This document shows, piece after piece, positions 1 to 64,000 of a stretch of DNA of 64,000 nt (the first letter of the stretch is position 1; each line of letters starts with the position of its first letter). The notes beneath the pieces are model-generated. The model worked only from the letters and a program-made list of their open reading frames with translations. It made no database searches and had not been told where the DNA came from. The position numbers and the translations under genes are program-made. Source of the stretch: a virus. The DNA lies in the IMG/VR virus record IMGVR_UViG_3300046167_000921, positions 96,001 to 160,000 of that record. One strand, 5' to 3'.

Positions 1-99
1 AACATCCCCCTCTCTGGTCTTGATTATTCGCGAACAGGCGATGGAGGACACTTTCTCTTTACTCTTAATCATCTCTATCTTGCTTTTAAGACTACTCAT
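1..99 (-). CDS. 5-prime part of a hypothetical protein running off the window edge (MSSLKSKIEMIKSKEKVSSIACSRIIKTREGDV...)
   Basis: Manual translation; ATG at 99 preceded by AGGGAG on the minus strand; frame open to base 1; below the ORF-track cutoff. Confidence 0.55.
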   Translation of the reverse strand, partial: MSSLKSKIEMIKSKEKVSSIACSRIIKTREGDV

Positions 100-162
100 T
101 TTATTCTCCCTATGTGATTTGTTGTCACATCACTTATAGAAAGTGGCGAGAGCCATCGGCGT

Positions 163-282
163 TTATTTGTCCGTATTGTTATACTTACCTGAGATGTACT
201 TGTGGTGAGTATACAACACATAGAAACAGATCACGGAGAATGAGAGGGCAGATACTGAAAAAGCGAGGAGACAGATGTACAT
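163..282 (-). CDS. 39-aa hydrophobic (single TM-like) peptide MYICLLAFSVSALSFSVICFYVLYTHHKYISGKYNNTDK
   Basis: Manual translation; lies directly downstream of 294..698 on the same strand; hydrophobic N-terminal stretch. Confidence 0.4.
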   Translation of the reverse strand: MYICLLAFSVSALSFSVICFYVLYTHHKYISGKYNNTDK

Positions 283-293
283 TAGAATTATCA

Positions 294-698
294 TTAAGTG
301 AACTTCTTTACTGTCAAGACAGGGTCTATACCATCCACCTTAGTAGCCATTCTGTAGCGTTCTTTGTAAATCAGCCCCCCAAACTTGTCCTGCTTACTTT
401 TACTCACTATCGTGTAGCTTTCCTCTCCCACATAAACTTTGAGTTGGTCTACAGTTTTCTTAATGAGTTCTTTATCTTGCTCTAGTTCTTCCTTGATTGG
501 ATGATCTATGAGAGCTAAAACTCTGTTATGTAAGGTTCTTGCTTCAACTTCATCGACCCTATCAAGTAGAGTGTTCTTGTATTCCGAGACGCCTGATTCT
601 CTAGTCCCCTTGATTATGCCTTTGTAGTTACCAAGAACAAGAGGGTCATACTCCACTCTACTCAGGAAACTTTCTCTAGGTACTTTTCTTGTAATCAT
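294..698 (-). CDS. hypothetical protein
   Basis: ORF track; natural composition; co-oriented with the downstream small ORFs. Confidence 0.65.
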   Translation of the reverse strand: MITRKVPRESFLSRVEYDPLVLGNYKGIIKGTRESGVSEYKNTLLDRVDEVEARTLHNRVLALIDHPIKEELEQDKELIKKTVDQLKVYVGEESYTIVSKSKQDKFGGLIYKERYRMATKVDGIDPVLTVKKFT

Positions 699-1246
699 AG
701 TTATTAACTTTATTCTTCGAAGTCGTGTTACTTGTAGTGTTGTTATTCCTATAGTTGTTCTTATAAGTCTTCTTAGTATTAGTAGAAGTGTTCTTGTTAG
801 TATTGTTAGTCTTTTTGTTCTAGATATTACACCTTCCGATACTACGTATCTTAACCTGTACTATCTATACTAGAGTCTTACATCTCTAGTAACTTATATG
901 AAAGTTAGGTTAGTGCCTGATACATAGCAAGAGAGTTACTAGGGTTAGTTTCCTATCCTGATCCCAACGGAGTTATGAGACCTAGTCCTCTCCCTGAAGG
1001 CATACCCTTTTCCCAGAGGGAAGAGAGGGTATTTATGAGCCTCCTTACGAACGAACAGTTTTTTTTAGGCTAGGTGCGTACTACGACGTAGCTTATCCCA
1101 CCTAGTAGGCGTTACCTACCTCCCTGCCCTGTAAGAGGCTGGGGGACTGACTCCCCTTATACAACAAATCAGAGGCAGAGCAAGAAAAATATTTCAGCTC
1201 AGGCGTGTGGGGGAATCTATAAGAGCTGTAGAAAGTGAGGTGAGAT

Positions 1247-1837
1247 ATGATAATCATTCATCATGGGACAGGGGTAGAAAGCGGTTTAGCGGAGGTTCTT
1301 GAGGACAAGAACCTCGTAAAGCCCCCTTATGAAAACCTAAAGACAGACAATGTGCGAGATCTTGTGGATACGTTCTCGAAGATTTGGCCAATTAGTAACC
1401 CTGTGCTTGTAGCGGGGCCTCTTGATGAGGCAGACCCTTCAGTGCTGGATATTTTGCTGAAGAGGATTGAAGAACCCTTACAGGGATCTCCTGAGTTGGT
1501 TCTCTGGGCTAGAGACTATGGCACAGTGCCTCATACCATTAGATCTCGATGCGGAGAGCAGTATCATTATCAGCCTGTAGGTCAGCACACCCTGTATGAG
1601 CACGCTGAGAGTATGCTAGAAGCCGTTTTAAGCAATAACCTAGTAGGTATTACAGATATACTGAGAAGTGTCGAGGGGAAGCAATCTCGTGACTTTTTGG
1701 ATGCGTATGTGGAAGTGGTCTTAGAGAAAGGTGAGCTTCAGGTCTATGAAGCTCGTCTTAAAAGAGTGCTTCGCAGGAAGCGTGTGAGTCAAGTAGCCCT
1801 ATATGGTTATTTTTTAGGGGGTGTATCTTGTCCGTAA
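1247..1837 (+). CDS. holB: DNA polymerase III clamp-loader delta-prime-like subunit (N-terminally shortened)
   Basis: ILLKRIEEP and HTIRSRC match the HolB/DnaX LLKTLEEP and TIRSRC (SRC arginine-finger) motifs; adjacent to a delta-like gene. Confidence 0.8.
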   Translation: MIIIHHGTGVESGLAEVLEDKNLVKPPYENLKTDNVRDLVDTFSKIWPISNPVLVAGPLDEADPSVLDILLKRIEEPLQGSPELVLWARDYGTVPHTIRSRCGEQYHYQPVGQHTLYEHAESMLEAVLSNNLVGITDILRSVEGKQSRDFLDAYVEVVLEKGELQVYEARLKRVLRRKRVSQVALYGYFLGGVSCP

Positions 1838-2748
1838 TGGTTTTACATGGGAACAACAAAGGTTACTTACAGCTTCGCTCTACAGAGATCCTTCAAGAGT
1901 ATCGGGCGAATGGTTATGACGTTCGTGAGGTGGACTACAAGAGTAAGAACTCAGTACATGAGGCTTTCAGCTCAAGTATGTTTGAACTCAACCCTGTCTT
2001 GGTTTTGATCCACAACCCTACTAAGGTGAAGGGTCTAGCTACGTACTTGAAAGACCCTAAAGACAGAGAGGTTCTTGTTGTTTACGACAAGAGTTCTTTA
2101 CCGAAGCTGTTGAAGGGCTTCATGACTCAGACCTTGAATGAGCCGAAGTACGATAACGAGAAGAGGGAGTGGTACTCTAATTTCGTGAAGGAGTACGCGA
2201 AGAAGAGTGGCAAGACTATTTCTACGGATCTTTGTGTCGCTATTGTCAGCAAGGTCGGGAGAGATCTGGGTTTACTTAGATATGAGGTATTAAAGTATGT
2301 GACTTTAGCTGGGGATGAAGAGGAGATTTCACCGCGTATGGTTGCGGGGGTGTTCTGTGACCTTCAGGGTCCTGAATCTTCGGACTTGATTGATGCGGTT
2401 ATAAGACAAGATCGAAAGGGGTTCTTGAAGGTTTGTGGTCGCATAGAAAAAAGCTCTTCACAAGATCAGACGATGTCTGTATGTAATGGTCTGTTGTTTT
2501 ATACACTGAAGCAACTCCTCGATGTGTCTGTCCGCCTTGAAGACAAGAAATCTTCGGAAACTATCTCGGCAGAGCTTGGGAAGAATCCTTGGTTGGTAGA
2601 AAATATTTTAAGACCTCAAGCCCTTTCTTTGGGTCTCGGTAAGATTATCCTTTTGATAGGAGTTCTATATGAATGTGAAGACTCCGTTCTTAAGGGCTCT
2701 CGTAATCCTTGGGTCAAGTTTAAAACGAAGATGGTGAGTGTCTTATAG
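1837..2748 (+). CDS. holA: DNA polymerase III delta subunit (HolA-like)
   Basis: GRDLGLLRYEVLKY resembles HolA GxDLxxLxxELEKL; SDLIDAV; C-terminal LYECEDSVLKGS; ATG overlaps the upstream stop (TAATG). Confidence 0.8.
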   Translation: MVLHGNNKGYLQLRSTEILQEYRANGYDVREVDYKSKNSVHEAFSSSMFELNPVLVLIHNPTKVKGLATYLKDPKDREVLVVYDKSSLPKLLKGFMTQTLNEPKYDNEKREWYSNFVKEYAKKSGKTISTDLCVAIVSKVGRDLGLLRYEVLKYVTLAGDEEEISPRMVAGVFCDLQGPESSDLIDAVIRQDRKGFLKVCGRIEKSSSQDQTMSVCNGLLFYTLKQLLDVSVRLEDKKSSETISAELGKNPWLVENILRPQALSLGLGKIILLIGVLYECEDSVLKGSRNPWVKFKTKMVSVL

Positions 2749-2769
2749 AGACACCGTAAGGAAATAAAT

Positions 2770-4494
2770 ATGTACTCTTTTTCTGATCACGCAAAGGCTC
2801 TACTTGGGACTTATTACATGAAGGACGAGGACGGCTCCACCGAAGAAGCATTCCACAGAGCCGCATATGCCTATGCTTCGACACCCGAGCTGGCTCAGAG
2901 AATTTACGAGTACGCATGTAAGGGCTGGTTTATGTTCTCAAGCCCCATCCTCTCCAACGCGAATGGGAATGGTATGCCCATCTCTTGTTTTCTCACATAT
3001 GTGGAGGACACAGTCGAAGGACTCATCGAACACACGGAGGAGTTGCGTTGGATGAGCGTTATGGGTGGCGGTGTCGGTGGTCATTGGGATCACGTTCGAT
3101 CAGTAAGTAAAAAATCACCTGGCCCAATTCCTTTCTTGAAAACGGTGGACTCTGATATGGTAGCTTACAGGCAGGGTCAAACACGCAAAGGATCTTACGC
3201 GGCGTATTTGGATGTCTCTCACCCAGATCTCATTGAGTTCCTCAACGTCCGTATGCCTACAGGGGGTGACCCCGCACGCAAGTGTTTCAACATCAACAAC
3301 GCGGTGAACTTGACGGACGAGTTCATGACCGCTGTGATGAGTGGTAGTAAATGGGATCTGGTTGACCCAGCGGATAAAACTGTCAGGGACACTGTTGACG
3401 CAAGAGAGCTTTGGCAGAGAATTCTTGAGGTTCGTTTTCGTACAGGAGAGCCATACCTTAACTTTATTGATGAGGCAAACAGGCACTTACCTCAGCCTTT
3501 AAAGGACAAGGGTCTTAAGATTCACGGGTCTAATCTCTGTAACGAAATCCACCTTCCCACAGGTGTGGGTCGTTCAGCGGTCTGCTGTCTATCTAGCCTC
3601 AATGTTGAGATGTTTGATGAGTGGAAGGACACATCTATCGTTGAGGACTTGATTGAGTTCCTTGACGACGTACTTCAGTTCTTCATTGAGAACGCACCTG
3701 CTCAATTGGGGAAAGCTGTCCGCAGTGCTCAATCTGAGCGTTCACTTGGCTTGGGTACGATGGGCTTCCATGCATACCTACAAAAGAAGGGTCTTCCTTT
3801 CGAGTCAGTGTTTGCGGTCTCTGCGAACCGAAAGATTTACTCGACGATCAAAGAACGGGCTGTTGCTTCTTCTAGGAGGCTCGCAGAACTCAAGGGGGAA
3901 TATCTTGATGGGGTTGGTTCGGGCATGAGGAACAGTCACTTGCTGGCCATCGCCCCGAATGCGAATTCGGCTATTATACTTGATACAAGTCCTAGCATTG
4001 AGCCTTGGAAGTCTAACGCTTTCACCCACCGTACTAGAGCGGGGTCTTTTTTGCAGTTCAACAAGTATCTTAGAGCGGTGTTAGAGTCTCATCAGGAGAG
4101 ACTACCTGAAGAAGACAGAGAAGAGTGGATAGACGATCAAGTTCAATCTATCATCTTAGCTCAGGGCTCAGTTCAACACTTGGATTACCTGACCGTCTCT
4201 GAGAGGGACACTTTCAAGACCGCTTTTGAGCTTGATCAGATGTGGGTTGTTGAACATGCAGGTGTGCGTCAGGAGTGGATCTGCCAAGGCCAGAGCGTGA
4301 ACCTCTTCTTCCCTGCGGGTTCAGACAAGAACTATGTTAATGCTGTCCACTTGAGTGCGTGGAAGAAGCAACTGAAGGGGTTGTATTATCTTCGCACCTC
4401 TGCTGGTGTTGTGGCAGACAAGGTGAGCGAGAAGATTGAGCGTAAGGCTTTGAAGGACTATGACATAGACGAGTGTATTAGCTGTCAGGGCTGA
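2770..4494 (+). CDS. nrdA: Class Ia ribonucleotide reductase alpha subunit, no N-terminal ATP cone
   Basis: FMFSSPIL, PISCF, GSNLCNEI (active-site N-x-C-x-E), VCCLSSLN, IAPNANS, GLYYLR, C-terminal CxxC (ECISCQG). Confidence 0.97.
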   Translation: MYSFSDHAKALLGTYYMKDEDGSTEEAFHRAAYAYASTPELAQRIYEYACKGWFMFSSPILSNANGNGMPISCFLTYVEDTVEGLIEHTEELRWMSVMGGGVGGHWDHVRSVSKKSPGPIPFLKTVDSDMVAYRQGQTRKGSYAAYLDVSHPDLIEFLNVRMPTGGDPARKCFNINNAVNLTDEFMTAVMSGSKWDLVDPADKTVRDTVDARELWQRILEVRFRTGEPYLNFIDEANRHLPQPLKDKGLKIHGSNLCNEIHLPTGVGRSAVCCLSSLNVEMFDEWKDTSIVEDLIEFLDDVLQFFIENAPAQLGKAVRSAQSERSLGLGTMGFHAYLQKKGLPFESVFAVSANRKIYSTIKERAVASSRRLAELKGEYLDGVGSGMRNSHLLAIAPNANSAIILDTSPSIEPWKSNAFTHRTRAGSFLQFNKYLRAVLESHQERLPEEDREEWIDDQVQSIILAQGSVQHLDYLTVSERDTFKTAFELDQMWVVEHAGVRQEWICQGQSVNLFFPAGSDKNYVNAVHLSAWKKQLKGLYYLRTSAGVVADKVSEKIERKALKDYDIDECISCQG

Positions 4495-5177
4495 CTGTCT
4501 AAGAACCTTTGAGCTACTCTTTCGGCGGAGGAGCTTCTATCCCTAAAGAAGTTCTTAACTGACCCAAATATTCCTCTTTGGTCTATGATTGCGGCCTTAG
4601 CTTCTATGAAGAACTCATTTACCGTCAAGCCTATGTTAGTTGGCCAGCCGTCAATTGCTGTGATGTAAAGCTTCCTCCTTAAAAAGGGGTCGGTTTTTTT
4701 CAGCCTCTTGAGGTCGGTGAGAAGCTGGGTTATTTCATCCTCTTGAGCCTCTTTCGCAGATCGCACTAACTCTTTAATTTCATTAATGAGTGATTGCAAA
4801 GCTTTATTTGAAATCTCTTCCCTTCTCTCAGTTGTCGTGACCATTCCGTCAGGCCATTTGAGTGTAGAGTACTTGAAGTAGAAGCCTTTTTTTTCAAGGT
4901 AGGGGATGTCTTCTTCTTCTATCTTATAGCCTGACAGGTCGCTGTCGATGAATTTAGTGTCAGCGGGGAAGGCTTCCCTGCCTGCACTTGTCAGTATGGA
5001 TTTGTGTACGCTCTTGTGAAAGATGCATCCTTTGAAGACTAGGCTTCTTGGATTTGCTTTTTGAAGTATTTCTTCAAAGATACCTCTCCGTATTTCAGAG
5101 AAGTCGTGTTGGGTGAAAAGCATTTCCCCCGCTTTGAGAGACTTCAAGAGGACTAAAGATTTTTCTGCCTGTGGCAT
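4485..5177 (-). CDS. hypothetical protein with C-terminal RVAQRF tag (member of dispersed tagged family)
   Basis: ORF track; ends IFGSVKNFFRDRSSSAERVAQRFLDSQP; overlaps the nrdA stop tail-to-tail. Confidence 0.7.
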   Translation of the reverse strand: MPQAEKSLVLLKSLKAGEMLFTQHDFSEIRRGIFEEILQKANPRSLVFKGCIFHKSVHKSILTSAGREAFPADTKFIDSDLSGYKIEEEDIPYLEKKGFYFKYSTLKWPDGMVTTTERREEISNKALQSLINEIKELVRSAKEAQEDEITQLLTDLKRLKKTDPFLRRKLYITAIDGWPTNIGLTVNEFFIEAKAAIIDQRGIFGSVKNFFRDRSSSAERVAQRFLDSQP

Positions 5178-5283
5178 GGCTCACTCCTTTTTCTATATCT
5201 GATGTATAAAGAAACTAAAACAAGTCGCTTTTCCAATATCTCCCTTATTAATCATATAAGTTAACTATAAGGAGATACGAAAT

Positions 5284-6171
5284 ATGAAAGTTACATCAAA
5301 AAAATTAGGGAAGACCACCTTCTATGGGCTAGAGACTCAAGGCGGAGCCTTCATGGGTGTCTATTTCCTCAAGCCTGTTTTCGAGGGGCGGAGTATCATC
5401 GCATACCAGCTCATACGGACAAAAAACTCAAGGTTTTCGAAGATTGGCCCTCAGCATACCATTCACTTTTTACTCAAGGGTCGGGTGGATGCCCAACTCT
5501 ATAGATACAAGAACGTCTCAGCCGCAACAGGGGATGTTCTCGAACCTGCTATGTTCAACACCACTTCTTCTGCTAGAAGAAGGATCTACTACCTAGCAGT
5601 GCAGTCAATTAAGAGTATCTGTCGTCAGATTGACTTCAGCGGAGATTATGATGTAGAAGTAGCTAGTACCATGTATGAGTTTAATAGTGTACTAGAGGCG
5701 AATAAGAGACTTCGAGAAGGTGATTCAATAGGTGGCTACCTAAGAACCGACCTGAAAAGAATGGGTCTATCTACACCTCGTCTCTCAGACAGCCCTAACT
5801 ACCCAAAAGTGGGAGACTTCCTTGTCCCCTATAGTAGATGGAATTTCTCCCACTTCTTGATGGTGGTAAGTGTAGATGAAGCCTCAGATACCATCAAAGT
5901 CCTTCCGACAAAACCAGAGCTTCTAAATCCTGAAGATCGAGATGATTTCTCATGGGAAGCGGTCTTTAAACCAACCTCTGAAAAGTCCCGTCCTTCGTCA
6001 CGAGAGATAACTCTTTTCGTCAAAGAGGATGGTGGTGGTCTACGGATAAAGGGTAGTCTGGGAGACAAATCCCGTTACTTCCAAATGCTAAAAGGTCAGG
6101 TTAAGCTTGACGGGCGAGGTAATTACGTCACTCAGATGAAGGGCTACCTAGACGTATCTAATGAGTGGTGA
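5284..6171 (+). CDS. hypothetical protein
   Basis: 295-aa ORF with AAGGAG RBS and an upstream CCCTTATTAAT motif. Confidence 0.75.
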   Translation: MKVTSKKLGKTTFYGLETQGGAFMGVYFLKPVFEGRSIIAYQLIRTKNSRFSKIGPQHTIHFLLKGRVDAQLYRYKNVSAATGDVLEPAMFNTTSSARRRIYYLAVQSIKSICRQIDFSGDYDVEVASTMYEFNSVLEANKRLREGDSIGGYLRTDLKRMGLSTPRLSDSPNYPKVGDFLVPYSRWNFSHFLMVVSVDEASDTIKVLPTKPELLNPEDRDDFSWEAVFKPTSEKSRPSSREITLFVKEDGGGLRIKGSLGDKSRYFQMLKGQVKLDGRGNYVTQMKGYLDVSNEW

Positions 6172-6173
6172 GG

Positions 6174-7850
6174 TTAGAACCTACCGCCGTCTTCCTTCGG
6201 TTTCGAGTACTTCAGGTCGAGGTTTGAGGCAATTTTCTCTAAAACATCTGTGTTCTCAGCCATAGCTCTACCCGCTTCACCATAGACGCCTCGTAGAACT
6301 TCGTTGAATTGAGAATCGTTCAATGTCCACATATCACGCTCCAGCTTCGCTTTTGTAGTTACGGGGTCAACATTGAGCAGTTCTAGGATCACATCTATAT
6401 CAAGCGATCCCTTTTGGTAGAGGTTGAAGAGAGCATCGAATGTGTCTTGATTGTCTCTGAGTCCAAGACGGGTGAAGCTCAGGGTGGGGTGGAGTACGAC
6501 CTCTTCCCCATCTTCATCTTCCTCAATGAAACCCATACGTCTACACATAGGTTTGAGGATGTTCTCCTCGACCATCTCTTGGAGAACTTCCCTCATAAGC
6601 ATATAGCGAGTATTGATGACCTCTAGATTGATTCTATCTCCTGAGTAGCTGGACTCACCAGACAAGAGAGACTCAGTTACACCTAACCCTGCATACATCT
6701 GTCTGTCGGTCATGTCATATTCACCTGAGAGTTCGAGCAGGCGAGAGTCTGCTCCCATCTCTTCCCAACTAACTTGGAAGTTAGCGATGATAGAATAATC
6801 GGGGTCTTGGAGTGCAAGATCGACCTGCTCTCTGAGAGCTTCAACGTCATTTGCATCCATATCCTCTGCATACACAAGGCGGATAGGTGTCATATGCCTA
6901 GAGGCAATGGAGGTCTGAGCTTGCCTTAGCTTGTCCCTATAGACAAGAATGCGGAGACACCTTTCAAGCATAGAGTGTCCTCTGGGTTCATATTGTGATT
7001 TCTTCCTCGCCATGTAGTAGACAAATGAGCCTTCGTCAGGGTCTGTGTTAAGCCTGATGTTCCTGCCCTCTCGTATGGCTTCAACCACATCATCGGGCAT
7101 AGAGTCTACAATCCTTGTAGCGGAGGGGTCTTGTAAGGACGCTCTCTCAACAATGTCTTTTGTCTTGCTATCTGGGATAAGCTCAATGATCTTCTCACTT
7201 GTGAAGGGAAAGCTTTCCATGTGAACTTGCTCTGGAGGTAGGACTCTGATTCCCGTCCAGCCTTTATAGTTCTTTTTGAGCCAGCGGTACGCCCTTTCAT
7301 TTGAGTCTGGATATTCTTCCCACTCGATCACCGCCTCACCTGATTCTTTTAGGACGTTTCGTTCTCGGTGGGTTACTGACTTGGGCATATCTGGGTTGCT
7401 GTCCTCACAGAACACGAAGACCTCACCGAGGAGGTTGTATTCGTGCAGTATTTCTATGAGCCTATGAAGCAGTCCTGTCCTCCTAGACCACTTTTCACAG
7501 AAGCGTAGAGCTTCATTAGCCATGTCTCTATTACGAGATCGGGGCAACCCAAGTCTGATCTTAGAGAGAGGCAACTCTGTGTGTAGGTCTACCGCCTGTC
7601 CTACAAAAGGGTCGGTTCTGTAGAAGAATCTGAAATAGTTACGCTGCTCATCTTGGGATTGGGGTAACTCTAAGAAGTCTGTAGACAGTTCAGGTGAGTA
7701 GAAGTTTCCTCCTGAACCCATCATAGAACCAGAGGTGGTCATTGCGACTTTAACCCTAGACCGCATATCGCTTGGGTCGAGCTTCTTTGTGATCGCTTTA
7801 GACCTACTCTTGACTTTCCCTATTTCTGTGCCGAGATCCTCTTCACTCAT
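6174..7850 (-). CDS. putative portal protein
   Basis: 558 aa; FFYRTDPFVGQAVDLHTELPLS and RGHSMLERCLRILVYRDKLRQAQTSIASRHMTPIRLV resemble large-phage portal segments; same strand as the terminase. Confidence 0.7.
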   Translation of the reverse strand: MSEEDLGTEIGKVKSRSKAITKKLDPSDMRSRVKVAMTTSGSMMGSGGNFYSPELSTDFLELPQSQDEQRNYFRFFYRTDPFVGQAVDLHTELPLSKIRLGLPRSRNRDMANEALRFCEKWSRRTGLLHRLIEILHEYNLLGEVFVFCEDSNPDMPKSVTHRERNVLKESGEAVIEWEEYPDSNERAYRWLKKNYKGWTGIRVLPPEQVHMESFPFTSEKIIELIPDSKTKDIVERASLQDPSATRIVDSMPDDVVEAIREGRNIRLNTDPDEGSFVYYMARKKSQYEPRGHSMLERCLRILVYRDKLRQAQTSIASRHMTPIRLVYAEDMDANDVEALREQVDLALQDPDYSIIANFQVSWEEMGADSRLLELSGEYDMTDRQMYAGLGVTESLLSGESSYSGDRINLEVINTRYMLMREVLQEMVEENILKPMCRRMGFIEEDEDGEEVVLHPTLSFTRLGLRDNQDTFDALFNLYQKGSLDIDVILELLNVDPVTTKAKLERDMWTLNDSQFNEVLRGVYGEAGRAMAENTDVLEKIASNLDLKYSKPKEDGGRF

Positions 7851-8071
7851 TTCGTACTCCTCTTGACGACGGCTTTGGCAACCTTCTTCAGTAAGGCGAT
7901 GTTCTTCGGGTCGCCGTCAAAGAATAATACCCACGACCCCCCCATATGGGAGAAAACTGAGCTGATATGTTCCATCATCTTCCTAGAAGGCTTACTAAGC
8001 TTATGGTGTCTCGCTAGGATATAGGAGATGACCCTAAGGTCTGCTCTTTCATTATCTCTGAAGTGACTCAT
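7847..8071 (-). CDS. hypothetical protein
   Basis: ORF with ATGA coupling to the portal gene. Confidence 0.6.
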   Translation of the reverse strand: MSHFRDNERADLRVISYILARHHKLSKPSRKMMEHISSVFSHMGGSWVLFFDGDPKNIALLKKVAKAVVKRSTK

Positions 8072-8108
8072 CTACTTTCTCCTTTTTTGGTGAGGTGCTA
8101 TAGATAAG

Positions 8109-8372
8109 CTATCGCTTGATATAAACCCCATGCCTGATTTTGCTCAAGATATCAAGCCTTTTCATCGTCGCAAGCTCCTGCCTAACAGCAGTTTTGAGCT
8201 TGACTCTTTCATTTGAGCTTAACTCAATGGAGGTGGTCACTTCCCCCCTTGTTAGTGAATACTCTTCACCGAGACCATATACGCTTATGACGTGGTTTAG
8301 GCAATCTTCTATGGTCGCTTGCTCTTTTAGGAAAGTCAACAAGGCTTCTCTTATAGAGGGGCGACTAAGCAT
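8109..8372 (-). CDS. hypothetical protein, possible winged-helix
   Basis: Start reassigned to ATG 8372, overlapping the upstream stop; C-terminal VRQELATMKRLDILSKIRHGVY resembles a helix+wing. Confidence 0.55.
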   Translation of the reverse strand: MLSRPSIREALLTFLKEQATIEDCLNHVISVYGLGEEYSLTRGEVTTSIELSSNERVKLKTAVRQELATMKRLDILSKIRHGVYIKR

Positions 8373-8901
8373 CGTGTATCCTATTGTATAGTTTGAGCCA
8401 TTGACTTTCTTTTGAGTCAATGGAAGAAAGCATATTGAAAGCTTCCCATAATCTGAGAGAATTGTCGAGATCAATGTCTTTGGTCTTGGATCTGAGAAGC
8501 CTCTCAGTCCTTGTCGTTATAATGGATAGGCTATCTACAACAGGTTCGTCTTTAAAATGGTCTTCACTTGATGCTTTAGAGTAAACCCACACGGGGAGGT
8601 CGTACTTTACCTCTAAAGCTTTGCAGGCTTGGCTGAAACGCACTCCTTCAATTTCCATGACAGTGGAGATAGCATCTCTTGTTTTACCGCAAGCGAAGCA
8701 GTACCATGAGTTTGAATCGGGGTAGGCTCTTGCGGAAGGTGAATTATCTGACCCGTCGCCGTGCAGGTTACATCTGAATTGTTGTTCTCTCGGAGAGTCT
8801 ACAACATCGTAGTTGTAGGAGTGTAAAACAGAGAATATAGAGACCTTCTCCTTAATTCTTTCGGATCTTTTCACTAATGCCTCCTCAGGCGGTTTCCCCA
8901 C
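8365..8901 (-). CDS. CHC2 zinc-finger protein (DnaG primase N-terminal domain-like, standalone)
   Basis: FRCNLHGDGSDNSPS...WYCFACGKTRDAISTVMEIEGVRFSQACKAL matches the zf-CHC2 pattern; no TOPRIM domain. Confidence 0.85.
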   Translation of the reverse strand: MGKPPEEALVKRSERIKEKVSIFSVLHSYNYDVVDSPREQQFRCNLHGDGSDNSPSARAYPDSNSWYCFACGKTRDAISTVMEIEGVRFSQACKALEVKYDLPVWVYSKASSEDHFKDEPVVDSLSIITTRTERLLRSKTKDIDLDNSLRLWEAFNMLSSIDSKESQWLKLYNRIHDA

Positions 8902-9027
8902 ACTATTTCGATGGGGTATAAGGGCTTCTAAGTAGTCGCGTCTTTATTATTGTAATGTACGATATACATCCTGATATCCCTTTTATACATCTCGCCAGAT
9001 GAAGCAGTATTATATTAGGAGGCTTTC

Positions 9028-10377
9028 GTGGCTAGTAAAAACGTGCCTGTTGACAAAAAACTCTGGAGTCAGATTCAATCTCTAGCTAAAGGTGAGAGAA
9101 AGTCACCAGTTACCAAAGGTGGAGAGACTGCAAACCCTGTTAATGGGGGTGCGGGCTTTAAGGTCTTTCCGTCTGCTTACGCTAACGGTTGGGCTCTTGC
9201 TCAGTATAAGAGGCTTGGAGGCAAATGGAAGAAAGAGGCGTCTTCCAAAGGCAAGCTAGTTCTTCTAGGGAGAGACTCGGGAGCTATGGTGTACTCTTTC
9301 TACTTCCTCCGTCTCTCACAAGACTACTTCTATCATTACACTTACAAAGATAGAGCTGAAGAAATCTTAGAAGATGGATACCTTCGACCAAATTTCTATA
9401 CCGACCAAGCAGGGGCTGTTGGAGTATTTGCAATATCTGGGACATATGGTCAAGAGGTGACTCGCGTGCAATTGAGCGGGACACGCAAACACCATATGGG
9501 CAATATCGTTGCTATTAAATTCAAGACTAGGACTCTCCCTAAGTACGGCTTTGTGGAAGAAGTAATTTGGGATAAGCCCGTGAAGCTAAGAGACGTAGAA
9601 GTTGTGCCTGTTTCAGAGGTGCTACAAGATCTCAAGTCTAATGCGGACATAGGAAGTCAGTCCAAAGTCTACTACGACCTTAAGAAAGCCATACAGGTGA
9701 AGAAAGAAGTGCAAGAAGGTAAGAAAGCTTCTCACGGGAAGCCTCGTAAGTGGGATGAGAGGCATTGTAAATCTAAGACTTGTGGCGAGATGGGCTTCTC
9801 TGAAAAGGCGTCTTGCAAACCCTATAAGGATTGTTATCGGAAAAACGCATCTGGTATGATACCCCCACCTCCCCGTACTCGCGATCTCATGTCTCAACTC
9901 CCTAAGATTTCCTATCAATATGAAAACAGGTACAATAATAAGGGAATTCAACCCTACCTTGACCGCTGTTATTGGATGGTTTTTGACGGCGTATTAACAA
10001 GTCGTGGATACCCGAGCCAAGCACCTGAGATCAAGGGTCTGGGCGAGAGTCTAGCCCCCTTGATCTCATCTTTAAAAGAACACTTCAACCTCTTAAGACC
10101 AGAGCAGTTTGCCAAGTTGAATGGAGTTCCTTTTAAATGCGATTACCTAGAAACAGCACAAACACCTTCTTATCCCTCTGGGCATACGACCCAAGCGTAT
10201 TACATAGCTCACAAGTTGTCTGACAGATACCCTCACCTCAAGTCTGAGTTTTTCTCCGTCGCTAAGATGGTGGCGGAGTCTCGAGTTGATCGGGGGGTTC
10301 ACTTTTTCTCGGATAACGAGGCGGGGGTTCAGTTAGCTGAGAAGTTACATACCAGAGATCAGAAAAGCTTTAACTAG
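9028..10377 (+). CDS. modular protein: small basic domains fused to a C-terminal PAP2/haloperoxidase-family phosphatase
   Basis: PAP2 motifs KEHFNLLRP, YPSGH, SRVDRGVHFFSD; N-terminal PSAYANGW module; Cys module HCKSKTC...SCKPYKDC. Confidence 0.8.
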   Translation: MASKNVPVDKKLWSQIQSLAKGERKSPVTKGGETANPVNGGAGFKVFPSAYANGWALAQYKRLGGKWKKEASSKGKLVLLGRDSGAMVYSFYFLRLSQDYFYHYTYKDRAEEILEDGYLRPNFYTDQAGAVGVFAISGTYGQEVTRVQLSGTRKHHMGNIVAIKFKTRTLPKYGFVEEVIWDKPVKLRDVEVVPVSEVLQDLKSNADIGSQSKVYYDLKKAIQVKKEVQEGKKASHGKPRKWDERHCKSKTCGEMGFSEKASCKPYKDCYRKNASGMIPPPPRTRDLMSQLPKISYQYENRYNNKGIQPYLDRCYWMVFDGVLTSRGYPSQAPEIKGLGESLAPLISSLKEHFNLLRPEQFAKLNGVPFKCDYLETAQTPSYPSGHTTQAYYIAHKLSDRYPHLKSEFFSVAKMVAESRVDRGVHFFSDNEAGVQLAEKLHTRDQKSFN

Positions 10378-10428
10378 TTCGCTCCCTTATAGTTTTTTAA
10401 TGGCTTACTTCAAACATAGGAGGTAGTC

Positions 10429-12351
10429 ATGTCACGAAAAGCTGTTAAAAGAGATGACCCCAAGCTCAAAAACACGGGCAAAGGCGGTCTAGATACTTGG
10501 TTCTCTGGTCATGGTGGAGGCAAACCCGATGAGAGAGCCACTTGGGGCGATTGGGTGGCGATCACCCCCGTAAAGCACACCATCGAGAAAGAAGACGGTA
10601 AGAAGAAAACTTATGAACCAGGTGACATTGTTGGCCCATGTGGGATATCTAGTGAACCAGAGTGGTCATCCCTTACAGGAAAAGGTAAAAAGCCACTCAA
10701 GTGTATGCCAAGAGAGAAGGCACATAAAATGCCCAAAAAAGACAGAGCTCAACTCGCGAAGAACAAGAGGAAGCAGGAGAATAAGAGCAAAGGTAAAAAG
10801 CCTGTTAACACTCCTACTTTCTCTGAAGAGGCAAAAGAGATTAAGAAATCCGCGTCGAGGGTCGCTTCGAGATACTTGAGGTCGGACTTCTATAGACAAG
10901 TATCTCCCCCAGACGAGCTTTCAAGCCTATCCCAAGGTACGCCCGCCCATAGAACAGAGGACTCTAGACCACAAAGTAGTAGTCTCCCTAACGGAGACTT
11001 CGCAAGGGATATAGGTAGACCTTCTCCTGACTCTCCTTCTTTGAAGCACAGAGACCTGCAGGATCAGCCTAAACCATCGAGTGGGCTTGATCTTGGATAC
11101 GTGCATGATAGCGGGTCTGGCTCTGCGAGAGTAATACCTTATAATTCTGGCTTCTCAAACAACTCGTCGCCCAACAGAAAAGCTTCTCTTTCTAGGGACA
11201 TGGAAACCGCGATCTACGAGTCTTTTTTTGGGTGGTATGATATACCTGTAAAAGGCAAAACGTCCACTAACGGCATGAAGCTGTCTGTATTAGGTAAGAC
11301 CCTAGAGGATATCTACAAGGCATATGGTCTTGTAGGGGGTTATCTTAAAAAAAATCGCATTGGTCATAAGGTGGCGACTCGCAGAAGGGTAGAGGAGGCT
11401 CGATCTCCGCAAAACCGCAAGATCCTCACCATCTACATACCCGACGGGGAAGAATGGCGTGGTATTGCAGAAGAGGTATCTCAACTCCTACATAAGGGTC
11501 GGTATGTGGGTTGGCAGAATATTCCAACTCCCCCTCTTTACCAACATTATGCCAACGCTGTATTTTACAGGAATGATAGGGATTCATCAGGTGCGTATAT
11601 CCCTACCCGCAGATCCGCAGGTTCGCAACCCGCACAAGATTTAGGCGGGGTCAGCACTTGGGTGACTAAAAACAGGCAAGACCAAATTAACCGAAACACC
11701 GAACCTCTGAAGACAAGACCAGATTACGGTGATGGCTCTCCTGATCGAGCCCGAGTCTTGCCCCTCCCAGACGGACACCCGAAAGGAAGGGACGAGATAC
11801 GGCAAGGCCCTGGGGTTATGAACACACCCCCTAGCTCATCGGGTCAAGGTTTGGCAAATAGACCTCCCAAGAACCCTAATTCTATCTCTGAGAAGCCTCT
11901 CCATCAAAGACCTCGATCTAGTGGCATTCCAGGAGATCAATACGGACACCCTTACATAGATCAGTCCGCTTCAACAGGCCTGAGGAGACGTGGTGTTCAC
12001 ATGAAGCAGGTTAAGATGGAAGTGGAAGAGATTTGGGACGTTGACGCTGACGGTAACCTTATTAAGGTCGGTCTTAAGTCTGTTCTCCCTCCAAGGGTGA
12101 GGCAAAGAGAGCAAAGGGGCGAGGTCAAAAGAAAAACTAAGATAGACCACAAGAGGAAGACTACTGCCGAGAAAGCTAGGGATTCCCTTAAAGCGAAGAG
12201 GCGATACAAAAGAAACCCTAGTAGACACATCCGATATCAAGAAAGACGCAGGAAAACACCTAGTCTTTTTAAACGCATGCCATCAGGGGGAGTGTCTTCT
12301 CAAAAACAAGTTCAAGACCGAGACAAAAAAACAAGGGAGAAAAGAAAATGA
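10429..12351 (+). CDS. large basic, low-complexity modular protein (candidate head-internal protein)
   Basis: AGGAGG RBS; K/R-rich termini; GGLDTWF...PCG...KCMP module; SASRVASRYL motif. Confidence 0.75.
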   Translation: MSRKAVKRDDPKLKNTGKGGLDTWFSGHGGGKPDERATWGDWVAITPVKHTIEKEDGKKKTYEPGDIVGPCGISSEPEWSSLTGKGKKPLKCMPREKAHKMPKKDRAQLAKNKRKQENKSKGKKPVNTPTFSEEAKEIKKSASRVASRYLRSDFYRQVSPPDELSSLSQGTPAHRTEDSRPQSSSLPNGDFARDIGRPSPDSPSLKHRDLQDQPKPSSGLDLGYVHDSGSGSARVIPYNSGFSNNSSPNRKASLSRDMETAIYESFFGWYDIPVKGKTSTNGMKLSVLGKTLEDIYKAYGLVGGYLKKNRIGHKVATRRRVEEARSPQNRKILTIYIPDGEEWRGIAEEVSQLLHKGRYVGWQNIPTPPLYQHYANAVFYRNDRDSSGAYIPTRRSAGSQPAQDLGGVSTWVTKNRQDQINRNTEPLKTRPDYGDGSPDRARVLPLPDGHPKGRDEIRQGPGVMNTPPSSSGQGLANRPPKNPNSISEKPLHQRPRSSGIPGDQYGHPYIDQSASTGLRRRGVHMKQVKMEVEEIWDVDADGNLIKVGLKSVLPPRVRQREQRGEVKRKTKIDHKRKTTAEKARDSLKAKRRYKRNPSRHIRYQERRRKTPSLFKRMPSGGVSSQKQVQDRDKKTREKRK

Positions 12352-12950
12352 ACAACCTCAAAGTACTGCAGTTACTTTTAGTGGCACTCCGCTCAGCCCA
12401 TTGGTCGCATTGGACGAGCCATTGGCAAGTTAAGGGTTCTTCTTTTTATGGAGACCATGAACTCATGGAGAGGTTATATGCGGGCTTAGTTGATGAAATT
12501 GATACCTTAGCAGAGAAGATCGTATCTAACTTTGGCTCAGATTCTGTCAACCCTGTAGAACAAGCCCAAGCTATGGCTAATGTCATGATGCCTGTTGCAG
12601 AAGATAGGTCGAACCAGAGTCCGCTTGAGCGAGCTTTGTTTGTCGAGGACGCCCTCCAGATCTTCTTCAAAGCAGCTTACAACTACCTGAAGAAGAGCGG
12701 TTTTTTAACGCTGGGTATGGATGATTTCATCATGTCAATGGCGAACAACCATGAAACCAACCTATACTTGCTCAGGCAAAGACTCAATAAAAACCCTTCA
12801 AAGACAGCCTTCAATAAGTACAACCCCACGGAGCTAGTTGGCCAGCTTTTAAAAGTATTAAGCAGTCATGGTCTCCATGAGGCATACGAACACATAAAGA
12901 GACACAAGGTTCCTCAAGTTGTTGATGACGCTTGGGTTAACCGAGATTAA
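12348..12950 (+). CDS. Dps/ferritin-like four-helix-bundle protein
   Basis: HWTSHWQVKGSSFYGDHELMERLYAGLVDEIDTLAEKI fits the Dps ferroxidase signature HW-x-V-x-G...H...D-x-x-AE. Confidence 0.8.
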   Translation: MNNLKVLQLLLVALRSAHWSHWTSHWQVKGSSFYGDHELMERLYAGLVDEIDTLAEKIVSNFGSDSVNPVEQAQAMANVMMPVAEDRSNQSPLERALFVEDALQIFFKAAYNYLKKSGFLTLGMDDFIMSMANNHETNLYLLRQRLNKNPSKTAFNKYNPTELVGQLLKVLSSHGLHEAYEHIKRHKVPQVVDDAWVNRD

Positions 12951-12959
12951 AAAACTTTT

Positions 12960-12984
12960 CGTGACTGCCCTCTTTTTTGATAAT
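12960..12984 (+). promoter_or_regulatory. putative promoter CGTGAC-N13-GATAAT
   Basis: Same motif and spacing at 13782 and 63141; lies upstream of the 13023 gene. Confidence 0.6.
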
Positions 12985-13022
12985 ACTTAACATAAGTAAT
13001 CAATCTAGTTAAAAAAGGCACG

Positions 13023-13553
13023 TTGAAAATGAAAAGAAAAATTGTTGAAGTAAAAGTTGAATTGGCCAAGTTCATGACTCACTTATTGGCTCCGTTCTAC
13101 GGCAAGCCTCAGGATGAGGACGGCAACGCCCTGCCAAGCAAGCGAGAGAAGAGCTGGTCGTTCTCACTGCACAACGCAAAGAACAACACGCATCTCACCT
13201 TCACGGCAACTCGAGCAAGGGGCGAGTACGAGAGTGACCCTGTTAAGGTTAGCCTCTCATGCACCAACTATGATCGTGTGATCGCCACAGTAGGGAAGAA
13301 CGCCTTCACTCCAGAATTGGCATACACCGACCATGAGAAGTTGGGGCTTGAAACCTTGAAGTGGGTCGTCGATGCCTCGAACGAGGGTTGGGATTGCCCT
13401 GATCACATTCGGGTCATGGCGGAGAGTCGTTGTGCGAGGTGTAGACTCGCACTTACCAACCCGACATCTGTCGAGTGGTTCTTCGGACCTACTTGCCGAA
13501 AGCGTGTAGGTATCGTGGCGACTAACTCAAAGACTGCAAAAGCAAAAAAGTAG
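13023..13553 (+). CDS. hypothetical protein with C-terminal DUF6011-like Cys motif
   Basis: CARCRLALTNPTSVEWFFGPTCRKR fits the CxxC...LTxPxS...GPxC pattern. Confidence 0.75.
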   Translation: MKMKRKIVEVKVELAKFMTHLLAPFYGKPQDEDGNALPSKREKSWSFSLHNAKNNTHLTFTATRARGEYESDPVKVSLSCTNYDRVIATVGKNAFTPELAYTDHEKLGLETLKWVVDASNEGWDCPDHIRVMAESRCARCRLALTNPTSVEWFFGPTCRKRVGIVATNSKTAKAKK

Positions 13554-13781
13554 TTCTGCTTTGACCCCTATGGGGTCTTTAGAGGGACTCACCCTCGTCG
13601 CATTGTTGCCTTGATCCCTCATCTGGTGAGGTGAGTTCTTTATATGCTCCATAGAAATACGGGGCATACCCCAAGATTAATATGGACGTGTACAGGTAGG
13701 TCATAATGCACCTCAATCTTCGGAGGCTGAGAGAAGAGGTGCATATACCTGACTTTTTCTTTAGGGTAAAGAAAAAAAAAC

Positions 13782-13806
13782 CGAGACCCTCAAACTTATT
13801 GATAAT
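13782..13806 (+). promoter_or_regulatory. putative promoter CGAGAC-N13-GATAAT
   Basis: Motif shared with 12960 and 63141 at identical spacing. Confidence 0.55.
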
Positions 13807-13813
13807 ATAAGTA

Positions 13814-13849
13814 TAGTTAGTTTAGTTTAGTTTAGTTTAGTTTAGTTAG
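13814..13849 (+). repeat. (TTTAG)5 microsatellite with partial flanking units
   Basis: tagttag tttag x5 ttagg, directly before an AGGAG RBS. Confidence 0.95.
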
Positions 13850-13858
13850 GAGCACAGC

Positions 13859-13939
13859 ATGAGCATCGGAATTCTCAGCCTCGTTTTCTACGCCACCCTT
13901 CTCGGGATCGCTCTCGCAGATGCGGATTTATCGGCTTAA
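13859..13939 (+). CDS. 26-aa hydrophobic peptide MSIGILSLVFYATLLGIALADADLSA
   Basis: AGGAG RBS 7 nt upstream; promoter motif upstream, terminator downstream; TM-like core. Confidence 0.55.
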   Translation: MSIGILSLVFYATLLGIALADADLSA

Positions 13940-14001
13940 AAAAAATAAAAAAAAAGAAAAGAAAAGAAAACGAGCAAACTTCCTGTGGGGGGAGTTTTAA
14001 G

Positions 14002-14032
14002 AAGACCCAGACTTTATAGTCTGGGTTTTTTT
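14002..14032 (+). terminator. intrinsic terminator
   Basis: AAGACCCAGACT-TTAT-AGTCTGGGTTTT hairpin followed by a T run; sits between convergent units. Confidence 0.85.
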
Positions 14033-14047
14033 ATGCCTTCTGGCAAG

Positions 14048-15901
14048 TCACTTTCCCCGATTTATCCTATCTTTGAGGCTGTAGGAAGAAGGCGACCGAG
14101 GAGCTACTCTTCTAGGGTCGCTCCCTCCTCTGCCTGAGTATCTGCCCGCTGTGGCAAAGGTCTTCCCTCCAGCCATCGGGTGGGAGTAGTTTGACCTGCC
14201 TTTCGCGAAGTATCGGGTCTTCCCGATACTGTTTGAAGCGAGCCATGTCATTCTGACAATCGCATCTGACATATCGTCGTGCTTACCTGCGACCTGAGGA
14301 GCTTCTACTGTGATCAGGTGCTTTGAGTGTACTGTCTGTTGCAGTTCTAGCATCTCAACAATATAAGGCTCGTTTCCATCTTGGAGGGGGTCTTTTCTGT
14401 TATAGAGCCTCAGCTTCTTATCCCACATCATATCTTTGAAGTTCTGGTACATCTGAGAAGTGATTTGCTTCGTCATGTTAACCGAGGTGAGTTGCTTCAA
14501 GCCCCTTTTTTCGAGGGCTTGCTGGAAGGGGATGCCCGCCCATTGGTCAAAGATCCCTTCAGCGAAGTAGAACTTGTTAGAGAACCCCAGCACCCAATCT
14601 GCGACATCATCAAACTCTAGTCTCTCTTTGTCCACATAAAGACCTTCTCCCGCTTTGATCATATCGACAAGGTCTAATACGATGCGTCCGTCTTCTTCAA
14701 TATGTCCAATTGCAATAGCACTGCCGTCACCTACAAGTGCGAGGTCAATACCTACAAAGTGAGGTCTTCTGGCGGGTGCAGACCTGTTAGCTGAGAGGGA
14801 GGGGTCTACACAAGCGAGTAGGTCTTCCTCTTTCTCTATCCAGCCTCTTGTTCTATCCGTGAACTCGCCTCCGTACTCTGTGAAGAAGACTGCAGGGTTC
14901 TTGAGGTAGTGTTTCTCAAACTCTTGAGCTGGTACGGTAGGGTTGACCTCCCATGTAGGAGCTTGGACAGACAGGATATTATCAGCCGCCTGTCCTCCTC
15001 TCATGCCGATTTGGAAGATAGTATAAAACAGACCCTGTCTGCCAAGGGGAGAAGAGATAAGTATAACCCTACCCTCAACCTCCCCTATAGGTACAGTTGG
15101 ATTATCGGGGTCTTTCGCGGAGTAGGCTGATGTTGAAGGTACAACCGCGTTATAGACTTCCTCCGCCCCTGATTGTCCCGTTTCGGTAAAGTGGGCTACC
15201 TCATCAAGGATGACGCATATGTTACCTGCACCACGAAGACCTTTAGCGACACAGGATCTGAAAGTGACCTTCAGTGTGGCTTTAGCTGTAGGGTCTTCTA
15301 TGTAACGCCCATACTTCTCAACGTCAGCGGGTGTCTGAAACCTAGCATAGCTAAGAGTGTTATTCGCGGTGTAAGGCCCAAAGAATGCACAATTCCGATA
15401 GTGTCCAGACACCTCTTGATAGAGTAGGCCTGCTTGGTCTTTGTCTGTAGCTACAGAGATTATTTGTATGTTGTTGGATGCTGGCAGGCCGTAGAACTTT
15501 TGAGGGTTCTCTTTTTTGATGAGCTTATATGTCTCGTAGGCGGCGATGCACGCGGATATTGTAGTCTTCCCAGACCTCCTGCCTATGGAGAGAACCATCT
15601 CTCGCCTCTGCTTGCCTGGTATAACCTCTCCTATGTTGCATCTGCCTTCATCAAAAAGCTTTTTGAGGTAACTCTTCTCCGTGTGTACTTCTACGTTCTT
15701 CCTTGACCAATCAGAGATCTCGAAAGTCTCTGTGTCATCAAGCTCCAGCCCGTAGTGAGCTTTCAAAATAACTCTCTGCACAGGGAATAGGTTCATTTTT
15801 AAGCCCCAAGGAGACTCCACGAACTCTATGATATTAGCATCTTTTTCGGATCTCTTCCCAGCTTTGGCACTTGCACTGATTGCAACTGAGGAAAGACTCA
15901 T
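14048..15901 (-). CDS. terL: terminase large subunit
   Basis: Walker A GRRSGKT, Walker B ILDEVAHF, coupling motif ISSP, nuclease VGIDLA and C-terminal HDDMSDA. Confidence 0.93.
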   Translation of the reverse strand: MSLSSVAISASAKAGKRSEKDANIIEFVESPWGLKMNLFPVQRVILKAHYGLELDDTETFEISDWSRKNVEVHTEKSYLKKLFDEGRCNIGEVIPGKQRREMVLSIGRRSGKTTISACIAAYETYKLIKKENPQKFYGLPASNNIQIISVATDKDQAGLLYQEVSGHYRNCAFFGPYTANNTLSYARFQTPADVEKYGRYIEDPTAKATLKVTFRSCVAKGLRGAGNICVILDEVAHFTETGQSGAEEVYNAVVPSTSAYSAKDPDNPTVPIGEVEGRVILISSPLGRQGLFYTIFQIGMRGGQAADNILSVQAPTWEVNPTVPAQEFEKHYLKNPAVFFTEYGGEFTDRTRGWIEKEEDLLACVDPSLSANRSAPARRPHFVGIDLALVGDGSAIAIGHIEEDGRIVLDLVDMIKAGEGLYVDKERLEFDDVADWVLGFSNKFYFAEGIFDQWAGIPFQQALEKRGLKQLTSVNMTKQITSQMYQNFKDMMWDKKLRLYNRKDPLQDGNEPYIVEMLELQQTVHSKHLITVEAPQVAGKHDDMSDAIVRMTWLASNSIGKTRYFAKGRSNYSHPMAGGKTFATAGRYSGRGGSDPRRVAPRSPSSYSLKDRINRGK

Positions 15902-16569
15902 TTCTCCCCCATCGCTTTCTTTGCGTCATTCATCCAATCGGGGTCGTCTACCATATTCCCGAACACGGCAAAGATGCTCTCCGCCAATTCAGGTCTTACT
16001 CCAGCCTCATCGCAAGACTTCCTGAAGGTCTCTGCGATATGCCCAAAGACTTTTTTGAACGCCTTTGAATCTAAGTCTATGGACTTGGATGACATGATTT
16101 CTTTTTTCTTCAGCCAAGTGTCTCCGACAGCCCTTAATGCATTAACTCTTCGCAAAGAGATCTGGGAAGTCTTCTCGCCTCTCCTTTCCGCCTCTTCTCG
16201 CTCGAAAGCCAAAGAAGCGGACTCTTCTGCGAGACCCACAAGAACTTGTGTGAGAACGTGTTCAGAGTCGGGGTTTGTTTTAGTCTCACCCAGCACTTTG
16301 TCGGACTTTACTTTAGTCTTCTTCCTTTGTTGCAAGCTATTTAGATTAACCGCAGAAGAAGAGCTAGGCGAAGCTGGGTTTGTTATTGGAGAGGATGTGC
16401 TGGGTGATCCTGGTTTGCCGTACATAACATATGGCTCTCCTGTCTTAGGGTTGATCTGCACGTCATCTTTGTCTACTAGCTCCGAGGGCTTCTTCCATAC
16501 GAGCTTTCCGTATTCATCTTTTACTTGTACTCTGGTAGCCCCATGAGGGATAGGTATTCTAGTAGGCAT
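15898..16569 (-). CDS. hypothetical helical protein, candidate terminase small subunit
   Basis: ATGA-coupled immediately upstream of terL; helical composition; positional inference only. Confidence 0.45.
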   Translation of the reverse strand: MPTRIPIPHGATRVQVKDEYGKLVWKKPSELVDKDDVQINPKTGEPYVMYGKPGSPSTSSPITNPASPSSSSAVNLNSLQQRKKTKVKSDKVLGETKTNPDSEHVLTQVLVGLAEESASLAFEREEAERRGEKTSQISLRRVNALRAVGDTWLKKKEIMSSKSIDLDSKAFKKVFGHIAETFRKSCDEAGVRPELAESIFAVFGNMVDDPDWMNDAKKAMGEK

Positions 16570-16586
16570 TTTTCAGCACTCCTTTC

Positions 16587-17246
16587 TCAGGAGATGTCCA
16601 TAGGGGACATGCCTCCCTTTCTTAAGATATTAACATACGCCCCCTCGTTTACAGGGTCATATAGTATGTTACCATCAGAGTCCTCTAAGACGAAAGGTGG
16701 ATCTCCACCTAAGAGGAGGTACGTGTAAGAGTAGACTCTAATGAAGAGGTCGTCAAACACCCCTCTGCTGTAGACAAGAACATGATTCAAGTTATTCGGG
16801 TCTATCTCAGCTTTCAGGTTGACTTTCATATCATTAAGTATGTTAGCGAGGTCTTCCGCCACGTCGTTGACATCCCCCGCTCCTTCCCCTTCAGCTTGAC
16901 CAAAGTAAGATCCTGCTTTGAGTGAACTAAGTCTATCTAAATCTTGAGAGTTTTGACCTATAATCTGAATCTCGTCTGATTTGTAGTAAGGGGGGGCGTT
17001 ACCTAAGTTCGGGTTTCCGAAATCGGTAGACTCCACTTTAATTCTCAACAAGGCTTCACGGCTCTTGGTGTTACCTAAGAGAGCATCGCCTGTGTTTGAG
17101 CTAATTACTTGAGTCTCAAAAACCTGCCTCAAAGGGACAGGGTTGCCTGACTCTCCTTTTGAAGGGTCTGAAGACCTAGCATGGTGTGCAACAAGCATCT
17201 TGAAAGAGGGGGAAGCCACAACTCGTTTCTGGTAGGAAGAATACAT
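16587..17246 (-). CDS. hypothetical protein (virion-module operon)
   Basis: ORF track; co-oriented in the packaging cluster. Confidence 0.7.
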   Translation of the reverse strand: MYSSYQKRVVASPSFKMLVAHHARSSDPSKGESGNPVPLRQVFETQVISSNTGDALLGNTKSREALLRIKVESTDFGNPNLGNAPPYYKSDEIQIIGQNSQDLDRLSSLKAGSYFGQAEGEGAGDVNDVAEDLANILNDMKVNLKAEIDPNNLNHVLVYSRGVFDDLFIRVYSYTYLLLGGDPPFVLEDSDGNILYDPVNEGAYVNILRKGGMSPMDIS

Positions 17247-17256
17247 CTACAAGCTC

Positions 17257-19557
17257 CTATAGGTCAAAGCCGCCGAAGAGGATGTTTCCGAGATCCTTAT
17301 CTTTTGGGGCTTCTACGTTTAGTTGAATATGCTCACTCGAGGAAAGGTTGAATTGGTTAGGGTCATAAGTGTTACTAAAGAGAGATGCAATTTTCTCACT
17401 GTCTGTAGAGTTCGCGATCCTAATCATTTCTTCCTTATAGTCTGCGGGGTTCTCTACGACCTCAGACACGGAGGCCACAATCACCTTATTGTATTTCTGG
17501 CAAGTTCCCTGAGAGTTGAAGACACAAGAACCACACTTGCTAGTTTTTAACAAGGTAGGGATCTGGTTTGCTCTGTGTATTAAAGCACCCTTATCGCACC
17601 CTTCAGTCCCATTGGACAGGTATGCCTCTGCGTCTACATAGGCGTGTCCTGAGAGACCTTCGTGCTCATCTCTTAGGGAGGCGATCTTAGATTGGTACTC
17701 ATGTACTACGTTCTCGTTGAATCTTGAGGTAAGAAGAATATTTAACTCTTCACCGACCGCTCCTTCACTCATTTTTCTCTTTAGCCAAGAAGAGACTTTC
17801 TGCTCAGTGGCACTTACAACATTAGATTTTTTATGACCCAGCACATGAGCAGTTTCTTCTCCCACATACACATTAGACTCGCTTGGTGTCGCCGCGAATT
17901 CGAAAGCTTTTCTCACGAAGTCGTTAGGGTCTTCTATAGAGCTTATCTTTTCATATTGCTCTTTGCCCAATAGTCCCGTCGATAAGAGCTTATCAACTTT
18001 TGCATTGGCGGCCTTCCAAGAATTCGCGTTGGCTCTCTTCTCTCTACTAGGGAGAGGCTCTACTGCTTTGTTTCGAGCCTTAGTCATCCTATGCTCTGTT
18101 AGGCTATACTCTTGATAAGACCTCTGCTCTGCAGGTCTGGCTATGACTTCAAGAACAGAGGCAAGCTTGTCTTCGGGTGTCTTCTTTCCTTGGATAGCTT
18201 CCCCTACTTCTTCGTAGGAGATCTCACCCGCCCTTAAGAGTTGAGATATCTTTAACATAGCGGATTTCTGACGCTTTGCGTATTCTCGTTCTTCTTTACG
18301 GGGTACACTTGCTTCCCTAGAGATCTTCTCTTTCTTCATATTGAAATATGAAGTACTCTCACCTTGCCCGCTATAATCTGATGCCGCCGACGGTCGGCTT
18401 GCCATCCTATACAAAAGGTTTATCTTCTCTGTAGGAGTTCCTTTAGAGTTTAGGGCCTTTGTTGTCTCGCTCTCGCCGAGAAACCCTTGTGAGACGAGCT
18501 GTCCTGCAATCTTCTCAAGTCTCCTTTGAGCGGTCGAAGTTTCTCTGTGTTCCCTTGAATCAACCTTTTCAACAATAGTAGAGGTTTTCTTCAGGTTACT
18601 AGTGCCGTCATGGTTAGGAAACCAAGTCTGTGTAGCAACAGACTCTGGTTGCTTGCTCATTTGAGAGAAGAGACTCTTGATCTTCTCTTTGTAGCTTGAG
18701 CCTGCTTCCTTCTCTATGCCACAAGCTTCAAACTTAGGCTTGAGCAAAGAGTGGGCTTTCTTCCAAGATATATCTTTAACACTAGCGACAACTTCCATCC
18801 CCAAGAACCTGTCAAAAGGAGTTCCTTTGGCGATCAGGTACATGCATGAAGCACACTTCTTGTTAATTTCCGCATCCCACTTTCCATTGAAGATACCTGG
18901 GAAGTGGCTCGCTCTGATGTAGACCTTTCCGTATAGACCTGAATCTTTCGAGAGCCTCCCCCTTAGCTCCTTGTCCTCTACCGATTTGAGATCTAGGTTG
19001 TCAAAAGCGAGCTTCCTGTATGCCTTTTCTTTTTTTTCTCGGTAAGAGTCACCTGGTAACTTGCTTTGTTCTTTTCGGTATGGGTTTAAATAAGGCTCAT
19101 TCTTATGGTTGGTGTTAGGGATGATAGTCGTACCATCAGTAGAGGCAGAACCCCATAGCTCTTGAAGGGCTTTGAGGTTGCTTGCCTCAGGGTCATTGAG
19201 GTTTCCCTCTTCCATATTCTTAATAACTTCTTCAAGGGATCTTACACCCTTAAGGTCGGGCTCGGGTTGTGAAGCAAGCCAAGAGTGATCCACAAGGTTA
19301 ATGTCTTGACCTGCGTCTCTTGTGAGTTCCGCCATATTCAAGTCGGCTTCGACAGCTAAGCCATCAGGCATATCAGAGTGTAGATTACCATCAGGAGGGA
19401 CGATACCTCGAGGTAAACCTGCGATCCCTTTAGCTTCAGGGAGGCGTGCTCCGTCGAGGACACCATCATTATATTCGGTGTCGAAGTGGAAGCCGTCTAA
19501 CATGTAGTTAGAACCGTTTGTAAGGGAGAATCCTCCATTGGGTGTCTTGCTACTCAT
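17257..19557 (-). CDS. 766-aa hypothetical protein with three internal helical repeats and Cys motifs
   Basis: Repeats TPTEKINLLYRMASRP / TPEDKLASVLEVIARP / DPNDFVRKAFEFAATP; KCASCMYL and KCGSCVFN...CQKY. Confidence 0.8.
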   Translation of the reverse strand: MSSKTPNGGFSLTNGSNYMLDGFHFDTEYNDGVLDGARLPEAKGIAGLPRGIVPPDGNLHSDMPDGLAVEADLNMAELTRDAGQDINLVDHSWLASQPEPDLKGVRSLEEVIKNMEEGNLNDPEASNLKALQELWGSASTDGTTIIPNTNHKNEPYLNPYRKEQSKLPGDSYREKKEKAYRKLAFDNLDLKSVEDKELRGRLSKDSGLYGKVYIRASHFPGIFNGKWDAEINKKCASCMYLIAKGTPFDRFLGMEVVASVKDISWKKAHSLLKPKFEACGIEKEAGSSYKEKIKSLFSQMSKQPESVATQTWFPNHDGTSNLKKTSTIVEKVDSREHRETSTAQRRLEKIAGQLVSQGFLGESETTKALNSKGTPTEKINLLYRMASRPSAASDYSGQGESTSYFNMKKEKISREASVPRKEEREYAKRQKSAMLKISQLLRAGEISYEEVGEAIQGKKTPEDKLASVLEVIARPAEQRSYQEYSLTEHRMTKARNKAVEPLPSREKRANANSWKAANAKVDKLLSTGLLGKEQYEKISSIEDPNDFVRKAFEFAATPSESNVYVGEETAHVLGHKKSNVVSATEQKVSSWLKRKMSEGAVGEELNILLTSRFNENVVHEYQSKIASLRDEHEGLSGHAYVDAEAYLSNGTEGCDKGALIHRANQIPTLLKTSKCGSCVFNSQGTCQKYNKVIVASVSEVVENPADYKEEMIRIANSTDSEKIASLFSNTYDPNQFNLSSSEHIQLNVEAPKDKDLGNILFGGFDL

Positions 19558-20114
19558 TTCTTCTTCCTTTCACTCAAGAAGTCCCTACTAGGGTCTTTTG
19601 GAGAGTCATCCTCTTCCTGTTCCTGCAAAGCCCAGCCTTCTGGGTCTCCCTTGATTTCTTCAATATCTTCCATAACTTGAACTAGTACTTTCTCTTGTTC
19701 AAGTTGCCAATGGTCAGCAGTGACTTCATCGTATAGGGTGTCGGACAAGGCAGAAAGAGCTTCGACAATATTCATGTATTGCCGCCTCATCGCCTTTATC
19801 TCCATAATGTAGCCTCTGCCTCCAAGATTTCCGTCTGGGGAGATGTCCCTAGACTTAATCTTAGCGAAGGTAGAATACGCACTCATGGCGTGACCTAAAG
19901 CGGATAATGTGGCCCTAAGTACTTTAGCTAGGTTCTTATTGCACTTCTTATTGTATTTGTGCTCAGGGTCCATGAACCGAGAACTAGGGGGGTGTTGCCC
20001 CCAAGCCCAAGCATTAGAATCATCTCCGTGATCTTTGATAAAGCGGACTTCGCCCGCCGTCTTAACTCGTCTTGAATATTTCCGAGCTACGCTTTTTGGG
20101 TCTGCCTTACTCAT
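19554..20114 (-). CDS. hypothetical protein
   Basis: Start reassigned to ATG 20114 behind a GAGAGG RBS; coupled to the 17257 gene. Confidence 0.75.
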   Translation of the reverse strand: MSKADPKSVARKYSRRVKTAGEVRFIKDHGDDSNAWAWGQHPPSSRFMDPEHKYNKKCNKNLAKVLRATLSALGHAMSAYSTFAKIKSRDISPDGNLGGRGYIMEIKAMRRQYMNIVEALSALSDTLYDEVTADHWQLEQEKVLVQVMEDIEEIKGDPEGWALQEQEEDDSPKDPSRDFLSERKKK

Positions 20115-20314
20115 CTGACTACCTCTCAATATCTGTTACTGAGAGAGCAGGCTTATAAATGAGATATTGAAGATCAGCACCTTATTGATCCTCAAAGAGT
20201 GAAACCTGTCTTTCTTTGACTTCTCCAACCTCGCATTCTCGACTCTGATTCCGACGTAGGATGTTTTGGCAACCAACGGGGGGGTCAAGTATAAACCCGA
20301 AGGCACACCTTCAA

Positions 20315-21271
20315 CTATTTTACCTCGGTGTTTACGATGTCATTAAGTCTGGACTTAAACTCTTCAGTCCAGCTCTTCTCCGCTGGAACATCTTTGGAAG
20401 AGGAGATGAAGTACAACTTGCCTACGCTAGGGTTAATTGAAGTGTATCCTCTGCCGTCTCTTTCATTGAGAAGGAAGTAGAAGTCACCCTGCTTGTTATA
20501 GCCTGCGGAGATGACCTCCCCTTCGTAATATATAACGGAGTATTCAGAGAGCTTGCTATCCATCAGGTCATTGAAGTTTCCATGTAGAGTTGTCTTCTTC
20601 TCCCTACTTTCGAGCATCGTTTGTGTCAAATCTCTACGAGCTTGGGGGGCTGGAGATTTACCGCCTCTGTCGTATACAACAGCAAACAGGGGCTTTGTGG
20701 CTGTAGATCCTAAGTAAGAATTAATGTTCCTAAATGCACGGTAGAGACCCACTTTGTCATGTGGTGCGAGGCTTTTCTCCCTCATCTGCTCAAGAACCTT
20801 CTCTTGCTTCTCAAGGTTGCCAGATTTCTCTGCGGCCTCGAGTTTATTTTGCAACCCTCTGATCCTTACAGGCAAGACTGCCTTGAATTTGAATTTATTA
20901 CCAGGCTTACCCGTCCTCAGGTCAATCGGTGCGACTTCAATCGTGCAATCTTCTCTTAGGTCTCTAGGTCTGGTGATATCGAGGATCACGCAGTACATGG
21001 GTTTTTCAGGCGTGTGCGTAAGTAAGCCACAGTTTTTAATATTCTGCGGGTGCGTGCATTTCTTCCCCTCGACCTTGACTACTTCTCCTACTTCGAGTGC
21101 TCCTTTCCTTTGGGTCTTTATAGATCCCTTTGGGTTAATGAAGACTCCTTGGGAAGAAAGATACGACTTTACCTCAGACTCGGTCATGCCTGTCGGGTTT
21201 GATAGCTTACCCCACGCCGCGAATGCTGCAGGGTCATTTGTGAGTGCGTTTGCACCTGATTCTTTTTTCAT
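20315..21271 (-). CDS. hypothetical protein
   Basis: 318-aa ORF with AAGGAG RBS. Confidence 0.75.
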   Translation of the reverse strand: MKKESGANALTNDPAAFAAWGKLSNPTGMTESEVKSYLSSQGVFINPKGSIKTQRKGALEVGEVVKVEGKKCTHPQNIKNCGLLTHTPEKPMYCVILDITRPRDLREDCTIEVAPIDLRTGKPGNKFKFKAVLPVRIRGLQNKLEAAEKSGNLEKQEKVLEQMREKSLAPHDKVGLYRAFRNINSYLGSTATKPLFAVVYDRGGKSPAPQARRDLTQTMLESREKKTTLHGNFNDLMDSKLSEYSVIYYEGEVISAGYNKQGDFYFLLNERDGRGYTSINPSVGKLYFISSSKDVPAEKSWTEEFKSRLNDIVNTEVK

Positions 21272-21413
21272 GATTCATTCTCCTTTGGTCACCATTCTGT
21301 TGAGTATAGATATATTATAAAAATACCTGATTGGGGCGAACAATAATATGTGTTAGATGAGCTCCGCTTATATGGAGGAGATAGGTTGCTCTAAATTCTG
21401 TTAGGAGACTCAA

Positions 21414-22703
21414 ATGCAGAAAGCCGTGATCCTCGACACAAGTGTTCTTATCCACGACCCTCAATCAATCAGATCTTATGCCGAAGACGTAAAGGTGCTG
21501 ATACCGATTTTTGTGGTTATGGAGCTGGACATACTGAAAGATACAAGCCGAAGAGAGAAAGCTCATGTTGGTGCTCTCGCTCGAAAGGCATCTTCAATCA
21601 TTCTTACTATGATAAAGGAGGGAACACTCGAGGTCGTCTCTCATGAGGAAGAGATCAACATCAAGTCTCTAGATCGAGCTTCTCAGATTCGATATGTAGA
21701 CTTGCTCATCTTGCAAACCTCTATCTTCTTTAGTAAGAAGTACGACCTAAAGCTAGTGTCTAAGGATGTTAACTTGAGGATCATTGCTGAGTCTTACGGA
21801 ATACTCTCAGAAGACTTTACCTCCGATTCTTCGACTTCAAACATCTACGACAGTCTTGGACTCAAAGAGTTTGTTCCAGATCATGTGTTGACCTCTTCTC
21901 TGGTGAAGTCTTATTGGGAGGGTGCAGTACGTATTCCTTTTGACCTTGACTTCAAGGCCTTCCAAAACGAATACTTCTGGTTCTTAGACAATAGGCAGAA
22001 GACGCATCTCTTCCAATTTAGAGACGACACTCTTTTCCCGATACACAAATCAGAACACCGCGTGAAGCCACGGAATCTAGAGCAACGTGCGGCTCTCGAT
22101 CTTTTGATGGACTCAGAGGTAGAGTTGGTCGCCCTTCTAGGTAAAGCAGGTACGGGGAAAACATATCTCGCCCTCGCATCTGCCTTAGAGCAGACTGCTC
22201 GGTATCACCGAATATTGCTCTCTAAGCCTGTCGTCGATGTTGGTAAAGGCATAGGCTTCCTTCCAGGTTCTATGTCAGAGAAGATGGAGCCTTGGATGCA
22301 GAGCTTCTTTGATAACCTCGACCAGATTAACCCTATGTGGGACACCTCACCATTGGGGCTGGAGGCAGGCTCGAAGGAGACCTTCTTAGAAAAAAACCAA
22401 ATTGAGATACAACCGATACACTCCATAAGGGGTCGTTCTCTCAAGCAGGCTTATATGATCATAGATGAAGCTCAGAATCTCACTAAGCATGAGATCAAGT
22501 CTATAATCACCAGAGCGGCAGAAGGCACAAAGGTTGTTCTTCTTGGAGACCCTTATCAGGTTGACCACCCTTACTTGGACACAAACTCTAACGGCCTTGT
22601 CTATGTCATTGAAAAAATGAGAGGTCAGTCGATCTTTGGCTGTGTGAGTCTTCATAAGTCAGAAAGGTCAACCCTCTCCGATATTGCCGCTGATCTTTTG
22701 TAA
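21414..22703 (+). CDS. phoH: PIN domain-PhoH family ATPase fusion (PhoH2/YlaK type)
   Basis: N-terminal PIN VILDTSVLIHDP...VVMELD...SKDVNLRI; PRNLEQ, GKAGTGKT, IRGRSL, IIDEAQN, GDPYQVD. Confidence 0.93.
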   Translation: MQKAVILDTSVLIHDPQSIRSYAEDVKVLIPIFVVMELDILKDTSRREKAHVGALARKASSIILTMIKEGTLEVVSHEEEINIKSLDRASQIRYVDLLILQTSIFFSKKYDLKLVSKDVNLRIIAESYGILSEDFTSDSSTSNIYDSLGLKEFVPDHVLTSSLVKSYWEGAVRIPFDLDFKAFQNEYFWFLDNRQKTHLFQFRDDTLFPIHKSEHRVKPRNLEQRAALDLLMDSEVELVALLGKAGTGKTYLALASALEQTARYHRILLSKPVVDVGKGIGFLPGSMSEKMEPWMQSFFDNLDQINPMWDTSPLGLEAGSKETFLEKNQIEIQPIHSIRGRSLKQAYMIIDEAQNLTKHEIKSIITRAAEGTKVVLLGDPYQVDHPYLDTNSNGLVYVIEKMRGQSIFGCVSLHKSERSTLSDIAADLL

Positions 22704-22740
22704 TTTATCTATAATACTCTGGTTGAAAAAGGAGTATTAG

Positions 22741-23301
22741 ATGTTAAGTATGATCGAACGAATTGTGTTGAATAGGTTTCTTAATAAAAAGAAATACAAT
22801 CAGAGGTCTGTGTACGGTTTCTTGTGTAGGAAGATCTTTCTCGCTTCTCATAAAATTGTGTCGAAGAAAGAGGTTGAGGTTCTAGGTTCGTCTTTGTCTT
22901 CATATAGAGAAGGTGTGCCACAATACAACACCCCTATTAAGGTAATATCGGGGTTCGAGTCCATTGTTAAAATTACAATAGACCCAAAAGACCTTTTTAA
23001 CGTACCTTGGCTATCCAAGGAACTCAAGATCTTAGCGGTAGCTCTTACGAAGTCGGGTAAGAAGTATCTCAAGTCCTTGCCCGTGGAAGTAACTGCAGAA
23101 CTTCTCGGCTTTGAGGAACACGAGGACATTCGCGTGCCACTAGGTTACGTAGTGGATGAGGTTTTTGACGACGAAACAAGGTACGGGTTTGGGGTAACCT
23201 CCATCGGGAAGACCCCTTCGGGGAAATTGGAATTTACCCTCAAGATGAATGTGGTGACTTACCCTTCTCTAAGAAGTGAGAGTCTTTACCCTGACTTCTG
23301 A
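22741..23301 (+). CDS. hypothetical protein
   Basis: ORF with AAGGAG RBS. Confidence 0.65.
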   Translation: MLSMIERIVLNRFLNKKKYNQRSVYGFLCRKIFLASHKIVSKKEVEVLGSSLSSYREGVPQYNTPIKVISGFESIVKITIDPKDLFNVPWLSKELKILAVALTKSGKKYLKSLPVEVTAELLGFEEHEDIRVPLGYVVDEVFDDETRYGFGVTSIGKTPSGKLEFTLKMNVVTYPSLRSESLYPDF

Positions 23302-23485
23302 ATTGAATCGCGAGGGTTTCTCCTTCCATGTGGACATCAAAAGTCCCTTCATGCAGGAATAGCTCCTTGCCTCCTATCTTAACCGATACCTTGTTAAAAC
23401 CTTTTGCTTCAATGGGGTCTACGCCTATGAGTATGACAGGCAGAGTCTTCTCCTCATAGCTTGAGTGGATTCCCTTTGTCATCAA
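23240..23485 (-). CDS. hypothetical protein
   Basis: ORF track; follows the 23454 gene on the same strand. Confidence 0.5.
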   Translation of the reverse strand: MMTKGIHSSYEEKTLPVILIGVDPIEAKGFNKVSVKIGGKELFLHEGTFDVHMEGETLAIQFRSQGKDSHFLEKGKSPHSS

Positions 23486-23957
23486 AGAGCCTTTCTACTT
23501 CATAAGAACCGTCTTCTCCCATTTTAACAGTCCAGAGGTCTTCTGAGGACTTGTGTATGAGGGCAGGTTGTTCAGAGGCAAAGCACATAAGAGAAGGCCC
23601 GCTTAAAACTATAAAGTGTTCATCGAGGTTAGCTACTTTCATGCTAGCGACTTTGAGGAAGTCAGAGGGTATCCTGTCAATCTTGTTGCGGTTATCGAAT
23701 CGGACAAAGATTTCACCCTCTAAGCTCGTTATCTCCCCGTCGGGGGTGTCTACTGCGACAACGGTACCCTTTGTGCCTGACGAGGGTAATTGGCTTGGTA
23801 GTATAATGCCGTTGTTTGTGTGGGCTACCACCCTAGTACCTTGTTCAAAGGAGGGCGTTGCTGTCCGTCTCTTTCTGTCCGTCAGGTCAGAGATGGTGGT
23901 CGAGAGTATAGAATCCAGACCTGAAGTCTTCGATGGGTTCGCAAATGAAATGTTCAT
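23454..23957 (-). CDS. hypothetical protein (SH3-like GTKGTVV...IFVRFD segment)
   Basis: Start reassigned to ATG 23957 behind AAGGAG and an upstream CCCTTTATTAAT motif. Confidence 0.7.
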   Translation of the reverse strand: MNISFANPSKTSGLDSILSTTISDLTDRKRRTATPSFEQGTRVVAHTNNGIILPSQLPSSGTKGTVVAVDTPDGEITSLEGEIFVRFDNRNKIDRIPSDFLKVASMKVANLDEHFIVLSGPSLMCFASEQPALIHKSSEDLWTVKMGEDGSYEVERLFDDKGNPLKL

Positions 23958-23998
23958 AACTTTTCTCCTTTTCTTACTCCCTATTAATAAAGGGAATA

Positions 23999-24271
23999 TT
24001 AACCAACGAAGCACAATAGGTAGTTCACACATAGAAACTGAGATCCTTTTGCGTCTAAGGGTCTATTGTCCTTGCTAATCTGTATTTCTGATCTCATATG
24101 ACAATCAGTGTCGAAGAAAATCGTGCTTCCTTCTTTTTCCTCGCACATACCCCTGACAAACCACAGGTAGTGCTTCATCTTGAGTTCTAATATCTTGTCT
24201 GTTACTTCTCCAAAGTCTGTTGACAGGTACTCTTCTATCTGCCCTTTACTTTTGAACACTATCCTATACAC
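23999..24271 (-). CDS. hypothetical protein
   Basis: GGAGG RBS; ORF track. Confidence 0.55.
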   Translation of the reverse strand: MYRIVFKSKGQIEEYLSTDFGEVTDKILELKMKHYLWFVRGMCEEKEGSTIFFDTDCHMRSEIQISKDNRPLDAKGSQFLCVNYLLCFVG

Positions 24272-24346
24272 ACTTCCTCCTTTTTTTCTGTTTGGGTGCG
24301 TGTGGTTTCTTATAAGAGGGTAGAATGTCTATGATAGGAGAGTAAC

Positions 24347-25279
24347 ATGAAAAGATTATATTGGTCACATATTAGTATGGTGAGGAAATGCCCTCTAAGA
24401 TATCTTTGGTACAAAGGTCACCCCGACCACGATCTTGGTGCGGGCTTCGGTAAGCCCAAGCCTTTGGCTTTTGAGGAGAGACCTAGTGAGCATTTTAAGC
24501 TCATGGGGTCGGTCTTATCAAAGGTGGTGGAGGTTATGTATAATGATCGACTCTTAGAGAACCCAAAAGATTGCTTGTCAAAACTTACAGAGATTGCTCA
24601 AGGGGAATTTGAAGAGCTGGAGCAGACTCATCACATCATGTGGACGTATCTCACAAGGGAAGAAGCCATGAAGGTTTGTCTCGACGGCGTTCGGAACTTC
24701 TTAGAGATTGTCAAAGACCACAAGATGATCTCTAAGACCTATGCTCAGTCTGAGCTAAGTATGACACCCCAGATCAATAAAAGCCTGAAAGTATGCGGTA
24801 TCGCAGACCTTGTATACCGAGACTTAGACGGGAAACTTTGGATACTTGATGGTAAGAACGCCTCTACACCTATGAAGTATGAAGATGAAGACCAATTGAA
24901 ATGGTACGCTCTCTGTTTCAGGCTTGAGTATGGTGTTTTGCCTGATAAGCTGGGGTTCTTCTACTTTAGATATCCGAAGTCGAACCCTCCAAAGAAGAAC
25001 CCAAGCCCTAGTTCTGAGTGGACAGGGCTGGTTGAAGTTTCTTTAACTGAGGATGACATCAGGAGACTAGGTAACGAAGCAATCGAAACTCACAGGCTCA
25101 TTGAGCGGGGAGTTTTCGAGGCAAACCCTGTACCCAAAAACTGCTCTTTCTGTGACTTTGAGAATATCTGTGAAGCGAGGCAGGAGCAAAAGAAACTTAA
25201 CGCAGCTAAACGTAAGCCAAAAGAGCCGAAAGAATATGAGAATTACAAGGTGCTTACATTAGGGAGTATGAAGCTATGA
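24347..25279 (+). CDS. PD-(D/E)XK exonuclease, Cas4/AddB-like with probable Fe-S cluster
   Basis: N-terminal KCPLRY plus C-terminal CSFCDFENIC (1+3 Cys); GIADLV...ILDGK; QLKWYAL. Confidence 0.88.
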   Translation: MKRLYWSHISMVRKCPLRYLWYKGHPDHDLGAGFGKPKPLAFEERPSEHFKLMGSVLSKVVEVMYNDRLLENPKDCLSKLTEIAQGEFEELEQTHHIMWTYLTREEAMKVCLDGVRNFLEIVKDHKMISKTYAQSELSMTPQINKSLKVCGIADLVYRDLDGKLWILDGKNASTPMKYEDEDQLKWYALCFRLEYGVLPDKLGFFYFRYPKSNPPKKNPSPSSEWTGLVEVSLTEDDIRRLGNEAIETHRLIERGVFEANPVPKNCSFCDFENICEARQEQKKLNAAKRKPKEPKEYENYKVLTLGSMKL

Positions 25280-25536
25280 ATACAGAGGCGATATTACACA
25301 AAAAGCAAGATCTTCTATCTCGTAGAGAAAGACTGCTTGGTAAACTAGAGGCGGCTAGAGAGAATCTTTCCAAGATAGATGAGAGGTTGAGGGAGAAGGG
25401 TATAGATCCAGAATCCCTTGAAGACGAAATCAATCGGCTTCGATCAGAAAACGAAGCCCAAAAAGCCAAACTGACTCAGGCACTAGAGCTTGCAGAATCG
25501 GTTATTGAAAAAATAGAAAGTAGAGTAAGAGGATGA
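25276..25536 (+). CDS. coiled-coil protein
   Basis: Heptad Leu/Glu/Lys pattern; ATGA-coupled on both sides. Confidence 0.75.
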   Translation: MNTEAILHKKQDLLSRRERLLGKLEAARENLSKIDERLREKGIDPESLEDEINRLRSENEAQKAKLTQALELAESVIEKIESRVRG

Positions 25537-26738
25537 AAATATCTATATCCACCCAAGACCTAAAGTCCGCAGTCACGTTAGCTTCTAACACACTAGGCGT
25601 GGCTTCTGATATCACTAGCCACTTCGTATTTGTGAAGGATGGGAATGGGGCTAGCGTAATGTCTTGCTCTCTCCCTCGAACCTTCTCTAAAGTTCCTTTG
25701 TTAGGTGCTCAGGTAACAGGGGAGGGTTCTTTCACCGTTGAAGGTAAGAGACTAATCCAAATGTTGGGTGCTGTAACAGGAGTGGTCAACATTGAAATGG
25801 GTGACGATAAGAATGTGAAGTTCACTCTCCCTAATGGACAGCTTGCGTTGACGAGCCTAGACCCTGACTCATTTCCTTCATGGTTGTCCCGTGTAGATAC
25901 GGCTTCTCAAATGAAGGATACGAAGGTCTCCGCTTCAATCTTGTTCGACACATTCAACTCTTTGAAGAGTTATGTCTCTACAGAAGAGAGCAGGTCTGAG
26001 TTGGCTCAGTTGTATGTTGACTCAGGTAAAGCTTATGCTTGCGATGGCTTTGGGATGTCTGTCGCTCGATCTGAGAGCCTTGACGACCTGTCTTTGAAGA
26101 TCCACACTAAGGATATTTCACCACTCTTAAAGTTCCTCAAGAGTAAGGAATCGGATCAAGTAGAGATCCTCAAGGGGGATCAATCTTCTTTCTTTAAGGC
26201 AGAGGACGGAAGTCTCTTTGGCTTGATGGATATCCCTTCCAATTATCCTAAAACAATCCTCAGCTACGCGGAAGCCTTCGATTGGGTGCCTCAGAGAGTA
26301 TGGGGTGTCAAGAAGGGGAGTTTGAACACCGCGATCAAGTTCTTGAGAGCAGGTGCGGATAAGGATGATCTGAAGGTTAGCCTTACTGATGAGGGGGATA
26401 TGCTTCCCTTAAAGCTCTCAATGCGACCTAGCAACGGAAGAGGCGAGCTGAGCTACAGCTTGAGTCCCGCTTCTCTCGAAAACCCAGACCAAGCAATAGA
26501 GCTCTTCACATCACCTGATGAGAAGATGTTTGTTGAGAGGTCTCGTAAAGGAGAGACGGAGGAGTCTTTTGACTCATTCTCTTTCAACTACCAATATATG
26601 ACCCGTGCGATAGAGTCTATGTCTTCTGACAACATCTTCATCGGGTGTAACCGAGAGAACAACAAGGGCTATATGATCTTTAAGGTTCTTCAAGACTCTG
26701 GTGTAGAAACCGTAAGTGTCGTAGGTTGGATGGTCTAG
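25533..26738 (+). CDS. dnaN: DNA polymerase III beta sliding clamp
   Basis: MKISISTQDLKSAV...GEGSFTVEGKRL...SLDPDSFP...AYACDGF...FSFNYQYM follow the DnaN three-domain pattern; 401 aa. Confidence 0.85.
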   Translation: MKISISTQDLKSAVTLASNTLGVASDITSHFVFVKDGNGASVMSCSLPRTFSKVPLLGAQVTGEGSFTVEGKRLIQMLGAVTGVVNIEMGDDKNVKFTLPNGQLALTSLDPDSFPSWLSRVDTASQMKDTKVSASILFDTFNSLKSYVSTEESRSELAQLYVDSGKAYACDGFGMSVARSESLDDLSLKIHTKDISPLLKFLKSKESDQVEILKGDQSSFFKAEDGSLFGLMDIPSNYPKTILSYAEAFDWVPQRVWGVKKGSLNTAIKFLRAGADKDDLKVSLTDEGDMLPLKLSMRPSNGRGELSYSLSPASLENPDQAIELFTSPDEKMFVERSRKGETEESFDSFSFNYQYMTRAIESMSSDNIFIGCNRENNKGYMIFKVLQDSGVETVSVVGWMV

Positions 26739-27353
26739 ATGGACATCCGATCCCGACTCTCTTACCTAGAGGTGTTACACAAGAGCTCAGTCTCACGGGT
26801 GCGTTCTTTAGAGACGGAGGTCGGACTTCTTGAAGTTTCTCTTGATCTCGCTAATGAGGCGAACCTCATCCTTGACCGTCTTGCAGAAGACGAGGTTACT
26901 CAAGGTGTCTCAGCCTATGTGTGCCTCTTAGAGGAGGGGTTGAAGGCAATCTTCCCTGAGCAAGAGGTAGGTTTGCACGCAGAGGTCTTGAAGCTCAGAG
27001 GTAAGGTGTCTGTAAGACTCAAAACCAGCTTTAAAGGCGAGGATGGTATAGAAGTGGTGGGTGAGGGTCTGGATTCCTTTGGCGGTGCTGTGGCGACAAT
27101 CCAGAGCCTTCTCTTGAGGGTGTCTCTGGTCTTGAAGAGAAACCTCAGACCGCTCTTGGTACTTGATGAGACTTTCCCTTCAGTAGATGTCGGTCGGTCT
27201 GAGATCTTAGTTGGATTTCTAAAGGTTCTTTGCCAGAGACTCAATATGGACATTCTCTGTATTAGTCACGATTCTACGATTGCAGATGGTGCTGACATAG
27301 GTTACAAAGTCACTGCTTCTAAGACAGGGGCGAAGATTAAGAGAATCACATGA
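26739..27353 (+). CDS. C-terminal half of a Rad50/SbcC/SMC-type ABC ATPase
   Basis: Coiled-coil, then signature-like FGGAVATIQSLLLRVS, Walker B LVLDETFPSVD, H-loop ISHD; no Walker A. Confidence 0.85.
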   Translation: MDIRSRLSYLEVLHKSSVSRVRSLETEVGLLEVSLDLANEANLILDRLAEDEVTQGVSAYVCLLEEGLKAIFPEQEVGLHAEVLKLRGKVSVRLKTSFKGEDGIEVVGEGLDSFGGAVATIQSLLLRVSLVLKRNLRPLLVLDETFPSVDVGRSEILVGFLKVLCQRLNMDILCISHDSTIADGADIGYKVTASKTGAKIKRIT

Positions 27354-27757
27354 AGACCGCAGGTAAGATTAAGCATAAGCTCCGACAAGTTCGCCATAGG
27401 CTATTGCAGAAAGCGATACGGACGGGCTTGAGTAAGAAGCCTTGCAACTGTGACCACGCGGGTCTAGTTAGAGGGAACTCATCCGAGCCTTTGTTTCATG
27501 TGTGCCTCCTTGACTCTGACAAGCCGAGGGAGTGGGAAGGTACGATATGTGATCCTTCCGTCCCTAACACTTGTCCTTTTTTCAAAACCTTTAGAGAGAA
27601 AGATCGGATTATAGAAGAGTTCAATCGCGACTTCGATGCTTTGCTTTCTCAAAAAGATATTGGCTCCATAGCCTCTCAGTATCCAGATGTGGCGGCTCTT
27701 CTTTGGGTTCTCGCAGGGGAAGAAGATGATAGAAATACTGAAACTGAAGAAAAGTAA
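27350..27757 (+). CDS. hypothetical Cys-containing protein
   Basis: ATGA-coupled; PCNCDH, HVCLL, GTICD, TCPFF. Confidence 0.7.
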   Translation: MKTAGKIKHKLRQVRHRLLQKAIRTGLSKKPCNCDHAGLVRGNSSEPLFHVCLLDSDKPREWEGTICDPSVPNTCPFFKTFREKDRIIEEFNRDFDALLSQKDIGSIASQYPDVAALLWVLAGEEDDRNTETEEK

Positions 27758-28154
27758 GACACCACTTGTGTTAGAAGTTGATGTCCCGCCTCTTTGTAGG
27801 CCACTTCTGGTAGGCAACCCCTCTAAGGATTCAGTCCTTAGGTGGGTTGAAGCTCCTTCCAAGAGAGACACCGTTTTAACTTGGGGTCAAGAGTGTCCTG
27901 TAGAAGAAACGGTAGCTCGGATGGTCACTATGGTCATAGAGAGAGGTGCTAAAGAAGGTTGGGGCATAGAACAACCCTCTTTAGCTTCTGCCGTAGAAAG
28001 ACTTCGCTCTCTTGGGATAACAGAAGTGGAGTCTAAGGAGGGTCTTGTATACCCTAAAGACCCTTCTTTCTTAGGCTCTGTGATCGTCATAGGCGACCGC
28101 TCGTTTCCTGTTCTCCACAATGTGAGAAGAGGATTTTGCGTAGTTAGGTCTTAA
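27726..28154 (+). CDS. hypothetical protein
   Basis: Start reassigned to ATG 27726. Confidence 0.65.
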   Translation: MIEILKLKKSKTPLVLEVDVPPLCRPLLVGNPSKDSVLRWVEAPSKRDTVLTWGQECPVEETVARMVTMVIERGAKEGWGIEQPSLASAVERLRSLGITEVESKEGLVYPKDPSFLGSVIVIGDRSFPVLHNVRRGFCVVRS

Positions 28155-29080
28155 GAGTTACCGAGCTCTTTCTCGATAGCCGCCTTAACGCCCTTAGTCT
28201 CAACACTGATGATAGACTCTAGTACATCAGGCTGGTCGCCGTACATATCAATAGCGATCTTTGCCCTCTTAGACCAATGCTTTGAGGTGTCCCACTCGAT
28301 TCCATTTGGAAGCATCTTGATCTTAGAGTTGTCTTTGCCTACAGGTACGGCACCCTGTGTAGGGTTTACCTCTCCTTCGATAGCTTGAAGGATCTGTGCA
28401 TTCTCTAAGGCCTGTTCGTCGATTTCCGAATCTTTTTCGGGAGCTGGGGGAGGGGCATCCTCTAGCGAGATATCATCTTCGATGTCAACACTTGCAGTTT
28501 TGACATGGGTGACGTGTGCTTCAAGGTTCTCTAACTTCGAGATTTCGGCACTCGCTTGAGACCCATCAGAGATCACAGTTTTCTGCCTAGAAGAAGTGCT
28601 TAACTTGATAGTTGAGAGGGACTCTGCCTCTTGCATCTCAGAGATGCCGTCATTCATAGACCCTGCAACTTCTGCACCTGACTTGTTGTCTACTTTGGCG
28701 ACAGTGATGATGTCTTCGTCTTGATTTTCAATGACGACAGGGAACTTAGACCCCTTCTTTTTCTCAGGTTCTTTGAGCCTTGTGACGGGACGCTCCTCGT
28801 CATAGACATTCTCGACAGCCATTTTCTTCGTTTTAATCTCAGGCTTCGGGGGTTCAGGCTCAGGCTCTGTGTTTTCTGAAACAATTGAGAGCCAACCACG
28901 CTTTACTCCAGCTTTCAGCTCGGGCATTTCAGTCACCTGCCCGCCGAACTTGAGTGAGAAACCATCGTATTCTACGACATCGCCTTCGTAGATATTCCTC
29001 TCAAGCCTGCCCAAGTGGATAACCGAGTTCGCTCTCAGCTTAACAAAAGTGCCTCTTTTAAAAATGGTATGAGAACTCAT
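28151..29080 (-). CDS. hypothetical protein with acidic low-complexity linker
   Basis: AAGGAG RBS; 309-aa ORF downstream of the fibre genes. Confidence 0.75.
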   Translation of the reverse strand: MSSHTIFKRGTFVKLRANSVIHLGRLERNIYEGDVVEYDGFSLKFGGQVTEMPELKAGVKRGWLSIVSENTEPEPEPPKPEIKTKKMAVENVYDEERPVTRLKEPEKKKGSKFPVVIENQDEDIITVAKVDNKSGAEVAGSMNDGISEMQEAESLSTIKLSTSSRQKTVISDGSQASAEISKLENLEAHVTHVKTASVDIEDDISLEDAPPPAPEKDSEIDEQALENAQILQAIEGEVNPTQGAVPVGKDNSKIKMLPNGIEWDTSKHWSKRAKIAIDMYGDQPDVLESIISVETKGVKAAIEKELGNS

Positions 29081-29154
29081 GAGTATTCTCCTTTATGTTG
29101 GTTTTAAGTTCTCCTTATTTATACCAACATAAAGGCGAGATACCATAGTTTTTC

Positions 29155-32100
29155 TTAAGCACCTACAGTGACGCTAGAGATAAGAGACCAATTCGTCCCA
29201 TTGTAGATGAAAGTAGCTGATGAGTAATCGTTGCTGAGAGTAATATTGCTACCTGTCGCGAGAGCGAGGCCGTCCGCAGTGCCTGAAGTTCCATCGTCAC
29301 TTAATATAAGGTTACCTCCACCACTCTTTTGGATCACCAAGATCGACCCTGTCTCTCCGCCTGTGATCGTTGAGATGGTATTGTTCGCACCGTCAGGGGT
29401 GACCTTATGGTACGACTTCGTGACAGCAAAAGTAATGTCTCCGTTACCAAGAGATATTGTCGAGGTATCTAGGACAGCTTGCCCGCCTACAGCCAAATCA
29501 CTTGAAGTGATCACTCTTTGACCTGCATTAATTGTAAGGGCAGTGGATGCCGAGTTACTGCTCGACCCAGACCCGCTCGGAGATGCTGTCTTAAATACAA
29601 TTGACCCGCCGTCAGCAGAACCCGTACTCAAGCCTCCTGATAAGGTAAGATCTGCACCTGTAAGATCCGCCCCTGATGCTTTACCGCCTCTTACCATAGA
29701 GGTGTCAATAGGAGCCAGCTCAGAATCTGTTACGGTAATGTTCAGGTCTGTACCTAGAGAGAGATCTGTACTGATACCGTGAAATACTTTGTAGACTCCA
29801 TCTTTTGCGTCTGCATCGGTTTCTTCTGGTTGGTAGATCATGCCTGCATATCGAGCGGCGGCGAGATTATTGCCGTATTTGGAGTACCAACCGAGATCTC
29901 TTGTGGCAGAGTCGTTATTTTGACCCAAGTAGATCATGCGGTCAGCTAGTTTGACTGCCGCACCTGTACCACTGAAGTTACCTGTAACGGTAACATTGCC
30001 TGAGATAAGAACACCTTGTGCCGATGAACCTATGAGGGTCGGGTTGTCTTCGATAGCTATTGTAACTGCACCGTCGGTGTTTGTAACGCCAATCTCATTA
30101 GCCGTTCCAAGAATGGAGAGTGCGTTATTTGTCTTCTGGTCAAAGCTGTATGTAGATCCCCCTCCCGAGTCTGTAGTTAACGTGTAGAGCACGTCTTCTT
30201 CAGTAAGCAGAATCTCAGCGTTGCCGTCTCCCCTATCCGCTTTCCAAGTGTCTGCAGTCTCATCATAGTGCAATGTCGCATCTGTCGAAGAACCTCTGTT
30301 TACAGTGATACCTACGTTTTGTGAAGGAGCTACACCCCCTGCTAGATCACTATTTAATGTGATTGTACTTAAGCCATCACTTGTGACATTTACGGAAGTT
30401 AATGTCGCCACGCCTGCGGTCAGCGTGCCTGTGGTCGTAAGGTTCTCATTGTCAAAGCTGATGGTGCCAGAAGCAGAGGTGATCAGCCCACTTGAAATGG
30501 AAATCGCACCGCCTGCGTCAGAGTCAGCAATGAGAGTATTTGCCACTTGGACATTACCCGCGTTGTTGAACTGCCAAACATTCTCGGACTCATCCCAGAA
30601 GAAAACAGCGTCCGTGCCAGCCGAAGGTCTTGATACGGTGATCCCGAAGTCATGTGCGTCGAGTTCCGCTGTGTCATCCGAGTTGAATGTGATCGCACCC
30701 AAGCTAGGGGTGTCAATCTGGATAGCACCAGACGAAGTCTTTACATTACCAGAAGCAGTGACCGTAGATTCTGTGCTTACCTCACCTGATGTGGCAACGG
30801 TGAAGTTAGGGTCTGTTGTGATCGTTCCGCCGACTGTGACCTGAGTCTCAGAGTGGAGCTTGCCTCCCTTTACGACAAAAGACCCTTCTGAGTCATCCCA
30901 ATCAAACTGCACGTTTGCTGTCGTATCGTTCACTTTGAAGATAGATACGTCGGCATCCGCACTGTCTGAGTTCAAGAGGATTGCAACACTATTGGTGGGA
31001 GACGCTTTAATATTTAAAGTGTCATCGAGTGTACTTTGACCCGTGACCGTGAGAGTTGTTCCCACGCTTAGGTCTGAACTCGTCGCGGTACTCTGATTGA
31101 GCGTCAAAGACTCGGCGGTAGTGTTTACAGTAACGTAAGCCTCCCCCGCATCACCTTGCTTAATAACGAAAGCATCGGTGTCATTGTCAGCGAGTTCAAC
31201 CACAATTCCATCGCCGTCGTTGTCCGACAGCGTATTGATCGCTAAGCCTGTCAAGGTCGTTACACCTGTGACATTAAGAGTAGAAGCGAGACTCAAGGCA
31301 CCTGCCGTTGTTAAAGTCGCGGTTGTAGTTCCCGCTGAAGTTGTATCGCCTACGGTTAAGGCGTTTGCTCCTGCTTTGCCTTGAAGGTGGAGGCCAGAAA
31401 CAGAGTTAATGTTAAACTCGTCATTGTCCTCATCCCATTCAATCAAGGCATTAGTCTCAGTGCCTCTTTCAACTGTTATCAGCTTAGCGTCGCTCTCTTC
31501 GCCATTTCCTGTAAGGTCTGAGTTGAAGACGATACCGTTAGTGTTCGACTCTACGTTCACCTCCCCCTGTAGGGTAGTTAGACCACTAAAGGCAGTAGGT
31601 TGAGCTAAAGTGATTAGTTCAGATCCCTCGGTGGTGTTGAAGGTCATGTATGAGTCCGCGTCACCTCCAGCACCGAGATCTTTAATTTCAAGAGCGTTGG
31701 CGATGTTGTTCACCAAGTTGATCTTAAAGCTCCCCGTCCCTGTAGAACTTGCTCTCAAGTCATCGGTTTTAAATTGACCCGTTACGGTGGTGATGCTGTT
31801 CGTAGTGTCTACGTTTACAACGTCAGTGCCGTTTGCTTTCTCTACTACTAGGGCGGCGGTGTTATCTGCTTTTACGTTGACTGTATTAAGTATCGAAGTG
31901 ACACCTGTATTACTTACGCTAAAGACATCAGCACCAACATTGATTCCTGCATCGGGTTCGAACACCGCTGTTGTAACAGTGACCTTTGGTGTGGTGGTGT
32001 CAATGTTAAAGATCTCACCGTTTGCATCTGTCTCCACCTTCAAAGCATTGGCGGAGGTCTTGGTTACGAGAACTTCACCTGTTGTTGAAAGGTTATAATT

Positions 32101-35100
32101 CGCCCCGTCAACAGTGAATCCGTTAGTGTCAATGGCGATACCACCATTTGCGTTCACTACCCCCGCTGAAGTCACGGCATTGGTTGTCGTCAACGTACCT
32201 ATCTTCAACGCACCCCAAGTAGTTGGTTCAGTGAAGTCCGTCGCGGTACTTGCCGTTTGAGTGAGACCCATCTTAAAGATAGAGTCGTCTTCATCGAAGA
32301 AGAACACCGCATCGTCTTCATCGCTCCCCCTCTCCATGAAGATACCGATGTCTCTGGTGTTATTAGCCCCAGATCCCGCTCCTTTGTTAAGACGGATCAT
32401 TGAATCCACTACTTCAAGATCCGTCGAGTTCACTGTGGTGAGAGTTCCGTTCACCGTGAGGTTGGTGCAAGTTACAGAACCTGTTGTAGTGAGATTCTCA
32501 TTTGCGAAGTCAATCGTACCTGTAGCAGAAGTGACCTCGCCGTTATTAAAGGTGAAATCTGCGATCTGAGTTCCTTCTGCGGTAGCCGTGATCGTAGAGG
32601 TGACAGCTAGAGTCCCCCCTACAGAGGTATTCCCACTCGCAGAGGCGACACTGAAGTTCCCATTAACGTCGAAGTTGCCTACGGAGTGTAGGGCGTTCGA
32701 GACTGACCACTCATCCTCAGACTCATCCCATTGGATGTAGGAGTTGGTTGCCGTGCCTCTCTCCACTTCAATCTTAGCGTCTCTCTCAGTTCCGACTGCG
32801 GTAGCATCTGAGTTGAGAAGTACTAAAGCAGATTGATTGTTCGCATCTCCTGCGAGGTCAGAGGACAAGATGGAAAGTACCCCATTTAGAGAAGTCGCCC
32901 CCGAAACATCAAAAGATCCCGACACTGTCGTTGCACCCGTAACATCAAGAGGTCGGTTTACTTCAACGAGGTCATTCGTACCATCCACAAAAAGAGCTTC
33001 TGAAGAGAGAGGTGTCTCAACTCTAAAGTCTGTGGCATTTCCGTTTTCGTTGACCACGATGTTCCCACCGTTTAGCCCGATAGCCCCGCTGGTGAAGTTC
33101 GCAGTCCCTGCAAAAATCACATCTCTACTGAACGTGATCAGCTCTAAGCCGTCTGTTGTGTCTACCTTGATATAACTGTTTAGACCTTCTTTAACTTCAA
33201 AAGATCCCGCAACATTATCATCCATCGAAACAACAATGGTAGAGCTGTCAGAAGAGATCGTATCAAGGGAGATATCACCCACATTAGTGATATCTCCCTC
33301 CGCGACGCTGAGAGAAGCAACGGTAACAGAACCTGTTGTAGTGAGATTCTCATTTGCGAAGTCAATCGTACCTGTAGCAGAAGTAACCTCGCCGTTATTA
33401 AAGGTGAAATCTGCGATCTGAGTTCCCTCTGCGGTAGCCGTGATCGTAGAGGTGACAGTGAGTGTGCCTCCGATCTGAGTATTACCTGACGTGTCCGCTA
33501 CAGAGAAGTTATCAGCAGTGATTCCCCCATTCGCGGTAAGAAGACCATCGACCGTCACGGCATCCTCTGCTTGAAGAGTTCCGCTGATGGTTGTATTACC
33601 TGACGTATCCGCTACAGTGAAATTATCGGCAGAGATCCCCCCGCTCGCAGTAAGAAGACCGTCAACAGTAAGAGTGCCTCCGACCTGAGTATTACCTGAC
33701 GTATCCGCTACAGAGAAGTTATCAGCAGTGATCCCTGCGTTTGCAGTAAGAAGGCCATCGACCGTCACAGTCGCTGAAGCATTGACCGCATCTGAGAAGG
33801 TAGTCTCCTTACCGAATGTGATCAGCTCTGAACCGTCTGTTGTGTCTGCCTTGATATAACTGTTTAGACCTTCTTTAACTTCAAAAGATCCCGCAACATT
33901 GTCATCCATCGAAACAACAATGGTAGAGCTGTCAGAAGAGATCGTGTCGAGAGAGATGTCACCTACATTAGTGATATTCCCGTCAGAGACGTTGAGAGAA
34001 GCAACGGTAACAGAACCTGTAGTAGTGAGACTTTCATTGCTGAAGTCAATCGTACCTGTTGCAGAAGTGATCTCGCCGTTATTAAAGGTGAAATCTGCAA
34101 TCCGAGATCCCTCTGCGGTAGCCGTGACTGTAGAGGTGACAGTAAGAGTGCCTCCGATTTGGGTATTACCCGTAGCATCCGCTACAGAGAAGTTATCAGC
34201 AGTGATCCCTGCATTCGCGGTAAGAAGGCCGTCTACGGTCAGGGCGGAGTCGTAAGATACGTCACCCGTAAAGGTAGCTGTGTCAAAGGCCACCTCCTTA
34301 CCGAATGTGATCAGCTCTGAACCGTCTGTCGTATCTACCTTGATATAACTGTTTAGACCTTCTTTAACTTCAAAAGATCCCGCAACATTGTCATCCATCG
34401 AAACAACAACAGTAGAGCTGTCAGAAGAGATCGTATCAAGGGAGATGTCACCTACATTAGTGATATTCCCGTCAGAGACGTTGAGTGAGGTCAGAGTCCC
34501 AGCTCCCCCAGACAGGGTTCCTATTGTGGTGAGGTTCTCATTACTGAAGTCAATCGTACCTGTAGCAGAAGTGACCTCGCCGTTATTAAAGGTGAAATCT
34601 GCGATCTGAGTTCCTTCTGCGGTAGCTGTGATCGCACCTACGACAGTAGTCGCACCAGATGCCGCCGTGATCGTAAAGTTTCCGTTGACATCGAAGTCCC
34701 CCGTTACGTTCATGGTGCCAGAAGTGCTCACATTGCCTGATGTGTCTGCTACGGTGAACACCCCGCCATCGGCGGTGATCCCACCATTTGCGGTAAGGAG
34801 ACCAGATAGTGTTGCCGTATTGATCGAGGCATTACCTGTAGAGGTAACATCTGTGGAGCTCAAGTTTCCTGTTGTAGAAACATTCTCATTACCAAAGTCA
34901 ATGCCCGCTCCATTTGTGGATGCCTCTATGGTAGTACCCGAGAAAGTAATACCTGCGAGCCTATGTCCGTCACTGTCGGAGGTGACTACACCCGCATTAC
35001 TGACACTGAAGTTTGAAGCCCCGTCAACAGCACCTTGGGTGATTGCCCCAACTACGTTTATGCCCTCTGACACTGAGAAGTAAGTAGAGCTTTCATCCCA

Positions 35101-36741
35101 AGATAGGGTTGCGTAGGAGACGCCTCTATCTACTCTCAGGAGAGTCTCGTCTTGTGCGTCTGCTTCATCGTGCCTGAAGGTAATTCCGTTCGTGGAGCTA
35201 TCCGAAATGTAGAGGTTTCGGGTAACAACAAGGTCTTGACCTACAGTGAAGTCTGTAGAAGCACTAGCATTATTAGAGAGAGCCCAAGTGCTAGTGCCAT
35301 TGTCCCATTGGATTGTGGCATAAGAGGGTGCGTTACTGAGAGCAACTGCAATAGATGCGTTTGCTGGGGTGTTATCCGTGGTGGCATCAGAGTTCAATAT
35401 AATCTGATGAGTCGCTCCCTTCTCGACAGAGAGGGTTGAGTTGGAGCTTACGGTAGCTCCACTCGTTAACGTAACCTCGCCACCGACAGTCAACGTCCCT
35501 GTGGTAGAGAGGTTATTGTCGTTAAAAGAGAGGTCATTGTTAGCGTTTGTTGTCTGGATTTGACCATCCGTGAGCTCTATGTCTCCTACTGTTGAAGCAG
35601 AGGCTAAAGTAGAGATCCCTGTAACATCTAGCGTCCCTGCAATTGAGGTGTCACCTGTTGTGTCGGCGACGGTGAACTTATTAGTGTCTACTGCAAGGCC
35701 CGCGTTCGCGTTAAGTAAGCTTGAGAATGTGGCGATACCTGTGACTGCCAAAGTTGTGGCCACCTGAACCGTACCTGTAGTCTCTAAACTTTTTAGTTTG
35801 AGGTCAGAGTAATCGGTAGGGTTGAAATTTGTATCTCCGCCCGTGGCTCCGTTGGGAGCTTGTGCGAGTTTAAAAACCTGATCGGTGTTGTCGAAGATAA
35901 ATAGTTGATCTCCTTCAGCACCAGGGTTGGTGATAAATAGGCCAATGTCGTTTGCTACGTCCCCATTGTTGAGGATCATAACGGGGTCTTGGACAGTAAC
36001 TTGATCTGTATTGACAGTAGTTGTAGTTCCGTTAACTGTCAGGTTGCCTGTCACAGTAAGATCGTTGCTTACCGTGAGGTCGTTTGAAACCGTCACGTCA
36101 TTCGGGAGTCCGATAGTTACAATCGAACCGTTGGCATTATCCCCGTCAGCGGTTACGGCAACTGTAGTCTCAGAGTTTGTTGCGGTGAAAGTGAGGGTCT
36201 GTCCGAGAGGCAGATTATCGGTGTTAGCTCCATCTGAGATTGTGATCGTAGAGTTAGCTAACTTCGAGTTGGTTACTTGACCGTCTTCTATGTTTGGGGT
36301 CTGGATTGCATCTGTGGTGAGGGAAGCGACACCTGTTGCAGAGATTGTCAGGTCTCCAGAGATAGCTACGTTCTCCCACCTTGAATCATTGTCGTTATCG
36401 TAGATAAGGACATGGGCTTCCCCAACACCTGCAATATTTACATCTGTGAGGTCTCCAACTTGGATGCCACCACCTGAGTCAACATACGCCTTAGTCGCTA
36501 CGTCTTGTGCATTCGTAGGGTCTGCCACATCTACGATCTTTTGACCATTGAAATCAACATCGGCAGAAGGGGCTATGTTAGAGAGAGTAGGAAGGGCTGT
36601 CTCAGTCCCTCCTGCGGTAGCCCCGTCGTGAACCCGAATTGTGTTCTTCGTGGTGTCTACGGTGATCTCACCGACAGCACCTGTGAAAGCATTATTCTCA
36701 GCAGTTGTTCCCCTGCGTAATTGTACTCTGCGGACTGACAT
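29155..36741 (-). CDS. giant tail-fibre/spike-like structural protein (2528 aa)
   Basis: N-terminal VQLRRGTTAENNAFTGAVGEITVDTTKNTIRVHDGATAGG (Mtd N-terminal-type anchor); T/G/D/N-rich beta repeats; internal duplications. Confidence 0.88.
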   Translation of the reverse strand: MSVRRVQLRRGTTAENNAFTGAVGEITVDTTKNTIRVHDGATAGGTETALPTLSNIAPSADVDFNGQKIVDVADPTNAQDVATKAYVDSGGGIQVGDLTDVNIAGVGEAHVLIYDNDNDSRWENVAISGDLTISATGVASLTTDAIQTPNIEDGQVTNSKLANSTITISDGANTDNLPLGQTLTFTATNSETTVAVTADGDNANGSIVTIGLPNDVTVSNDLTVSNDLTVTGNLTVNGTTTTVNTDQVTVQDPVMILNNGDVANDIGLFITNPGAEGDQLFIFDNTDQVFKLAQAPNGATGGDTNFNPTDYSDLKLKSLETTGTVQVATTLAVTGIATFSSLLNANAGLAVDTNKFTVADTTGDTSIAGTLDVTGISTLASASTVGDIELTDGQIQTTNANNDLSFNDNNLSTTGTLTVGGEVTLTSGATVSSNSTLSVEKGATHQIILNSDATTDNTPANASIAVALSNAPSYATIQWDNGTSTWALSNNASASTDFTVGQDLVVTRNLYISDSSTNGITFRHDEADAQDETLLRVDRGVSYATLSWDESSTYFSVSEGINVVGAITQGAVDGASNFSVSNAGVVTSDSDGHRLAGITFSGTTIEASTNGAGIDFGNENVSTTGNLSSTDVTSTGNASINTATLSGLLTANGGITADGGVFTVADTSGNVSTSGTMNVTGDFDVNGNFTITAASGATTVVGAITATAEGTQIADFTFNNGEVTSATGTIDFSNENLTTIGTLSGGAGTLTSLNVSDGNITNVGDISLDTISSDSSTVVVSMDDNVAGSFEVKEGLNSYIKVDTTDGSELITFGKEVAFDTATFTGDVSYDSALTVDGLLTANAGITADNFSVADATGNTQIGGTLTVTSTVTATAEGSRIADFTFNNGEITSATGTIDFSNESLTTTGSVTVASLNVSDGNITNVGDISLDTISSDSSTIVVSMDDNVAGSFEVKEGLNSYIKADTTDGSELITFGKETTFSDAVNASATVTVDGLLTANAGITADNFSVADTSGNTQVGGTLTVDGLLTASGGISADNFTVADTSGNTTISGTLQAEDAVTVDGLLTANGGITADNFSVADTSGNTQIGGTLTVTSTITATAEGTQIADFTFNNGEVTSATGTIDFANENLTTTGSVTVASLSVAEGDITNVGDISLDTISSDSSTIVVSMDDNVAGSFEVKEGLNSYIKVDTTDGLELITFSRDVIFAGTANFTSGAIGLNGGNIVVNENGNATDFRVETPLSSEALFVDGTNDLVEVNRPLDVTGATTVSGSFDVSGATSLNGVLSILSSDLAGDANNQSALVLLNSDATAVGTERDAKIEVERGTATNSYIQWDESEDEWSVSNALHSVGNFDVNGNFSVASASGNTSVGGTLAVTSTITATAEGTQIADFTFNNGEVTSATGTIDFANENLTTTGSVTCTNLTVNGTLTTVNSTDLEVVDSMIRLNKGAGSGANNTRDIGIFMERGSDEDDAVFFFDEDDSIFKMGLTQTASTATDFTEPTTWGALKIGTLTTTNAVTSAGVVNANGGIAIDTNGFTVDGANYNLSTTGEVLVTKTSANALKVETDANGEIFNIDTTTPKVTVTTAVFEPDAGINVGADVFSVSNTGVTSILNTVNVKADNTAALVVEKANGTDVVNVDTTNSITTVTGQFKTDDLRASSTGTGSFKINLVNNIANALEIKDLGAGGDADSYMTFNTTEGSELITLAQPTAFSGLTTLQGEVNVESNTNGIVFNSDLTGNGEESDAKLITVERGTETNALIEWDEDNDEFNINSVSGLHLQGKAGANALTVGDTTSAGTTTATLTTAGALSLASTLNVTGVTTLTGLAINTLSDNDGDGIVVELADNDTDAFVIKQGDAGEAYVTVNTTAESLTLNQSTATSSDLSVGTTLTVTGQSTLDDTLNIKASPTNSVAILLNSDSADADVSIFKVNDTTANVQFDWDDSEGSFVVKGGKLHSETQVTVGGTITTDPNFTVATSGEVSTESTVTASGNVKTSSGAIQIDTPSLGAITFNSDDTAELDAHDFGITVSRPSAGTDAVFFWDESENVWQFNNAGNVQVANTLIADSDAGGAISISSGLITSASGTISFDNENLTTTGTLTAGVATLTSVNVTSDGLSTITLNSDLAGGVAPSQNVGITVNRGSSTDATLHYDETADTWKADRGDGNAEILLTEEDVLYTLTTDSGGGSTYSFDQKTNNALSILGTANEIGVTNTDGAVTIAIEDNPTLIGSSAQGVLISGNVTVTGNFSGTGAAVKLADRMIYLGQNNDSATRDLGWYSKYGNNLAAARYAGMIYQPEETDADAKDGVYKVFHGISTDLSLGTDLNITVTDSELAPIDTSMVRGGKASGADLTGADLTLSGGLSTGSADGGSIVFKTASPSGSGSSSNSASTALTINAGQRVITSSDLAVGGQAVLDTSTISLGNGDITFAVTKSYHKVTPDGANNTISTITGGETGSILVIQKSGGGNLILSDDGTSGTADGLALATGSNITLSNDYSSATFIYNGTNWSLISSVTVGA
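32480..34630 (-). repeat. dispersed near-identical intragenic repeats in fibre 1
   Basis: ~80-bp GTCAATCGTACCTGT...GCGGTAGC unit at ~32509, 33361, 34045 and 34549; CCTTGATATAACTGTTTAGACC...GAAACAACAA unit at ~33165, 33850 and 34338. Confidence 0.9.
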
Positions 36742-36791
36742 GGAATTTACTCCTTCTGATATTTTTGTAGTCGATATATATACAAGAGTTA

Positions 36792-39700
36792 TTAAGAGAC
36801 TAAAACTCCATGATCCACTTCTGCATATATAACAGGGTCATTGAACCCAGCCCCATTCCAATCGGTGCTGAAATCTGTGTTCTGCACAAAGGCGTCGCCC
36901 ACTGAACCATAGTCAACGGTCTCGATTACCTGACCTAGGACAATCAAGTCCGCGACCGCATTAACATTACTTTGGGTAGGGGAACTCAATAGAATAAGCT
37001 CATTCGGGCTAGTTCCTACATTATATTCCGTCGATGTCCCAAGAACCGTTGGGACATACTTGTTCAGCCCATTATCTGTTGTGTACCTTAGAACCTGCTT
37101 GTTCGTGTCCGCTTGAGAGTTGATGTCAATCAAGTTCGAGGTGTTGATCCCAATCTCAAGATCTATCTGATTGTTCACGTCATCGTGTGTGAAAGAGATG
37201 CCTTGATCTTCAACAAAAGCGTGTGTGCCAGCTTCAAGAGCCGACCCGACAGCGTCTCTTGCTGATTCAGCAAGGATTGTAGAGACAAACTCACCCGCGT
37301 TGGCGTTCCAAACTAAAACTTCGTCGCCTACAAAGTCTCCCGTAGTGACATTGACATCTGAGAGGGTGTTGACCGACCCTAGAGATGTGAGGTTAGAACC
37401 ATCTAACGCACCGAGCTTGCCTTGAACGTCTGTGAGAATTGCCTTGCCTGCATCTGCACCGCCTCCGTTTACGGTGGTGTCCGCGAGCGACGCATCTTTC
37501 AGACCTAATGTCGCTCTCTGGTCGGCTACCGTAGCATCATCAAGTAGGTCGAGACCCACAGAGGTGACTGTGTACGAGTCAATAGAGCCTTGAGCATCGG
37601 TATATATGATCTTGTCTGCCCCAAGAGGCTCTAATGCAGATATGTCGTCTAACAGACCACTCTGAGCTTGTATGTCCGTCCCGATCTCAAGGTCTAAAGA
37701 GGCTCTTACTTGAGCTGGGGTCTCTGCTACAAAGTTACCCCCATCACCTACAATGAAGTTTCCGTCTGCAACCGCAAGACCAGAAATGTCTTGAAGGTTC
37801 GAGCTGAGGGCTAAATCCACTCTACTGTTGGCGTCATCATAGGATGCGGTTAGACCCGTAGAGTGGTTAGCGTGGTCGAACATCGACCCCGTGATGTCTT
37901 GAGCATCCTCTGTGGTATCCGTTAGGTCAGATAATGTTAAAGATCTGATCCAAGATGCAGTTACAATTTCATTTCCATTTGCCGCAGCAGCGGGTGCCGT
38001 TATAGAACCTGAACCTGTTACTGTAAGATTCCCGCTTATTGAGGTGTTCCCAGAAGCACCTGCAACTGTGAATAGGTTGTTTCCGACAGTGAGATCGCCT
38101 ATAGTGGAAATGTTCTCAGCTCCGAAGCTAACTCCATTACCCCCAGAGGTGATAGAAGTCCCACTCAGGACAAGGTTTCCAAGTGTAGCTCCCGCTGAAG
38201 ACTCGATCTCTTTACCAAAGACAACCTTCTCTGAGCCGTCTGTAGTAACAAATGTGAGGTAGTCGTTGCCAGCTTCCGTAAAGATGAGAGCTTCTGCTTG
38301 GTTGTCTGTGAGTGAGATCTCCGTCACAGACAGAGTCCCATTAATGGTGAGGTTTCCACCTTGCAGAAGAAGAATGTTGCCTCCATCGGACAAGTCCGCA
38401 GTAGAGATCACTCTATTCTCGAAGTTAGCTCCATCGTGGACAATGAAGTGCTTGTTTGCAGACCCCGCAACAGTTACGTCGGAGAGGTCGTTTAAGCCTG
38501 AATTAGAGGCTAAGAAGTCTCCCGTGTCATTAGAGACAGCAGTTCCAAATCCAAGAGTTGCTCTAGCATTAGCTTGATCTATACCCAGAGAGGTTCTAGC
38601 TTGAGCGGGTGTCTCTGACACAAATCCGTTTCCGTCACCTACAATGAAGTTCCCCTCTGTATTGGCGAGTTCGGCAATATCTTGCAGATTATCGGACAGC
38701 GTGAGATCAACTCTGTTGTCGGCATCATCATAGGACGCGGTTAGGCCCGTAGAGTGGTTAGCGTGGTCGAACATCGCACCTGCGATGTCTTGAGCATCCT
38801 CTGTGGTATCCGTTAGGTCAGATAATGTTAAAGATCTGATCCAAGATGCAGTTACAATTTCATTTCCATTTGCAGCGGCAGCGGGTGCCGTTATAGAACC
38901 CGTACCTGTTACAACTAGGTCACCTCCCACAGTGACACCTAATGTTGAAGAGATATCACCCTCAACATTTAGGTCACCTGTCTGAACAGGGGCTTTGCTG
39001 AGTCCTGCAACAGAGGAGAAGTCAGTGGATGTGCCGTCCACAGCCCCGCTATGTGTCGCAAATACGAACGCATCTTCTCCCTCATCCCAGAGAACTACAG
39101 CATCATCTAGGTCGCCCCTGTTTAGGAAGAGGCCGATGTCGAGGGTGTTATTGTTTCCTCCGATGCCATTATTAAGCTCGATGACTCGGTCTTTAACAGA
39201 GAGGTTGTCCGTATCTATTGTGGTTAGCGTACCTGTAACCGTAAGATCAACGCAGGTGACAGATCCTGTAGTGGTTATGTTCTCAGCTCCGAAGCTAACT
39301 CCATTACCTCCAGAGGAGATGCTAGTCCCACTCAGGACAAGGTTTCCAAGTGTAGCTCCCGCTGAAGACTCGATCTCTTTACCAAAGACAACCTTCTCAC
39401 CTGCATCTGTAGTAACAAATGTGAGGTAGTCGTTGCCAGCTTCCGTAAAGACAAGAGCTTCTGCTTGATTATCTGTAAGTGAGATCTCCGTCACAGACAA
39501 CGAGCCGTTGAGGGTGAGGTCACCGCCATTTAGGAGAGGGATCTCACTGCCGTCTAAAAGATCAGCGGTAGAGATCAATCTATTCTCGAAGTTAGCCCCA
39601 TCGTGGACAATGAAGTGTTTATTTGCAGGTACGGCTATTGAAATATCACTCAGGTCATCTAAGCCTGAATTAGAGGATAGGAAGTCTCCCGTGTCATTAG

Positions 39701-42700
39701 TAACAGCAGTCCCAAAGCCAAGAGTTGCTCTCGCATTAGCTTGATCTATACCCAGAGAGGTTCTAGCTTGTGTCGAGGTCTTGAGTACAATGTCGTTCCC
39801 GTCACCCGCGAGGAAGTTGTCGGCAGTAGGTGCGGCAATCGCGGAGATCTCGGTTAGTCTGTCATTTACAGGCTGAAAGTTCCCTCCTACATTGATGAAC
39901 TGTATTTCATTCTGTACGAACGCCGTAGTAGCTATTTGGGTACTGTCATCACCCTGTACTGCTGTAGGTGATTCGGGTGTACCTGTTAGGGTAGGGCTGT
40001 TTACTCTAGCAATAGTGGCATCTACCGAGAAGTCTATCTTGTCATTAACATCGTCGTAAGTCACAGTGATATCTGTTTGAGTACCGCTGTTGATCAAGCT
40101 ACCTACGGCATCTTGAGACTCTTCAATAATAGTGTTGTCTCCTACTGTCAACGCCCCTTGTGCATTGAAGATTAAGACCTTACCTTGTGCCTTGTTTGTA
40201 GTGTCAACGTCAGACAGATCGTTGATAGAAGACGATGTCTTTATCAGGCTCGTTCCGTCAGATAACTGATTTGAAGAGAGTTGAATATTCTCAAAGAGAC
40301 TGTTCCCCGTGTAGACCAAAACTTGGTTTACCAAAGGAGTTCCTGCTTGAGGGTCATTAGTTATCGTGACATCATTCAGGTCATCTAAACCTGAATTAGA
40401 GGCTAGGAAGTCTCCCGTGTCATTAGAGACAGCAGTTCCAAATCCAAGAGTTGCTCTAGCATTGACTTGATCTATACCCAGAGAGGTTCTAGCTTGTGTG
40501 GGAGTCTTAAGAACGAGATCTGCCCCGTCACCCGCGAGGAAGTTGTCGGCAGTAGGCTGTGCGATAGCGGAGATCTCGGTTAGTCTGTCATTCTGTTCCT
40601 GTACGTCAACCCCAACCTCAAGATTCAGGTGGGCGTGAGGGTCGTTCGATGCGATTAAGTCTCTACCTTCCTGTGTGACAGCAGAGACTGCAAATGTATT
40701 ATTGCCTGTTGTGTATAGTATGTTTCCAGCTACAGGGTTAAGGCTTGCGATAGAGACTAAAGAGTCCTGTAAAGTGGCGGTGACTTGCCCGTCATTTACT
40801 CCACCATCATCTGTATAGGCGAAGGTAATGCCTGTAGAGTGGTTAGCGAGGGTAAACTGAGCCCCTACGATGTCTTGAACCGCCTCCGTAGTGTTAGCGA
40901 GATCAGATAGCTCAAGTCCTCTTACCCAAGCCGCAGTGACAATGTGGTTATCTGCAACAGCTTGTGCGGGAGCGAGGATTGTACCTGTACTGTTTACCGT
41001 AAGAGATCCTGTAGTAGAGATATTACCTTGTGAATCAAGGTCGCCCACTCTCAAGTCTGCGTCTGCGATACCAGCCACTGCATCGAAGTCAATGGTGTTG
41101 ATATCGACTGCACCTGAGTGTGTAGCCAGCCTAAAGATGTCAAGACCCTCATCCCATAGGAAAACTGCGTCATCGAGATTGCCTCGGGTCAGCAGGAGTC
41201 CTAAGTCATTTGCGTTATTTCCTACAAACCCGTTATTGAGTTCGATGATACTATTCGCGACAGCGAGATTGTTTTGGTTATTGATGTTCTGAACGCCGTT
41301 TACGGTAAGGTTCTGAACCGTGATGTCACCACCTGTTGTCAGATCTGTGTTTCCAAGATCAATCGTACCTGTGGAATCTTCAATAGATCCCGACCCGATA
41401 GTCATCGTGCCGTCAATGACGGTTGTTTTTAACAACCTGATTTCTTCGCTGTTGTCTGTCGTGTCGATTTCGACATAAGACACATTGTTTGTAGACTCTT
41501 CGATCTTCAGGGCGATACCTTGATTGTCTGCGACATTCAAGCTGATTTGGTTGCCTCCAGAGGTGATTGAGTCTACTTCTATATCTGCCACGTTGGTGAT
41601 GTTTTGATTGTTTGCAGATAGTCCTGAAGAGAGGGTTGTTGCTCCTGTAACAGTCAATTCTCCCGCTACTGAGGTGTTACCTGAAGCACCTGCGACTGCA
41701 AAGAGGTTATTTCCTACCGTGAGATTACCTGTTGTGGTCAACGCCTCCGTTCCAAAATCAACCCCTCCATTGTTTGAGGTAGTGATCGAATTGTCTTCGA
41801 GGAGTAGGTTTCCAATTGAAGAACCTGAGATACCTTCAAAGGTCTTCCCAAACACTACCTTCTCATCGCCGTCTGTAGTAACAAACGTCAAGTATTGATT
41901 TCCTCCCTCAGATATAGATAGAGCGGAAGCCAAGTTGTCCGACATCAAGAGAGAGGCTGTGGCAAGAGAGGTAAGTGTAGTGACACCTGCGTCAAGCGTG
42001 CCTGTGGTGGATATGTTCACCGCATTAAAGGAGATATTGCCTCCTGCACTATTGACTGTCGCATCATTGCCGTTTGGGGTGATTGAAAGAGAATTTGCTC
42101 CCGTATTCGGATTGACGACATTAAGACCGCCTTCCATAGAAGAGAGTCCGTCTACAGAGAGTGATCCAGAGATCTCCGTGTTGCCTGTAAGACCTTCTAC
42201 TAGGAAAAGGTTATTCACGTTAATCCCGCCGTTCGGCTTGAACGTGTTCGCGAGAATAAGCTCGTCGCTACCGTCTAACAAGGGGACTTTCGACCCATTA
42301 GAGAGGTCGGCAGTAGAGATGGTTCTGTTAGAGAAGTCACCCTGTGCGTCGCTAACTAGCATCTGAATCGGAGCCACCCCAGCGATGCTGACATCAGCCA
42401 GATCCTCTAGCCCAGACCCTGAAGCTAGGAAGTCTGCTACTTCACTCGTAGAGGCACTTCCAAGACCTAATGCATCTCTGGCGTTCTGGTTCGCGAGGAC
42501 GACGAAGTTGTTACCGTCTCCTACAATAAAGTTTCCGTTGGCTCTGTTGAGCTGGGAGAGATCTTGGAGACTGCTTGCTAAGGAGGCGTCTACCCTGTTG
42601 TTGATGTCGTCATAGGTGAACGTGATACCCGTAGAGTGGTTCACATGATTAAACATTACACCTGCGATGTCTTGAACGTCCTCAGTGGTGTCCGTTAGAT

Positions 42701-44702
42701 CAGATAATGTTAAAGATCTGATCCAAGATGCAGTTACAATTTCATTTCCGTTTGCAGCGGCAGCAGGAGCCGTAATTGTACCCGTGCCTGTTACAACTAG
42801 GTTAGATTGTAACTCCGCCTCTACGCCTACAACAATTCTCTCCCCCGCGTCTGTAGTTACGAACGTGAGGTAGTTATTACCTCCTTCAGAGATAACAAGA
42901 GCCTCGGCTTGATTGTCCGTGAGGGTGATCTCTCCTACAGACAGGCTTCCATTGAGAGTAAGGTTTCCACCCTGTAAGAGGGGGACGCTAGCTCCATCTG
43001 CAAGATCGGTGGTCGCTAGAGTCCTGTTCTCGAAGTTAACTCCGTCGTGGATAATGACATGCTTATTTACAGGAGCTACCACCGCCACATCATTCAGGTC
43101 ATCTAAACCTGACCCTGAAGCTAGGAAGTCTCCTGTATCATTAGTAACCGCAGTTCCAAATCCAAGAGTTGCTCTAGCGTTGGCGGGGTCAATTTCTAGA
43201 GAGAGCCTTGCCTCAACGGGAGTCTTAAGAACGAGATCTGCTCCGTCTCCTGCAAGGAAGTGGTCTGCAGTAGGCTGTGCGATATCGGAGATCTCGGTTA
43301 GTCGGTCATTCTGCTCCTGTACATCAATCCCAACCTCAAGATCAAGAGCCACTCTAGCTTGAGCTGGGGTCTTGAGTACGATGTTATTGCCGTCGCTGAT
43401 GAGGATGTTGTTAAGAGCCTGCCCTGCATTGGCGATGTCTTGTAAGCTTTGATCGAGAGATCCTCTAATTTCAGAGCTTGCATCATCATAGGTAAAGCTC
43501 ATACCTGTGGAGTGGTTCAGGTGAGTGAACTGACCTCCAACAAGGTCTTCAACCTCTTCTTGCGTAAATCCTGTGTTTGGGGGGTTGACCTGCTCGAGAA
43601 CTCCTCCTACAACCTGAAGGATCTTTCCGTTAACTAAGTTTCCGACTAAGCTAACATCGTTAAGGTCGCCTATAGAGGAGTTAGCTGTTAGGAGGTCTGC
43701 ACCGTCTTGGAGGTCTGCGGAGGACAAAGCCCTGTTTGTAAAGTTAGCTCCATCATAGACCAACACTTGATTTAGAACGGGGTTTGCCACAGTTACGTCG
43801 TCTAAGTCATTAGCGGAACTCACGGAACTCACTAGACCAGGTGAGAATGACCCGTTATTGTAGACGATAGTATCACCATTCTGAATCCCTTGTGTGTCCA
43901 CATCAGAGAGGGTGTTTATACTAGGTAGTGCGGTTAGGTTAGCTCCGTCTAGTGCAGGTAAGGTACTTTGTTCCGCGAACTCAAGAACCTCGCCTACATT
44001 AGTGCCTGTGTCCTTAGTGGAGGCAGTGCCGAAAGCTGGTGTGTCTGAAAGGTCGTTGTAAGACAAGACTTGGTTTACAAAGGCTACTCCATTATATCGG
44101 AGTATATGTCCGTCTACGGCACCTGCTATTAGGACATCACTGAGGCCACTAATAGAGAGGTGATCTATCGTGACGACGCCTGATATTTGAGAGTTTGCGT
44201 CGTCATATGTCCAAGTGACACCTCCGCCATCTTGGAACATACCTCCTACAAAATCTTCAATATCTTCTTGAGTGAAGCCTCCCCCACCATTAGCGGGGTC
44301 TACTTGGGTAAATACTCCACCTACAACTTGGAGTATTTTCCCGTTTACTATACCGTCTCCAAGATCTACGTCTTGGAGGTCTCCGATAGAAGAGAGGGTG
44401 TCTACGATGCCGAGATTTGTTCTAGCATTCGCTTGAGAGGCAACGCCGAGATCGGCAATCTCTGAGAGGAGGTTATCTACAACAAGGAAGTTCTGAGGAT
44501 TACTGCCGTTGAGGGTCTCTATTTCAATGATTGCGTCTTGTATTGCCGCGTGTACTTCTGCGGGGTAATCGTTAGTCCAGACAACGCCGTTTCTTCGTAT
44601 ATTACCGACTGAAGTAAACCCGTTCTCGTCCGAGGTTACGGTGAAGGTGTATATGCCGAAAGAGGTGGCTACTTCATAGTTCTTACTGATCACGTCTGCC
44701 AT
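36792..44702 (-). CDS. giant tail-fibre-like structural protein (2636 aa)
   Basis: Recurrent DLSDV/DLNDV, LQDIAxL...GNFIVGDG, ARATLGFGTAV and ITAPAAAANGNEIVTASWIR modules; very acidic. Confidence 0.88.
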   Translation of the reverse strand: MADVISKNYEVATSFGIYTFTVTSDENGFTSVGNIRRNGVVWTNDYPAEVHAAIQDAIIEIETLNGSNPQNFLVVDNLLSEIADLGVASQANARTNLGIVDTLSSIGDLQDVDLGDGIVNGKILQVVGGVFTQVDPANGGGGFTQEDIEDFVGGMFQDGGGVTWTYDDANSQISGVVTIDHLSISGLSDVLIAGAVDGHILRYNGVAFVNQVLSYNDLSDTPAFGTASTKDTGTNVGEVLEFAEQSTLPALDGANLTALPSINTLSDVDTQGIQNGDTIVYNNGSFSPGLVSSVSSANDLDDVTVANPVLNQVLVYDGANFTNRALSSADLQDGADLLTANSSIGDLNDVSLVGNLVNGKILQVVGGVLEQVNPPNTGFTQEEVEDLVGGQFTHLNHSTGMSFTYDDASSEIRGSLDQSLQDIANAGQALNNILISDGNNIVLKTPAQARVALDLEVGIDVQEQNDRLTEISDIAQPTADHFLAGDGADLVLKTPVEARLSLEIDPANARATLGFGTAVTNDTGDFLASGSGLDDLNDVAVVAPVNKHVIIHDGVNFENRTLATTDLADGASVPLLQGGNLTLNGSLSVGEITLTDNQAEALVISEGGNNYLTFVTTDAGERIVVGVEAELQSNLVVTGTGTITAPAAAANGNEIVTASWIRSLTLSDLTDTTEDVQDIAGVMFNHVNHSTGITFTYDDINNRVDASLASSLQDLSQLNRANGNFIVGDGNNFVVLANQNARDALGLGSASTSEVADFLASGSGLEDLADVSIAGVAPIQMLVSDAQGDFSNRTISTADLSNGSKVPLLDGSDELILANTFKPNGGINVNNLFLVEGLTGNTEISGSLSVDGLSSMEGGLNVVNPNTGANSLSITPNGNDATVNSAGGNISFNAVNISTTGTLDAGVTTLTSLATASLLMSDNLASALSISEGGNQYLTFVTTDGDEKVVFGKTFEGISGSSIGNLLLEDNSITTSNNGGVDFGTEALTTTGNLTVGNNLFAVAGASGNTSVAGELTVTGATTLSSGLSANNQNITNVADIEVDSITSGGNQISLNVADNQGIALKIEESTNNVSYVEIDTTDNSEEIRLLKTTVIDGTMTIGSGSIEDSTGTIDLGNTDLTTGGDITVQNLTVNGVQNINNQNNLAVANSIIELNNGFVGNNANDLGLLLTRGNLDDAVFLWDEGLDIFRLATHSGAVDINTIDFDAVAGIADADLRVGDLDSQGNISTTGSLTVNSTGTILAPAQAVADNHIVTAAWVRGLELSDLANTTEAVQDIVGAQFTLANHSTGITFAYTDDGGVNDGQVTATLQDSLVSIASLNPVAGNILYTTGNNTFAVSAVTQEGRDLIASNDPHAHLNLEVGVDVQEQNDRLTEISAIAQPTADNFLAGDGADLVLKTPTQARTSLGIDQVNARATLGFGTAVSNDTGDFLASNSGLDDLNDVTITNDPQAGTPLVNQVLVYTGNSLFENIQLSSNQLSDGTSLIKTSSSINDLSDVDTTNKAQGKVLIFNAQGALTVGDNTIIEESQDAVGSLINSGTQTDITVTYDDVNDKIDFSVDATIARVNSPTLTGTPESPTAVQGDDSTQIATTAFVQNEIQFINVGGNFQPVNDRLTEISAIAAPTADNFLAGDGNDIVLKTSTQARTSLGIDQANARATLGFGTAVTNDTGDFLSSNSGLDDLSDISIAVPANKHFIVHDGANFENRLISTADLLDGSEIPLLNGGDLTLNGSLSVTEISLTDNQAEALVFTEAGNDYLTFVTTDAGEKVVFGKEIESSAGATLGNLVLSGTSISSGGNGVSFGAENITTTGSVTCVDLTVTGTLTTIDTDNLSVKDRVIELNNGIGGNNNTLDIGLFLNRGDLDDAVVLWDEGEDAFVFATHSGAVDGTSTDFSSVAGLSKAPVQTGDLNVEGDISSTLGVTVGGDLVVTGTGSITAPAAAANGNEIVTASWIRSLTLSDLTDTTEDAQDIAGAMFDHANHSTGLTASYDDADNRVDLTLSDNLQDIAELANTEGNFIVGDGNGFVSETPAQARTSLGIDQANARATLGFGTAVSNDTGDFLASNSGLNDLSDVTVAGSANKHFIVHDGANFENRVISTADLSDGGNILLLQGGNLTINGTLSVTEISLTDNQAEALIFTEAGNDYLTFVTTDGSEKVVFGKEIESSAGATLGNLVLSGTSITSGGNGVSFGAENISTIGDLTVGNNLFTVAGASGNTSISGNLTVTGSGSITAPAAAANGNEIVTASWIRSLTLSDLTDTTEDAQDITGSMFDHANHSTGLTASYDDANSRVDLALSSNLQDISGLAVADGNFIVGDGGNFVAETPAQVRASLDLEIGTDIQAQSGLLDDISALEPLGADKIIYTDAQGSIDSYTVTSVGLDLLDDATVADQRATLGLKDASLADTTVNGGGADAGKAILTDVQGKLGALDGSNLTSLGSVNTLSDVNVTTGDFVGDEVLVWNANAGEFVSTILAESARDAVGSALEAGTHAFVEDQGISFTHDDVNNQIDLEIGINTSNLIDINSQADTNKQVLRYTTDNGLNKYVPTVLGTSTEYNVGTSPNELILLSSPTQSNVNAVADLIVLGQVIETVDYGSVGDAFVQNTDFSTDWNGAGFNDPVIYAEVDHGVLVS
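37850..43300 (-). repeat. dispersed near-identical intragenic repeats in fibre 2
   Basis: CAGATAATGTTAAAGATCTGATCCAAGATGCAGTTACAATTTCATTTCC at ~37928, 38819 and 42701; ARATLGFGTAV module at ~38540, 39700, 40420 and 43140. Confidence 0.9.
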
Positions 44703-44844
44703 CGTACTTCCCTTTAATCTAGTTTCTTAGATAACTGAATCAATAAATAGTTTATTGAGAGAAACCAAGATCTTCGTTGACTCCTTTTGTTTTAGACTCT
44801 TTATACTCGGGTTGAGAGGTTTTTAAATGAAGGAGGGTAAGAGT

Positions 44845-45792
44845 ATGAGAGATCTTTTTTTGAGTAAGGTACAGGATAAGGGGGGGTTCGTTTGTCATCA
44901 TGCACATTTTGACAAGGCGTACCTCATCTCTCCCGAAACGCTTGAAAAGTCACAGAGTAGTCTTCGGGAGAAATGGGATCTGTATCGGGAGCTTAAAGAG
45001 GGTTACACACATTCTGACTTATATAGCAGAATGTGTCGTGGTGTAGAGGCTATGGTGTCTCAAGGTGTCACTAAATGCAGAACCTTTATTGATGCTGATG
45101 GTATTGTGGGAACTGCCCCTATGGAGGTTGCCTTAGAGGTCAAGAATCACTATAGAGCAAAAGGCTTCGACCTCCAACTAGCGGTTCAGCCACTTGAAGG
45201 CGTTCTGGAGGCTGAACCTCGCCGTGCATTCGTAGAAGCCTGTGAAATGGCAGATGTTGTGGGCGGTCTTCCCGATAGAGACAGAGATCCTGAGGCACAT
45301 ATGGATTTCATATTCTCTTTGGCAAAGAGGCTAGGGAAGCCTGTTGATGTTCATGTGGGACAGAACAACATCCCCTCTGAAAGAGAATCGCATATGGTTG
45401 TAAATAAAGTCATACGGCACGGGCTAGAGGGTCAGGTGAACCTAGTTCACGCAATTTCCTTAGCTTGCCAAGACACGTATCGCAGGTCTTCGACTATCAG
45501 GAAGATTAAAGACACAAACACAGGGGTGATAGTCTGCCCCTCAGCCGCGATCAGTATGAAGCAAAAGACACACATATACGCCCCGATACACAACTCTATA
45601 GCTCCTGTGAGGGAACTCGTAGATGCAGGGGTCGATGTGATGCTTGGGGTGGATAATATCCATGACCTCTTCATGCCCCTTGTTGACGGGGATCTGTGGT
45701 TTGAATGCCGCCTTATGATGGAAGCGATTAGGTGTTATGATCTCGACCTTGTCGCAAAGATAGCTTCTAATACTAAAGGCTTTCAGGTATGA
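44845..45792 (+). CDS. metal-dependent amidohydrolase, cytosine deaminase (CodA)-like
   Basis: HHAHFDKA (HxHxD), GVTKCRTFID, VVGGLP, DVHVG, HAISL, GVDNIHD; start placed at ATG behind AGGAGG. Confidence 0.85.
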   Translation: MRDLFLSKVQDKGGFVCHHAHFDKAYLISPETLEKSQSSLREKWDLYRELKEGYTHSDLYSRMCRGVEAMVSQGVTKCRTFIDADGIVGTAPMEVALEVKNHYRAKGFDLQLAVQPLEGVLEAEPRRAFVEACEMADVVGGLPDRDRDPEAHMDFIFSLAKRLGKPVDVHVGQNNIPSERESHMVVNKVIRHGLEGQVNLVHAISLACQDTYRRSSTIRKIKDTNTGVIVCPSAAISMKQKTHIYAPIHNSIAPVRELVDAGVDVMLGVDNIHDLFMPLVDGDLWFECRLMMEAIRCYDLDLVAKIASNTKGFQV

Positions 45793-46104
45793 CCAGAAAC
45801 AGATATCTCTTCTAGGTCAAAGTAGCCAACAAAAAATAGCTTAGCCCGCCTAGACTTTTTGTTCACATTCCGTATTGTGTCATCTGCTCCGCTGTGGTAT
45901 CAACGGTATGAGGCTCATGGCTTCATTCAAGAAGTAACACATGAAAGATTAAACCTTCTCCTTCGATAGCTTGGAGGAAGGTTACTTAGCCATTATAGAA
46001 GCATCCGAGAGTTACGGGAGGCTTCAAGAGGCAATATTGACAAGGTTTTTTGATCGAATTTTATGCCTGTCCTAAGAGATAGGTCATTTAGGGGGTTTTG
46101 AGAG

Positions 46105-47313
46105 ATGCATAATGTTAAATCTGTAATTGGAGGTCAGTGGGGTGATGAGGGGAAAGGAAAGGTTGTGGACTTTCTCTCCTCAGACGCCGATTACTGTATT
46201 CGTTTTCAGGGAGGATCTAATGCGAGTCATACCATTATCTATGAGGGAGAGACTTTCAAACTTCGCCTCTTACCGTCTGGTGTTCTCCAAGGAGCTGAAG
46301 TTATACTCGGAGCGGGTATGGCCATTAACTTAGATGTCCTCTTTTCTGAGATGAGGGACGTTGAAGAGAGGCTGAGCATTTCCCTAGAGGGGTCTCTTCA
46401 CATAGACAGCAGAGCTCACCTTGTTCTCCCTACTCACATCTACTACGATGTTCAAAGAGAAGAGGCTTCAGGCAACCGTATCGGGACTACTCGAAATGGA
46501 ATTGGGCTTTGCTACGAAGATAAGGCTCGCAGGGTGGGTATTCGTGCTGGCGATCTTCTTGATTCTAAAGAATTGCCTCACCGTGTAGATGTTTTCTTGA
46601 GGGCTTACGGAGAGAACACATCATATCAAGAGACGAAGCTTCTAGACATCCTCGAAGAGTGGTCGGAGCAGTGGAGGGGGTATATTAGGACAGACATGAC
46701 TTCTTTTCTTCATGGTATCTTTCATGAAGGGAAGAATGTGGTCATTGAGGGGGCTCAGGGAACTCTCCTTGATGTCACACATGGGACATATCCTTATGTC
46801 ACCTCTTCCCACACTATCGCCCCTAGTATCGGTGCGAGTCTGGGCTGTGCTCTACCTCGAGATACAGATACTATCGGAGTGTTCAAGGCGTATTGCACTC
46901 GAGTAGGTGAAGGCGATTTCATATCTGAGGACTTAGACGAAGACGGGGAGAGACTTCAAGCGATAGGCAAGGAGGTTGGTGTTGTCACCGCTCGTAAACG
47001 TAGGTGTGGGTGGTTGAACCTTGACGACCTCATTTATGCTCACCAGCTCAACGGCTTCACGCAGATTGCTTTAACCAAAGTCGATGTCTTGGATGGCTTT
47101 GAGAAGGTGAAGGTGTGGTATCAAGACCAGATGCACCTGCTTGAGGGCTGGGGAGGTTCAGCCTCGGCGAAGTCTTGGGAGGAACTGCCTGAGAATCTTC
47201 AGTGGTTCATCTCTTTCATAGAAGATAACTCAGGAGTTCCTGTAACTATGGTCTCTAACGGAGCAGGTAGGGAGAATACCTTGTTGCACCCAGACTTTAT
47301 AGACCCTTTTTGA
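46105..47313 (+). CDS. purA: adenylosuccinate synthetase (canonical PurA)
   Basis: GGQWGDEGKGK (Asp retained), QGGSNASHT, IGTTRNGIG, EGAQG, GTYPYVTSS, RKRRCGW, LTKVDVLDG. Confidence 0.95.
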   Translation: MHNVKSVIGGQWGDEGKGKVVDFLSSDADYCIRFQGGSNASHTIIYEGETFKLRLLPSGVLQGAEVILGAGMAINLDVLFSEMRDVEERLSISLEGSLHIDSRAHLVLPTHIYYDVQREEASGNRIGTTRNGIGLCYEDKARRVGIRAGDLLDSKELPHRVDVFLRAYGENTSYQETKLLDILEEWSEQWRGYIRTDMTSFLHGIFHEGKNVVIEGAQGTLLDVTHGTYPYVTSSHTIAPSIGASLGCALPRDTDTIGVFKAYCTRVGEGDFISEDLDEDGERLQAIGKEVGVVTARKRRCGWLNLDDLIYAHQLNGFTQIALTKVDVLDGFEKVKVWYQDQMHLLEGWGGSASAKSWEELPENLQWFISFIEDNSGVPVTMVSNGAGRENTLLHPDFIDPF

Positions 47314-47773
47314 GATCAGAGATCTCAGATTTAATGTCGTCCAGCATCCTTGAAGCAACACGGATCTGGTCGGCTCTCTTTCGGTTCTTCCAGACCCTCT
47401 CATAGACGGTCTTTAGCTTTTTCCCGAAAGAGTATTTCCTCTCCACCTTGTTCATCATGTCATCTATGATCTTAGAGTAGTATTTGGCTTTCGGGTCTCT
47501 TCTAAGATCTACGAGTTTTCCTGCTAACTCCTCAAGGCCTTCATCCGTCTGCTTAAACTTTCTACTCTTTAGGGTATCTGCCACATCATTCAGGGTTGCT
47601 AACACCTTAGTATAGGTCTCTACCTCCTTTCTGTTTTTCTTCAGAAAGGATTTTGCTTCTTGTTGTTCAGGGTGGTTTCTATCTCTAGCGTAAGATTGGA
47701 TGGTAAGCAGGGAAACTTCTCTGCCGTTGAGCTTGAACTTTTTACCTGTATAAGCCGCTTCGAGGTGCCTCAT
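47297..47773 (-). CDS. hypothetical protein with C-terminal RVASR coiled-coil tag
   Basis: Ends KYSFGKKL...KRADQIRVASRMLDDIKSEISDLKKGL, paralogous to the C-terminus of 48487..49734. Confidence 0.8.
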   Translation of the reverse strand: MRHLEAAYTGKKFKLNGREVSLLTIQSYARDRNHPEQQEAKSFLKKNRKEVETYTKVLATLNDVADTLKSRKFKQTDEGLEELAGKLVDLRRDPKAKYYSKIIDDMMNKVERKYSFGKKLKTVYERVWKNRKRADQIRVASRMLDDIKSEISDLKKGL

Positions 47774-47828
47774 TTATCTTCTCTACCTTCTATCCTTCTT
47801 TGTATAACCTCTACCGTATATAAAAGAA

Positions 47829-48002
47829 ATATCAATTGAGGAGCGTGGCGACCTTAAGGACACCCTTCAGGACATACTTGGAGGCGTCAGATCAACCTGT
47901 ACTTATATCGGAGCACAGGAGCTGAGAGAGTTAAGCAAATGCACGACTTTTATCCGTGTCTCTCAGCAGTACAACCCCGTATATGAGTCTAAGACTATCT
48001 AG
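47829..48002 (+). pseudogene. guaC: C-terminal remnant of GMP reductase
   Basis: Manual translation [57 protein letters not shown] matches the GuaC C-terminus (RG...DILGGLRSxCTYVGA..LKEL....TFIRV); no start codon and no N-terminal part. Confidence 0.9.
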
Positions 48003-48484
48003 CGTCTGTCTAGTAGCCTTTGTTTAGCAATTTCCTTAGCATAGTATTCGTCAGGACTAGCGGCCGAACTTGCCATGTCTCCTACAAAAGCGGATAATAG
48101 CAATCCAGCGGCAAGCCCTCCGATGCTAAAGATCTTCATGGTAATAGCACCAAGCACCAATATCACGAGCATCATTCCGCCGTGCCCTAGTACATTTTTG
48201 AAGTAGATGTTGAAGTAGCCCCACATCTTTTTTAGGTTGCCTCTCTTAGGGGCTTTTTCTAGAACCTTTTTAAATTCAGGGTCTTTCTCCAGCTTCCTCA
48301 TCGCTTTCTTGATGTCTTTCTCCGAAGCTCCGTAAATGAACTCTGGTCGACGAAAAGCACCTGTGAGCTTATTCAGGATGATAAAAGCCTCCCTTTTAAA
48401 CCTTCTAAGGATAGCTTGCTTCTCAAGTTTGGCGATACGGTTCTCAAGCTGGGCGATTTTCTGTGATGCGGTTAGTTGTCTCAT
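47999..48484 (-). CDS. membrane protein with N-terminal TASQ coiled-coil tag
   Basis: [24 protein letters not shown]; two hydrophobic segments near the C-terminus. Confidence 0.8.
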
Positions 48485-48486
48485 GA

Positions 48487-49734
48487 TTATAGCTCCTTCT
48501 TGAGATCAGAGATCTCTTTGTTGAGCTGGTTAAGCATTTGCGATGCTGTTCTGATCTGAGAAGCCCTTTTACCTCTGCTGAAGAGCTTCTTCAGATAATT
48601 AAGACCCTTGCCTACAACAGAGTACTTCTCCTCGATCTTAGCTTGGAGGTCTTCGAGGATGTTTTCATACTCTCTAACGTAATCAGGTTGAGCCTGTAGG
48701 GAACCCACTTCCTGAGCAAGAGCTTCCAGCTCCTTGTCTTTCTTAGCTCTGGAGACACGTTTGGTGATGTCTTGGATCGCTACTCTTCGGAGTCTCTCTT
48801 CTTCTTCTTTTCGGAGTCTCTCTTCTTCTTTTCGGGCTTTCTCTTCTTCTCTGCGGAGTCTCTCCTCTACTGTCTCACCCTTGTGAGGGAACTTGTCAGA
48901 TATGGACAGAGGTATCCCTTCTGCATTCTTGAGATCCGCATTTCTGAGATCCGCATCTATAAGTTTCGCATTTCTGAGATCCGCACCAGTGAGATCCGCA
49001 TCTATAAGTTCCGCACCAGTGAGATCCGCATCTATAAGTTCCGCACCTATAAGTTCCGCACCTATAAGATTCGCACCAGTGAGATCCGCACCTATAAGAT
49101 TCGCACCCTGTAGCTTTGCGTCTTTGAGATTTGCACGTTCAAGATTCGCATCTTTGAGATCCGCATCTTGTAATCTCGCCTCTTCGAGATCTGCATTCCT
49201 GAGCTTCCCATTGAAAAGCTTCGCACCAATTAGCTTCGCACCAATAAGTTTCGCGTCACTGAGATCCGCTTTTGTGAGATTTGCACCCGTGAGATCCGCA
49301 TCTGTAAGATTAGCCCCTGTCAGATTAGTGTTGGTGAGCTTCGTATTTTTGAACTTAGCTCTTTCTATCCACGCACCTCTGAGATCCGCACCCGTGAGAT
49401 CCGCACCCGTGAGATTAGCTTCCAAAAGCCACGCACTTCTGAGATCCGCATCCTTGAGATTAGCTCTTTCTATCCACGCACGTATAAGCTGAGCAGACCT
49501 TAGGTCTGACTCTTCCATGTTCGCACCTTTGAGATTCGCATCAGTGAAATCCGCTTTTATACAATTCGATTTAAAGAGACTTGCACCCGTCAGATCCGCA
49601 CCTTCAAAGTTTGCACCTTCAAAGTTTGCCAAATTCATCTGCGAATTTGATAGATCCGCCTCCGAGAGGTCCGCATCTCGCATATCATCTCTGAGAGAAT
49701 AACGTACTGCTTCTACATCTTTTGGATTAGCCAT
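48487..49734 (-). CDS. pentapeptide-repeat protein with charged linker and C-terminal tag
   Basis: Long A(D/N)Lxx repeat tract; ends KYSVVGKGL...KRASQIRTASQMLNQLNKEISDLKKEL. Confidence 0.92.
   Translation of the reverse strand: MANPKDVEAVRYSLRDDMRDADLSEADLSNSQMNLANFEGANFEGADLTGASLFKSNCIKADFTDANLKGANMEESDLRSAQLIRAWIERANLKDADLRSAWLLEANLTGADLTGADLRGAWIERAKFKNTKLTNTNLTGANLTDADLTGANLTKADLSDAKLIGAKLIGAKLFNGKLRNADLEEARLQDADLKDANLERANLKDAKLQGANLIGADLTGANLIGAELIGAELIDADLTGAELIDADLTGADLRNAKLIDADLRNADLKNAEGIPLSISDKFPHKGETVEERLRREEEKARKEEERLRKEEEERLRRVAIQDITKRVSRAKKDKELEALAQEVGSLQAQPDYVREYENILEDLQAKIEEKYSVVGKGLNYLKKLFSRGKRASQIRTASQMLNQLNKEISDLKKEL
48931..49107 (-). repeat. 15-bp tandem array encoding pentapeptide repeats
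   Basis: Interleaved GAGATCCGCA(TCT/CCA/TTT) and ATAAGTTCCGCACC units in 15-bp register. Confidence 0.9.
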
Positions 49735-49811
49735 GATTATAGCTCCTTATGTTTGCCTTGGTTCTGTATATTGATGTTATAGAAAACCTATGAGAAAAAG
49801 GCTAAAAGACT

Positions 49812-50525
49812 GTGCATGACATCATCCTATCTCCTCCCTTCAGTAACCTCAAACTCCTAAGCCTCTACCCAAACACAACAAGAATACTAGGTACATACAC
49901 CCTCAAGAAGAGAAGAGGCCTCTGGAGAGTTCTCACCACCCTTAAAAAGACTGAGAGAGGGTGGGTCAATAATGTCGGCTTGAGAAACGGAGGTATAGAC
50001 TCCATACCTAACAAGCCCCACATCATATCTATCGCAGAACTAGAGGATGGAGATTGGGAAACTATGCTCCTCGCACTCTCGGAGAAGTACAAGATACAAG
50101 GTGTGGAGCTTAATATTTCTTGCCCAAACGCCAACGTGAAGCACATCGACCATGAAGTCCTCACTCTAGCAAACACTCTCTTCAAACAAGTGATTGTTAA
50201 AGTCCCACACAGTACGTATCTCCCTCGGGTTTTTAGCCTAGTAGAGCAAGGTGCAACCACGATTCACATCTCGAATACAAAGCGAACACCCGAAGGGGCA
50301 CTGTCTGGGTTAGACTTACAGAAAAACAACCTAGACGCTATTTCAGAGTTGAAGAAGTGGTATCCGTCTGTCAAAGTCATCGGTGGCGGAGGTATTTACT
50401 CTTTAGGGGATCTTGAGAGGTATAGGTCTGCTGGGGCAGATCACTTCTCTTTGAGTACAATCCTCTTAAATCCCATAAAGACAAATCGTATAGTGAGAGG
50501 TTACAATGCGTTACAAAGTTTTTAG
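49812..50525 (+). CDS. pyrD: dihydroorotate dehydrogenase-like flavoenzyme (class 1, shortened)
   Basis: NNVGLRNGG, VELNISCPN (catalytic Cys loop), VIVKV, ISNT, GALSG, IGGGGI, AGADHFSLST. Confidence 0.85.
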   Translation: MHDIILSPPFSNLKLLSLYPNTTRILGTYTLKKRRGLWRVLTTLKKTERGWVNNVGLRNGGIDSIPNKPHIISIAELEDGDWETMLLALSEKYKIQGVELNISCPNANVKHIDHEVLTLANTLFKQVIVKVPHSTYLPRVFSLVEQGATTIHISNTKRTPEGALSGLDLQKNNLDAISELKKWYPSVKVIGGGGIYSLGDLERYRSAGADHFSLSTILLNPIKTNRIVRGYNALQSF

Positions 50526-50889
50526 TCTTCTAATGGTCGGTCTTTTTGCCCTCTTCTCGGTGGGTTCTAGGACAAACGTAAAGACGAAGTATGTTTACCC
50601 CCCACCTGAATCCAAAGGTTGTGTCTATCCAATCAAAGAAGTCAAAGAAGTAAAGACCGAGATGATGCACATCTTACCTTACACGCTCATCCATAAGTGT
50701 TATTACGAAGGGGGTGGGAGACTAACTAAAGTCAGTACATATAACCTTGAGGTCGGGTATCAACTAAAAAAGCCTACCCATGAAGTCCTGTTTCATTGGG
50801 CAGGCGATATTTTACAGAGCTTCTCTAGACGAGAGGCAGTTCACGGAAACGGTGAGGTTGATGTGAGCGTAGTTTATCTCAAGAGGTGA
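50506..50889 (+). CDS. hypothetical secreted/membrane-anchored protein
   Basis: N-terminal MRYKVFSLLMVGLFALFSVGS signal-like segment. Confidence 0.65.
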   Translation: MRYKVFSLLMVGLFALFSVGSRTNVKTKYVYPPPESKGCVYPIKEVKEVKTEMMHILPYTLIHKCYYEGGGRLTKVSTYNLEVGYQLKKPTHEVLFHWAGDILQSFSRREAVHGNGEVDVSVVYLKR

Positions 50890-52025
50890 TTTATATGAAA
50901 TTTAAAGTATCTGTAGGACTTGATTTCACATGTGGCGACCCGATAGAAAAGTACCTGTCTATCGTGGATAAAGTCCCCGCCGAGTATTTTAAACTCAACC
51001 CTGCTTTCATCAAACCGAGCGTCTTACTAGAGCTTTCTAGAGAGTTAAATAGGAGAGGTCTAAAATGGATCTATGACGGAAAGCTAGGGGATGTCCCACA
51101 CACAAATGTACAGTATGCGAGATACGTCTTTGAAGATCTCGGTGCCTCTGCGGTCACTCTAAACCCGTATGTGGGACTAGAAGCACTCTCACCTTTCTTT
51201 GAGTATTTGGGTAAGACCTCTTTCATACTATGTAAGACCACGAATGGGGGGGGTAAGAGAGCTCAGGATGTCATGTGCGAAGAAATCTTAGACTACGCGG
51301 AGAGCAAGCAGAATGTCGGAGTAGTGTATTCTTCTAAAGACAGGGTAGGCCTTGAGCTTGTCGCACAGAGGGGTTTTCCTATCCTCTCTCCTGGTATAGG
51401 CCGTCAAGGAGGTGAGATCACAGTCGATAGAGAGAACGTCACTTACTCTGTGAGTCGGTCTTTGATTTACTCTGAAGACCCTTGTTCGACCTATTTCCAG
51501 ATATTGGGTGTGGGTGGCTATTTCCTTGCAGAGTTTAAGAAAAGAGGCTTAGTGAAAAGTGGGTCTTTTGTTCTATCTAGTGGCGAGGAGAGCTCTTATT
51601 ACGTAGACATCAAGGGGCTGTCCTCAGATATAAATCTTTTCCGTAAAGTCTGCTCACACTTAGGGGCAAAAATAAATACCTCCGCCCTACTTGGTGTAGA
51701 AAGCGGAGGTATTTCACTTGCCTCCGCAATAGCACTTATGGGGGGCAAGCCTTTTGGCTATGTGAGAAAGACCACAAGGGATTATGGCCTCAAGTCGGTT
51801 GTTGAAGGTGTTCCCTCTACCCTCGGCGAGTTCACACTTGTAGAGGATGTTTTGACAACAGGGCAGAGTGCATATCGTGCTGTTGTCGCGGCTTCTGGTG
51901 CGGGTTATAAAATCGCTCAGGTTGCTGTTGTTGTTGAGAGGGGCAAACTCGGCAGGGAACTTCTCGAAGGGTTGGGTGTCGAGGTCGTATCCTTAGTGGT
52001 GTGTGACGACGCCACTCTAACCTAG
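50886..52025 (+). CDS. pyrF/pyrE: bifunctional OMP decarboxylase-orotate phosphoribosyltransferase (PyrF-PyrE fusion)
   Basis: YFKLNPAF, DGKLGDVPHT, VTLNPYVG, FILCKTTN, ILSPGIGRQGG; then GSFVLSSGEESSYYVDIK, YVRK, PRPP-binding LVEDVLTTGQS. Confidence 0.93.
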   Translation: MIYMKFKVSVGLDFTCGDPIEKYLSIVDKVPAEYFKLNPAFIKPSVLLELSRELNRRGLKWIYDGKLGDVPHTNVQYARYVFEDLGASAVTLNPYVGLEALSPFFEYLGKTSFILCKTTNGGGKRAQDVMCEEILDYAESKQNVGVVYSSKDRVGLELVAQRGFPILSPGIGRQGGEITVDRENVTYSVSRSLIYSEDPCSTYFQILGVGGYFLAEFKKRGLVKSGSFVLSSGEESSYYVDIKGLSSDINLFRKVCSHLGAKINTSALLGVESGGISLASAIALMGGKPFGYVRKTTRDYGLKSVVEGVPSTLGEFTLVEDVLTTGQSAYRAVVAASGAGYKIAQVAVVVERGKLGRELLEGLGVEVVSLVVCDDATLT

Positions 52026-52216
52026 AGAATCGAGGCTTTAGAGATCTTGTGTACTTTGCCTAAGATTGTAGCTGAAAGTAGTAGGTGAAAGAGGGCGGTC
52101 GCGGTATATAGGAGAGACCACAACATCTGGTATAGTGATGTTGTCCACATATTATAAACACCTCCCTGTTCTCCTATGGTTGACAGTTAGGTTCTTAAAG
52201 AAGGTTTGAGGTTAAA

Positions 52217-52720
52217 ATGGCCGATATATTGGTTTTGATTCGGGGTCTTTCGGGTTCAGGGAAGACATCACTTATGGAGCTTATTGTAGGTAGCTCTGAC
52301 TACTGCCCAGAAGACCGAGCATCTGTGTCGGTAGACGACTTTTTCGTGGATAGTGAGGGAGGGTATCAATTCGACCCCTCACGGCTCAAGGAGGCTCATG
52401 AGTGGTGTCTTGATACTGCAACTGACCTTGTGAGGGACGAGGATCTTGAGGTTGTCGTTGTACACAACGTGTTTTCAAGGAAATGGGAGGTAGACCCTTA
52501 CATGGAGATGGGTCGAAAGCATGGTTGTACTATTCATGTAGTCAACTTGTATGACAGAGGTTTGAATGATGCTCAGCTCTCAAAACACAGTATGCATGAT
52601 GTCCACCCTGGCATAGTCCAGACACAAAGAAAGAGGTGGGATAAAGATGTTTACAGGGACAAGTCAAGATTTTATGACAGTCCCCGAACCTCTCTCCCAC
52701 CTCGAAAGTTTAGATATTGA
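52217..52720 (+). CDS. P-loop kinase, AAA_33 / N4BP2-like polynucleotide-kinase family
   Basis: LIRGLSGSGKTS, SVDDFF, LKEAHEWC, VVVHNVF. Confidence 0.8.
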   Translation: MADILVLIRGLSGSGKTSLMELIVGSSDYCPEDRASVSVDDFFVDSEGGYQFDPSRLKEAHEWCLDTATDLVRDEDLEVVVVHNVFSRKWEVDPYMEMGRKHGCTIHVVNLYDRGLNDAQLSKHSMHDVHPGIVQTQRKRWDKDVYRDKSRFYDSPRTSLPPRKFRY

Positions 52721-53163
52721 TTAGAGTTGGTCACGTCATATTGGTTCTCCATAAGGGAGAAGTAACAGATCATCTTGTAATCAATGTCGTTGGAGATGAG
52801 TACGGTGCTCTTGACTTTTTCAATGGGTCGTTCGCCTTCTTTAATCAGAGGAAGGTAGTCGGCCATTTTGAGCTGGGGGTAACATCTCCTGAAACAACTG
52901 ATGAGCAAGACGATATTACGCTTGCTCATCAGAGGGTAGAACCTATCTCAGCCCCTCAAGAGAGTTTCAAGAGGGGCTTTCTAGTTTCTTTTTCAATGTT
53001 AGAGCAGGGTGCTGCTCTTGAGGTTAAAGGCTACTTCATGGATTACATTGATTACCCTGAAGGTTATTGCCTAATCAGCGAGCTGGGTTGTACCGCTTGC
53101 CGATTGTGGAGAGTGCCTTCTTCAAAGGTCACTCTCTTGAAGGTTCTCAGTCTTCGTTATTGA
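52717..53163 (+). CDS. hypothetical protein
   Basis: Overlaps the upstream stop; ORF track. Confidence 0.6.
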   Translation: MIRVGHVILVLHKGEVTDHLVINVVGDEYGALDFFNGSFAFFNQRKVVGHFELGVTSPETTDEQDDITLAHQRVEPISAPQESFKRGFLVSFSMLEQGAALEVKGYFMDYIDYPEGYCLISELGCTACRLWRVPSSKVTLLKVLSLRY

Positions 53164-53268
53164 ACCAAGGATCTGACTTCTCGATTTCTCGACGGTTTTG
53201 CTCCGTTTGTGTTGGTCCGAGGGCGATGTATGCCCACGCTGCGGCAAAGCTCGCAATAGTAAAAGCGA

Positions 53269-53700
53269 CTAGCATTGGTTTTCTTCCTTATATTTTTTTA
53301 TCGCTCTAAAGCAATTTGACTTGTTGGCATATCCGACCATTCGAGCGATCTTTGCAAAACTGTAGTTGTGCTTGACTCTAAGTTCATAGGCGATACGGGG
53401 TCTCTCGGTCTCGGTTGGCATCTCCACTCTGTTTTCTACACAGAACTTTTTGATCCTTACCAAAACCGCCCTCTCACCTATGTTGTAAAGTCTCGCAATG
53501 TCTCTTGTTGACATTCCGTTGTAGTACAGGTCATAAGTTTTTGAATGGTCTACTTGCTTTCTTGGGTAGGGTAAATTATTTCGAAGTGCGTGTCTTCGGA
53601 CTAGCTTTCTGGAGTAGGGGGCATCAAAGCCAAGATAATTCCCTATATCCTTGTGTGGGAATCCTTGCATATACATTTCATAGGCTTCGTGCGACTTCAT
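53269..53700 (-). CDS. triple helix-turn-helix DNA-binding protein
   Basis: Three units: GFPHKDIGNYLG, GMSTRDIARLYN, NYSFAKIARMVG. Confidence 0.75.
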   Translation of the reverse strand: MKSHEAYEMYMQGFPHKDIGNYLGFDAPYSRKLVRRHALRNNLPYPRKQVDHSKTYDLYYNGMSTRDIARLYNIGERAVLVRIKKFCVENRVEMPTETERPRIAYELRVKHNYSFAKIARMVGYANKSNCFRAIKKYKEENQC

Positions 53701-54011
53701 TTCCTATTATCAATGATCTCTACGGTAGAGAGTTTTTTGTCGAGATTCTTCTGCATTTTCTTTATGATATCACACTCTTCAGAGGAGAGCTGTCCTTTAG
53801 AAACGTAAGGGTCAGAATAGGATATAACACAAGCTCCTTGAATTAAAGCCGCCTCTACGCCCCTAGTCAGAACTTCGATCCAAATCAAAGCAGATGTGAA
53901 AGGGTCGCAGTTCTCTTCTATAGAGAAGTGTATGTGAGGGAGTCCCTCATCTATCTTTAACTTGAGAGCTCTGCTGACTTTGTCCTCAATATAGATGTGT
54001 TTCTTATTCAA
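53697..54011 (-). CDS. hypothetical protein
   Basis: ATGA-coupled between the endolysin and HTH genes. Confidence 0.65.
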   Translation of the reverse strand: MNKKHIYIEDKVSRALKLKIDEGLPHIHFSIEENCDPFTSALIWIEVLTRGVEAALIQGACVISYSDPYVSKGQLSSEECDIIKKMQKNLDKKLSTVEIIDNRK

Positions 54012-54955
54012 TTGAATAAGCTATCCCACCAGCAGGCACAGTCCCACTTCTTCTTTGTAATGTGATGATGTCCGATAACACCCGTGAAGTTGTTGGTCAA
54101 GTAACTCTTATCAACAACCCCATGATAGAAATCCCCAGACGTATCTTGCCCTCTCTCCCCTCTGGGGAATTCATAAGGGATGTCGAGAACCTCACAGAGA
54201 GATTTTACAGCCTCCCTTGTGGCCTTAGCGACGCGGGGGTCAAGAGAGAGAACCTTGGGGTCTCCTCGCCCTGTGGTGTTAGCCATCTCAGAGATGCTGT
54301 ACCCTCTTTTAGTGTAGTGGTCTTTCCACTTCAAGCTAGGTTGTTGACAAATGTCAATGCCCACAGAGTAAGAGTTCGCCCACCCTGCATGCCAAGACTT
54401 ATGACTCAAGTCTAGGTATTGGTAGATGGTAGGGTTACCCTCAGGGTTCAAGCCAATCCCTGCGTGACTCGACACTTTACGGTCAGGGCTGGAGAAAACC
54501 CTGTGACAATGGTGTGGGTCAAGACCACCCCAATGCACCACAATTAAGTGAGGTTTTCTCCCGCCCCTGCTAGAGAAATGTCCGAACCTGTGGAGGTCAA
54601 GACCACCCGCTTGGTCAAAGTTTACAGTCTCAACACCCTCTTCAAGAGTGATGTTGACCCGCCTATCATTCGAAGTCCAAAAAGGTAGGCTCTCGTCAAC
54701 AAAGTCGAACTCTTTTAACAAAGCCGACCATGTTCCTCTCCCAAGTTTACCGTCAACATGAGGGCCTGCCCCGAAGCATGATTCTTGAAATGCCTCAACC
54801 GCTAGGGCGAATTCACGGGAATCAACTTTTTCCGAGAGTCCTAAGTAAGACTCGATGGCGAGAGGTGGGATACACCCTCCCCACCCAATAGAGACACTTG
54901 CTTTTAAGTTGTAAGACCGAGCTGACGATCTTGTTTGTATAATGACTGAAGACAT
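54008..54955 (-). CDS. endolysin: peptidoglycan-binding domain + N-acetylmuramoyl-L-alanine amidase (Amidase_2)
   Basis: VDGKLGRGTWSAL (PG-binding), LIVVHWGG, VSSHAGI, SWHAG..NSYSVGIDI, IGHHHITKKKWDC. Confidence 0.88.
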   Translation of the reverse strand: MSSVIIQTRSSARSYNLKASVSIGWGGCIPPLAIESYLGLSEKVDSREFALAVEAFQESCFGAGPHVDGKLGRGTWSALLKEFDFVDESLPFWTSNDRRVNITLEEGVETVNFDQAGGLDLHRFGHFSSRGGRKPHLIVVHWGGLDPHHCHRVFSSPDRKVSSHAGIGLNPEGNPTIYQYLDLSHKSWHAGWANSYSVGIDICQQPSLKWKDHYTKRGYSISEMANTTGRGDPKVLSLDPRVAKATREAVKSLCEVLDIPYEFPRGERGQDTSGDFYHGVVDKSYLTNNFTGVIGHHHITKKKWDCACWWDSLFN

Positions 54956-54981
54956 AGCCTATATCCTTTCAGAGAGTTAAG

Positions 54982-56361
54982 ATGTCGTTACCTTTATTTA
55001 TACCCTCGGTCGAAGAAGTTCTGTCCCTTTTGATGAAAAGCCATGCCTCCTATGGGGGTACTGTGCTCATTTCAAGATCAGGTACGGTTTGGAATAACCC
55101 CTCTACAAAATCAATCCTTAATGCTTGGCACCCAAAAGACAGTGCTGGGAGACTACTGCAGACTTCTTTCTTAGATATTTGCGGAAATGGTGACGGTTGC
55201 AAGCTGGGGGTGTTCATAGCTTGCAGTTTGATTCGAGACTTTGTCAGGTTAGGGGAATCTGCTCACCCTGACCATACTGAGAAGGTGAAGAGGGCTTTGC
55301 CTTCAGTGCTTGACCGCATCCCCTCAGTACACGCCTCTGAAAATATTCTTCTAGATATCGGTGTGGGGGGAGGCTTGGATCTAGGTTCTGTGAGATCAGT
55401 CGCTGAAGCTCTAACTCTCTCTGGGGCTTCCTCTTCTCATATTTCATTAGAAAGAGGGAAGGGGGTAGGGATCGAAGTAGAAGAGTCGGACTCATGGGTT
55501 TCAAACACTAGAGTCCATCACGAATCCGAGGTCTATTTAAGTGGGGCTATGTTTGCCCTATTTTCCCGCCCCGTGTTTAAAGTTGAGCAAATTCTCAAGG
55601 CGTTAGAGAATATGGGCTCTTTCGAAGGAAGACCTTTAGTGGTAGTTGCACCCATTATTGGGTCAAAAGCTTTGTCTACGATCAATCTGAACCGTTCTAA
55701 GGGTGTCTTAGATGTCTACGCCTGTGAAGTTCCGCGTGTGACATGGGGTCGAGGCTGGTTAGACGATCTCGCATCCTTCACAGGAGCTACCGTATTTGAT
55801 GAGGGTGTCTATCCTGAATACCTTACAGAGTTCTTCGGTTCAGCCCTTGATGTTGTTTTGAACAGGCGTGAGATGGTGATCACCCCCTATGACGACCATA
55901 CAGAGAGTGCGTCTTTGAGGGCAGACGCTTTGTTGAGGGAAGCTCAGACAATACCTTTTGCACACACACAGGACTTGTGGAAGAAGAGAGCAAATGCGTT
56001 GACGGGTACCCTAGTTAAGATAAAAGTTGGCGGTGTAACTGAAGCGGAAGCACGCTGGAAAAGAGCATTAGTCGAGAAGTCTCTGACCTCTATGGGTGAT
56101 GCCTCCATAAATGGTTGTGTCAAAGGAGTTATACCTATGCTACACCAGCTACCTGTTGAGAACCCACTTCTCAAAAAAGCCCTTTCTTTCCCTTACGCAG
56201 TGGTTTGTGAAAACTATAATACCTCAATAGCAGATAAGAGTATGCTGACAAAACCTCACGCATACGACCACTTCCCTACGGGGAGGTTGAAAGAACTATT
56301 AACAAAAGCAGTTTCTGTGGCAACTACCGTAGGCTCTGTTTGTCACATCACAAGGCGGTGA
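54982..56361 (+). CDS. groEL: divergent GroEL/Cpn60-like chaperonin with degenerate ATP-binding motifs
   Basis: GNGDGCKLG (GDGTTT position), RPLVVVAP, LDDLASFTGATV, KIKVGGVTEAE, LLTKAVSVA; 459 aa. Confidence 0.85.
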   Translation: MSLPLFIPSVEEVLSLLMKSHASYGGTVLISRSGTVWNNPSTKSILNAWHPKDSAGRLLQTSFLDICGNGDGCKLGVFIACSLIRDFVRLGESAHPDHTEKVKRALPSVLDRIPSVHASENILLDIGVGGGLDLGSVRSVAEALTLSGASSSHISLERGKGVGIEVEESDSWVSNTRVHHESEVYLSGAMFALFSRPVFKVEQILKALENMGSFEGRPLVVVAPIIGSKALSTINLNRSKGVLDVYACEVPRVTWGRGWLDDLASFTGATVFDEGVYPEYLTEFFGSALDVVLNRREMVITPYDDHTESASLRADALLREAQTIPFAHTQDLWKKRANALTGTLVKIKVGGVTEAEARWKRALVEKSLTSMGDASINGCVKGVIPMLHQLPVENPLLKKALSFPYAVVCENYNTSIADKSMLTKPHAYDHFPTGRLKELLTKAVSVATTVGSVCHITRR

Positions 56362-56363
56362 CT

Positions 56364-56672
56364 ATGAACGTACCTTTGAGATACTCAATTCCCTTAGACG
56401 ATATCAACGGCATCAATGTAAGTATCGAGGCGTACAGCAAGGCTATATCTTTTTATGAAGAATGGGTGATAGAGAATGGGGAGTGGGAGTATGTAGAGGA
56501 GAGAATCCTGTACCTGACAAACATCCTCTGTGAGTATATGATTGCAGCATCTTTCGCCCAAGAGGGTGCTGTGGCTTGTGGGGTGGGTTCAGGTCTCTAT
56601 GAATCCGTAAAGAAAGACTTCCAGAAGAAACATCCTAACAGGGAGTTCCCGACACAGAGAGAGTTGCAATGA
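56364..56672 (+). CDS. hypothetical protein
   Basis: Start reassigned to ATG 56364, just after the groEL stop. Confidence 0.65.
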   Translation: MNVPLRYSIPLDDINGINVSIEAYSKAISFYEEWVIENGEWEYVEERILYLTNILCEYMIAASFAQEGAVACGVGSGLYESVKKDFQKKHPNREFPTQRELQ

Positions 56673-57346
56673 GGGTTGTCTGTATCTCTGACACGCACAA
56701 TCAACATAACAAGATAGACCTCCCCGAAGGTGATGTTTTAGTTCACTCTGGAGACTTCTCTGGAACAGGCACTCTCAAACAAGTCACCGATTTCATGGGG
56801 TGGTTTTCTTCACGTCCGCACCCACATAAGATCTTAGTTGCAGGTAACCATGACATTACTCTAGATCTACCTTTTTATGAAAACAATTGGCATAGATTCC
56901 ACAAAACCCGCTTATTTGCGAGTGGTATCAAGAACTTTGTTTTAAGGTCTGGTGTTCATTATTTAGAGAACAGCGGAGTCGAGATTCAAGGTGTCAAGTT
57001 TTATGGTAGTCCCTGCCAACCAACCTTCTGCAATTGGGCTTTCAATGTAGATAGGGGTCTTCCTATCCGCTCCGTTTGGTCTAAGATACCCGAAGATACA
57101 GATGTTCTGATTACGCACGGGCCTCCACGGGGCGTGGGTGACGTGTTACACACAGGAGAACCCGTGGGCTGTGACGACCTATGGGAGGCTGTAAAACGAG
57201 TAAGGCCTCAACATCATGTTTTTGGTCATATACACGAAGGTTACGGCTTATATATGATGGAGGGGATAAGCTTTGTTAACCCCTCCATCTGTGACCACAA
57301 GTATGGGATTGCAAATAAACCACTAGTCTTTGAGGTGTCGAGATGA
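56669..57346 (+). CDS. calcineurin-like metallophosphoesterase (MPPED/239FB type)
   Basis: CISDTH, HSGDF, VAGNHD, LITHGPP, FGHIHE. Confidence 0.92.
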   Translation: MRVVCISDTHNQHNKIDLPEGDVLVHSGDFSGTGTLKQVTDFMGWFSSRPHPHKILVAGNHDITLDLPFYENNWHRFHKTRLFASGIKNFVLRSGVHYLENSGVEIQGVKFYGSPCQPTFCNWAFNVDRGLPIRSVWSKIPEDTDVLITHGPPRGVGDVLHTGEPVGCDDLWEAVKRVRPQHHVFGHIHEGYGLYMMEGISFVNPSICDHKYGIANKPLVFEVSR

Positions 57347-57810
57347 ACCGAAAGCATTTAAAGTCACGCATACTACAATGCGACTTGATATCGTCGAACT
57401 CCCCATGTCCTCGGAGGAAGGTAGGTGCTCTCATAGTAGACCCTGAGAGCAACGTAGTGGTCAGTGAGGGTTACAATGGGACTCCAAGAGGGTCGCGGGA
57501 GAGTCTCTGCGGGGGTGATGTGTGTTTACGAGAGTGTAACTCCGTACTGAGTGGTACGTCTAATGACATAGGTTGCCACCACGCGGAGATGAATGCAATC
57601 TTAAACGCCGCTCGGGTAGGTCAATCAACTATGGGGAAGTGGCTTATAGCCAACTGCGACCCTTGCCTCATGTGTGCAAAGGCAATACACCACTCTGGTA
57701 TAAAGGCCGTTTACTGTCCTTCGGAAGTAAACGGGACTTTTGCACAAGGCCTAAGTTACCTAGAGAGGAACGGCGTTTCCACCTTTAAGATAAAGGAGGT
57801 AGGAGAATGA
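57343..57810 (+). CDS. dCMP deaminase (ComEB-like)
   Basis: CPRRKVGALIV, GYNG, HAEMNAI, PCLMCAKAI. Confidence 0.92.
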   Translation: MNRKHLKSRILQCDLISSNSPCPRRKVGALIVDPESNVVVSEGYNGTPRGSRESLCGGDVCLRECNSVLSGTSNDIGCHHAEMNAILNAARVGQSTMGKWLIANCDPCLMCAKAIHHSGIKAVYCPSEVNGTFAQGLSYLERNGVSTFKIKEVGE

Positions 57811-58022
57811 GTGAATATGAGAAAGTAGAACACCCAGACCACTACCAAAGTGAGAAGATCGAAGCCATAGACGTTATCGAGGCTTTCGAGCTCAACTTTT
57901 CTCTCGGGTCTGCGGTCAAATATATATTAAGAGCAGGTAAGAAGCCTACAGAGACCGCTGAAGAAGACCTAAGCAAAGCGGTTTGGTACATACAGCGAGA
58001 GATCCAGAGGAGGGGAGGATGA
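57807..58022 (+). CDS. DUF3310 protein (T7 gp1.7-like nucleotide kinase family)
   Basis: VEHPDHY...IEAIDVIEAF..NFSLGSAVKYILRAGKK...EDLSKAVWYI. Confidence 0.88.
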   Translation: MSEYEKVEHPDHYQSEKIEAIDVIEAFELNFSLGSAVKYILRAGKKPTETAEEDLSKAVWYIQREIQRRGG

Positions 58023-58627
58023 TCATCACAATACTTAGGAAACCCGTAGAGGGAACAGTAGCAGAAAACACTCTTAAGCATGGGTGTGGGGCTATAAATA
58101 TAGATGCCACACGCATCGGTGGGGGGGTTCCCCGTCAAGCGACTGCTGGAAATCGGACTGTAGGATGGGGGGTTCAAAAGGGAGGGTGTTCCTATGAGAA
58201 AGGGACTGGAGTAACCTTTACAAATCAAGGTAGATGGCCTGCTAACTTCATTCTTACCCACAACCACAAAGAGGACTGTGAATTAAAAGGCACGAAGAAG
58301 ATTAAAGAGGGTGAGGGTAAATCTGATAAAGGAGGCACTGAGCGAGAAGTAGGTCTTTACAAGGACGGGCTTAAGAAAAGAGCGAAAGACCACCATCAAG
58401 GAGAAGAAACTATACCTGATTGGGCTTGTGTAGAGGGTTGTCCTGTTAAGAATCTTGATAAACAAACAGGTGTCTTAGTTAGTGGTAAAGATGTAAACCC
58501 AACTAATTCAAACGTGAGTGGTTTCTTTGGTAAGACAGATAATTATTACTCCTCATCTGCGAACTGTGGAGATAGGGGGGGTGCTTCTAGGTTCTTCAAA
58601 CAGTTTAAGAAAGAGAATGATCAATGA
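58019..58627 (+). CDS. DNA methyltransferase middle segment (split MTase part 1 in gene order)
   Basis: LRKPVEGTVAENTLKHGCGAINIDATRI, GRWPAN, GGASRFF; ATGA-coupled. Confidence 0.82.
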   Translation: MIITILRKPVEGTVAENTLKHGCGAINIDATRIGGGVPRQATAGNRTVGWGVQKGGCSYEKGTGVTFTNQGRWPANFILTHNHKEDCELKGTKKIKEGEGKSDKGGTEREVGLYKDGLKKRAKDHHQGEETIPDWACVEGCPVKNLDKQTGVLVSGKDVNPTNSNVSGFFGKTDNYYSSSANCGDRGGASRFFKQFKKENDQ

Positions 58628-59178
58628 TTGAGATTAAAATAGGTGATTGCACACAACGATTAAAAGACCTAGAGGGCAACTCTGTAGACGCAATCATCTG
58701 CGACCCCCCTTATGGGCTAAAGTTTATGTCTAAAGGTTGGGACGACATAGGTAAAGGTTCTCAACAAAGGGAATGGCATAGAAAGTGGCTTACAGAGGCT
58801 CATCGAATCTTAAAACCTAATGGGTTGATTAAGGCATTTAGTGGAACTAGGACTTTTCATCACCTAATAGCGATGATGGAAGAAATAGGCTTCTCAGATT
58901 TACGGGTAGAGGCTTGGACTTATTCGTCAGGATTCCCGAAATCTCTTAACTTAAGTAAAGCACTAGAAAAAAATGGAACTCTGAAAATAGTAGGTCAAGG
59001 ACGAGCTGGTAAAAATGCTCTAGGTCAAGACAGTGGGTATAATAAAACATATAACCCACACACTTATGACATAGTAGAAGCAAATTCTGAAGGGGCTAAA
59101 ACTTGGGAGGGTTGGGGGACAGCTCTTAAGCCCGCTTGGGAGCCTATCTGTATTGGGGTTAAGCAAGGAAGTAACTGA
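58624..59178 (+). CDS. DNA amino-methyltransferase N-terminal catalytic segment (split MTase part 2)
   Basis: IGDC...DAIICDPPY (motif IV), ILKPNG, GTRTFH, SGFPKS, WGTALKPAWEPI. Confidence 0.9.
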   Translation: MIEIKIGDCTQRLKDLEGNSVDAIICDPPYGLKFMSKGWDDIGKGSQQREWHRKWLTEAHRILKPNGLIKAFSGTRTFHHLIAMMEEIGFSDLRVEAWTYSSGFPKSLNLSKALEKNGTLKIVGQGRAGKNALGQDSGYNKTYNPHTYDIVEANSEGAKTWEGWGTALKPAWEPICIGVKQGSN

Positions 59179-59867
59179 TGAAAGACATGATAGAATATTT
59201 CAAGACAATGATCACCCCCCCTGTAAAGGATGCTTGTGTCATTGTGAGTAAACCTAGCGAGATCAACTTTGAAAGCTACCTAGAAGAGGTTTTTGAAGAG
59301 GGGGCTATTGCCTCCTCTCTCCAACCAAAAGCTCACGGTGTCATCCTGCTAGGAGAGCCTACAAAAGAGGAGTCTCAGAAGATTCAAGACATACTCAAAC
59401 CCGGAGGTCACGTAGTCCTAATCCCCGACTCAGATATTGGGTACAAGGGGGTAATCGCCCTTGAGGACACAGGCTTTGAGGTACGAGATGCGATCTTTGT
59501 GGCAGAAGAGGCAGATAGCTTCTATTACACGTCAAAGGCGAGTAGGTCAGAGAGAGAAGCGGGCTTGGTTGCGGAAGAAGGGAAGAGGGGTAACGTTCAC
59601 CCTACGGTCAAGCCTATTGAGATTATGGAGTGGTGTGCTAGAGGCATAGAGGCAAGCTCTACTATAGTAGACCCTTTTATGGGGTCTGGTACTACAGGGA
59701 TTGCAATGTCTCGAAAAGGTCACAACTTCATTGGTATAGAGTTGAACCCAGAGTATGCACAGATCTCAGAGCAGAGGATTCGTCATTGGAAGCCTATTGA
59801 CACTGAGATCAAGTCAGAGGCGAAGCCTGTTGACACTGAGTTCAAGGGTCAGGTTTCTCTTTTTTAG
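59178..59867 (+). CDS. DNA methyltransferase SAM-binding C-terminal segment with a degenerate extra N-terminal copy (split MTase part 3)
   Basis: FYYTSKASRSERE, HPTVKP, DPFMGSGTTG (motif I), FIGIELN; upstream ILKPGGHV...EDTGFEVRDAI. Confidence 0.9.
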   Translation: MKDMIEYFKTMITPPVKDACVIVSKPSEINFESYLEEVFEEGAIASSLQPKAHGVILLGEPTKEESQKIQDILKPGGHVVLIPDSDIGYKGVIALEDTGFEVRDAIFVAEEADSFYYTSKASRSEREAGLVAEEGKRGNVHPTVKPIEIMEWCARGIEASSTIVDPFMGSGTTGIAMSRKGHNFIGIELNPEYAQISEQRIRHWKPIDTEIKSEAKPVDTEFKGQVSLF

Positions 59868-61243
59868 AACTCGTCGTCCATGTCATAACCCATGAGGTCT
59901 TCCTCATAACCCATGTGGTCGTCCATCATAGCCATGAGTTCCTGATCTTCACTCATGTGGTCATACATACCCATGTGTTCTTCCTCATTGCTCTCTACCT
60001 CTTCACCGTAGAGACCCTCGACAAAACGAGATGCGACGCGACGACCCGCTGTTGGGTTATGGTATGCCCTCCGAGTTACGAACTTCCTTAACTTTCTTCC
60101 GAAGCTCATGTCCAGCTTTGTTCTCTTGTCAGTCTTGATGTTCTTAAGCGTGACGTTTGAGAGATCTACGCCAGAGAGATCTGCCCCTCTAAGATCTGCA
60201 CCTGTAAGATCCGCACCGTCGATAGAAAGAACGCCTGTGAGATCCGCACCGTCAAGATTCGCACCCCTTAACTTCGCATCTGTCAGATCCGCACCTTCGA
60301 AATTGCTTCCGTCAGAGAGATCTGCTTCTATAAGGATTGTGTTTCTCATCTTAGCGTTTGTGAAATCTCCGCCCTTAAGTTTACAAGATTTCATGTTAGC
60401 ACGATTAAAGTTAGTTCCTACAAAAGATCCGTTTTCTGCAGAAGACCCTTCAAGATTTGCACCCTCGAAAATGAGAGATTCTAAGTTCGCCAGATTTCCA
60501 AACGAGCCTGAATAGGTGATCCTGCTAAGATCTGTCCTCATTGAGAAGGTACACCCTTCGAGAGCCCCTTCGTCTTCAAATTCGATGCCCACAAGGTCGG
60601 TTTTTTTAAATGAAGTGCCATTGACGCTGTGGATCTTCTTAACTCCAATGAAACTGCATTCTTCAACCTCACCATTCATGATGACAACGTTTGTCAGATC
60701 CGCGTGGTTAAAGATGACTCTCTCAAGACCATCAGCGGTTGCCATGTTCGCGTTCGCCATAGTTGCTCTGGTAAAGTTAGCTCCCCTCAAAACAGTATTG
60801 TTTATGTTTGTGAAGTTAAGGTTAGCCCCTACGAACTGTGCCATCGTAAGATCGGCATTTTCGAAATTAGCCATGCCTATCCTGAGGCCACTAAAATTAG
60901 ACCTCTCCAATTCACAGTCAGAAAAATTCGTATGGGACACAGTCACAAGCCCCTTAATCTTGGTGAAGTCCCTCTGGTTGAGGTTCATATCAGAGAGATC
61001 CGCACTAGGGATGTATTTACCTAGCTTTTCAATGATATCGGGATCTTCCTTTTTTTTGTAATTGATGTAATTTTTGAGTGCCTTATCATCCTTTTTACTT
61101 TTTTTCAATGCTTCAAGGAGTACTTGCTCTTGCTCTTCATCCTCTAACCCAGCCTGGCGTGCGGCGGCTCTCCTCACCCTGTTAAGGTAAGCTCTTCTCT
61201 TCATTGCGAGTTGTTTCTGAACTCTTCGTGATGCTCGTCTCAT
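59864..61243 (-). CDS. pentapeptide-repeat protein with basic N-terminus, RRVASRF tag and acidic Met-rich tail
   Basis: Start reassigned to ATG 61243 behind AAGGAG; A(D/N)(L/F)xx repeats; MSFGRKLRKFVTRRAY...GRRVASRFV. Confidence 0.9.
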   Translation of the reverse strand: MRRASRRVQKQLAMKRRAYLNRVRRAAARQAGLEDEEQEQVLLEALKKSKKDDKALKNYINYKKKEDPDIIEKLGKYIPSADLSDMNLNQRDFTKIKGLVTVSHTNFSDCELERSNFSGLRIGMANFENADLTMAQFVGANLNFTNINNTVLRGANFTRATMANANMATADGLERVIFNHADLTNVVIMNGEVEECSFIGVKKIHSVNGTSFKKTDLVGIEFEDEGALEGCTFSMRTDLSRITYSGSFGNLANLESLIFEGANLEGSSAENGSFVGTNFNRANMKSCKLKGGDFTNAKMRNTILIEADLSDGSNFEGADLTDAKLRGANLDGADLTGVLSIDGADLTGADLRGADLSGVDLSNVTLKNIKTDKRTKLDMSFGRKLRKFVTRRAYHNPTAGRRVASRFVEGLYGEEVESNEEEHMGMYDHMSEDQELMAMMDDHMGYEEDLMGYDMDDEF

Positions 61244-61632
61244 GTTGTTTCTCCTTTGAATGACATAGCCACTATTGTAAGCCATAAACAAGATATAAAA
61301 GACATAGTGTTTTTTTGAACTTCCCTATCTAGGTTGAACCTATGACTCTATCCTACAACGTCACCCTCCCTACTTTATTATTTAAAGAGTTCTTTAGTCT
61401 CAGCGGACTTTTCAGTTGAGATATCCTTACTGCCTCTTCCCTGACATGGGCAGGGGGAAAAAGAATAAGCCCCTCCAATCTCCTTCTATAAGAGTAAAGG
61501 GGTACGAGGGTGAGTAGAGTAGGTGTTGAGACAACTAAAAAAATAGGATGGCTGTCTATGCTCATGCTGTAGGAGAGCCTGTAACCTAGTTTAGGGCTAC
61601 TCGGAAGACCCTAATCCAGCCACAAAAACCAG

Positions 61633-61660
61633 AATGTTCTTCTAACACCAGAAGAACATT
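61633..61660. other. perfect 11-bp inverted repeat (hairpin/operator-like)
   Basis: AATGTTCTTCT-AACACC-AGAAGAACATT in a divergent intergenic region. Confidence 0.7.
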
Positions 61661-61716
61661 ACTAGGATAACGCCAGACCTCCTTGATGTTGGGGGGTAAT
61701 TTAGAAGAAAAGGAAT

Positions 61717-61923
61717 ATGAAGATGAAGACCTTGTTTATTAAGAAGAGCGGCGAAGAGTTCTATAGGGAGCTTGATAGAGAAGAGAGGAGAAGATCAGTA
61801 ATCACGATCCGTGAGAGACTCAGTCTCTCAAAGGTTACAAGTGACCCTCTGGAACTCCTTAAAGAGAAGAGGTACAAGAGGGTAGTTCTAGCAGGGGATC
61901 TCTCTTTTAAAGAGATTGGGTAA
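61717..61923 (+). CDS. hypothetical protein
   Basis: AAAGGA RBS; ORF track. Confidence 0.6.
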   Translation: MKMKTLFIKKSGEEFYRELDREERRRSVITIRERLSLSKVTSDPLELLKEKRYKRVVLAGDLSFKEIG

Positions 61924-61928
61924 ATGTC

Positions 61929-62138
61929 ATGTATTACATTGTAGACAGAGCTACAGGCCAGAATTTGCACTATGTTAACAGGGGTATAGTCAAGAAGGCA
62001 TACTCTTTTAGAGTCCTCGCGGCGAAGGATTTAGAGGAGTCTATTTTAGAGAATGCCCAAAGAAAAGATGTTGTAGAAATCTCTAGGTCTGCAAGGCTTT
62101 ACTTGGAGAACCAAAAGAGGCTTCAAAAAAATAGTTGA
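61929..62138 (+). CDS. hypothetical protein
   Basis: ORF track; co-oriented. Confidence 0.6.
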   Translation: MYYIVDRATGQNLHYVNRGIVKKAYSFRVLAAKDLEESILENAQRKDVVEISRSARLYLENQKRLQKNS

Positions 62139-62226
62139 AAAAAATATCGGTAGCTCTGCTCCTATTGTATAATAGTTACTGTTGGGTGACGATACCTGAA
62201 CAATCTTTGAAAAAACAAAAAACAAA

Positions 62227-62299
62227 GGGCCTATAGCTCAGTGGTTAGAGCTCCCGACTCATAATCGGTAGGTCTCAGGTTCAAATCCTGATGGGCCCA
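62227..62299 (+). tRNA. trnI: tRNA-Ile2 (CAT anticodon, lysidine type)
   Basis: Cloverleaf GGGCCTA/TGGGCCC, CGACTCATAATCG anticodon arm typical of Ile2, paired 1-72 (not fMet); CCA not encoded. Confidence 0.85.
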
Positions 62300-62527
62300 T
62301 TAGCACGCACCTCCTCACGGAGGGTCAAAAAAGAGATGACACTGCACGGAAGCATTCTTGTAGGGGGTTCGAATCCTCCGCCTCAGGGTGGCCAGAAGAC
62401 TTCGGTTAGGTTTGGTCGCAGGTTTACTGAAGACTTTAAGCTCTCTCAGAGATAGTTGTATCTTAGGGTTCGATCCCCTTTCCATCATCGGTGGGTTTTG
62501 GTACGGTACAGTGAAGTGTGCTTTTAA

Positions 62528-62599
62528 GCACTCGTAGCTCAGCGGAAGAGCAGTGGCCTTCTAAGCCATTGGTCGCAGGTTCGAATCCTGCCGAGTGTA
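62528..62599 (+). tRNA. trnR: tRNA-Arg (TCT)
   Basis: GCACTCG/CGAGTGT acceptor, TGGC-CTTCTAA-GCCA anticodon arm, GGTTCGAATCC T-arm. Confidence 0.95.
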
Positions 62600-62650
62600 C
62601 TAGGTCGCATTGGGGAAACCTACCCCTACTCTATGAGTGGGGCAATAAAC

Positions 62651-62723
62651 GCATTCATAGCTCAGTCGGAAGAGCACCACTTTCCTAAAGTGGGGGTCAC
62701 AGGTTCGAGCCCTGTTGAGTGCA
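62651..62723 (+). tRNA. trnR: tRNA-Arg (CCT)
   Basis: GCATTCA/TGAGTGC acceptor, CCACT-TTCCTAA-AGTGG anticodon arm. Confidence 0.93.
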
Positions 62724-62799
62724 TTAGGCTCACCCTTTTATCTTTTTACCTTTATATAGGGGGGGTAGATAGGTTGTTGGGCGAGGGTGGGTCTAAGGT

Positions 62800-62842
62800 A
62801 AAAAGGCTGGTTTTCTTATTGAGAGAGCCAGCCTTTTTTTTT
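62800..62842. terminator. bidirectional intrinsic terminator
   Basis: AAAAAGGCTGGTTTTCTT-ATTG-AGAGAGCCAGCCTTTTTTTTT. Confidence 0.85.
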
Positions 62843-62919
62843 ATTTTTTCTCCTCCTTACTTGGTAGAGTGCTATTTGTGTAGGGCGTTCCTACACATTA
62901 CACACACAGGAGAATGGTA

Positions 62920-63126
62920 ATGGGAGACAGCGTAAGAAACGGTTATGAGATTAGGGAATCTCTCTTGGAAATGGCGATCAACATTCTACAAGAGAGGGTG
63001 AGCCAAGAGCGTGAGAATGAGTACCTTAAGCCAGAAGGTACTCGTCAACCCGTTCAAGGCTTTGACGTTAATGATGTTATCAAGGTTGCTCACACGCTTG
63101 ACTCTTTTGTCAGTCGAAAAAATTAA
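62920..63126 (+). CDS. small conserved phage hypothetical protein
   Basis: NGYEIRESLLEMA...DVIKVAHTLDSFV; AGGAG RBS favours ATG 62920. Confidence 0.75.
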   Translation: MGDSVRNGYEIRESLLEMAINILQERVSQERENEYLKPEGTRQPVQGFDVNDVIKVAHTLDSFVSRKN

Positions 63127-63140
63127 GTGATAATAATTTG

Positions 63141-63165
63141 CGTGACCACTCTTCATATAGATAAT
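63141..63165 (+). promoter_or_regulatory. putative promoter CGTGAC-N13-GATAAT
   Basis: Motif shared with 12960 and 13782; ends 7 nt before the tRNA-like RNA. Confidence 0.6.
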
Positions 63166-63172
63166 AAGAGAT

Positions 63173-63325
63173 GGGCGTATAGCTTAGTTTGACAGGTGAC
63201 TGTGATACAGTTTATCTGAGAGCACTGTTAAGTCGGTACTACCGATTAGGTTAAAGTCTGACCAATACTAGTCAGGGTCAGGTCACTTTCCGCAGGAGGG
63301 TCGGGTTTAAACCCCGATACGCTTT
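63173..63325 (+). ncRNA. 153-nt tRNA-like RNA with expanded D-loop and anticodon arm
   Basis: GGGCGTA/TACGCTT acceptor, GCTT/GAGC D-stem, TCGGG-TTTAAAC-CCCGA T-arm; 26-nt hairpin in the D-loop and ~55-nt structured insert in the anticodon arm. Confidence 0.7.
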
Positions 63326-63332
63326 CTAATAA

Positions 63333-63404
63333 GGTCCCATCGTCTAGGGGTTAGGACATCGGCCTTTCACGCCGAGAACGCGGGTTCAAATCCCGCTGGG
63401 ATCA
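63333..63404 (+). tRNA. trnE: tRNA-Glu (TTC)
   Basis: GGTCCCA/TGGGATC acceptor, TCGGC-CTTTCAC-GCCGA anticodon arm. Confidence 0.95.
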
Positions 63405-63516
63405 CTATGTGTGCCTTCACGCAGGCTTGTTGCAACAGGTAAGTCAAGGTTTAGACCTTGACAGGGGCTGGTGGTTGATACACCTTTCCATTGAAACAAA
63501 GAATTAAGGTGTCTTA

Positions 63517-63589
63517 GGGTCGTTAGCTCAATTGGTAGAGCAGTAGACTTTTAATCTATTGGTTCTGGGTTCGAGTCCCAGACGACCCA
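63517..63589 (+). tRNA. trnK: tRNA-Lys (TTT)
   Basis: GGGTCGT/ACGACCC acceptor, TAGA-CTTTTAA-TCTA anticodon arm. Confidence 0.96.
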
Positions 63590-63594
63590 CTCTT

Positions 63595-63624
63595 AAAGAG
63601 TCTCTTCGGAGGCTCTTTTTTTTT
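63595..63624 (+). terminator. intrinsic terminator after the tRNA cluster
   Basis: AAAGAGTCTC-TTCG-GAGGCTCTTT followed by a T run. Confidence 0.9.
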
Positions 63625-63814
63625 ATTTGTGGGCATCCTCACCTTGAAAGCTCTCGGGCTAAAGGAGCTTCGGGACATCTTTAAGGTCTCTACCGATGAA
63701 GCAAAACAGGCTAACACTTCGAACCTTGAGAAAAGAGGCAAGAGTGCTTCGTAGGATGACCTGAAGTGGTTGGTATTATGGTATGTCTATTTTAAACAAG
63801 AAGGAGTCAACGCC

Positions 63815-63997
63815 ATGAGTGAGAGCATCAACTTATACGCGATCTTGTCTGATAAAGGAGAGGTTATAAAGACCTCGCAAGGGTCTTACTATTTAACGAG
63901 ATCACAAGCTAGATCTGCCCGTAGAGAGGTGTCGAGCAAGGCTCGCATCGTAAAGCGTTCTTATAGTGCAGGGAGTACATGGGAGACCGCAAAATGA
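63815..63997 (+). CDS. small basic hypothetical protein
   Basis: Start reassigned to ATG 63815 behind AAGGAG. Confidence 0.65.
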   Translation: MSESINLYAILSDKGEVIKTSQGSYYLTRSQARSARREVSSKARIVKRSYSAGSTWETAK

Positions 63998-64000
63998 GGA

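Follow-up and report, generated by a model that had tools for sequence, protein, structure and literature searches.

Genes A, B and C of an uncultured marine giant phage, and the more distant gene D, carry conserved terminal peptides which, with a chance slightly better than even, act as T4-style capsid-addressing tags that are removed by the prohead protease; the tags and the cut motif would both be new. Capsid loading followed by trimming is the most likely fate of A, B and C because the [KR]-x-A-S motif of their tags also fills the scaffold and flanks the head protease. Portable terminal tags, the presence of the motif in head-assembly proteins and the scaffold-derived tail of D together fit a T4-like load-and-trim scheme. 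The window, that is the whole stretch of 64,000 nucleotides that was analysed, is part of a 177-kb, 57%-complete contig in which a head module can be identified, consisting of a portal, large terminase, head maturation protease, EF-hand acidic scaffold and major head protein. The head protease of this phage is akin to those of phage G and Tunturi_5. Three adjacent minus-strand genes at 47297, 47999 and 48487 had been reported in a first-pass annotation, and all three exist as described, with open reading frames of 158, 161 and 415 aa. Their features are:

47297..47773, minus strand: gene A, 158 aa, in which a small alpha/beta domain (N-terminal residues 1-46) precedes the helical tail module
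47300..47569, minus strand: tail module of A (residues 69-158; tail HMM E 2e-37)
47351..47362, minus strand: RVAS motif in A, a candidate protease site; its R, A and S do not vary across the tail alignment
47300-47353, minus strand: 18-residue amphipathic end helix of A, after RVAS
47999..48484, minus strand: gene B, 161 aa, with an N-terminal leader and a hydrophobic hairpin
48413..48484, minus strand: 24-residue leader of B with K-Q-A at its end (leader HMM)
48077..48196, minus strand: hydrophobic stretch of B (residues 97-136; Kyte-Doolittle 19-residue windows up to 2.2)
48487..49734, minus strand: gene C, 415 aa, with a pentapeptide-repeat body, an E/R/K-rich linker and the tail module
48784..48873, minus strand: helical E/R/K-rich linker of C; the coding DNA is a 21-nt tandem repeat
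48490..48759, minus strand: tail module of C (residues 326-415; tail HMM E 1e-45)
48541..48570, minus strand: double motif KRAS-QI-RTAS in the C tail, the most conserved part of the tail, with invariant columns

Genes A, B and C occupy a conserved slot that runs from a pyrD-like gene to purA, and in the relative G001 other tagged genes are present in this slot, much as the content of T4 internal-protein loci varies. The DNA of the locus has no match among GenBank phages. B is translationally coupled to C across a gap of 2 nt, and the 225-nt gap between B and A yielded nothing from Rfam or RNA folding (z = -1.1). A hunt for a shared late-promoter motif gave a loose TTCTTTTATA element upstream of A and of some tagged genes, and enriched k-mers that came mostly from the repeated junctions of a tandem array.

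One module had been proposed for A, B and C. This stands for A and C, whose C-terminal 83 residues are 41% identical (E 9e-14) within a module of 83-90 aa, but B has a separate, helical 24-residue leader. The tail family is described by a profile of ~90 residues with the invariant core [KR]RA[SD]Q[IV]R[TVI]AS, which is found in A and C; the profile gives no match for B, D or E. Its architecture comprises a helical hairpin, a basic amphipathic helix, a double [KR]-x-A-S site and a terminal amphipathic helix of 18-20 residues. Carriers of the module form only 39 clusters among 1.84 billion (1.84e9) representative proteins, most of them are pentapeptide-repeat proteins, and the module is found on at least 10 unrelated bodies, nearly always at the extreme C-terminus. 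The double motif resembles both the N-terminal IRVAS..QMNR.L of the head protease (hhalign E 0.0065) and the GKSASQ and VRMASQ of the scaffold.

AF2 models the tail as a helical hairpin with a 38-residue amphipathic helix, and the model of A (pLDDT 82) is all-helical from residue 48. RVAS sits in the middle of the long helix in the A model and would thus be a poor protease substrate unless the helix unfolds, which counts against cleavage. A Foldseek search of the A model against the PDB and BFVD libraries gave nothing at E <= 0.001, just generic helical bundles; tblastn of the tail against phages gave chance hits only, and PADLOC produced only weak, meaningless hits for A and C. The N-terminal domain of A recurs in 300- and 541-aa proteins of G001 which end in the same double site and helix. 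The body of C belongs to Pfam PF00805 (Pentapeptide; 1e-74, 245.7 bits against a cut-off of 20.2), and C scores far below the NCBIfam equivalog cut-offs for both Qnr (85.5 against 240) and MfpA (68.3 against 360). Its DNA contains repeats of 15, 30 and 45 nt, and the linker is ~50 aa longer in the L007 orthologue. The tail module was not found in the relative G002, which has leaders, so the tail is dispensable, and this counts against a capsid-addressing role.

The leader family has an N-terminal profile ending in R[IV]AxLE[KR]xA, which B matches at E 1e-15 and which A and C do not match. Identity of the B leader with the A/C tail module was rejected, the tail HMM giving E 6.9 on B and a short end-HMM no hit. 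Comparison of tail and leader by hhalign gave a probability of 1.2% and E 0.044, with homology unproven. TASQ occurs 7 times against 0.57 expected, 6 of the 7 being within leaders or tails, and the short resemblance of tail and leader in sequence (TASQ and then a heptad helix) appears real but only suggestive. In orthologues of B the leader is nearly invariant while the bodies are 30-40% identical. The leader is hydrophilic and is borne by membrane and soluble proteins alike. B had been called a membrane protein, in agreement with its hydrophobic residues 97-136, which likely form two membrane-spanning helices, and membrane-like hydrophobic segments also occur in at least 4 further proteins with the leader. 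Only 5 of 10 leaders have S or G directly after their terminal [KR]xA, which counts against cleavage.

Scanning of the genome and its relatives with motif profiles, as the first-pass annotation had suggested, located 9 copies of the tail in the contig, and 10-11 copies of the leader in the contig, ~28 in G001 and 18 in G002. The proposed portability of the tags is borne out by the variety of bodies that carry the tail and by the leaders on both membrane and soluble proteins, and their proposed placement at either end by an N-terminal leader and a C-terminal tail. The notion of a single module gives way to at least 3 unrelated tags, namely a 90-aa helical tail, a 24-aa leader and a scaffold-derived acidic tail. 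The last of these belongs to one of two distant genes for which related tails had been claimed:

59864..61291, minus strand: gene D, a pentapeptide-repeat protein (PF00805 139.9 bits against a cut-off of 20.2)
59867..60100, minus strand: D tail, a basic helix, RVAS (60029-60040) and then acidic His/Met-rich scaffold-derived repeats
4485..5177, minus strand: gene E, a 230-aa orphan with ERVAQRFLDSQP at its C-terminus and RVAQ at 4509-4520

Neither D nor E was hit by the two tail profiles, and BLAST gave E ~2. The orthologues of D have a double site, RRASQ...RRVA[SA]RF, which is like that of the A/C tail; the D tail itself is a scaffold copy, its last 78 residues matching residues ~99-184 of scaffold P0040 (BLASTP E 6e-8 to 2e-7). 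It is kept in 3 orthologues, and the G001 orthologue is without the acidic part. The true start of D is probably the ATG at 61243 (MRRASRR...). The likeness of E to the tags extends to 4-5 residues at the motif level, with ERVAQRFL shared; no homologues of E were found, and it was rejected as a family member.

Within the tags or at their ends lies [KR]-x-A(-S), a motif that is enriched in the scaffold, protease and portal. In the contig, [KR].AS was present at 95 sites against 36.4 +/- 6.5 in shuffles (z = 9), well above chance, and 78 sites were left after removal of paralogous contexts. Permuted control motifs (e.g. [KR].SA, SA.[KR] and [KR]A.S) were flat, and [KR].A followed by residues other than S or G was not enriched. 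The scaffold contains 10 sites against 0.7 expected (P = 4e-9), the protease 4 against 0.39, and a 766-aa protein adjoining the terminase 6 against 0.82, while RNR, terminase, purA and the helicases contain zero. Sites flank the catalytic domain of the head protease and also occur near the C-terminus of the portal. Those of the protease, at residues 25, ~272 and ~400, are kept in position in 5-6 relatives with the middle residue varying, and those of the scaffold are kept at repeat borders although the repeats differ completely between G000 and G001. K-x-A-[SGA] is found at matching places in gp19 and portal gp14 of phage G, and in gp331, gp332 and gp328 of Tunturi_5. The protease specificity that we infer comes from motif statistics alone.

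The protease gene lies directly before the scaffold, with the major head protein two genes further on, and its product matches phrog_18299 (head maturation protease) at 1.7e-14. Its tblastn matches are genes annotated as prohead proteases, in phage G (gp19), Tunturi_5 (gp331) and cluster-C mycobacteriophages; nothing was found for it in Pfam, NCBIfam or PDB sequences, and its AF2 model, built from a 5-sequence alignment, was unusable at a pLDDT of 41. Both tags are absent from phage G, for which proteomes exist, and from Tunturi_5, and no literature on cleavage sites in these two phages was found.

In the mechanism that we propose, the tags would bind the scaffold/protease core during prohead assembly and so enclose the cargo, which would include pentapeptide-repeat rods and small membrane-active proteins. 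Next, the prohead protease would cut at [KR]-x-A|S, and cleavage would degrade the scaffold, free the protease domain and detach the tags, leaving the cargo loose in the head, from where it might be delivered together with the DNA. A point against the mechanism is that cargo which spans membranes, as B likely does, is unusual in a myovirus head. A wider proposal, which we regard as possible but doubtful, is that a general modular packaging code operates throughout this marine giant phage clade. Leader, helical tail and scaffold-derived tail would be interchangeable and joined through [KR]-x-A|S, the protease would be assemblin-like, and the TASQ-helix of leader and tail would form one docking epitope that works at either terminus. 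In each genome, the proteins loaded and delivered with the DNA would number in the dozens and include pentapeptide rods that mimic DNA and proteins that insert into membranes.

Other roles for the conserved ends were considered. The tail may be an oligomerisation module (a coiled coil or helical bundle) of a paralogous family which acts in the infected cell, e.g. as DNA mimics, and never in the capsid. This is unlikely, although the hairpin and amphipathic helix of the AF2 model, the predominance of pentapeptide-repeat proteins among the carriers and the lack of the tail in G002 all favour it, and Qnr and MfpA dimerise via C-terminal helices. The KRASQIR[TV]AS doublet and not a heptad core is the most conserved part of the tail, and this motif shows a tenfold enrichment in the scaffold and lies on both sides of the protease. 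An oligomerisation role also sits poorly with the number of unrelated bodies that carry the tail and with D, a sister pentapeptide protein which bears a piece of scaffold instead. There is only a small chance that the tags are membrane-targeting or export elements whose basic amphipathic helix, ahead of the motif, binds the inner membrane in the manner of the targeting helices of MinD or FtsA, for action on the host envelope during infection. Such a helix would suit GKGLNYLKKLFSRGKR, GKKLKTVYERVWKNRKR and SFGRKLRKFVTRR, which have a net charge of +6 to +7 and hydrophobic moments of 1.4-1.7, and the membrane-like segments of B and other leader proteins point the same way; but the leader is hydrophilic and is also placed on soluble proteins, and membrane targeting leaves unexplained both the concentration of the motif in scaffold, protease and portal and the scaffold repeats of D.

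The conserved ends could also be DNA-level recombination handles for swapping or converting variable cassettes, the peptides themselves having no addressing role. The first 11 leader codons are nucleotide-identical in 4 paralogues, C and B are preceded by one and the same 17-nt ribosome-site/start junction, terminator/promoter junctions are repeated in the tandem array, and repeats of 15 and 21 nt occur within bodies. Against this, tail copies diverge at synonymous sites, with dS up to 0.78 and dN/dS of 0.15-0.39 overall (0.23-0.33 for the C tail against the array copies), and by these rates the tail module is under purifying selection. The leader, for its part, is invariant as protein across orthologues whose bodies have diverged. 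Tail dN/dS and leader invariance imply that selection acts on the peptides, making a purely DNA-level role improbable, and cassette shuffling may well go on alongside addressing. RRAS and KRAS conform to the classical kinase consensus R-R-x-S, and [KR]-x-A-S, which is often R-R-A-S, might be a modification site, for instance for a basophilic Ser kinase, in place of a cleavage site. The enrichment statistic by itself cannot separate modification from cleavage, but a kinase was not seen near the head module, Ala before Ser is strictly required, and the sites bracket the protease domain and scaffold repeats in the way of the sites for autoprocessing and scaffold removal in T4, phiKZ-like phages and herpesviruses (PMC10052503, PMC9026906), so that we assign modification a very slight probability.

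If capsid addressing is the true function, this would be the largest and most modular such system known in a phage, in which each genome would encode tens of tagged proteins, either terminus could bear the tag and the cut motif would be distinct from those of T4 and phiKZ-like phages. It would supply a sequence rule by which metagenomes alone would suffice to predict which proteins uncultured giant phages package and possibly inject. Pentapeptide-repeat proteins would become a new class of virion cargo, and the tags would provide new short peptides for putting foreign proteins into capsids.

In T4, gp21 removes the capsid-targeting sequence (CTS), a propeptide of 10 residues, and Alt undergoes a further cut at the C-terminal end, which shows that C-terminal propeptides exist (PMC9026906). 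As with the CTS of IPI-III and Alt, the peptides described here are short, terminal and common to otherwise unrelated, fast-turning-over proteins, and they are bounded by what we infer to be a head-protease-site motif that scaffold and protease also carry. They have no sequence relation to the CTS, however, and the motif is [KR]-x-A-S here and L/I-x-E in T4; the tags are longer (24 and ~90 residues), many are C-terminal, and there are far more carriers, with 10-28 leaders per genome. The protease also differs from gp21 (Pfam S77), belonging to the clade of phage G, Tunturi_5 and cluster-C mycobacteriophage. In the phiKZ-like phage SPN3US, gp245 recognises an A-x-E motif, the protease has a C-terminal propeptide, and both short (20-24 residue) and long propeptides occur, but they do not amount to a single portable tag shared between proteins, and ~80% of the head proteins escape cleavage (PMC10052503). 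Cutting of many head proteins at a single short motif, with a C-terminal propeptide on the protease and propeptides both short and long, would be common to this phage and the phiKZ-like giant phages; both the cut motif and the protease lineage differ from those of SPN3US.

Herpesvirus assemblin has maturation and release sites, (V/L)-x-A|S, on either side of its protease domain and within the scaffold. The present phage likewise has Ala-Ser where the cut would fall, and sites around the protease and in the scaffold, but with a basic residue at P3 in place of V/L; since the protease fold could not be modelled, the relation to assemblin was drawn from motif statistics only. Encapsulin cargo-loading peptides are short, mostly C-terminal, carried by diverse cargo and used with an HK97-fold shell. 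They are an analogy only, as they have other sequences, are not removed and work free of scaffold, whereas removal and a scaffold are predicted for the tags described here. The body of C is a canonical pentapeptide-repeat domain like those of the PF00805 proteins Qnr, MfpA and HetL, to which C, unlike these proteins, adds an E/R/K linker and the tail module.

The source is a single IMG/VR virus contig of 177,493 bp (GC 45.8%, 57% complete by CheckV) and is a tailed phage. The genes discussed here and its head genes are as follows, in window positions unless marked as genome positions.

47297-47773, minus strand: gene A, 158 aa, preceded by a 225-nt upstream region of its own, with a small alpha/beta domain at the N-terminus followed by the tail (AF2 pLDDT 82)
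47999-48484, minus strand: gene B, 161 aa, with a leader covering its first 24 residues and a hydrophobic hairpin at residues 97-136
48487-49734, minus strand: gene C, 415 aa, with a pentapeptide-repeat body, E/R/K-rich linker, conserved junction and 90-residue tail
48784-48873, minus strand: E/R/K-rich linker of C, encoded by a 21-nt tandem repeat
6174-7850, minus strand: portal
14048-15901, minus strand: large terminase
genome 44353-45711, outside the window: head maturation protease (phrog_18299 at 1.7e-14)
genome 45730-47559, outside the window: acidic scaffold-like protein with two EF-hands
genome 48296-49174, outside the window: major head protein (phrog_2522 at 4e-51)

The nearest relatives of the protease are found in an uncultured 485-kb phage (43% identity) and Tunturiibacter phage Tunturi_5 (39%), together with phage G gp19 and the proteases of cluster-C mycobacteriophages. 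Two related phage genomes are near-complete: G001, of 312 kb with terminal repeats and a protease 76% identical, and G002, of 297 kb with a protease 67% identical. In a further relative the head-protease gene (L025:3501-6224, IMGVR_UViG_3300046779_002354) is interrupted precisely between ...NSMSMG and CSVDF... by an intein-like insertion of ~450 aa, and the position of the insertion suggests that this conserved stretch of the protease lies at the active site. NSMSMG includes the candidate catalytic Ser.

The first-pass annotation proposed that A, B and C, with the ends of a pentapeptide gene (D, 59864) and an orphan gene (E, 4485), share one portable tag. From sequence comparison this module appears to split into three unrelated tags, a division that is new here. 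The part of the proposal that survives is the pairing of A and C, which have 83 C-terminal residues in common (41% identity, E 9e-14). B falls outside the tail family (tail HMM E 6.9; no match to the end-HMM; hhalign probability of 1.2% for tail against leader); the reading of its leader as the A/C module is rejected, and B is placed in a distinct family of leaders that end in R[IV]AxLE[KR]xA. The resemblance seen between B and the tails, TASQ followed by a heptad helix, is a real pattern, as TASQ occurs seven times against 0.57 expected and six of the seven are in leaders or tails, but it is statistically unproven. The end of E has only ERVAQRFL in common with the tags, and no homologues of E were found.

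The HMM scan of the genome and its relatives detects nine tail copies in the contig, five of them in a tandem array at genome 7.9-13.4 kb, one internal to a 457-aa protein and one short copy in another pentapeptide protein. The tail is portable: its carriers have pentapeptide bodies or at least ten unrelated bodies, one carrier also has an N-terminal leader, and with few exceptions the tail forms the very end of the protein. Across 1.84 billion representative proteins, the search found it in just 39 clusters, and it is absent from G002 although leaders are present there; this rarity and absence are reported here for the first time. Among the copies dS reaches 0.78 with dN/dS of 0.15-0.39, and with synonymous sites diverging in this way selection acts at the level of the tail peptide. 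The invariant core, [KR]RA[SD]-Q-[IV]-R-[TVI]-A-S, is followed by an amphipathic helix of 18-20 residues in two variants. Two G001 proteins, of 300 and 541 aa, have the A-type N-domain and retain only the core and helix of the tail (KKNASLKIAS..., GKAASEKMHIAS...), so core plus helix make up the minimal C-terminal unit, also a new observation. The core resembles the N-terminal IRVAS..QMNR.L of the protease (hhalign E 0.0065), as well as GKSASQ and VRMASQ of the scaffold.

The leader family has 10-11 members in the contig; G001 has ~28, G002 has 18, and phage G and Tunturi_5 have none. Orthologues of B keep the leader nearly unchanged, while their bodies are down to 30-40% identity. Four paralogues (window 48452-48484, minus strand; L002:6513-6545; L005:6446-6478, minus strand; L002:11171-11203) have the same nucleotides in their first 11 leader codons, bar one synonymous base, and later codons show synonymous differences, which suggests either recent conversion or constraint on the mRNA start. 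Tail-type and leader-type tags abut at a single site, inside a 357-aa hybrid protein (genome 91038-92111, minus strand; L005:11038-12111), where a tail-like ...ASKMLNQLQRE runs directly into a leader-like TLQELELRVASLEREAG.

A, B and C run convergently to purA and divergently from a pyrD-like gene. The corresponding slot in G001 contains neither B nor A; its genes encode a tail-bearing pentapeptide protein and a protein of 396 aa that has two tails plus one additional domain. As the slot carries other tagged genes there, the pyrD-purA cargo slot is, on gene order, conserved with variable contents, which is new here. A guaC/IMPDH-like gene separates the tail-tag genes from purA in G001 (L010:6888-7970); it is absent from the slot in the contig under study, where the 3' ends of A and purA overlap directly (window 47297-47313). 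The body of C is a canonical pentapeptide repeat (PF00805, 1e-74). Its orthologue at L007:4873-6273 has a linker ~50 aa longer (466 aa against 415) and a tail 99% identical; the linker looks like a length-variable single-alpha-helix spacer joining the pentapeptide rod to the tail. B starts 2 nt past the C stop codon. An identical 17-nt string, AAGGAGCTATAATCATG, precedes both B and C (window 48482-48498 and 49732-49748, minus strand); the copy before B lies within the last codons of C (KKEL, stop), and therefore the end of the tail encodes the B ribosome site. Upstream of A (window 47800-47830, minus strand), E and several leader or polyprotein genes, at a distance of 35-60 nt, there is a loose TTCTTTTATA-like element, and the tail tandem array has GTTTATATATAGGTGTCC after a terminator. 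This is a possible phage promoter.

What appears to unite the tags is a four-residue motif, [KR]-x-A-S. It occurs at 95 sites, where composition-preserving shuffles give 36.4 +/- 6.5 (z = 9); 78 sites are left once paralogous contexts are removed, and permuted control motifs are flat in the same comparison. Two places before the Ala of x-x-A-S, enrichment is strongest for Arg and Lys, and after [KR]-x-A it is strongest for Ser. The surplus falls in a handful of proteins. The scaffold has ten, at the borders of its acidic repeats (0.7 expected, P = 4e-9), the protease has four flanking its catalytic region (residues 25, 272, 400 and 419; 0.39 expected), and the portal has one 17 residues before its C-terminus. 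A 766-aa protein adjoining terminase (window 17257-19557, minus strand), which has no PHROG match, carries six (0.82 expected, P = 2e-4) and may be a processed head protein or a polyprotein. No site occurs in RNR, terminase, purA or the helicases. The protease sites at ~25, ~272 and ~400 are retained in five to six relatives with a varying middle residue, and the scaffold sites are retained between this contig and G001 despite completely different repeats between them. Phage G gp19 has KIAG, KVAS and KIAS around the protease domain and the phage G portal has EKIAS 24 residues before its end, while Tunturi_5 gp331 (protease), gp332 (acidic protein) and gp328 ('DNA ejection protein') follow the same pattern. 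This match in motif placement is new here.

The tail of D, also counted as a related tag at first, is distinct from the A/C module. The final 78 residues of D are a copy of scaffold residues ~99-184 and take in the HMGM/MAMMDDHMG repeats (E 6e-8 to 2e-7); this scaffold origin is a new observation. D orthologues begin with MRRAS and have a double site, RRASQ...RRVA[SA]RF, that resembles the tail core; the G001 orthologue stops right after ERVAARF. Among the observations, the scaffold-derived end of D hints most directly at co-assembly with the scaffold/protease core. The listed TTG start of D at 61291 (minus strand) is probably wrong, as three orthologues begin MRRASRR, corresponding to an ATG at 61243; a start there puts the [KR]xAS motif at the very N-terminus of D.

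By analogy with T4 and phiKZ-like processing, we lean slightly towards a reading in which this protease clade cuts at [KR]-x-A|S and the tags serve as capsid-address labels. Labels would dock cargo on the scaffold/protease core and would then be cut off at [KR]-x-A|S, the presumed scissile bond, with the cargo packaged and ejected; pentapeptide rods might act as a DNA mimic and B-like proteins might insert in the membrane. Some observations count against this reading: the RVAS of A lies inside a predicted long helix (AF2), the residue after the leader is Ser or Gly in only half of leaders, and G002 carries leaders without any tail. The tail might be a plain oligomerisation module, which we think unlikely. 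The identical leader codons of the four paralogues and the 17-nt start junction common to C and B would suit DNA-level recombination handles, but protein-level selection is clear and such a role is improbable. There is similarly little chance that the basic amphipathic helix targets the membrane, and [KR]-x-A-S is most improbable as a modification site.

Internal proteins of T4 are taken to the scaffolding core by a capsid targeting sequence (CTS) of 10 residues, which gp21 removes, and Alt is trimmed C-terminally too (PMC9026906). All head-protease cuts of phiKZ-like phages are marked by a single short motif, and the protease itself loses a C-terminal propeptide (PMC10052503). The proposed labels would work like the T4 CTS but do not belong to that system: they differ from it in tags, motif and protease lineage, with many C-terminal tags and far more carriers.

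Follow-up and report, generated by a model that had tools for sequence, protein, structure and literature searches.

The closest described relatives of the locus reported here are single-chain methyltransferases of the phrog_67 type, for example Mycobacterium phage Pollywog gp67 and a 515-aa ORF of an uncultured phage (LR745208.1, L001:3392-4939), which are built from the same three segments, belong to the same Pfam family and have the motifs DPPY, GRWPAN, SRFF, HPTVKP and DPFxGSG in common with it. The sequence and fold of both its halves also resemble M.RsrI, CcrM, M1.HpyAVI, M.BceJIV, M.MboIIA and M.PvuII; these solved beta-class enzymes, however, are single chains forming homodimers, none with a separate target-recognition (TRD) subunit or a pseudo-domain in cis. 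Beta-class dimers have been reported to divide labour between their subunits (PMC7544214). A two-part split is implied by phrog_6025 (N half alone) and phrog_3008 (short middle plus C half), whose N/middle break is the one found here; literature searches returned no experimental description of either split form. M.AquI and M.EcoHK31I are active natural two-subunit enzymes in which separate genes encode the pieces of the catalytic fold (PMC3404938). Those are C5-cytosine methyltransferases made of two parts, not three, and come without arrays or exchangeable cassettes. Specificity resides in exchangeable, recombining recognition modules in the HsdM/HsdS proteins of Type I R-M systems, and one catalytic core works with several recognition modules in the multispecific C5 methyltransferases of Bacillus phages (references 86-87 of PMC7544214). 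Our system may resemble both in principle, as a functional analogy: it shows no evident sequence or fold relation to HsdS, and in it the catalytic fold itself is split and its catalytic half multiplied.

The locus lies in a 64,000-nt stretch of a large uncultured marine phage (positions 96,001 to 160,000 of IMG/VR record IMGVR_UViG_3300046167_000921; hereafter the window, to which all coordinates refer, with every feature on the + strand). The window contains exactly one middle subunit (ORF1, 58019..58627, 202 aa), one N subunit (ORF2, 58624..59178, 184 aa) and one C subunit (ORF3, 59178..59867, 229 aa), in the genomic order middle, N, C. A DUF3310-like ORF is located directly upstream, its TGA stop overlapping the ORF1 ATG as ATGA (58019..58022, with GGAGGGGAGG just before). 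ORF1 and ORF2 are joined by a second ATGA (58624..58627), and ORF2 and ORF3 by TGATG (59176..59180), preceded by AAGGAAG. The overlaps are clean across the three ORFs and stray frames are absent. Programmed frameshifting was weighed as the source of a fused protein and discarded, given the ordinary ATGA coupling, the Shine-Dalgarno-like sequences and a conserved Met at the start of each part. A promoter and terminator scan of 55500-60500 returned nothing above chance, and a DNA search of GenBank phages with the region gave no match.

The LR745208.1 single chain is tiled colinearly and without gaps by ORF2 (approximately aa 21-200), ORF1 (aa 204-400) and ORF3 residues 115-205 (aa 399-481), and tblastn tiling on L001 and L002 shows N, middle (RKP..GRWPAN..SRFF) and C segments all homologous to phrog_67-type chains. 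Against a cut-off of 26.7 bits, PF01555 (N6_N4_Mtase) matches ORF2 residues 21-111 with profile positions 1-95 (55.4 bits) and ORF3 residues 131-198 with positions 159-220 (61.0 bits), so that each ORF covers only one part of the profile and the two parts do not overlap. Matches to phrog_67 are strong for both (E 5e-33 for ORF2, 7.5e-24 for ORF3), while ORF2 also matches phrog_6025 over 12-190 of its 192 positions and ORF1 and ORF3 match opposite ends of phrog_3008. Whereas phrog_67 chains hold motifs IV-VIII, TRD, X and I in that order on one polypeptide and in one reading frame, the window spreads them over three chains and three overlapping frames in the non-colinear gene order TRD-like, IV-VIII, X-I, adds a 114-residue degenerate domain (3a) to the C subunit, and has relatives in which several N and middle genes accompany each C gene. 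Compared with the phrog_6025/phrog_3008 split, its middle and C are separate as well, with 3a between them in sequence terms. The sequence-only reading had taken the three ORFs for the middle, N and C of a single-chain beta-class enzyme, translationally coupled and free of frameshift scars; the tiling and Pfam matches bear out the first point, and the overlaps, together with the conservation of the parts under purifying selection, agree with the second. The tiling likewise places the breaks where that reading had put them, at KPAWEPI/RKP and SRFF/FYY.

Since the ORFs are conserved, coupled and under purifying selection, a heteromer is a sensible reading, and we think it probable, on sequence grounds, that they are subunits of one functional heteromeric beta-class (PF01555) DNA amino-methyltransferase with an anti-restriction role and exchangeable specificity parts. 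ORF2 comprises motifs IV-VIII, with DPPY (motif IV) at 58702..58713 (residues 27-30) and its own beta-7 strand (WEPICIGVK), and lacks any SAM-binding motif; it would supply the catalytic half of the Rossmann fold, from beta-3 to beta-7. The C-terminal half of ORF3 (ORF3b, 59520..59867, residues 115-229 plus stop codon) carries FYYTSKAS, motif X HPTVKP (59598-59615), motif I DPFMGSGTTG (59670-59699), NFIGIE and a tail ending in VSLF (59853-59864), and would supply the SAM-binding half (motif X, FxGxG, beta-1 and beta-2). HPTVKP and DPFMGSGTTG are invariant in 47 homologues. Within the three ORFs, DPPY is confined to ORF2 and FxGxG to ORF3; with complementary motifs divided in this way neither is expected to be active alone, and ORF2 and ORF3b together would rebuild the active site. 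The phage would most likely use such an enzyme to protect its own DNA from host restriction by methylation.

In single-chain relatives the middle segment sits between motifs VIII and X, where beta-class enzymes canonically have their TRD, and ORF1, falling between the catalytic and SAM-binding halves, would be the target-recognition region and may read DNA. It consists of four conserved framework blocks separated by three variable segments, V1 (58118..58228, residues 34-70), V2 (58307..58417, residues 97-133) and V3 (58469..58576, residues 151-186), whose types reassort among middles; the V1 type of the window was found once among 16 full-length middles compared. ORF1 has no Pfam match and no PDB sequence match; any likeness to HsdS, whose fold has two TRDs joined by conserved helices, is one of function only. 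When a natural middle-ORF3 fusion (L025:4001-5431) was folded, the middle was modelled with low confidence (pLDDT 30-50) and only the two ORF3 domains were interpretable.

ORF3 begins with a conserved, degenerate methyltransferase-like domain (ORF3a, 59178..59519, residues 1-114), in which a motif-X-like helix (MIEYFKTMITPP) is followed by HGVILLGEPT, its GEPT standing at the strand equivalent to DPPY, and then by ILKPGGH and GFEVRDAIFV; H53, G54 and E101-D104 of the domain are invariant. A direct hhalign comparison of 3a with N aligned 13 columns only, the local alignments being shallow and the method nearly blind, and single-chain enzymes were searched with HMMs in its stead, reversed sequences serving as controls. 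In 90/90 single-chain enzymes the 3a profile matches the stretch that directly follows DPPY (scores reach 29 bits, and at most 0.1 bits in the controls), and in 19/21 secondary matches, individually insignificant at ≤3.4 bits, its positions 3-15 fall on the helix just before motif I. The AlphaFold model of ORF3 (pLDDT 84) shows 3a as self-contained: residues 1-106 resemble ordinary class-I methyltransferase folds (PrmA: Z 7, rmsd 2.3 Å over 87 residues), a Z of only about 7 being a level that a common Rossmann-like arrangement could give, and residues 103-216 resemble the C-terminal part of CcrM, M.RsrI, M.BceJIV and M1.HpyAVI (Z 6.7-7.6). The profile matches, helix placements and model all agree with the earlier description of the ORF3 start as a degenerate C-like piece followed by an N-like copy. 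Foldseek relates the model to beta-class enzymes with probability 1.0 and a TM of only 0.25-0.37, indicating that the two domains are not arranged as in the canonical single domain.

We regard ORF3a as probably a catalytically dead methyltransferase-like domain with a scaffold role, either as a docking platform for ORF1, as a built-in stand-in for the second protomer of beta-class enzymes, or both; by analogy, the division of labour described for the dimers is a possible role for such a dead domain. Small complete beta-class enzymes (e.g. of cyanophage Syn9, 26% identity) can also be aligned colinearly with ORF3 residues 17-206, so 3a could instead pack on 3b and leave N without a partner. A 3a pattern scan of 185,579 prokaryote species genomes found no relative, the patterns being clade-specific and the result therefore weak evidence.

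Approximately 25 distinct related contigs from jumbo phages (170-375 kb) in IMG/VR carry N, middle and ORF3 as separate cistrons, mostly with ATGA overlaps, in arrays of 1-4 N and 1-4 middle cistrons in varying order, closed by a single ORF3 in all but one distant relative. Every N keeps DPPY and every ORF3 keeps DPF[LM]GSG. The commonest order is N-middle-ORF3. The window's own middle-N-ORF3 order, for which conservation in related phages had been proposed as a check, is also that of L021, an independent contig of 14.7 kb. In L022/L029, L046 and L048 N stands directly before ORF3, with or without inserted deaminase or DUF3310 genes; the L022 array comprises 3 middles, 4 N and 1 ORF3. Several arrays have different numbers of N and middle cistrons, so that a plain 1:1:1 pairing is not apparent. 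Purifying selection acts on every part, with dN/dS of 0.06-0.15 in ORF3, 0.06-0.26 in N and 0.18-0.33 in the middle. Clustered at 90% identity, ORF3 proteins form at least 120 clusters that span the query wholly or for the most part.

Between the window and L021 the sole difference is a cassette of approximately 290 bp inside ORF1 (58111..58399), flanked on either side by sequence of 98.4% identity; within the cassette the conserved GRWPAN block (58229-58307) alone aligns, at 78%. The cassette marks a recent recombinational swap of V1 and V2. ORF2 has a hypervariable insert of its own between GFPKS and EGWGTALKP (58945..59106), the same insert type occurring in L026:1598-2146 and L050:3587-4135, and copies of a module in the same array have identical runs of 30-72 nt in common. 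Homologous recombination at the conserved framework blocks would exchange V1-V3 and the N insert, and so presumably alter target specificity or multiply it. The window would then be one state of a recombining cassette array, and its middle-N-C order may be of no particular significance, since one coupled operon yields the parts as separate polypeptides.

That order had been read as the footprint of a trapped intermediate of permutation by tandem duplication and truncation. Part of this idea stands. The succession in ORF3 of a degenerate C-like helix, a degenerate N-like half and the real C half is the C-N junction expected of a tandem duplicate, with a partial second copy of the fold flanking the other in one gene as in the Jeltsch model (the C-like match being weak, ≤3.4 bits), permutants do occur in the family, and partially duplicated DNA methyltransferase intermediates have been described (Jeltsch 1999, as cited in PMC3320104; PMC5944983). 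The footprint itself does not hold up: the order is one of many among freely varying cistrons, the colinear one is the commonest, and no tandem full-length duplicates occur in the loci examined. Nor is 3a a transitional, lineage-restricted state, since its profile finds 278 protein clusters (50% identity) in many architectures and it is ancient, widespread and strongly conserved. We consider the trapped intermediate unlikely, also because what distinguishes the permuted chains is the attachment point of the entire N half, a pattern that fission and fusion of separate genes predicts. Among the best 150 3a-bearing proteins, five are 3a-3b-N chains (P0131, P0170, P0288, P0202, P0154), two are N-middle-3a-3b (P0252, P0354) and one is middle-3a-3b-N (P0264), the latter two architectures being, by their sequences, natural circular permutants of each other. 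Permutation by fission and fusion is recognised where the halves are independent in relatives and fused in both orders (PMC3320104), and N is separate in the window and the ~25 contigs and fused in both orders elsewhere. These permutants fit fission and fusion better than duplication and truncation, and the best reading is that the family evolves by repeated fission, fusion and reordering.

The commonest architecture among the same 150 proteins, the middle-3a-3b fusion (73 of them), together with the loss of DPPY from ORF3 and the finding that N is never fused to another part in the window's own clade, could also suggest that middle and ORF3 form a non-catalytic DNA- and SAM-binding protein, a regulator or restriction decoy, with ORF2 in a separate role. 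We find this quite improbable: N cistrons accompany ORF3 in all arrays, N without a SAM-binding motif cannot act alone, and the chains that join N with 3a-3b put the parts in one protein, the 3b-N join placing the motifs in the order X-I-II-IV-VIII, as in a complete permuted enzyme, which argues that N pairs with 3b. Silent hsdS copies serve as spare recombination cassettes, and a variant of our main model would likewise have one N and one middle used at a time, the others being spare and the window order a recent switch. The swap between the near-identical window and L021, the mosaic variable segments, the long exact repeats between module copies and the several short or truncated middles (103-148 aa) are in line with this; we nevertheless hold it rather unlikely, as each module is intact, translationally coupled and with its own ATG, DPPY is kept in all N copies, dN/dS is low in all compared copies, and the window, with one of each part, has no spare. 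Fragmented methyltransferase genes are common in annotation, and cultured GenBank phages hold no ORF3-like protein above 40% identity (best match 40%, partial), so that decaying fragments or an assembly rearrangement had to be weighed. The clean overlaps, the recurrence of the order in independent contigs of other samples and the intact catalytic and SAM motifs speak against both, and the relaxed selection on ORF2 and ORF3 that decay would entail is not borne out (dN/dS 0.06-0.26); we judge this explanation very improbable and, as far as sequence data reach, refuted.

If the subunits of the proposed heteromer assemble, they would form a natural three-component methyltransferase with catalysis, cofactor binding and target reading on separate, swappable proteins. 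It is conceivable, and we put it forward tentatively, that the arrays are a combinatorial multispecific system in which any of several N and middle subunits complete a shared ORF3 in trans; with any N combining with any middle, a phage with n N and m middle cistrons could methylate up to n x m targets and reprogram them by cassette recombination. Literature searches found no description of such arrays. In the same tentative spirit, the family may be the first natural series in which a DNA methyltransferase is permuted through gene fission, reordering and refusion and every intermediate survives. A three-component enzyme of the kind proposed, if assembled, would account for the ability of large marine phages to keep up with diverse host restriction, provide a ready scaffold for programmable methylation and offer living intermediates for the long-debated origin of permuted methyltransferase classes, by duplication-truncation or fission-fusion. 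Automatic annotation calls such genes fragments or 'hypothetical', so the methylation capacity of uncultured phages is under-counted.

Relatives of the window also carry inteins, inserted in N between YG and SGFPKS and in ORF3 between HP and TVKP, both conserved motifs, as is usual for inteins of functional proteins.

In the window, the three methyltransferase parts are encoded on the + strand by ORF1 (the middle part; 58019-58627, 202 aa), ORF2 (the N part; 58624-59178, 184 aa) and ORF3 (the C part; 59178-59867, 229 aa), the last three of a seven-gene run starting at 56340 in which all overlaps are 4 nt or 1 nt. The ATGA, ATGA and TGATG overlaps at their junctions, each with a purine-rich stretch 5′ of it, bear out the coupling proposed by the sequence-only reading. 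Consecutive + strand genes at 56340-59867 comprise an unknown gene, a metallophosphoesterase-like gene, a dCMP deaminase, DUF3310 and ORF1-3, with the 1 nt overlap at the final junction; a scan for promoter- or terminator-like sites inside the run gave none above chance. ORF2 matches positions 1-95 of the PF01555 profile and ORF3 positions 159-220, each above the curated Pfam cut-off; ORF1 has no Pfam match and matches phrog_3008. Among the three ORFs, DPPY is restricted to ORF2 (58702-58713), HPTVKP and DPFMGSGTTG to ORF3. No second copy of any part was found in the source record, a 177-kb IMG/VR virus estimated to be 57% complete.

Segment order is N, middle, C in the 515-aa single chain of LR745208.1 (L001:3392-4939), an uncultured 485-kb phage, and in Mycobacterium phage Pollywog gp67. 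On the 515-aa chain, tblastn places ORF2 at approximately residues 21-200, ORF1 at 204-400 and residues 115-205 of ORF3 at 399-481; the genomic order in the window is therefore middle, N, C, as had been claimed. The breaks indeed fall at conserved motifs, between KPAWEPI and RKP and between SRFF and FYY, and the flanking strand is kept in copy on both sides of each: ORF2 ends in WEPICIGVK and ORF1 begins with MIITILRKP, ORF1 ends in GGASRFF and SFYYTSKAS lies within ORF3.

Two IMG/VR scans yielded approximately 50 related loci from some 25 different contigs, many of them 170-375 kb long, and every ORF was classified. In these loci the N-type and middle-type cistrons are separate and form arrays, mostly ATGA-joined, that terminate in one ORF3 in all relatives except the distant L017. 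Observed layouts are N-mid-ORF3 (L006, L030 and three further contigs, L038, L044), N-N-mid-ORF3 (L040), mid-N-mid-ORF3 (L023, L037, L041), N-mid-mid-N-mid-mid-ORF3 (L027), mid-N-mid-N-N-mid-N-(dCMP deaminase)-ORF3 (L022/L029), and mid-N-ORF3 or mid-N-(inserted genes)-ORF3 (the window, L021, L046, L048). Throughout these ~50 loci (~25 contigs), DPPY is retained in every N and DPF[LM]GSG in every ORF3. Genes occasionally inserted 5′ of ORF3 are dCMP deaminase and DUF3310, the kinds found just upstream in the window. Given such varied arrays, the window order is a minority form of an array that varies, and neither a unique event nor an assembly error.

Deaminase, DUF3310 and phosphoesterase genes occur within the arrays of L022, L023, L028, L046, L048, L050 and L051. 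One chimeric cistron (L026:2143-2655), middle-like in its N-terminal part and similar to the N-subunit end in its C-terminal ~47 residues (55% identity to ORF2 residues 137-181), is likely a recombination product between module types. Two related phages carry a conserved ~148-aa ORF between a middle cistron and ORF3 (L035:4675-5121, L045:4396-4839), without similarity to the other modules. Some array-bearing phages have additional conventional enzymes, as seen from a small ordinary single-chain methyltransferase (264 aa, SPPY and DPFAGSG) directly downstream of an array (L034:6791-7585).

The layout earlier proposed for ORF3, a degenerate C-terminal piece and a degenerate N-terminal copy ahead of the real C half, is supported by profile placement and by the predicted structure. 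Residues 1-114 of ORF3 (3a) equal the remainder in conservation but lack DPPY and FxGxG. In all 90 single-chain enzymes tested, the 3a profile matches the stretch directly following DPPY (helix D, strand 5, helix E, strand 6); the best score is 29 bits, against a maximum of 0.1 bits for reversed sequences. Of 21 secondary matches, 19 put positions 3-15 of 3a (DMIEYFKTMITPP) on the helix immediately preceding motif I, each with an insignificant score. The AlphaFold model (47-sequence alignment, pLDDT 84, pTM 0.62) consists of two units: residues 1-106 align structurally with class-I methyltransferase folds of ordinary order (PrmA, Z 7, rmsd 2.3 Å, 87 residues) and residues 103-216 with the C-terminal region of CcrM, M.RsrI, M.BceJIV and M1.HpyAVI (Z 6.7-7.6). 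Z is middling for both units. Against whole enzymes Foldseek TM is 0.25-0.37, and the relative placement of the units is uncertain.

Searching 1.84 billion representatives with the 3a profile returned 278 clusters at E <= 0.001, 152 of them at E <= 1e-10. Among the best 150 of the 278, architectures are mid-3a-3b (73), 3a-3b (60), 3a alone (6), 3a-3b-N (5: P0131, P0170, P0288, P0202, P0154), mid-3a (3), N-mid-3a-3b (2: P0252, P0354) and mid-3a-3b-N (1: P0264). Motif IV (position 28) precedes motif I (position 487) in P0252, and motif I (position 350) precedes motif IV (position 452) in P0264; judging from motif order, the 3a family contains true circular permutants. On the 3a-3b tree (FastTree, unrooted) the middle switches between fused and separate ~40 times, at least 12 of these changes being forced by well-supported branches. 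The 3b-N join restores the ordinary motif order X-I-II-(III)-IV-VIII, Rosetta-stone evidence that N completes the 3b half, and the frequent mid-ORF3 fusions, also present in the window's clade (L025; P0009, P0010, P0016 and others), tie the middle to ORF3. The sequence-only reading took the locus for a trapped intermediate of duplication followed by truncation, which is the model customarily invoked for methyltransferases (PMC5944983). The stated mark of a fission-and-fusion permutation is that the halves exist as independent genes in part of the lineages and are joined, in both orders, elsewhere (PMC3320104), which is the pattern found here. The intermediate is not upheld for the locus order, and duplication-truncation may still account for how 3a arose.

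In pairwise comparisons, dN/dS lies at 0.06-0.15 in ORF3, 0.06-0.26 in N and 0.18-0.33 in the middle: selection on ORF2 and ORF3 is not relaxed, and all three parts are maintained by it while being shuffled. The window and the near-identical contig L021 share 98.4% identity across 4 kb on either side of 58111-58399, within which they are unrelated apart from the conserved GRWPAN block, a difference that marks a clean replacement of the ORF1 variable segments V1 and V2. Middles have four conserved blocks with three variable segments in between, whose types reassort freely; in N subunits the first 107 residues hardly vary and are followed by a ~54-residue hypervariable insert and a conserved end. 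Identical tracts of 30-72 nt are shared between module copies of the same array and are long enough for homologous recombination. Conserved Cys/His in the framework blocks of ORF1 and its homologues (HGCG, E.CELKG, DWACVEGCP; window 58085-58441, ORF1 residues 23, 87, 137, 141), part of which is missing from short middles, could form a zinc site with a structural role, keeping hold of the variable loops. Several relatives carry inteins, between YG and SGFPKS in N and between HP and TVKP in ORF3 (L036:2238-4004, L034:4644-6560, L017:1693-3528; P0125-P0127, P0202, P0154, P0258), with Cys as first residue, HN or GN last and Thr or Ser next.

From these sequence features, ORF2 and ORF3b would form the active Rossmann domain and ORF1 the recognition region, which canonically lies between motifs VIII and X; no confident fold was predicted for the middle domain. 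The 3a part would be a dead methyltransferase-like scaffold. Beta-class enzymes reportedly need a second protomer and divide the labour between the two (PMC7544214), which makes that of a pseudo-protomer in cis a reasonable putative role for 3a. Specificity is putatively set by the ORF1 variable segments and the ORF2 insert, and arrays may counter host restriction by supplying several specificities or a stock to draw them from.

Our literature search returned no paper on a three-part beta-class enzyme, on arrays of N and recognition cistrons with one common SAM subunit or on this N/mid/3a/3b permutation series. The nearest described counterparts are single-chain phage enzymes from this family, an unstudied split into two parts that PHROG families 6025 and 3008 imply, and the two-subunit C5 enzymes M.AquI and M.EcoHK31I (PMC3404938). 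Likeness to Type I HsdS and multispecific phage C5 enzymes is by analogy only.

ORF3 homologues share a conserved C-terminal tail, (I/V)S(I/L)FD(L/I)F, which in the window reads VSLF (59853-59864), and an SNF2-family helicase of the same genome (G000:C1:55200-57365, L056) ends in QLESIFPDLF. As both tails resemble the C-terminal tail with which T4/RB69 DNA polymerase binds its clamp, ORF3 and the helicase might both dock on a sliding clamp.

Follow-up and report, generated by a model that had tools for sequence, protein, structure and literature searches.

The existence of tRNA-like stable RNAs in phage tRNA clusters has been recognised since the 1970s, RNA C and RNA D of T4 being examples. 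These two RNAs (also species 1 and 2, encoded by rnaC and rnaD) are 139 and 119 nt long and lie in the tRNA cluster next to tRNA-Arg, and their roles are still unknown after decades (PMC3014915, PMC9697503). A second point of comparison comes from RNA engineering. In engineered tRNA scaffolds (Ponchon and Dardel; PMC3753655, PMC3401473), the acceptor stem, the T arm and the D arm are kept and a structured cargo is carried. When cargo takes the place of the anticodon stem-loop, such scaffolds are processed in E. coli and persist there as stable RNAs (PMC3753655), and the frame confers correct processing and nuclease resistance in bacteria (PMC3753655, PMC3401473). Here we describe a 153-nt element that is a new, unrelated variant among phage tRNA-like stable RNAs. 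It combines a tRNA frame with an additional arm in the D-loop and a replaced anticodon loop, and our literature search found no paper on a phage tRNA-like RNA of this kind.

The window analysed is a 64,000-nt stretch of DNA from an IMG/VR virus record of 177,493 bp, of which it forms bases 96001-160000. The record is estimated to be 57% complete, and all features below lie on the + strand of the window. The large terminase (TerL) of the record is 64-87% identical to the TerLs of uncultured phages of ~290-485 kb, and the stretch is present in many seawater metagenomes; the element is hosted by a large uncultured marine phage. ARAGORN and Rfam place the first tRNAs of the cluster at 62227 (tRNA-Met), 62528 (tRNA-Arg(UCU)) and 62651 (tRNA-Arg(CCU)), the last being followed by a terminator-like hairpin and then by a 70-aa ORF (62914-63126). 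The element occupies 63173-63325 between this ORF and tRNA-Glu(UUC), which is called by both programs and begins at 63333 after the 7-nt linker CUAAUAA (linker and tRNA, 63326-63405), just where an initial annotation of this DNA had placed it. A 111-nt spacer separates tRNA-Glu(UUC) from tRNA-Lys(UUU) (63517-63618 including its hairpin), whose intrinsic-terminator-like hairpin (63595-63618) would close a putative operon. CCA is encoded neither in the element nor in any tRNA of the cluster. A degenerate tRNA-like remnant was observed nearby, at 62413-62489, and pentapeptide-repeat proteins, which are possible DNA mimics, flank the region. The RNA contigs of the phage, from the sole RNA run that contains any of the stretch, span 62429-62614, outside the element.

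In order to compare the element among relatives, contigs carrying it were reached through homologues of the upstream 70-aa ORF and of a downstream 60-aa ORF. Five distinct sequence variants were obtained from independent seawater assemblies. Besides that of the window, these are L019/L020, which are 98.7% identical to the window element and have the T-loop UUCAAAC; L004/L005, which are 88.5% identical and 156 nt long; L110/L111, which are 90% identical, also 156 nt long and share the gene order of the window; and L018/L017, whose contigs end inside the element and contain its 5' part. DNA contigs of three further seawater runs (X7, X10, X19) carry the window version unchanged. Searches with exact and degenerate DNA patterns returned the L005 contig alone from metagenome contigs and no new homologue from viral contigs or genome contigs. 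A blastn search of 50,697 phage records gave matches to tRNA-Glu and none to the element, and megablast of 9 kb gave no match. The contig of one close relative, L002, stops before reaching the element.

The region upstream of the element contains the promoter-like motif TATAGATAAT (63156-63165), whose -10-like box GATAAT (63160-63165) ends 7 nt before G1. The 177-kb record contains four occurrences of the pattern TAT[AT]GATAAT, where ~0.7 would be expected, and each of them is non-coding in context and preceded by a C-rich tract. L018, L004 and L110 retain the motif upstream of their copies of the element. Thus, the conserved promoter that the initial annotation had seen ending 7 nt upstream is indeed there as a putative promoter, and the base preceding G1 is U in all variants. 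Because GATAAT lies 7 nt upstream and the motif is enriched and kept in relatives, transcription is likely to start at G1 or within 2 nt of it. In every case the element begins 6-7 nt after the -10-like box, and its end is 6-12 nt from the next gene, a true tRNA whose identity varies. These downstream 6-12 nt contain CUAAU, a linker motif kept in L004 and L110. In L004 the promoter-like motif and the element stand directly before tRNA-Lys and its terminator, with a gap of 6 nt and upstream of the 70-aa ORF, whereas tRNA-Glu and the spacer intervene between the element and tRNA-Lys in the window and L110. Since motif and element persist together before tRNA-Lys (L004) or tRNA-Glu (window), they behave as one unit at the head of a putative tRNA operon. 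No gene for a CCA-adding enzyme (PolyA_pol) was found in the 177-kb fragment (57% of the genome), so the CCA would be supplied by the host or by a phage gene beyond this fragment.

The structural examination of the element revealed the parts of a tRNA interrupted by two structured insertions. The acceptor stem is formed by GGGCGUA (63173-63179) and UACGCUU (63318-63324), followed by the discriminator U at 63325 and by no encoded CCA. All seven pairs are standard in every variant, the two outermost being G.U wobbles in the window. U8-A9 and the 5' strand of the D-stem, GCUU (63180-63185), align to UAGCUCAG of true tRNAs in the covariance model described below, and GCUU can pair with GAGC (63220-63223), where U13.G22 becomes U13-A22 in L004. 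This D-stem is compatible with the alignment of the variants, and a rival fold exists. A 26-nt hairpin of 11 pairs with a GAU loop is inserted in the D-loop (63193-63218), at a site that spans 0 nt in true tRNAs. It places the D arm outside the norm of a 7-11-nt loop. As initially described, removal of 26 nt restores the D-loop, provided that the deletion is shifted by one base (ACAGG...ATCT); it then leaves AGTTTGGAGAGC (as RNA AGUUUGGA), in which G18 and G19 are retained. Next, CUGU (63225-63228) and GCAG (63292-63295), which align to the anticodon stem of true tRNAs, form a 4-bp helix. This helix is invariant, so its pairs give no covariation signal, and it encloses about 63 nt, in agreement with the large insert noted earlier. 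The enclosed region consists of hairpin A (AGUCGGU-ACU-ACCGAUU, 63231-63247), whose core four pairs are invariant, the single-stranded linker AGGUUAAA (63248-63255), hairpin B (63256-63283), in which an 8-pair stem GUCUGACC/GGUCAGGU carries the 12-nt loop AAUACUAGUCAG, and the segment CACUUUCC (63284-63291), which is unpaired in the cloverleaf. GCAG is followed by a 5-nt variable loop GAGGG (GCAG and loop, 63292-63300), which aligns to true tRNAs and reads AAGAG in L004. The T arm (63301-63317) has an invariant 5-bp stem UCGGG/CCCGA and the 7-nt loop UUUAAAC. The acceptor stem GGGCGTA/TACGCTT, the D-stem GCTT/GAGC and the T arm TCGGG-TTTAAAC-CCCGA of the initial annotation are thus all present.

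We then compared the proposed pairs in alignment A5, which has six rows. The pairs are standard in 98.2% of cells, compared with 30-42% in slid controls in which the partners were moved by 1-3 columns, and five pairs have changed on both sides. Three of these are in the acceptor stem: 3-70 (G-C, C-G), 4-69 (C-G, G-C) and 5-68 (G-C, G.U, A-U). The fourth is in the D-loop hairpin, where one pair changes from A-U to G-C in L018, two further pairs show one-sided changes, and 98% of cells are paired. The fifth, pair 90-111 in the CUGACC/GGUCAG stem of hairpin B, is U-A in two sequences and C-G in three. When the window is compared with L004, about 13 of about 15 substitutions at paired positions preserve pairing. 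The covariation that the initial annotation had named as its check is therefore found, as is the preserved pairing that it had held against random decay. Since the variants are close relatives (88-99% identical), this covariation represents few events, although they are placed where the structure predicts. The fold of the single sequence is mildly better than that of shuffles (z-score -2.5), and the case therefore rests on the homologues. With regard to CTGACC, the two pairings first proposed fared differently. The local hairpin CUGAC/GUCAG is broken in three of the five sequences while the long-range CUGACC/GGUCAG stem covaries, indicating that the long-range pairing is the real one. A conformational switch at CUGACC was also considered and is not supported, for the same two reasons.

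The acceptor stem, the D-loop hairpin, the core of hairpin A, hairpin B and the T arm are firmly supported. RNAalifold favours an inner arrangement other than the cloverleaf, in which hairpin A is lengthened by pairing of AGC.CUG with UAG.GUU and CACUUUCC pairs with GGAGGGU, and in which the D-stem and the CUGU/GCAG helix are lost. On the alignment, 99.2% of cells are paired in the rival fold, and it contains the same five covarying pairs as the cloverleaf. The calculated energies for the window are -46.0 kcal/mol for the rival fold and -40.1 kcal/mol for the cloverleaf, and the rival fold is slightly worse for L004 (-35.7 vs -36.9 kcal/mol). The cloverleaf and the rival inner fold match the alignment equally well, and neither covariation nor energy decides between them.

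Selection is also visible at the level of the sequence. Between the window and L110, the identity of the element (90%) is in the range of tRNA-Glu (100%) and tRNA-Lys (93%), compared with 81% for the spacer between these tRNAs, 65% for the promoter region and 75-84% for the neighbouring ORFs. In the comparison of the window with L004, the identities are 88.5% for the element, 88% for tRNA-Arg, 79% for tRNA-Glu and 74% for the ORF. The element is conserved at the level of the adjoining true tRNAs (88-90%) and above the flanking non-coding DNA. Most differences between variants are located in the acceptor stem, which turns over by compensation, and there is hardly any variation in the inserted domain: the 12-nt loop AAUACUAGUCAG and the segment CACUUUCC are identical across the variants, and the linker AGGUUAAA is identical across the full-length ones. 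The element is a real, selected and uncatalogued RNA gene.

To examine its relation to tRNAs, a covariance model of the element, R1, was run without filters. R1 aligns with each of the five tRNAs in the window over its full length (24-31 bits, E 6e-8 to 3e-6). In these matches the 26-nt hairpin corresponds to no nucleotides of the true tRNA, and a 62-nt block stands against 8 nt around the anticodon loop. The tRNAs of relatives and of T4 are matched in the same fashion. The best match is tRNA-Arg(CCU), which comes slightly first (30.9-34.2 bits, end to end), and local alignment with the neighbouring tRNAs gave no significant tie to any one of them. When compared with canonical tRNA (RF00005), the element shares U8, A14, G18/G19, A21 and T54-U55, but differs by the absence of an anticodon loop, by the 26-nt D-loop arm and by a C56 that is not conserved. 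Two of the checks suggested for it pass over the element: ARAGORN makes no call there at its default thresholds, whether or not introns are allowed, and Rfam 15 gives no match to it even at E up to 10, so no known Rfam family is matched.

Although the frame is homologous to that of tRNAs, several features argue against a role in decoding. First, as the initial annotation had noticed, there is no clean 7-nt anticodon loop, and none is conserved among the variants. The sole candidate for a 7-nt loop is hairpin A, into whose tip three nucleotides (GUA) are inserted in L004 and L110, and the helix in the position of the anticodon stem has 4 bp in place of the 5-bp stem and 7-nt loop with U33 of an anticodon arm. 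Second, position 56 of the T-loop, which is a nearly invariant C in working tRNAs, is U in the window, C in L019 and L110, and A in L004; the TTT reported for the T-loop is thus true of the window, and relatives have TTC or TTA there. The stem and loop length of this arm remain tRNA-like. Third, the discriminator is U in the window and C in L110. Finally, acceptor pairs 2-5, the site of many tRNA identity elements, have all been exchanged among the variants. Together these features speak against aminoacylation by a synthetase that recognises its tRNA through the acceptor stem and, as far as it can be judged from the sequences, against use of the element on the ribosome. We consider the element almost certainly non-decoding. 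Two other known classes were also compared. ARAGORN made no tmRNA call, and pair 3-70 is G-C or C-G and not the G3.U70 of tmRNA. For YrlA and the bacterial Y RNAs, there was no RF02553 match at the element and no TROVE gene in the 177-kb fragment. The ends of YrlA are placed unlike those of the element, which sit at the acceptor stem.

The element resembles T4 RNA C and RNA D in its position in a phage tRNA cluster, a few nucleotides from a tRNA (7 nt from tRNA-Glu, and 6 nt from tRNA-Lys in L004). It is also comparable with rnaC in architecture, since rnaC has a terminal stem, a canonical T arm and long internal hairpins. However, there is no sequence relation beyond generic tRNA parts. R1 gives a partial match of 14.7 bits to T4 rnaC, which is within the range of true T4 tRNAs and thus at the generic tRNA level, and gives no match to T4 rnaD at E up to 1. 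In contrast to the T4 RNAs, the element keeps a recognisable D arm and an equivalent of the anticodon stem, and is preceded by a promoter-like motif at its 5' side. The two T4 RNAs are located at the 3' end of the tRNA transcript and have been shown to be expressed, while the element is predicted from its sequence. It differs from engineered tRNA scaffolds in that it is natural and has a second insertion in the D-loop.

We suggest that the element is probably a conserved, non-decoding, tRNA-derived and tRNA-scaffolded stable RNA that forms the first gene of an operon and whose insert is functional. Its transcription, processing and stability, and the insert as its functional part, are what we infer from the features above. 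The element retains the parts read by tRNA-processing enzymes, namely the 7-bp acceptor stem, the T arm, the core of the D arm and the 5-nt variable loop. To these are added the 26-nt D-loop hairpin and, in place of the anticodon loop, a near-invariant 62-nt domain of two hairpins. Transcription would begin at its own phage promoter, at most 2 nt from G1, as the first gene of a short tRNA operon. The element would be released by the RNase P cut at the tRNA 6-12 nt downstream, and its 3' end may be trimmed and receive CCA like those of the neighbouring tRNAs. If the frame is handled by RNase P, 3' trimming and CCA addition in this manner, it would supply maturation and stability, as it does in engineered tRNA scaffolds. 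The function would then reside in the inserted domain, which would most likely offer a surface to which a protein or an RNA binds during infection. No complement to the invariant loop or to the linkers was found beyond chance in the 177-kb fragment, which leaves an antisense role without support. The tRNA-mimic option of the initial annotation agrees with this reading: compensatory changes, conservation at the level of tRNAs, a frame homologous to tRNA and the lack of a conserved decoding loop are all found.

A bolder form of this proposal, which we put forward tentatively and regard as rather unlikely, is that the element is a natural tRNA-scaffolded aptamer, in which a protein- or RNA-binding domain, made up of the two hairpins with the invariant 12-nt loop and linkers and grafted onto a tRNA frame by a phage, is matured and stabilised by the tRNA enzymes of the host and neutralises a host factor, for example a tRNA-directed immune nuclease. 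If this were true, a first function would be known for the phage RNAs of the class to which T4 RNA C and RNA D belong. The element is cleanly delimited, the tRNA frame and the inserted cargo being separable and the cargo being under the strongest constraint, and the separable 62-nt domain makes the role of such phage RNAs testable. Genes of this kind escape standard tRNA and RNA-family tools. The element would also be a natural precedent for the tRNA-scaffold trick of RNA engineering.

A specific version of the preferred reading is that the element serves as a decoy for host defence directed at tRNAs. Here a tRNA body consisting of acceptor, T arm and elbow, with no anticodon loop to be cleaved, would sequester or inhibit an anticodon nuclease or another tRNA-binding immune protein, and would plausibly protect phage and host tRNAs. 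Lys, Glu and Arg tRNAs are classic targets of anticodon nucleases, and the companions of the element are tRNA-Met, tRNA-Arg(UCU), tRNA-Arg(CCU), tRNA-Glu(UUC) and tRNA-Lys(UUU). The flanking pentapeptide-repeat genes fit an accessory or anti-defence neighbourhood. A decoy role is also consistent with the finding that phages employ tRNAs against PARIS, retrons and further systems that cut tRNAs (PMC11464382, PMC11555353, PMC10264068). However, the nucleases described so far mostly read the anticodon loop, which the element lacks, and mimicry of the tRNA body would not explain the near-invariant inserted domain. We judge this version to be unlikely.

Less likely again is a cis-acting role, in which the element would be the first module of the tRNA operon, a structured 5' cap that stabilises the primary transcript or directs RNase P and other enzymes to the tRNA downstream, with no function of its own after release. 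Its regular placement, 6-7 nt past the -10-like box and 6-12 nt before a true tRNA of either kind, would suit such a module. On the other hand, a mere cap does not need 62 nt of near-invariant sequence with a 12-nt invariant loop, and the other tRNAs of the cluster have no such module.

The element could alternatively be a decaying pseudo-tRNA, a duplicated tRNA gene that received two insertions and is drifting. The missing anticodon loop, the loss of C56 and the tRNA-like remnant at 62413-62489 are in line with this, but the substitutions between the window and L004 mostly preserve pairing and five pairs covary, and the element is as well conserved as working tRNAs and better conserved than the non-coding flanks, with the insertions as the best conserved parts. 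This very improbable reading is largely refuted by the data. The least probable reading, a decoding tRNA from which phage or host activity removes both insertions as introns, has in its favour that both lie at tRNA loop sites in an otherwise complete frame, but it can practically be set aside: no excision yields a 5-bp stem with U33 in a 7-nt loop, the intron mode of ARAGORN, applied after deletion of the D hairpin, returns nothing at its default threshold and a contrived Tyr(ata) at a relaxed threshold of 90%, the insertions match no group I intron, ribozyme or Rfam family and are too short for group I, no RtcB gene is present in the 177-kb fragment (weak evidence, as this is 57% of the genome), no splicing machinery for D-loop introns is known from bacteria, and the inserts are more conserved than the "exons", which is the opposite of what is expected for spliced-out spacer RNA.

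Finally, we examined the distribution of the element. The inserts are present in a single copy in the genome, which leaves the idea of a mobile element without support. Scans with R1 gave no copy among the remoter relatives of the 70-aa ORF (L006-L016, L021-L024), in LR745208.1, whose TerL is 64% identical, or in 42 related huge-phage IMG/VR records, five of which are at least 90% complete. The family of the element is narrow. In one complete relative, G007 (TerL 87% identical), a 118-nt sequence occupies the equivalent slot between the ORF and tRNA-Glu. Its ends pair perfectly over 7 bp and it includes the T arm GCAGG-UUUUAAC-CCUGC, but its interior differs. Its R1 score is 10 bits, and it is unique among the 42 records.

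The T-loop position 56 of the element, the 153-nt, almost certainly non-decoding tRNA-shaped RNA gene at 63173-63325 (+), is naturally polymorphic and is occupied by U, C, or A. The window copy (63308) and three seawater runs carry U, the copies in the relatives' loci L019/L020, which are otherwise close to it (98.7% overall identity), carry C, and the copy in the relative's locus L004 carries A.

When we examined the complete 312-kb relative G007, we found that the slot between its homologue of the 70-aa ORF and tRNA-Glu, which is the slot of the element in the window, is filled by a 118-nt sequence (L107:1709-1826). A 7-bp stem without mismatches (AUAAGUG/CACUUAU) closes this sequence, which also contains a T arm of GCAGG-UUUUAAC-CCUGC; its interior is unrelated to that of the element. 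It could represent either another tRNA-like RNA or a homologue of the element that has diverged far.

Two other stretches near the element may also encode RNAs. Between tRNA-Glu and tRNA-Lys, the 111-nt spacer (63406-63516) is 81% identical to its counterpart in the relative's locus L110, while identity in the promoter and leader regions is clearly lower in the same comparison (50-65%). The spacer may contain a further structured or processed RNA. A degenerate tRNA-like sequence at 62413-62489 has a canonical T arm, GGGTTCGATCCCC, and was called by ARAGORN at the 70% threshold only, as 'Glu(ctc)' with mismatched stems. It is overlapped by a metatranscriptome contig that spans 62429-62614 with zero differences from the window, and it could be either the remnant of a tRNA or a further unusual RNA.

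The promoter-like motif TAT[AT]GATAAT after a C-rich tract occurs four times in the 177-kb record, compared with approximately 0.7 expected. Two of the sites are at 13797 and 63156 in the window, and the other two are outside it, at genome coordinates 10241 (+) and 23732 (-). This combination looks like a promoter class specific to the phage of the window.

The order of genes around the element varies among the relatives. A GIY-YIG homing-endonuclease-like gene lies directly 3' of tRNA-Glu in L004 (L004:3476-4693), which is reminiscent of segB within the T4 tRNA cluster. The tRNA region is bordered by two pentapeptide-repeat proteins (window 59864-61291 and L003:12647-13567, both on the minus strand). 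Since these flanking proteins are possible DNA mimics, they hint at an accessory or anti-defence neighbourhood.
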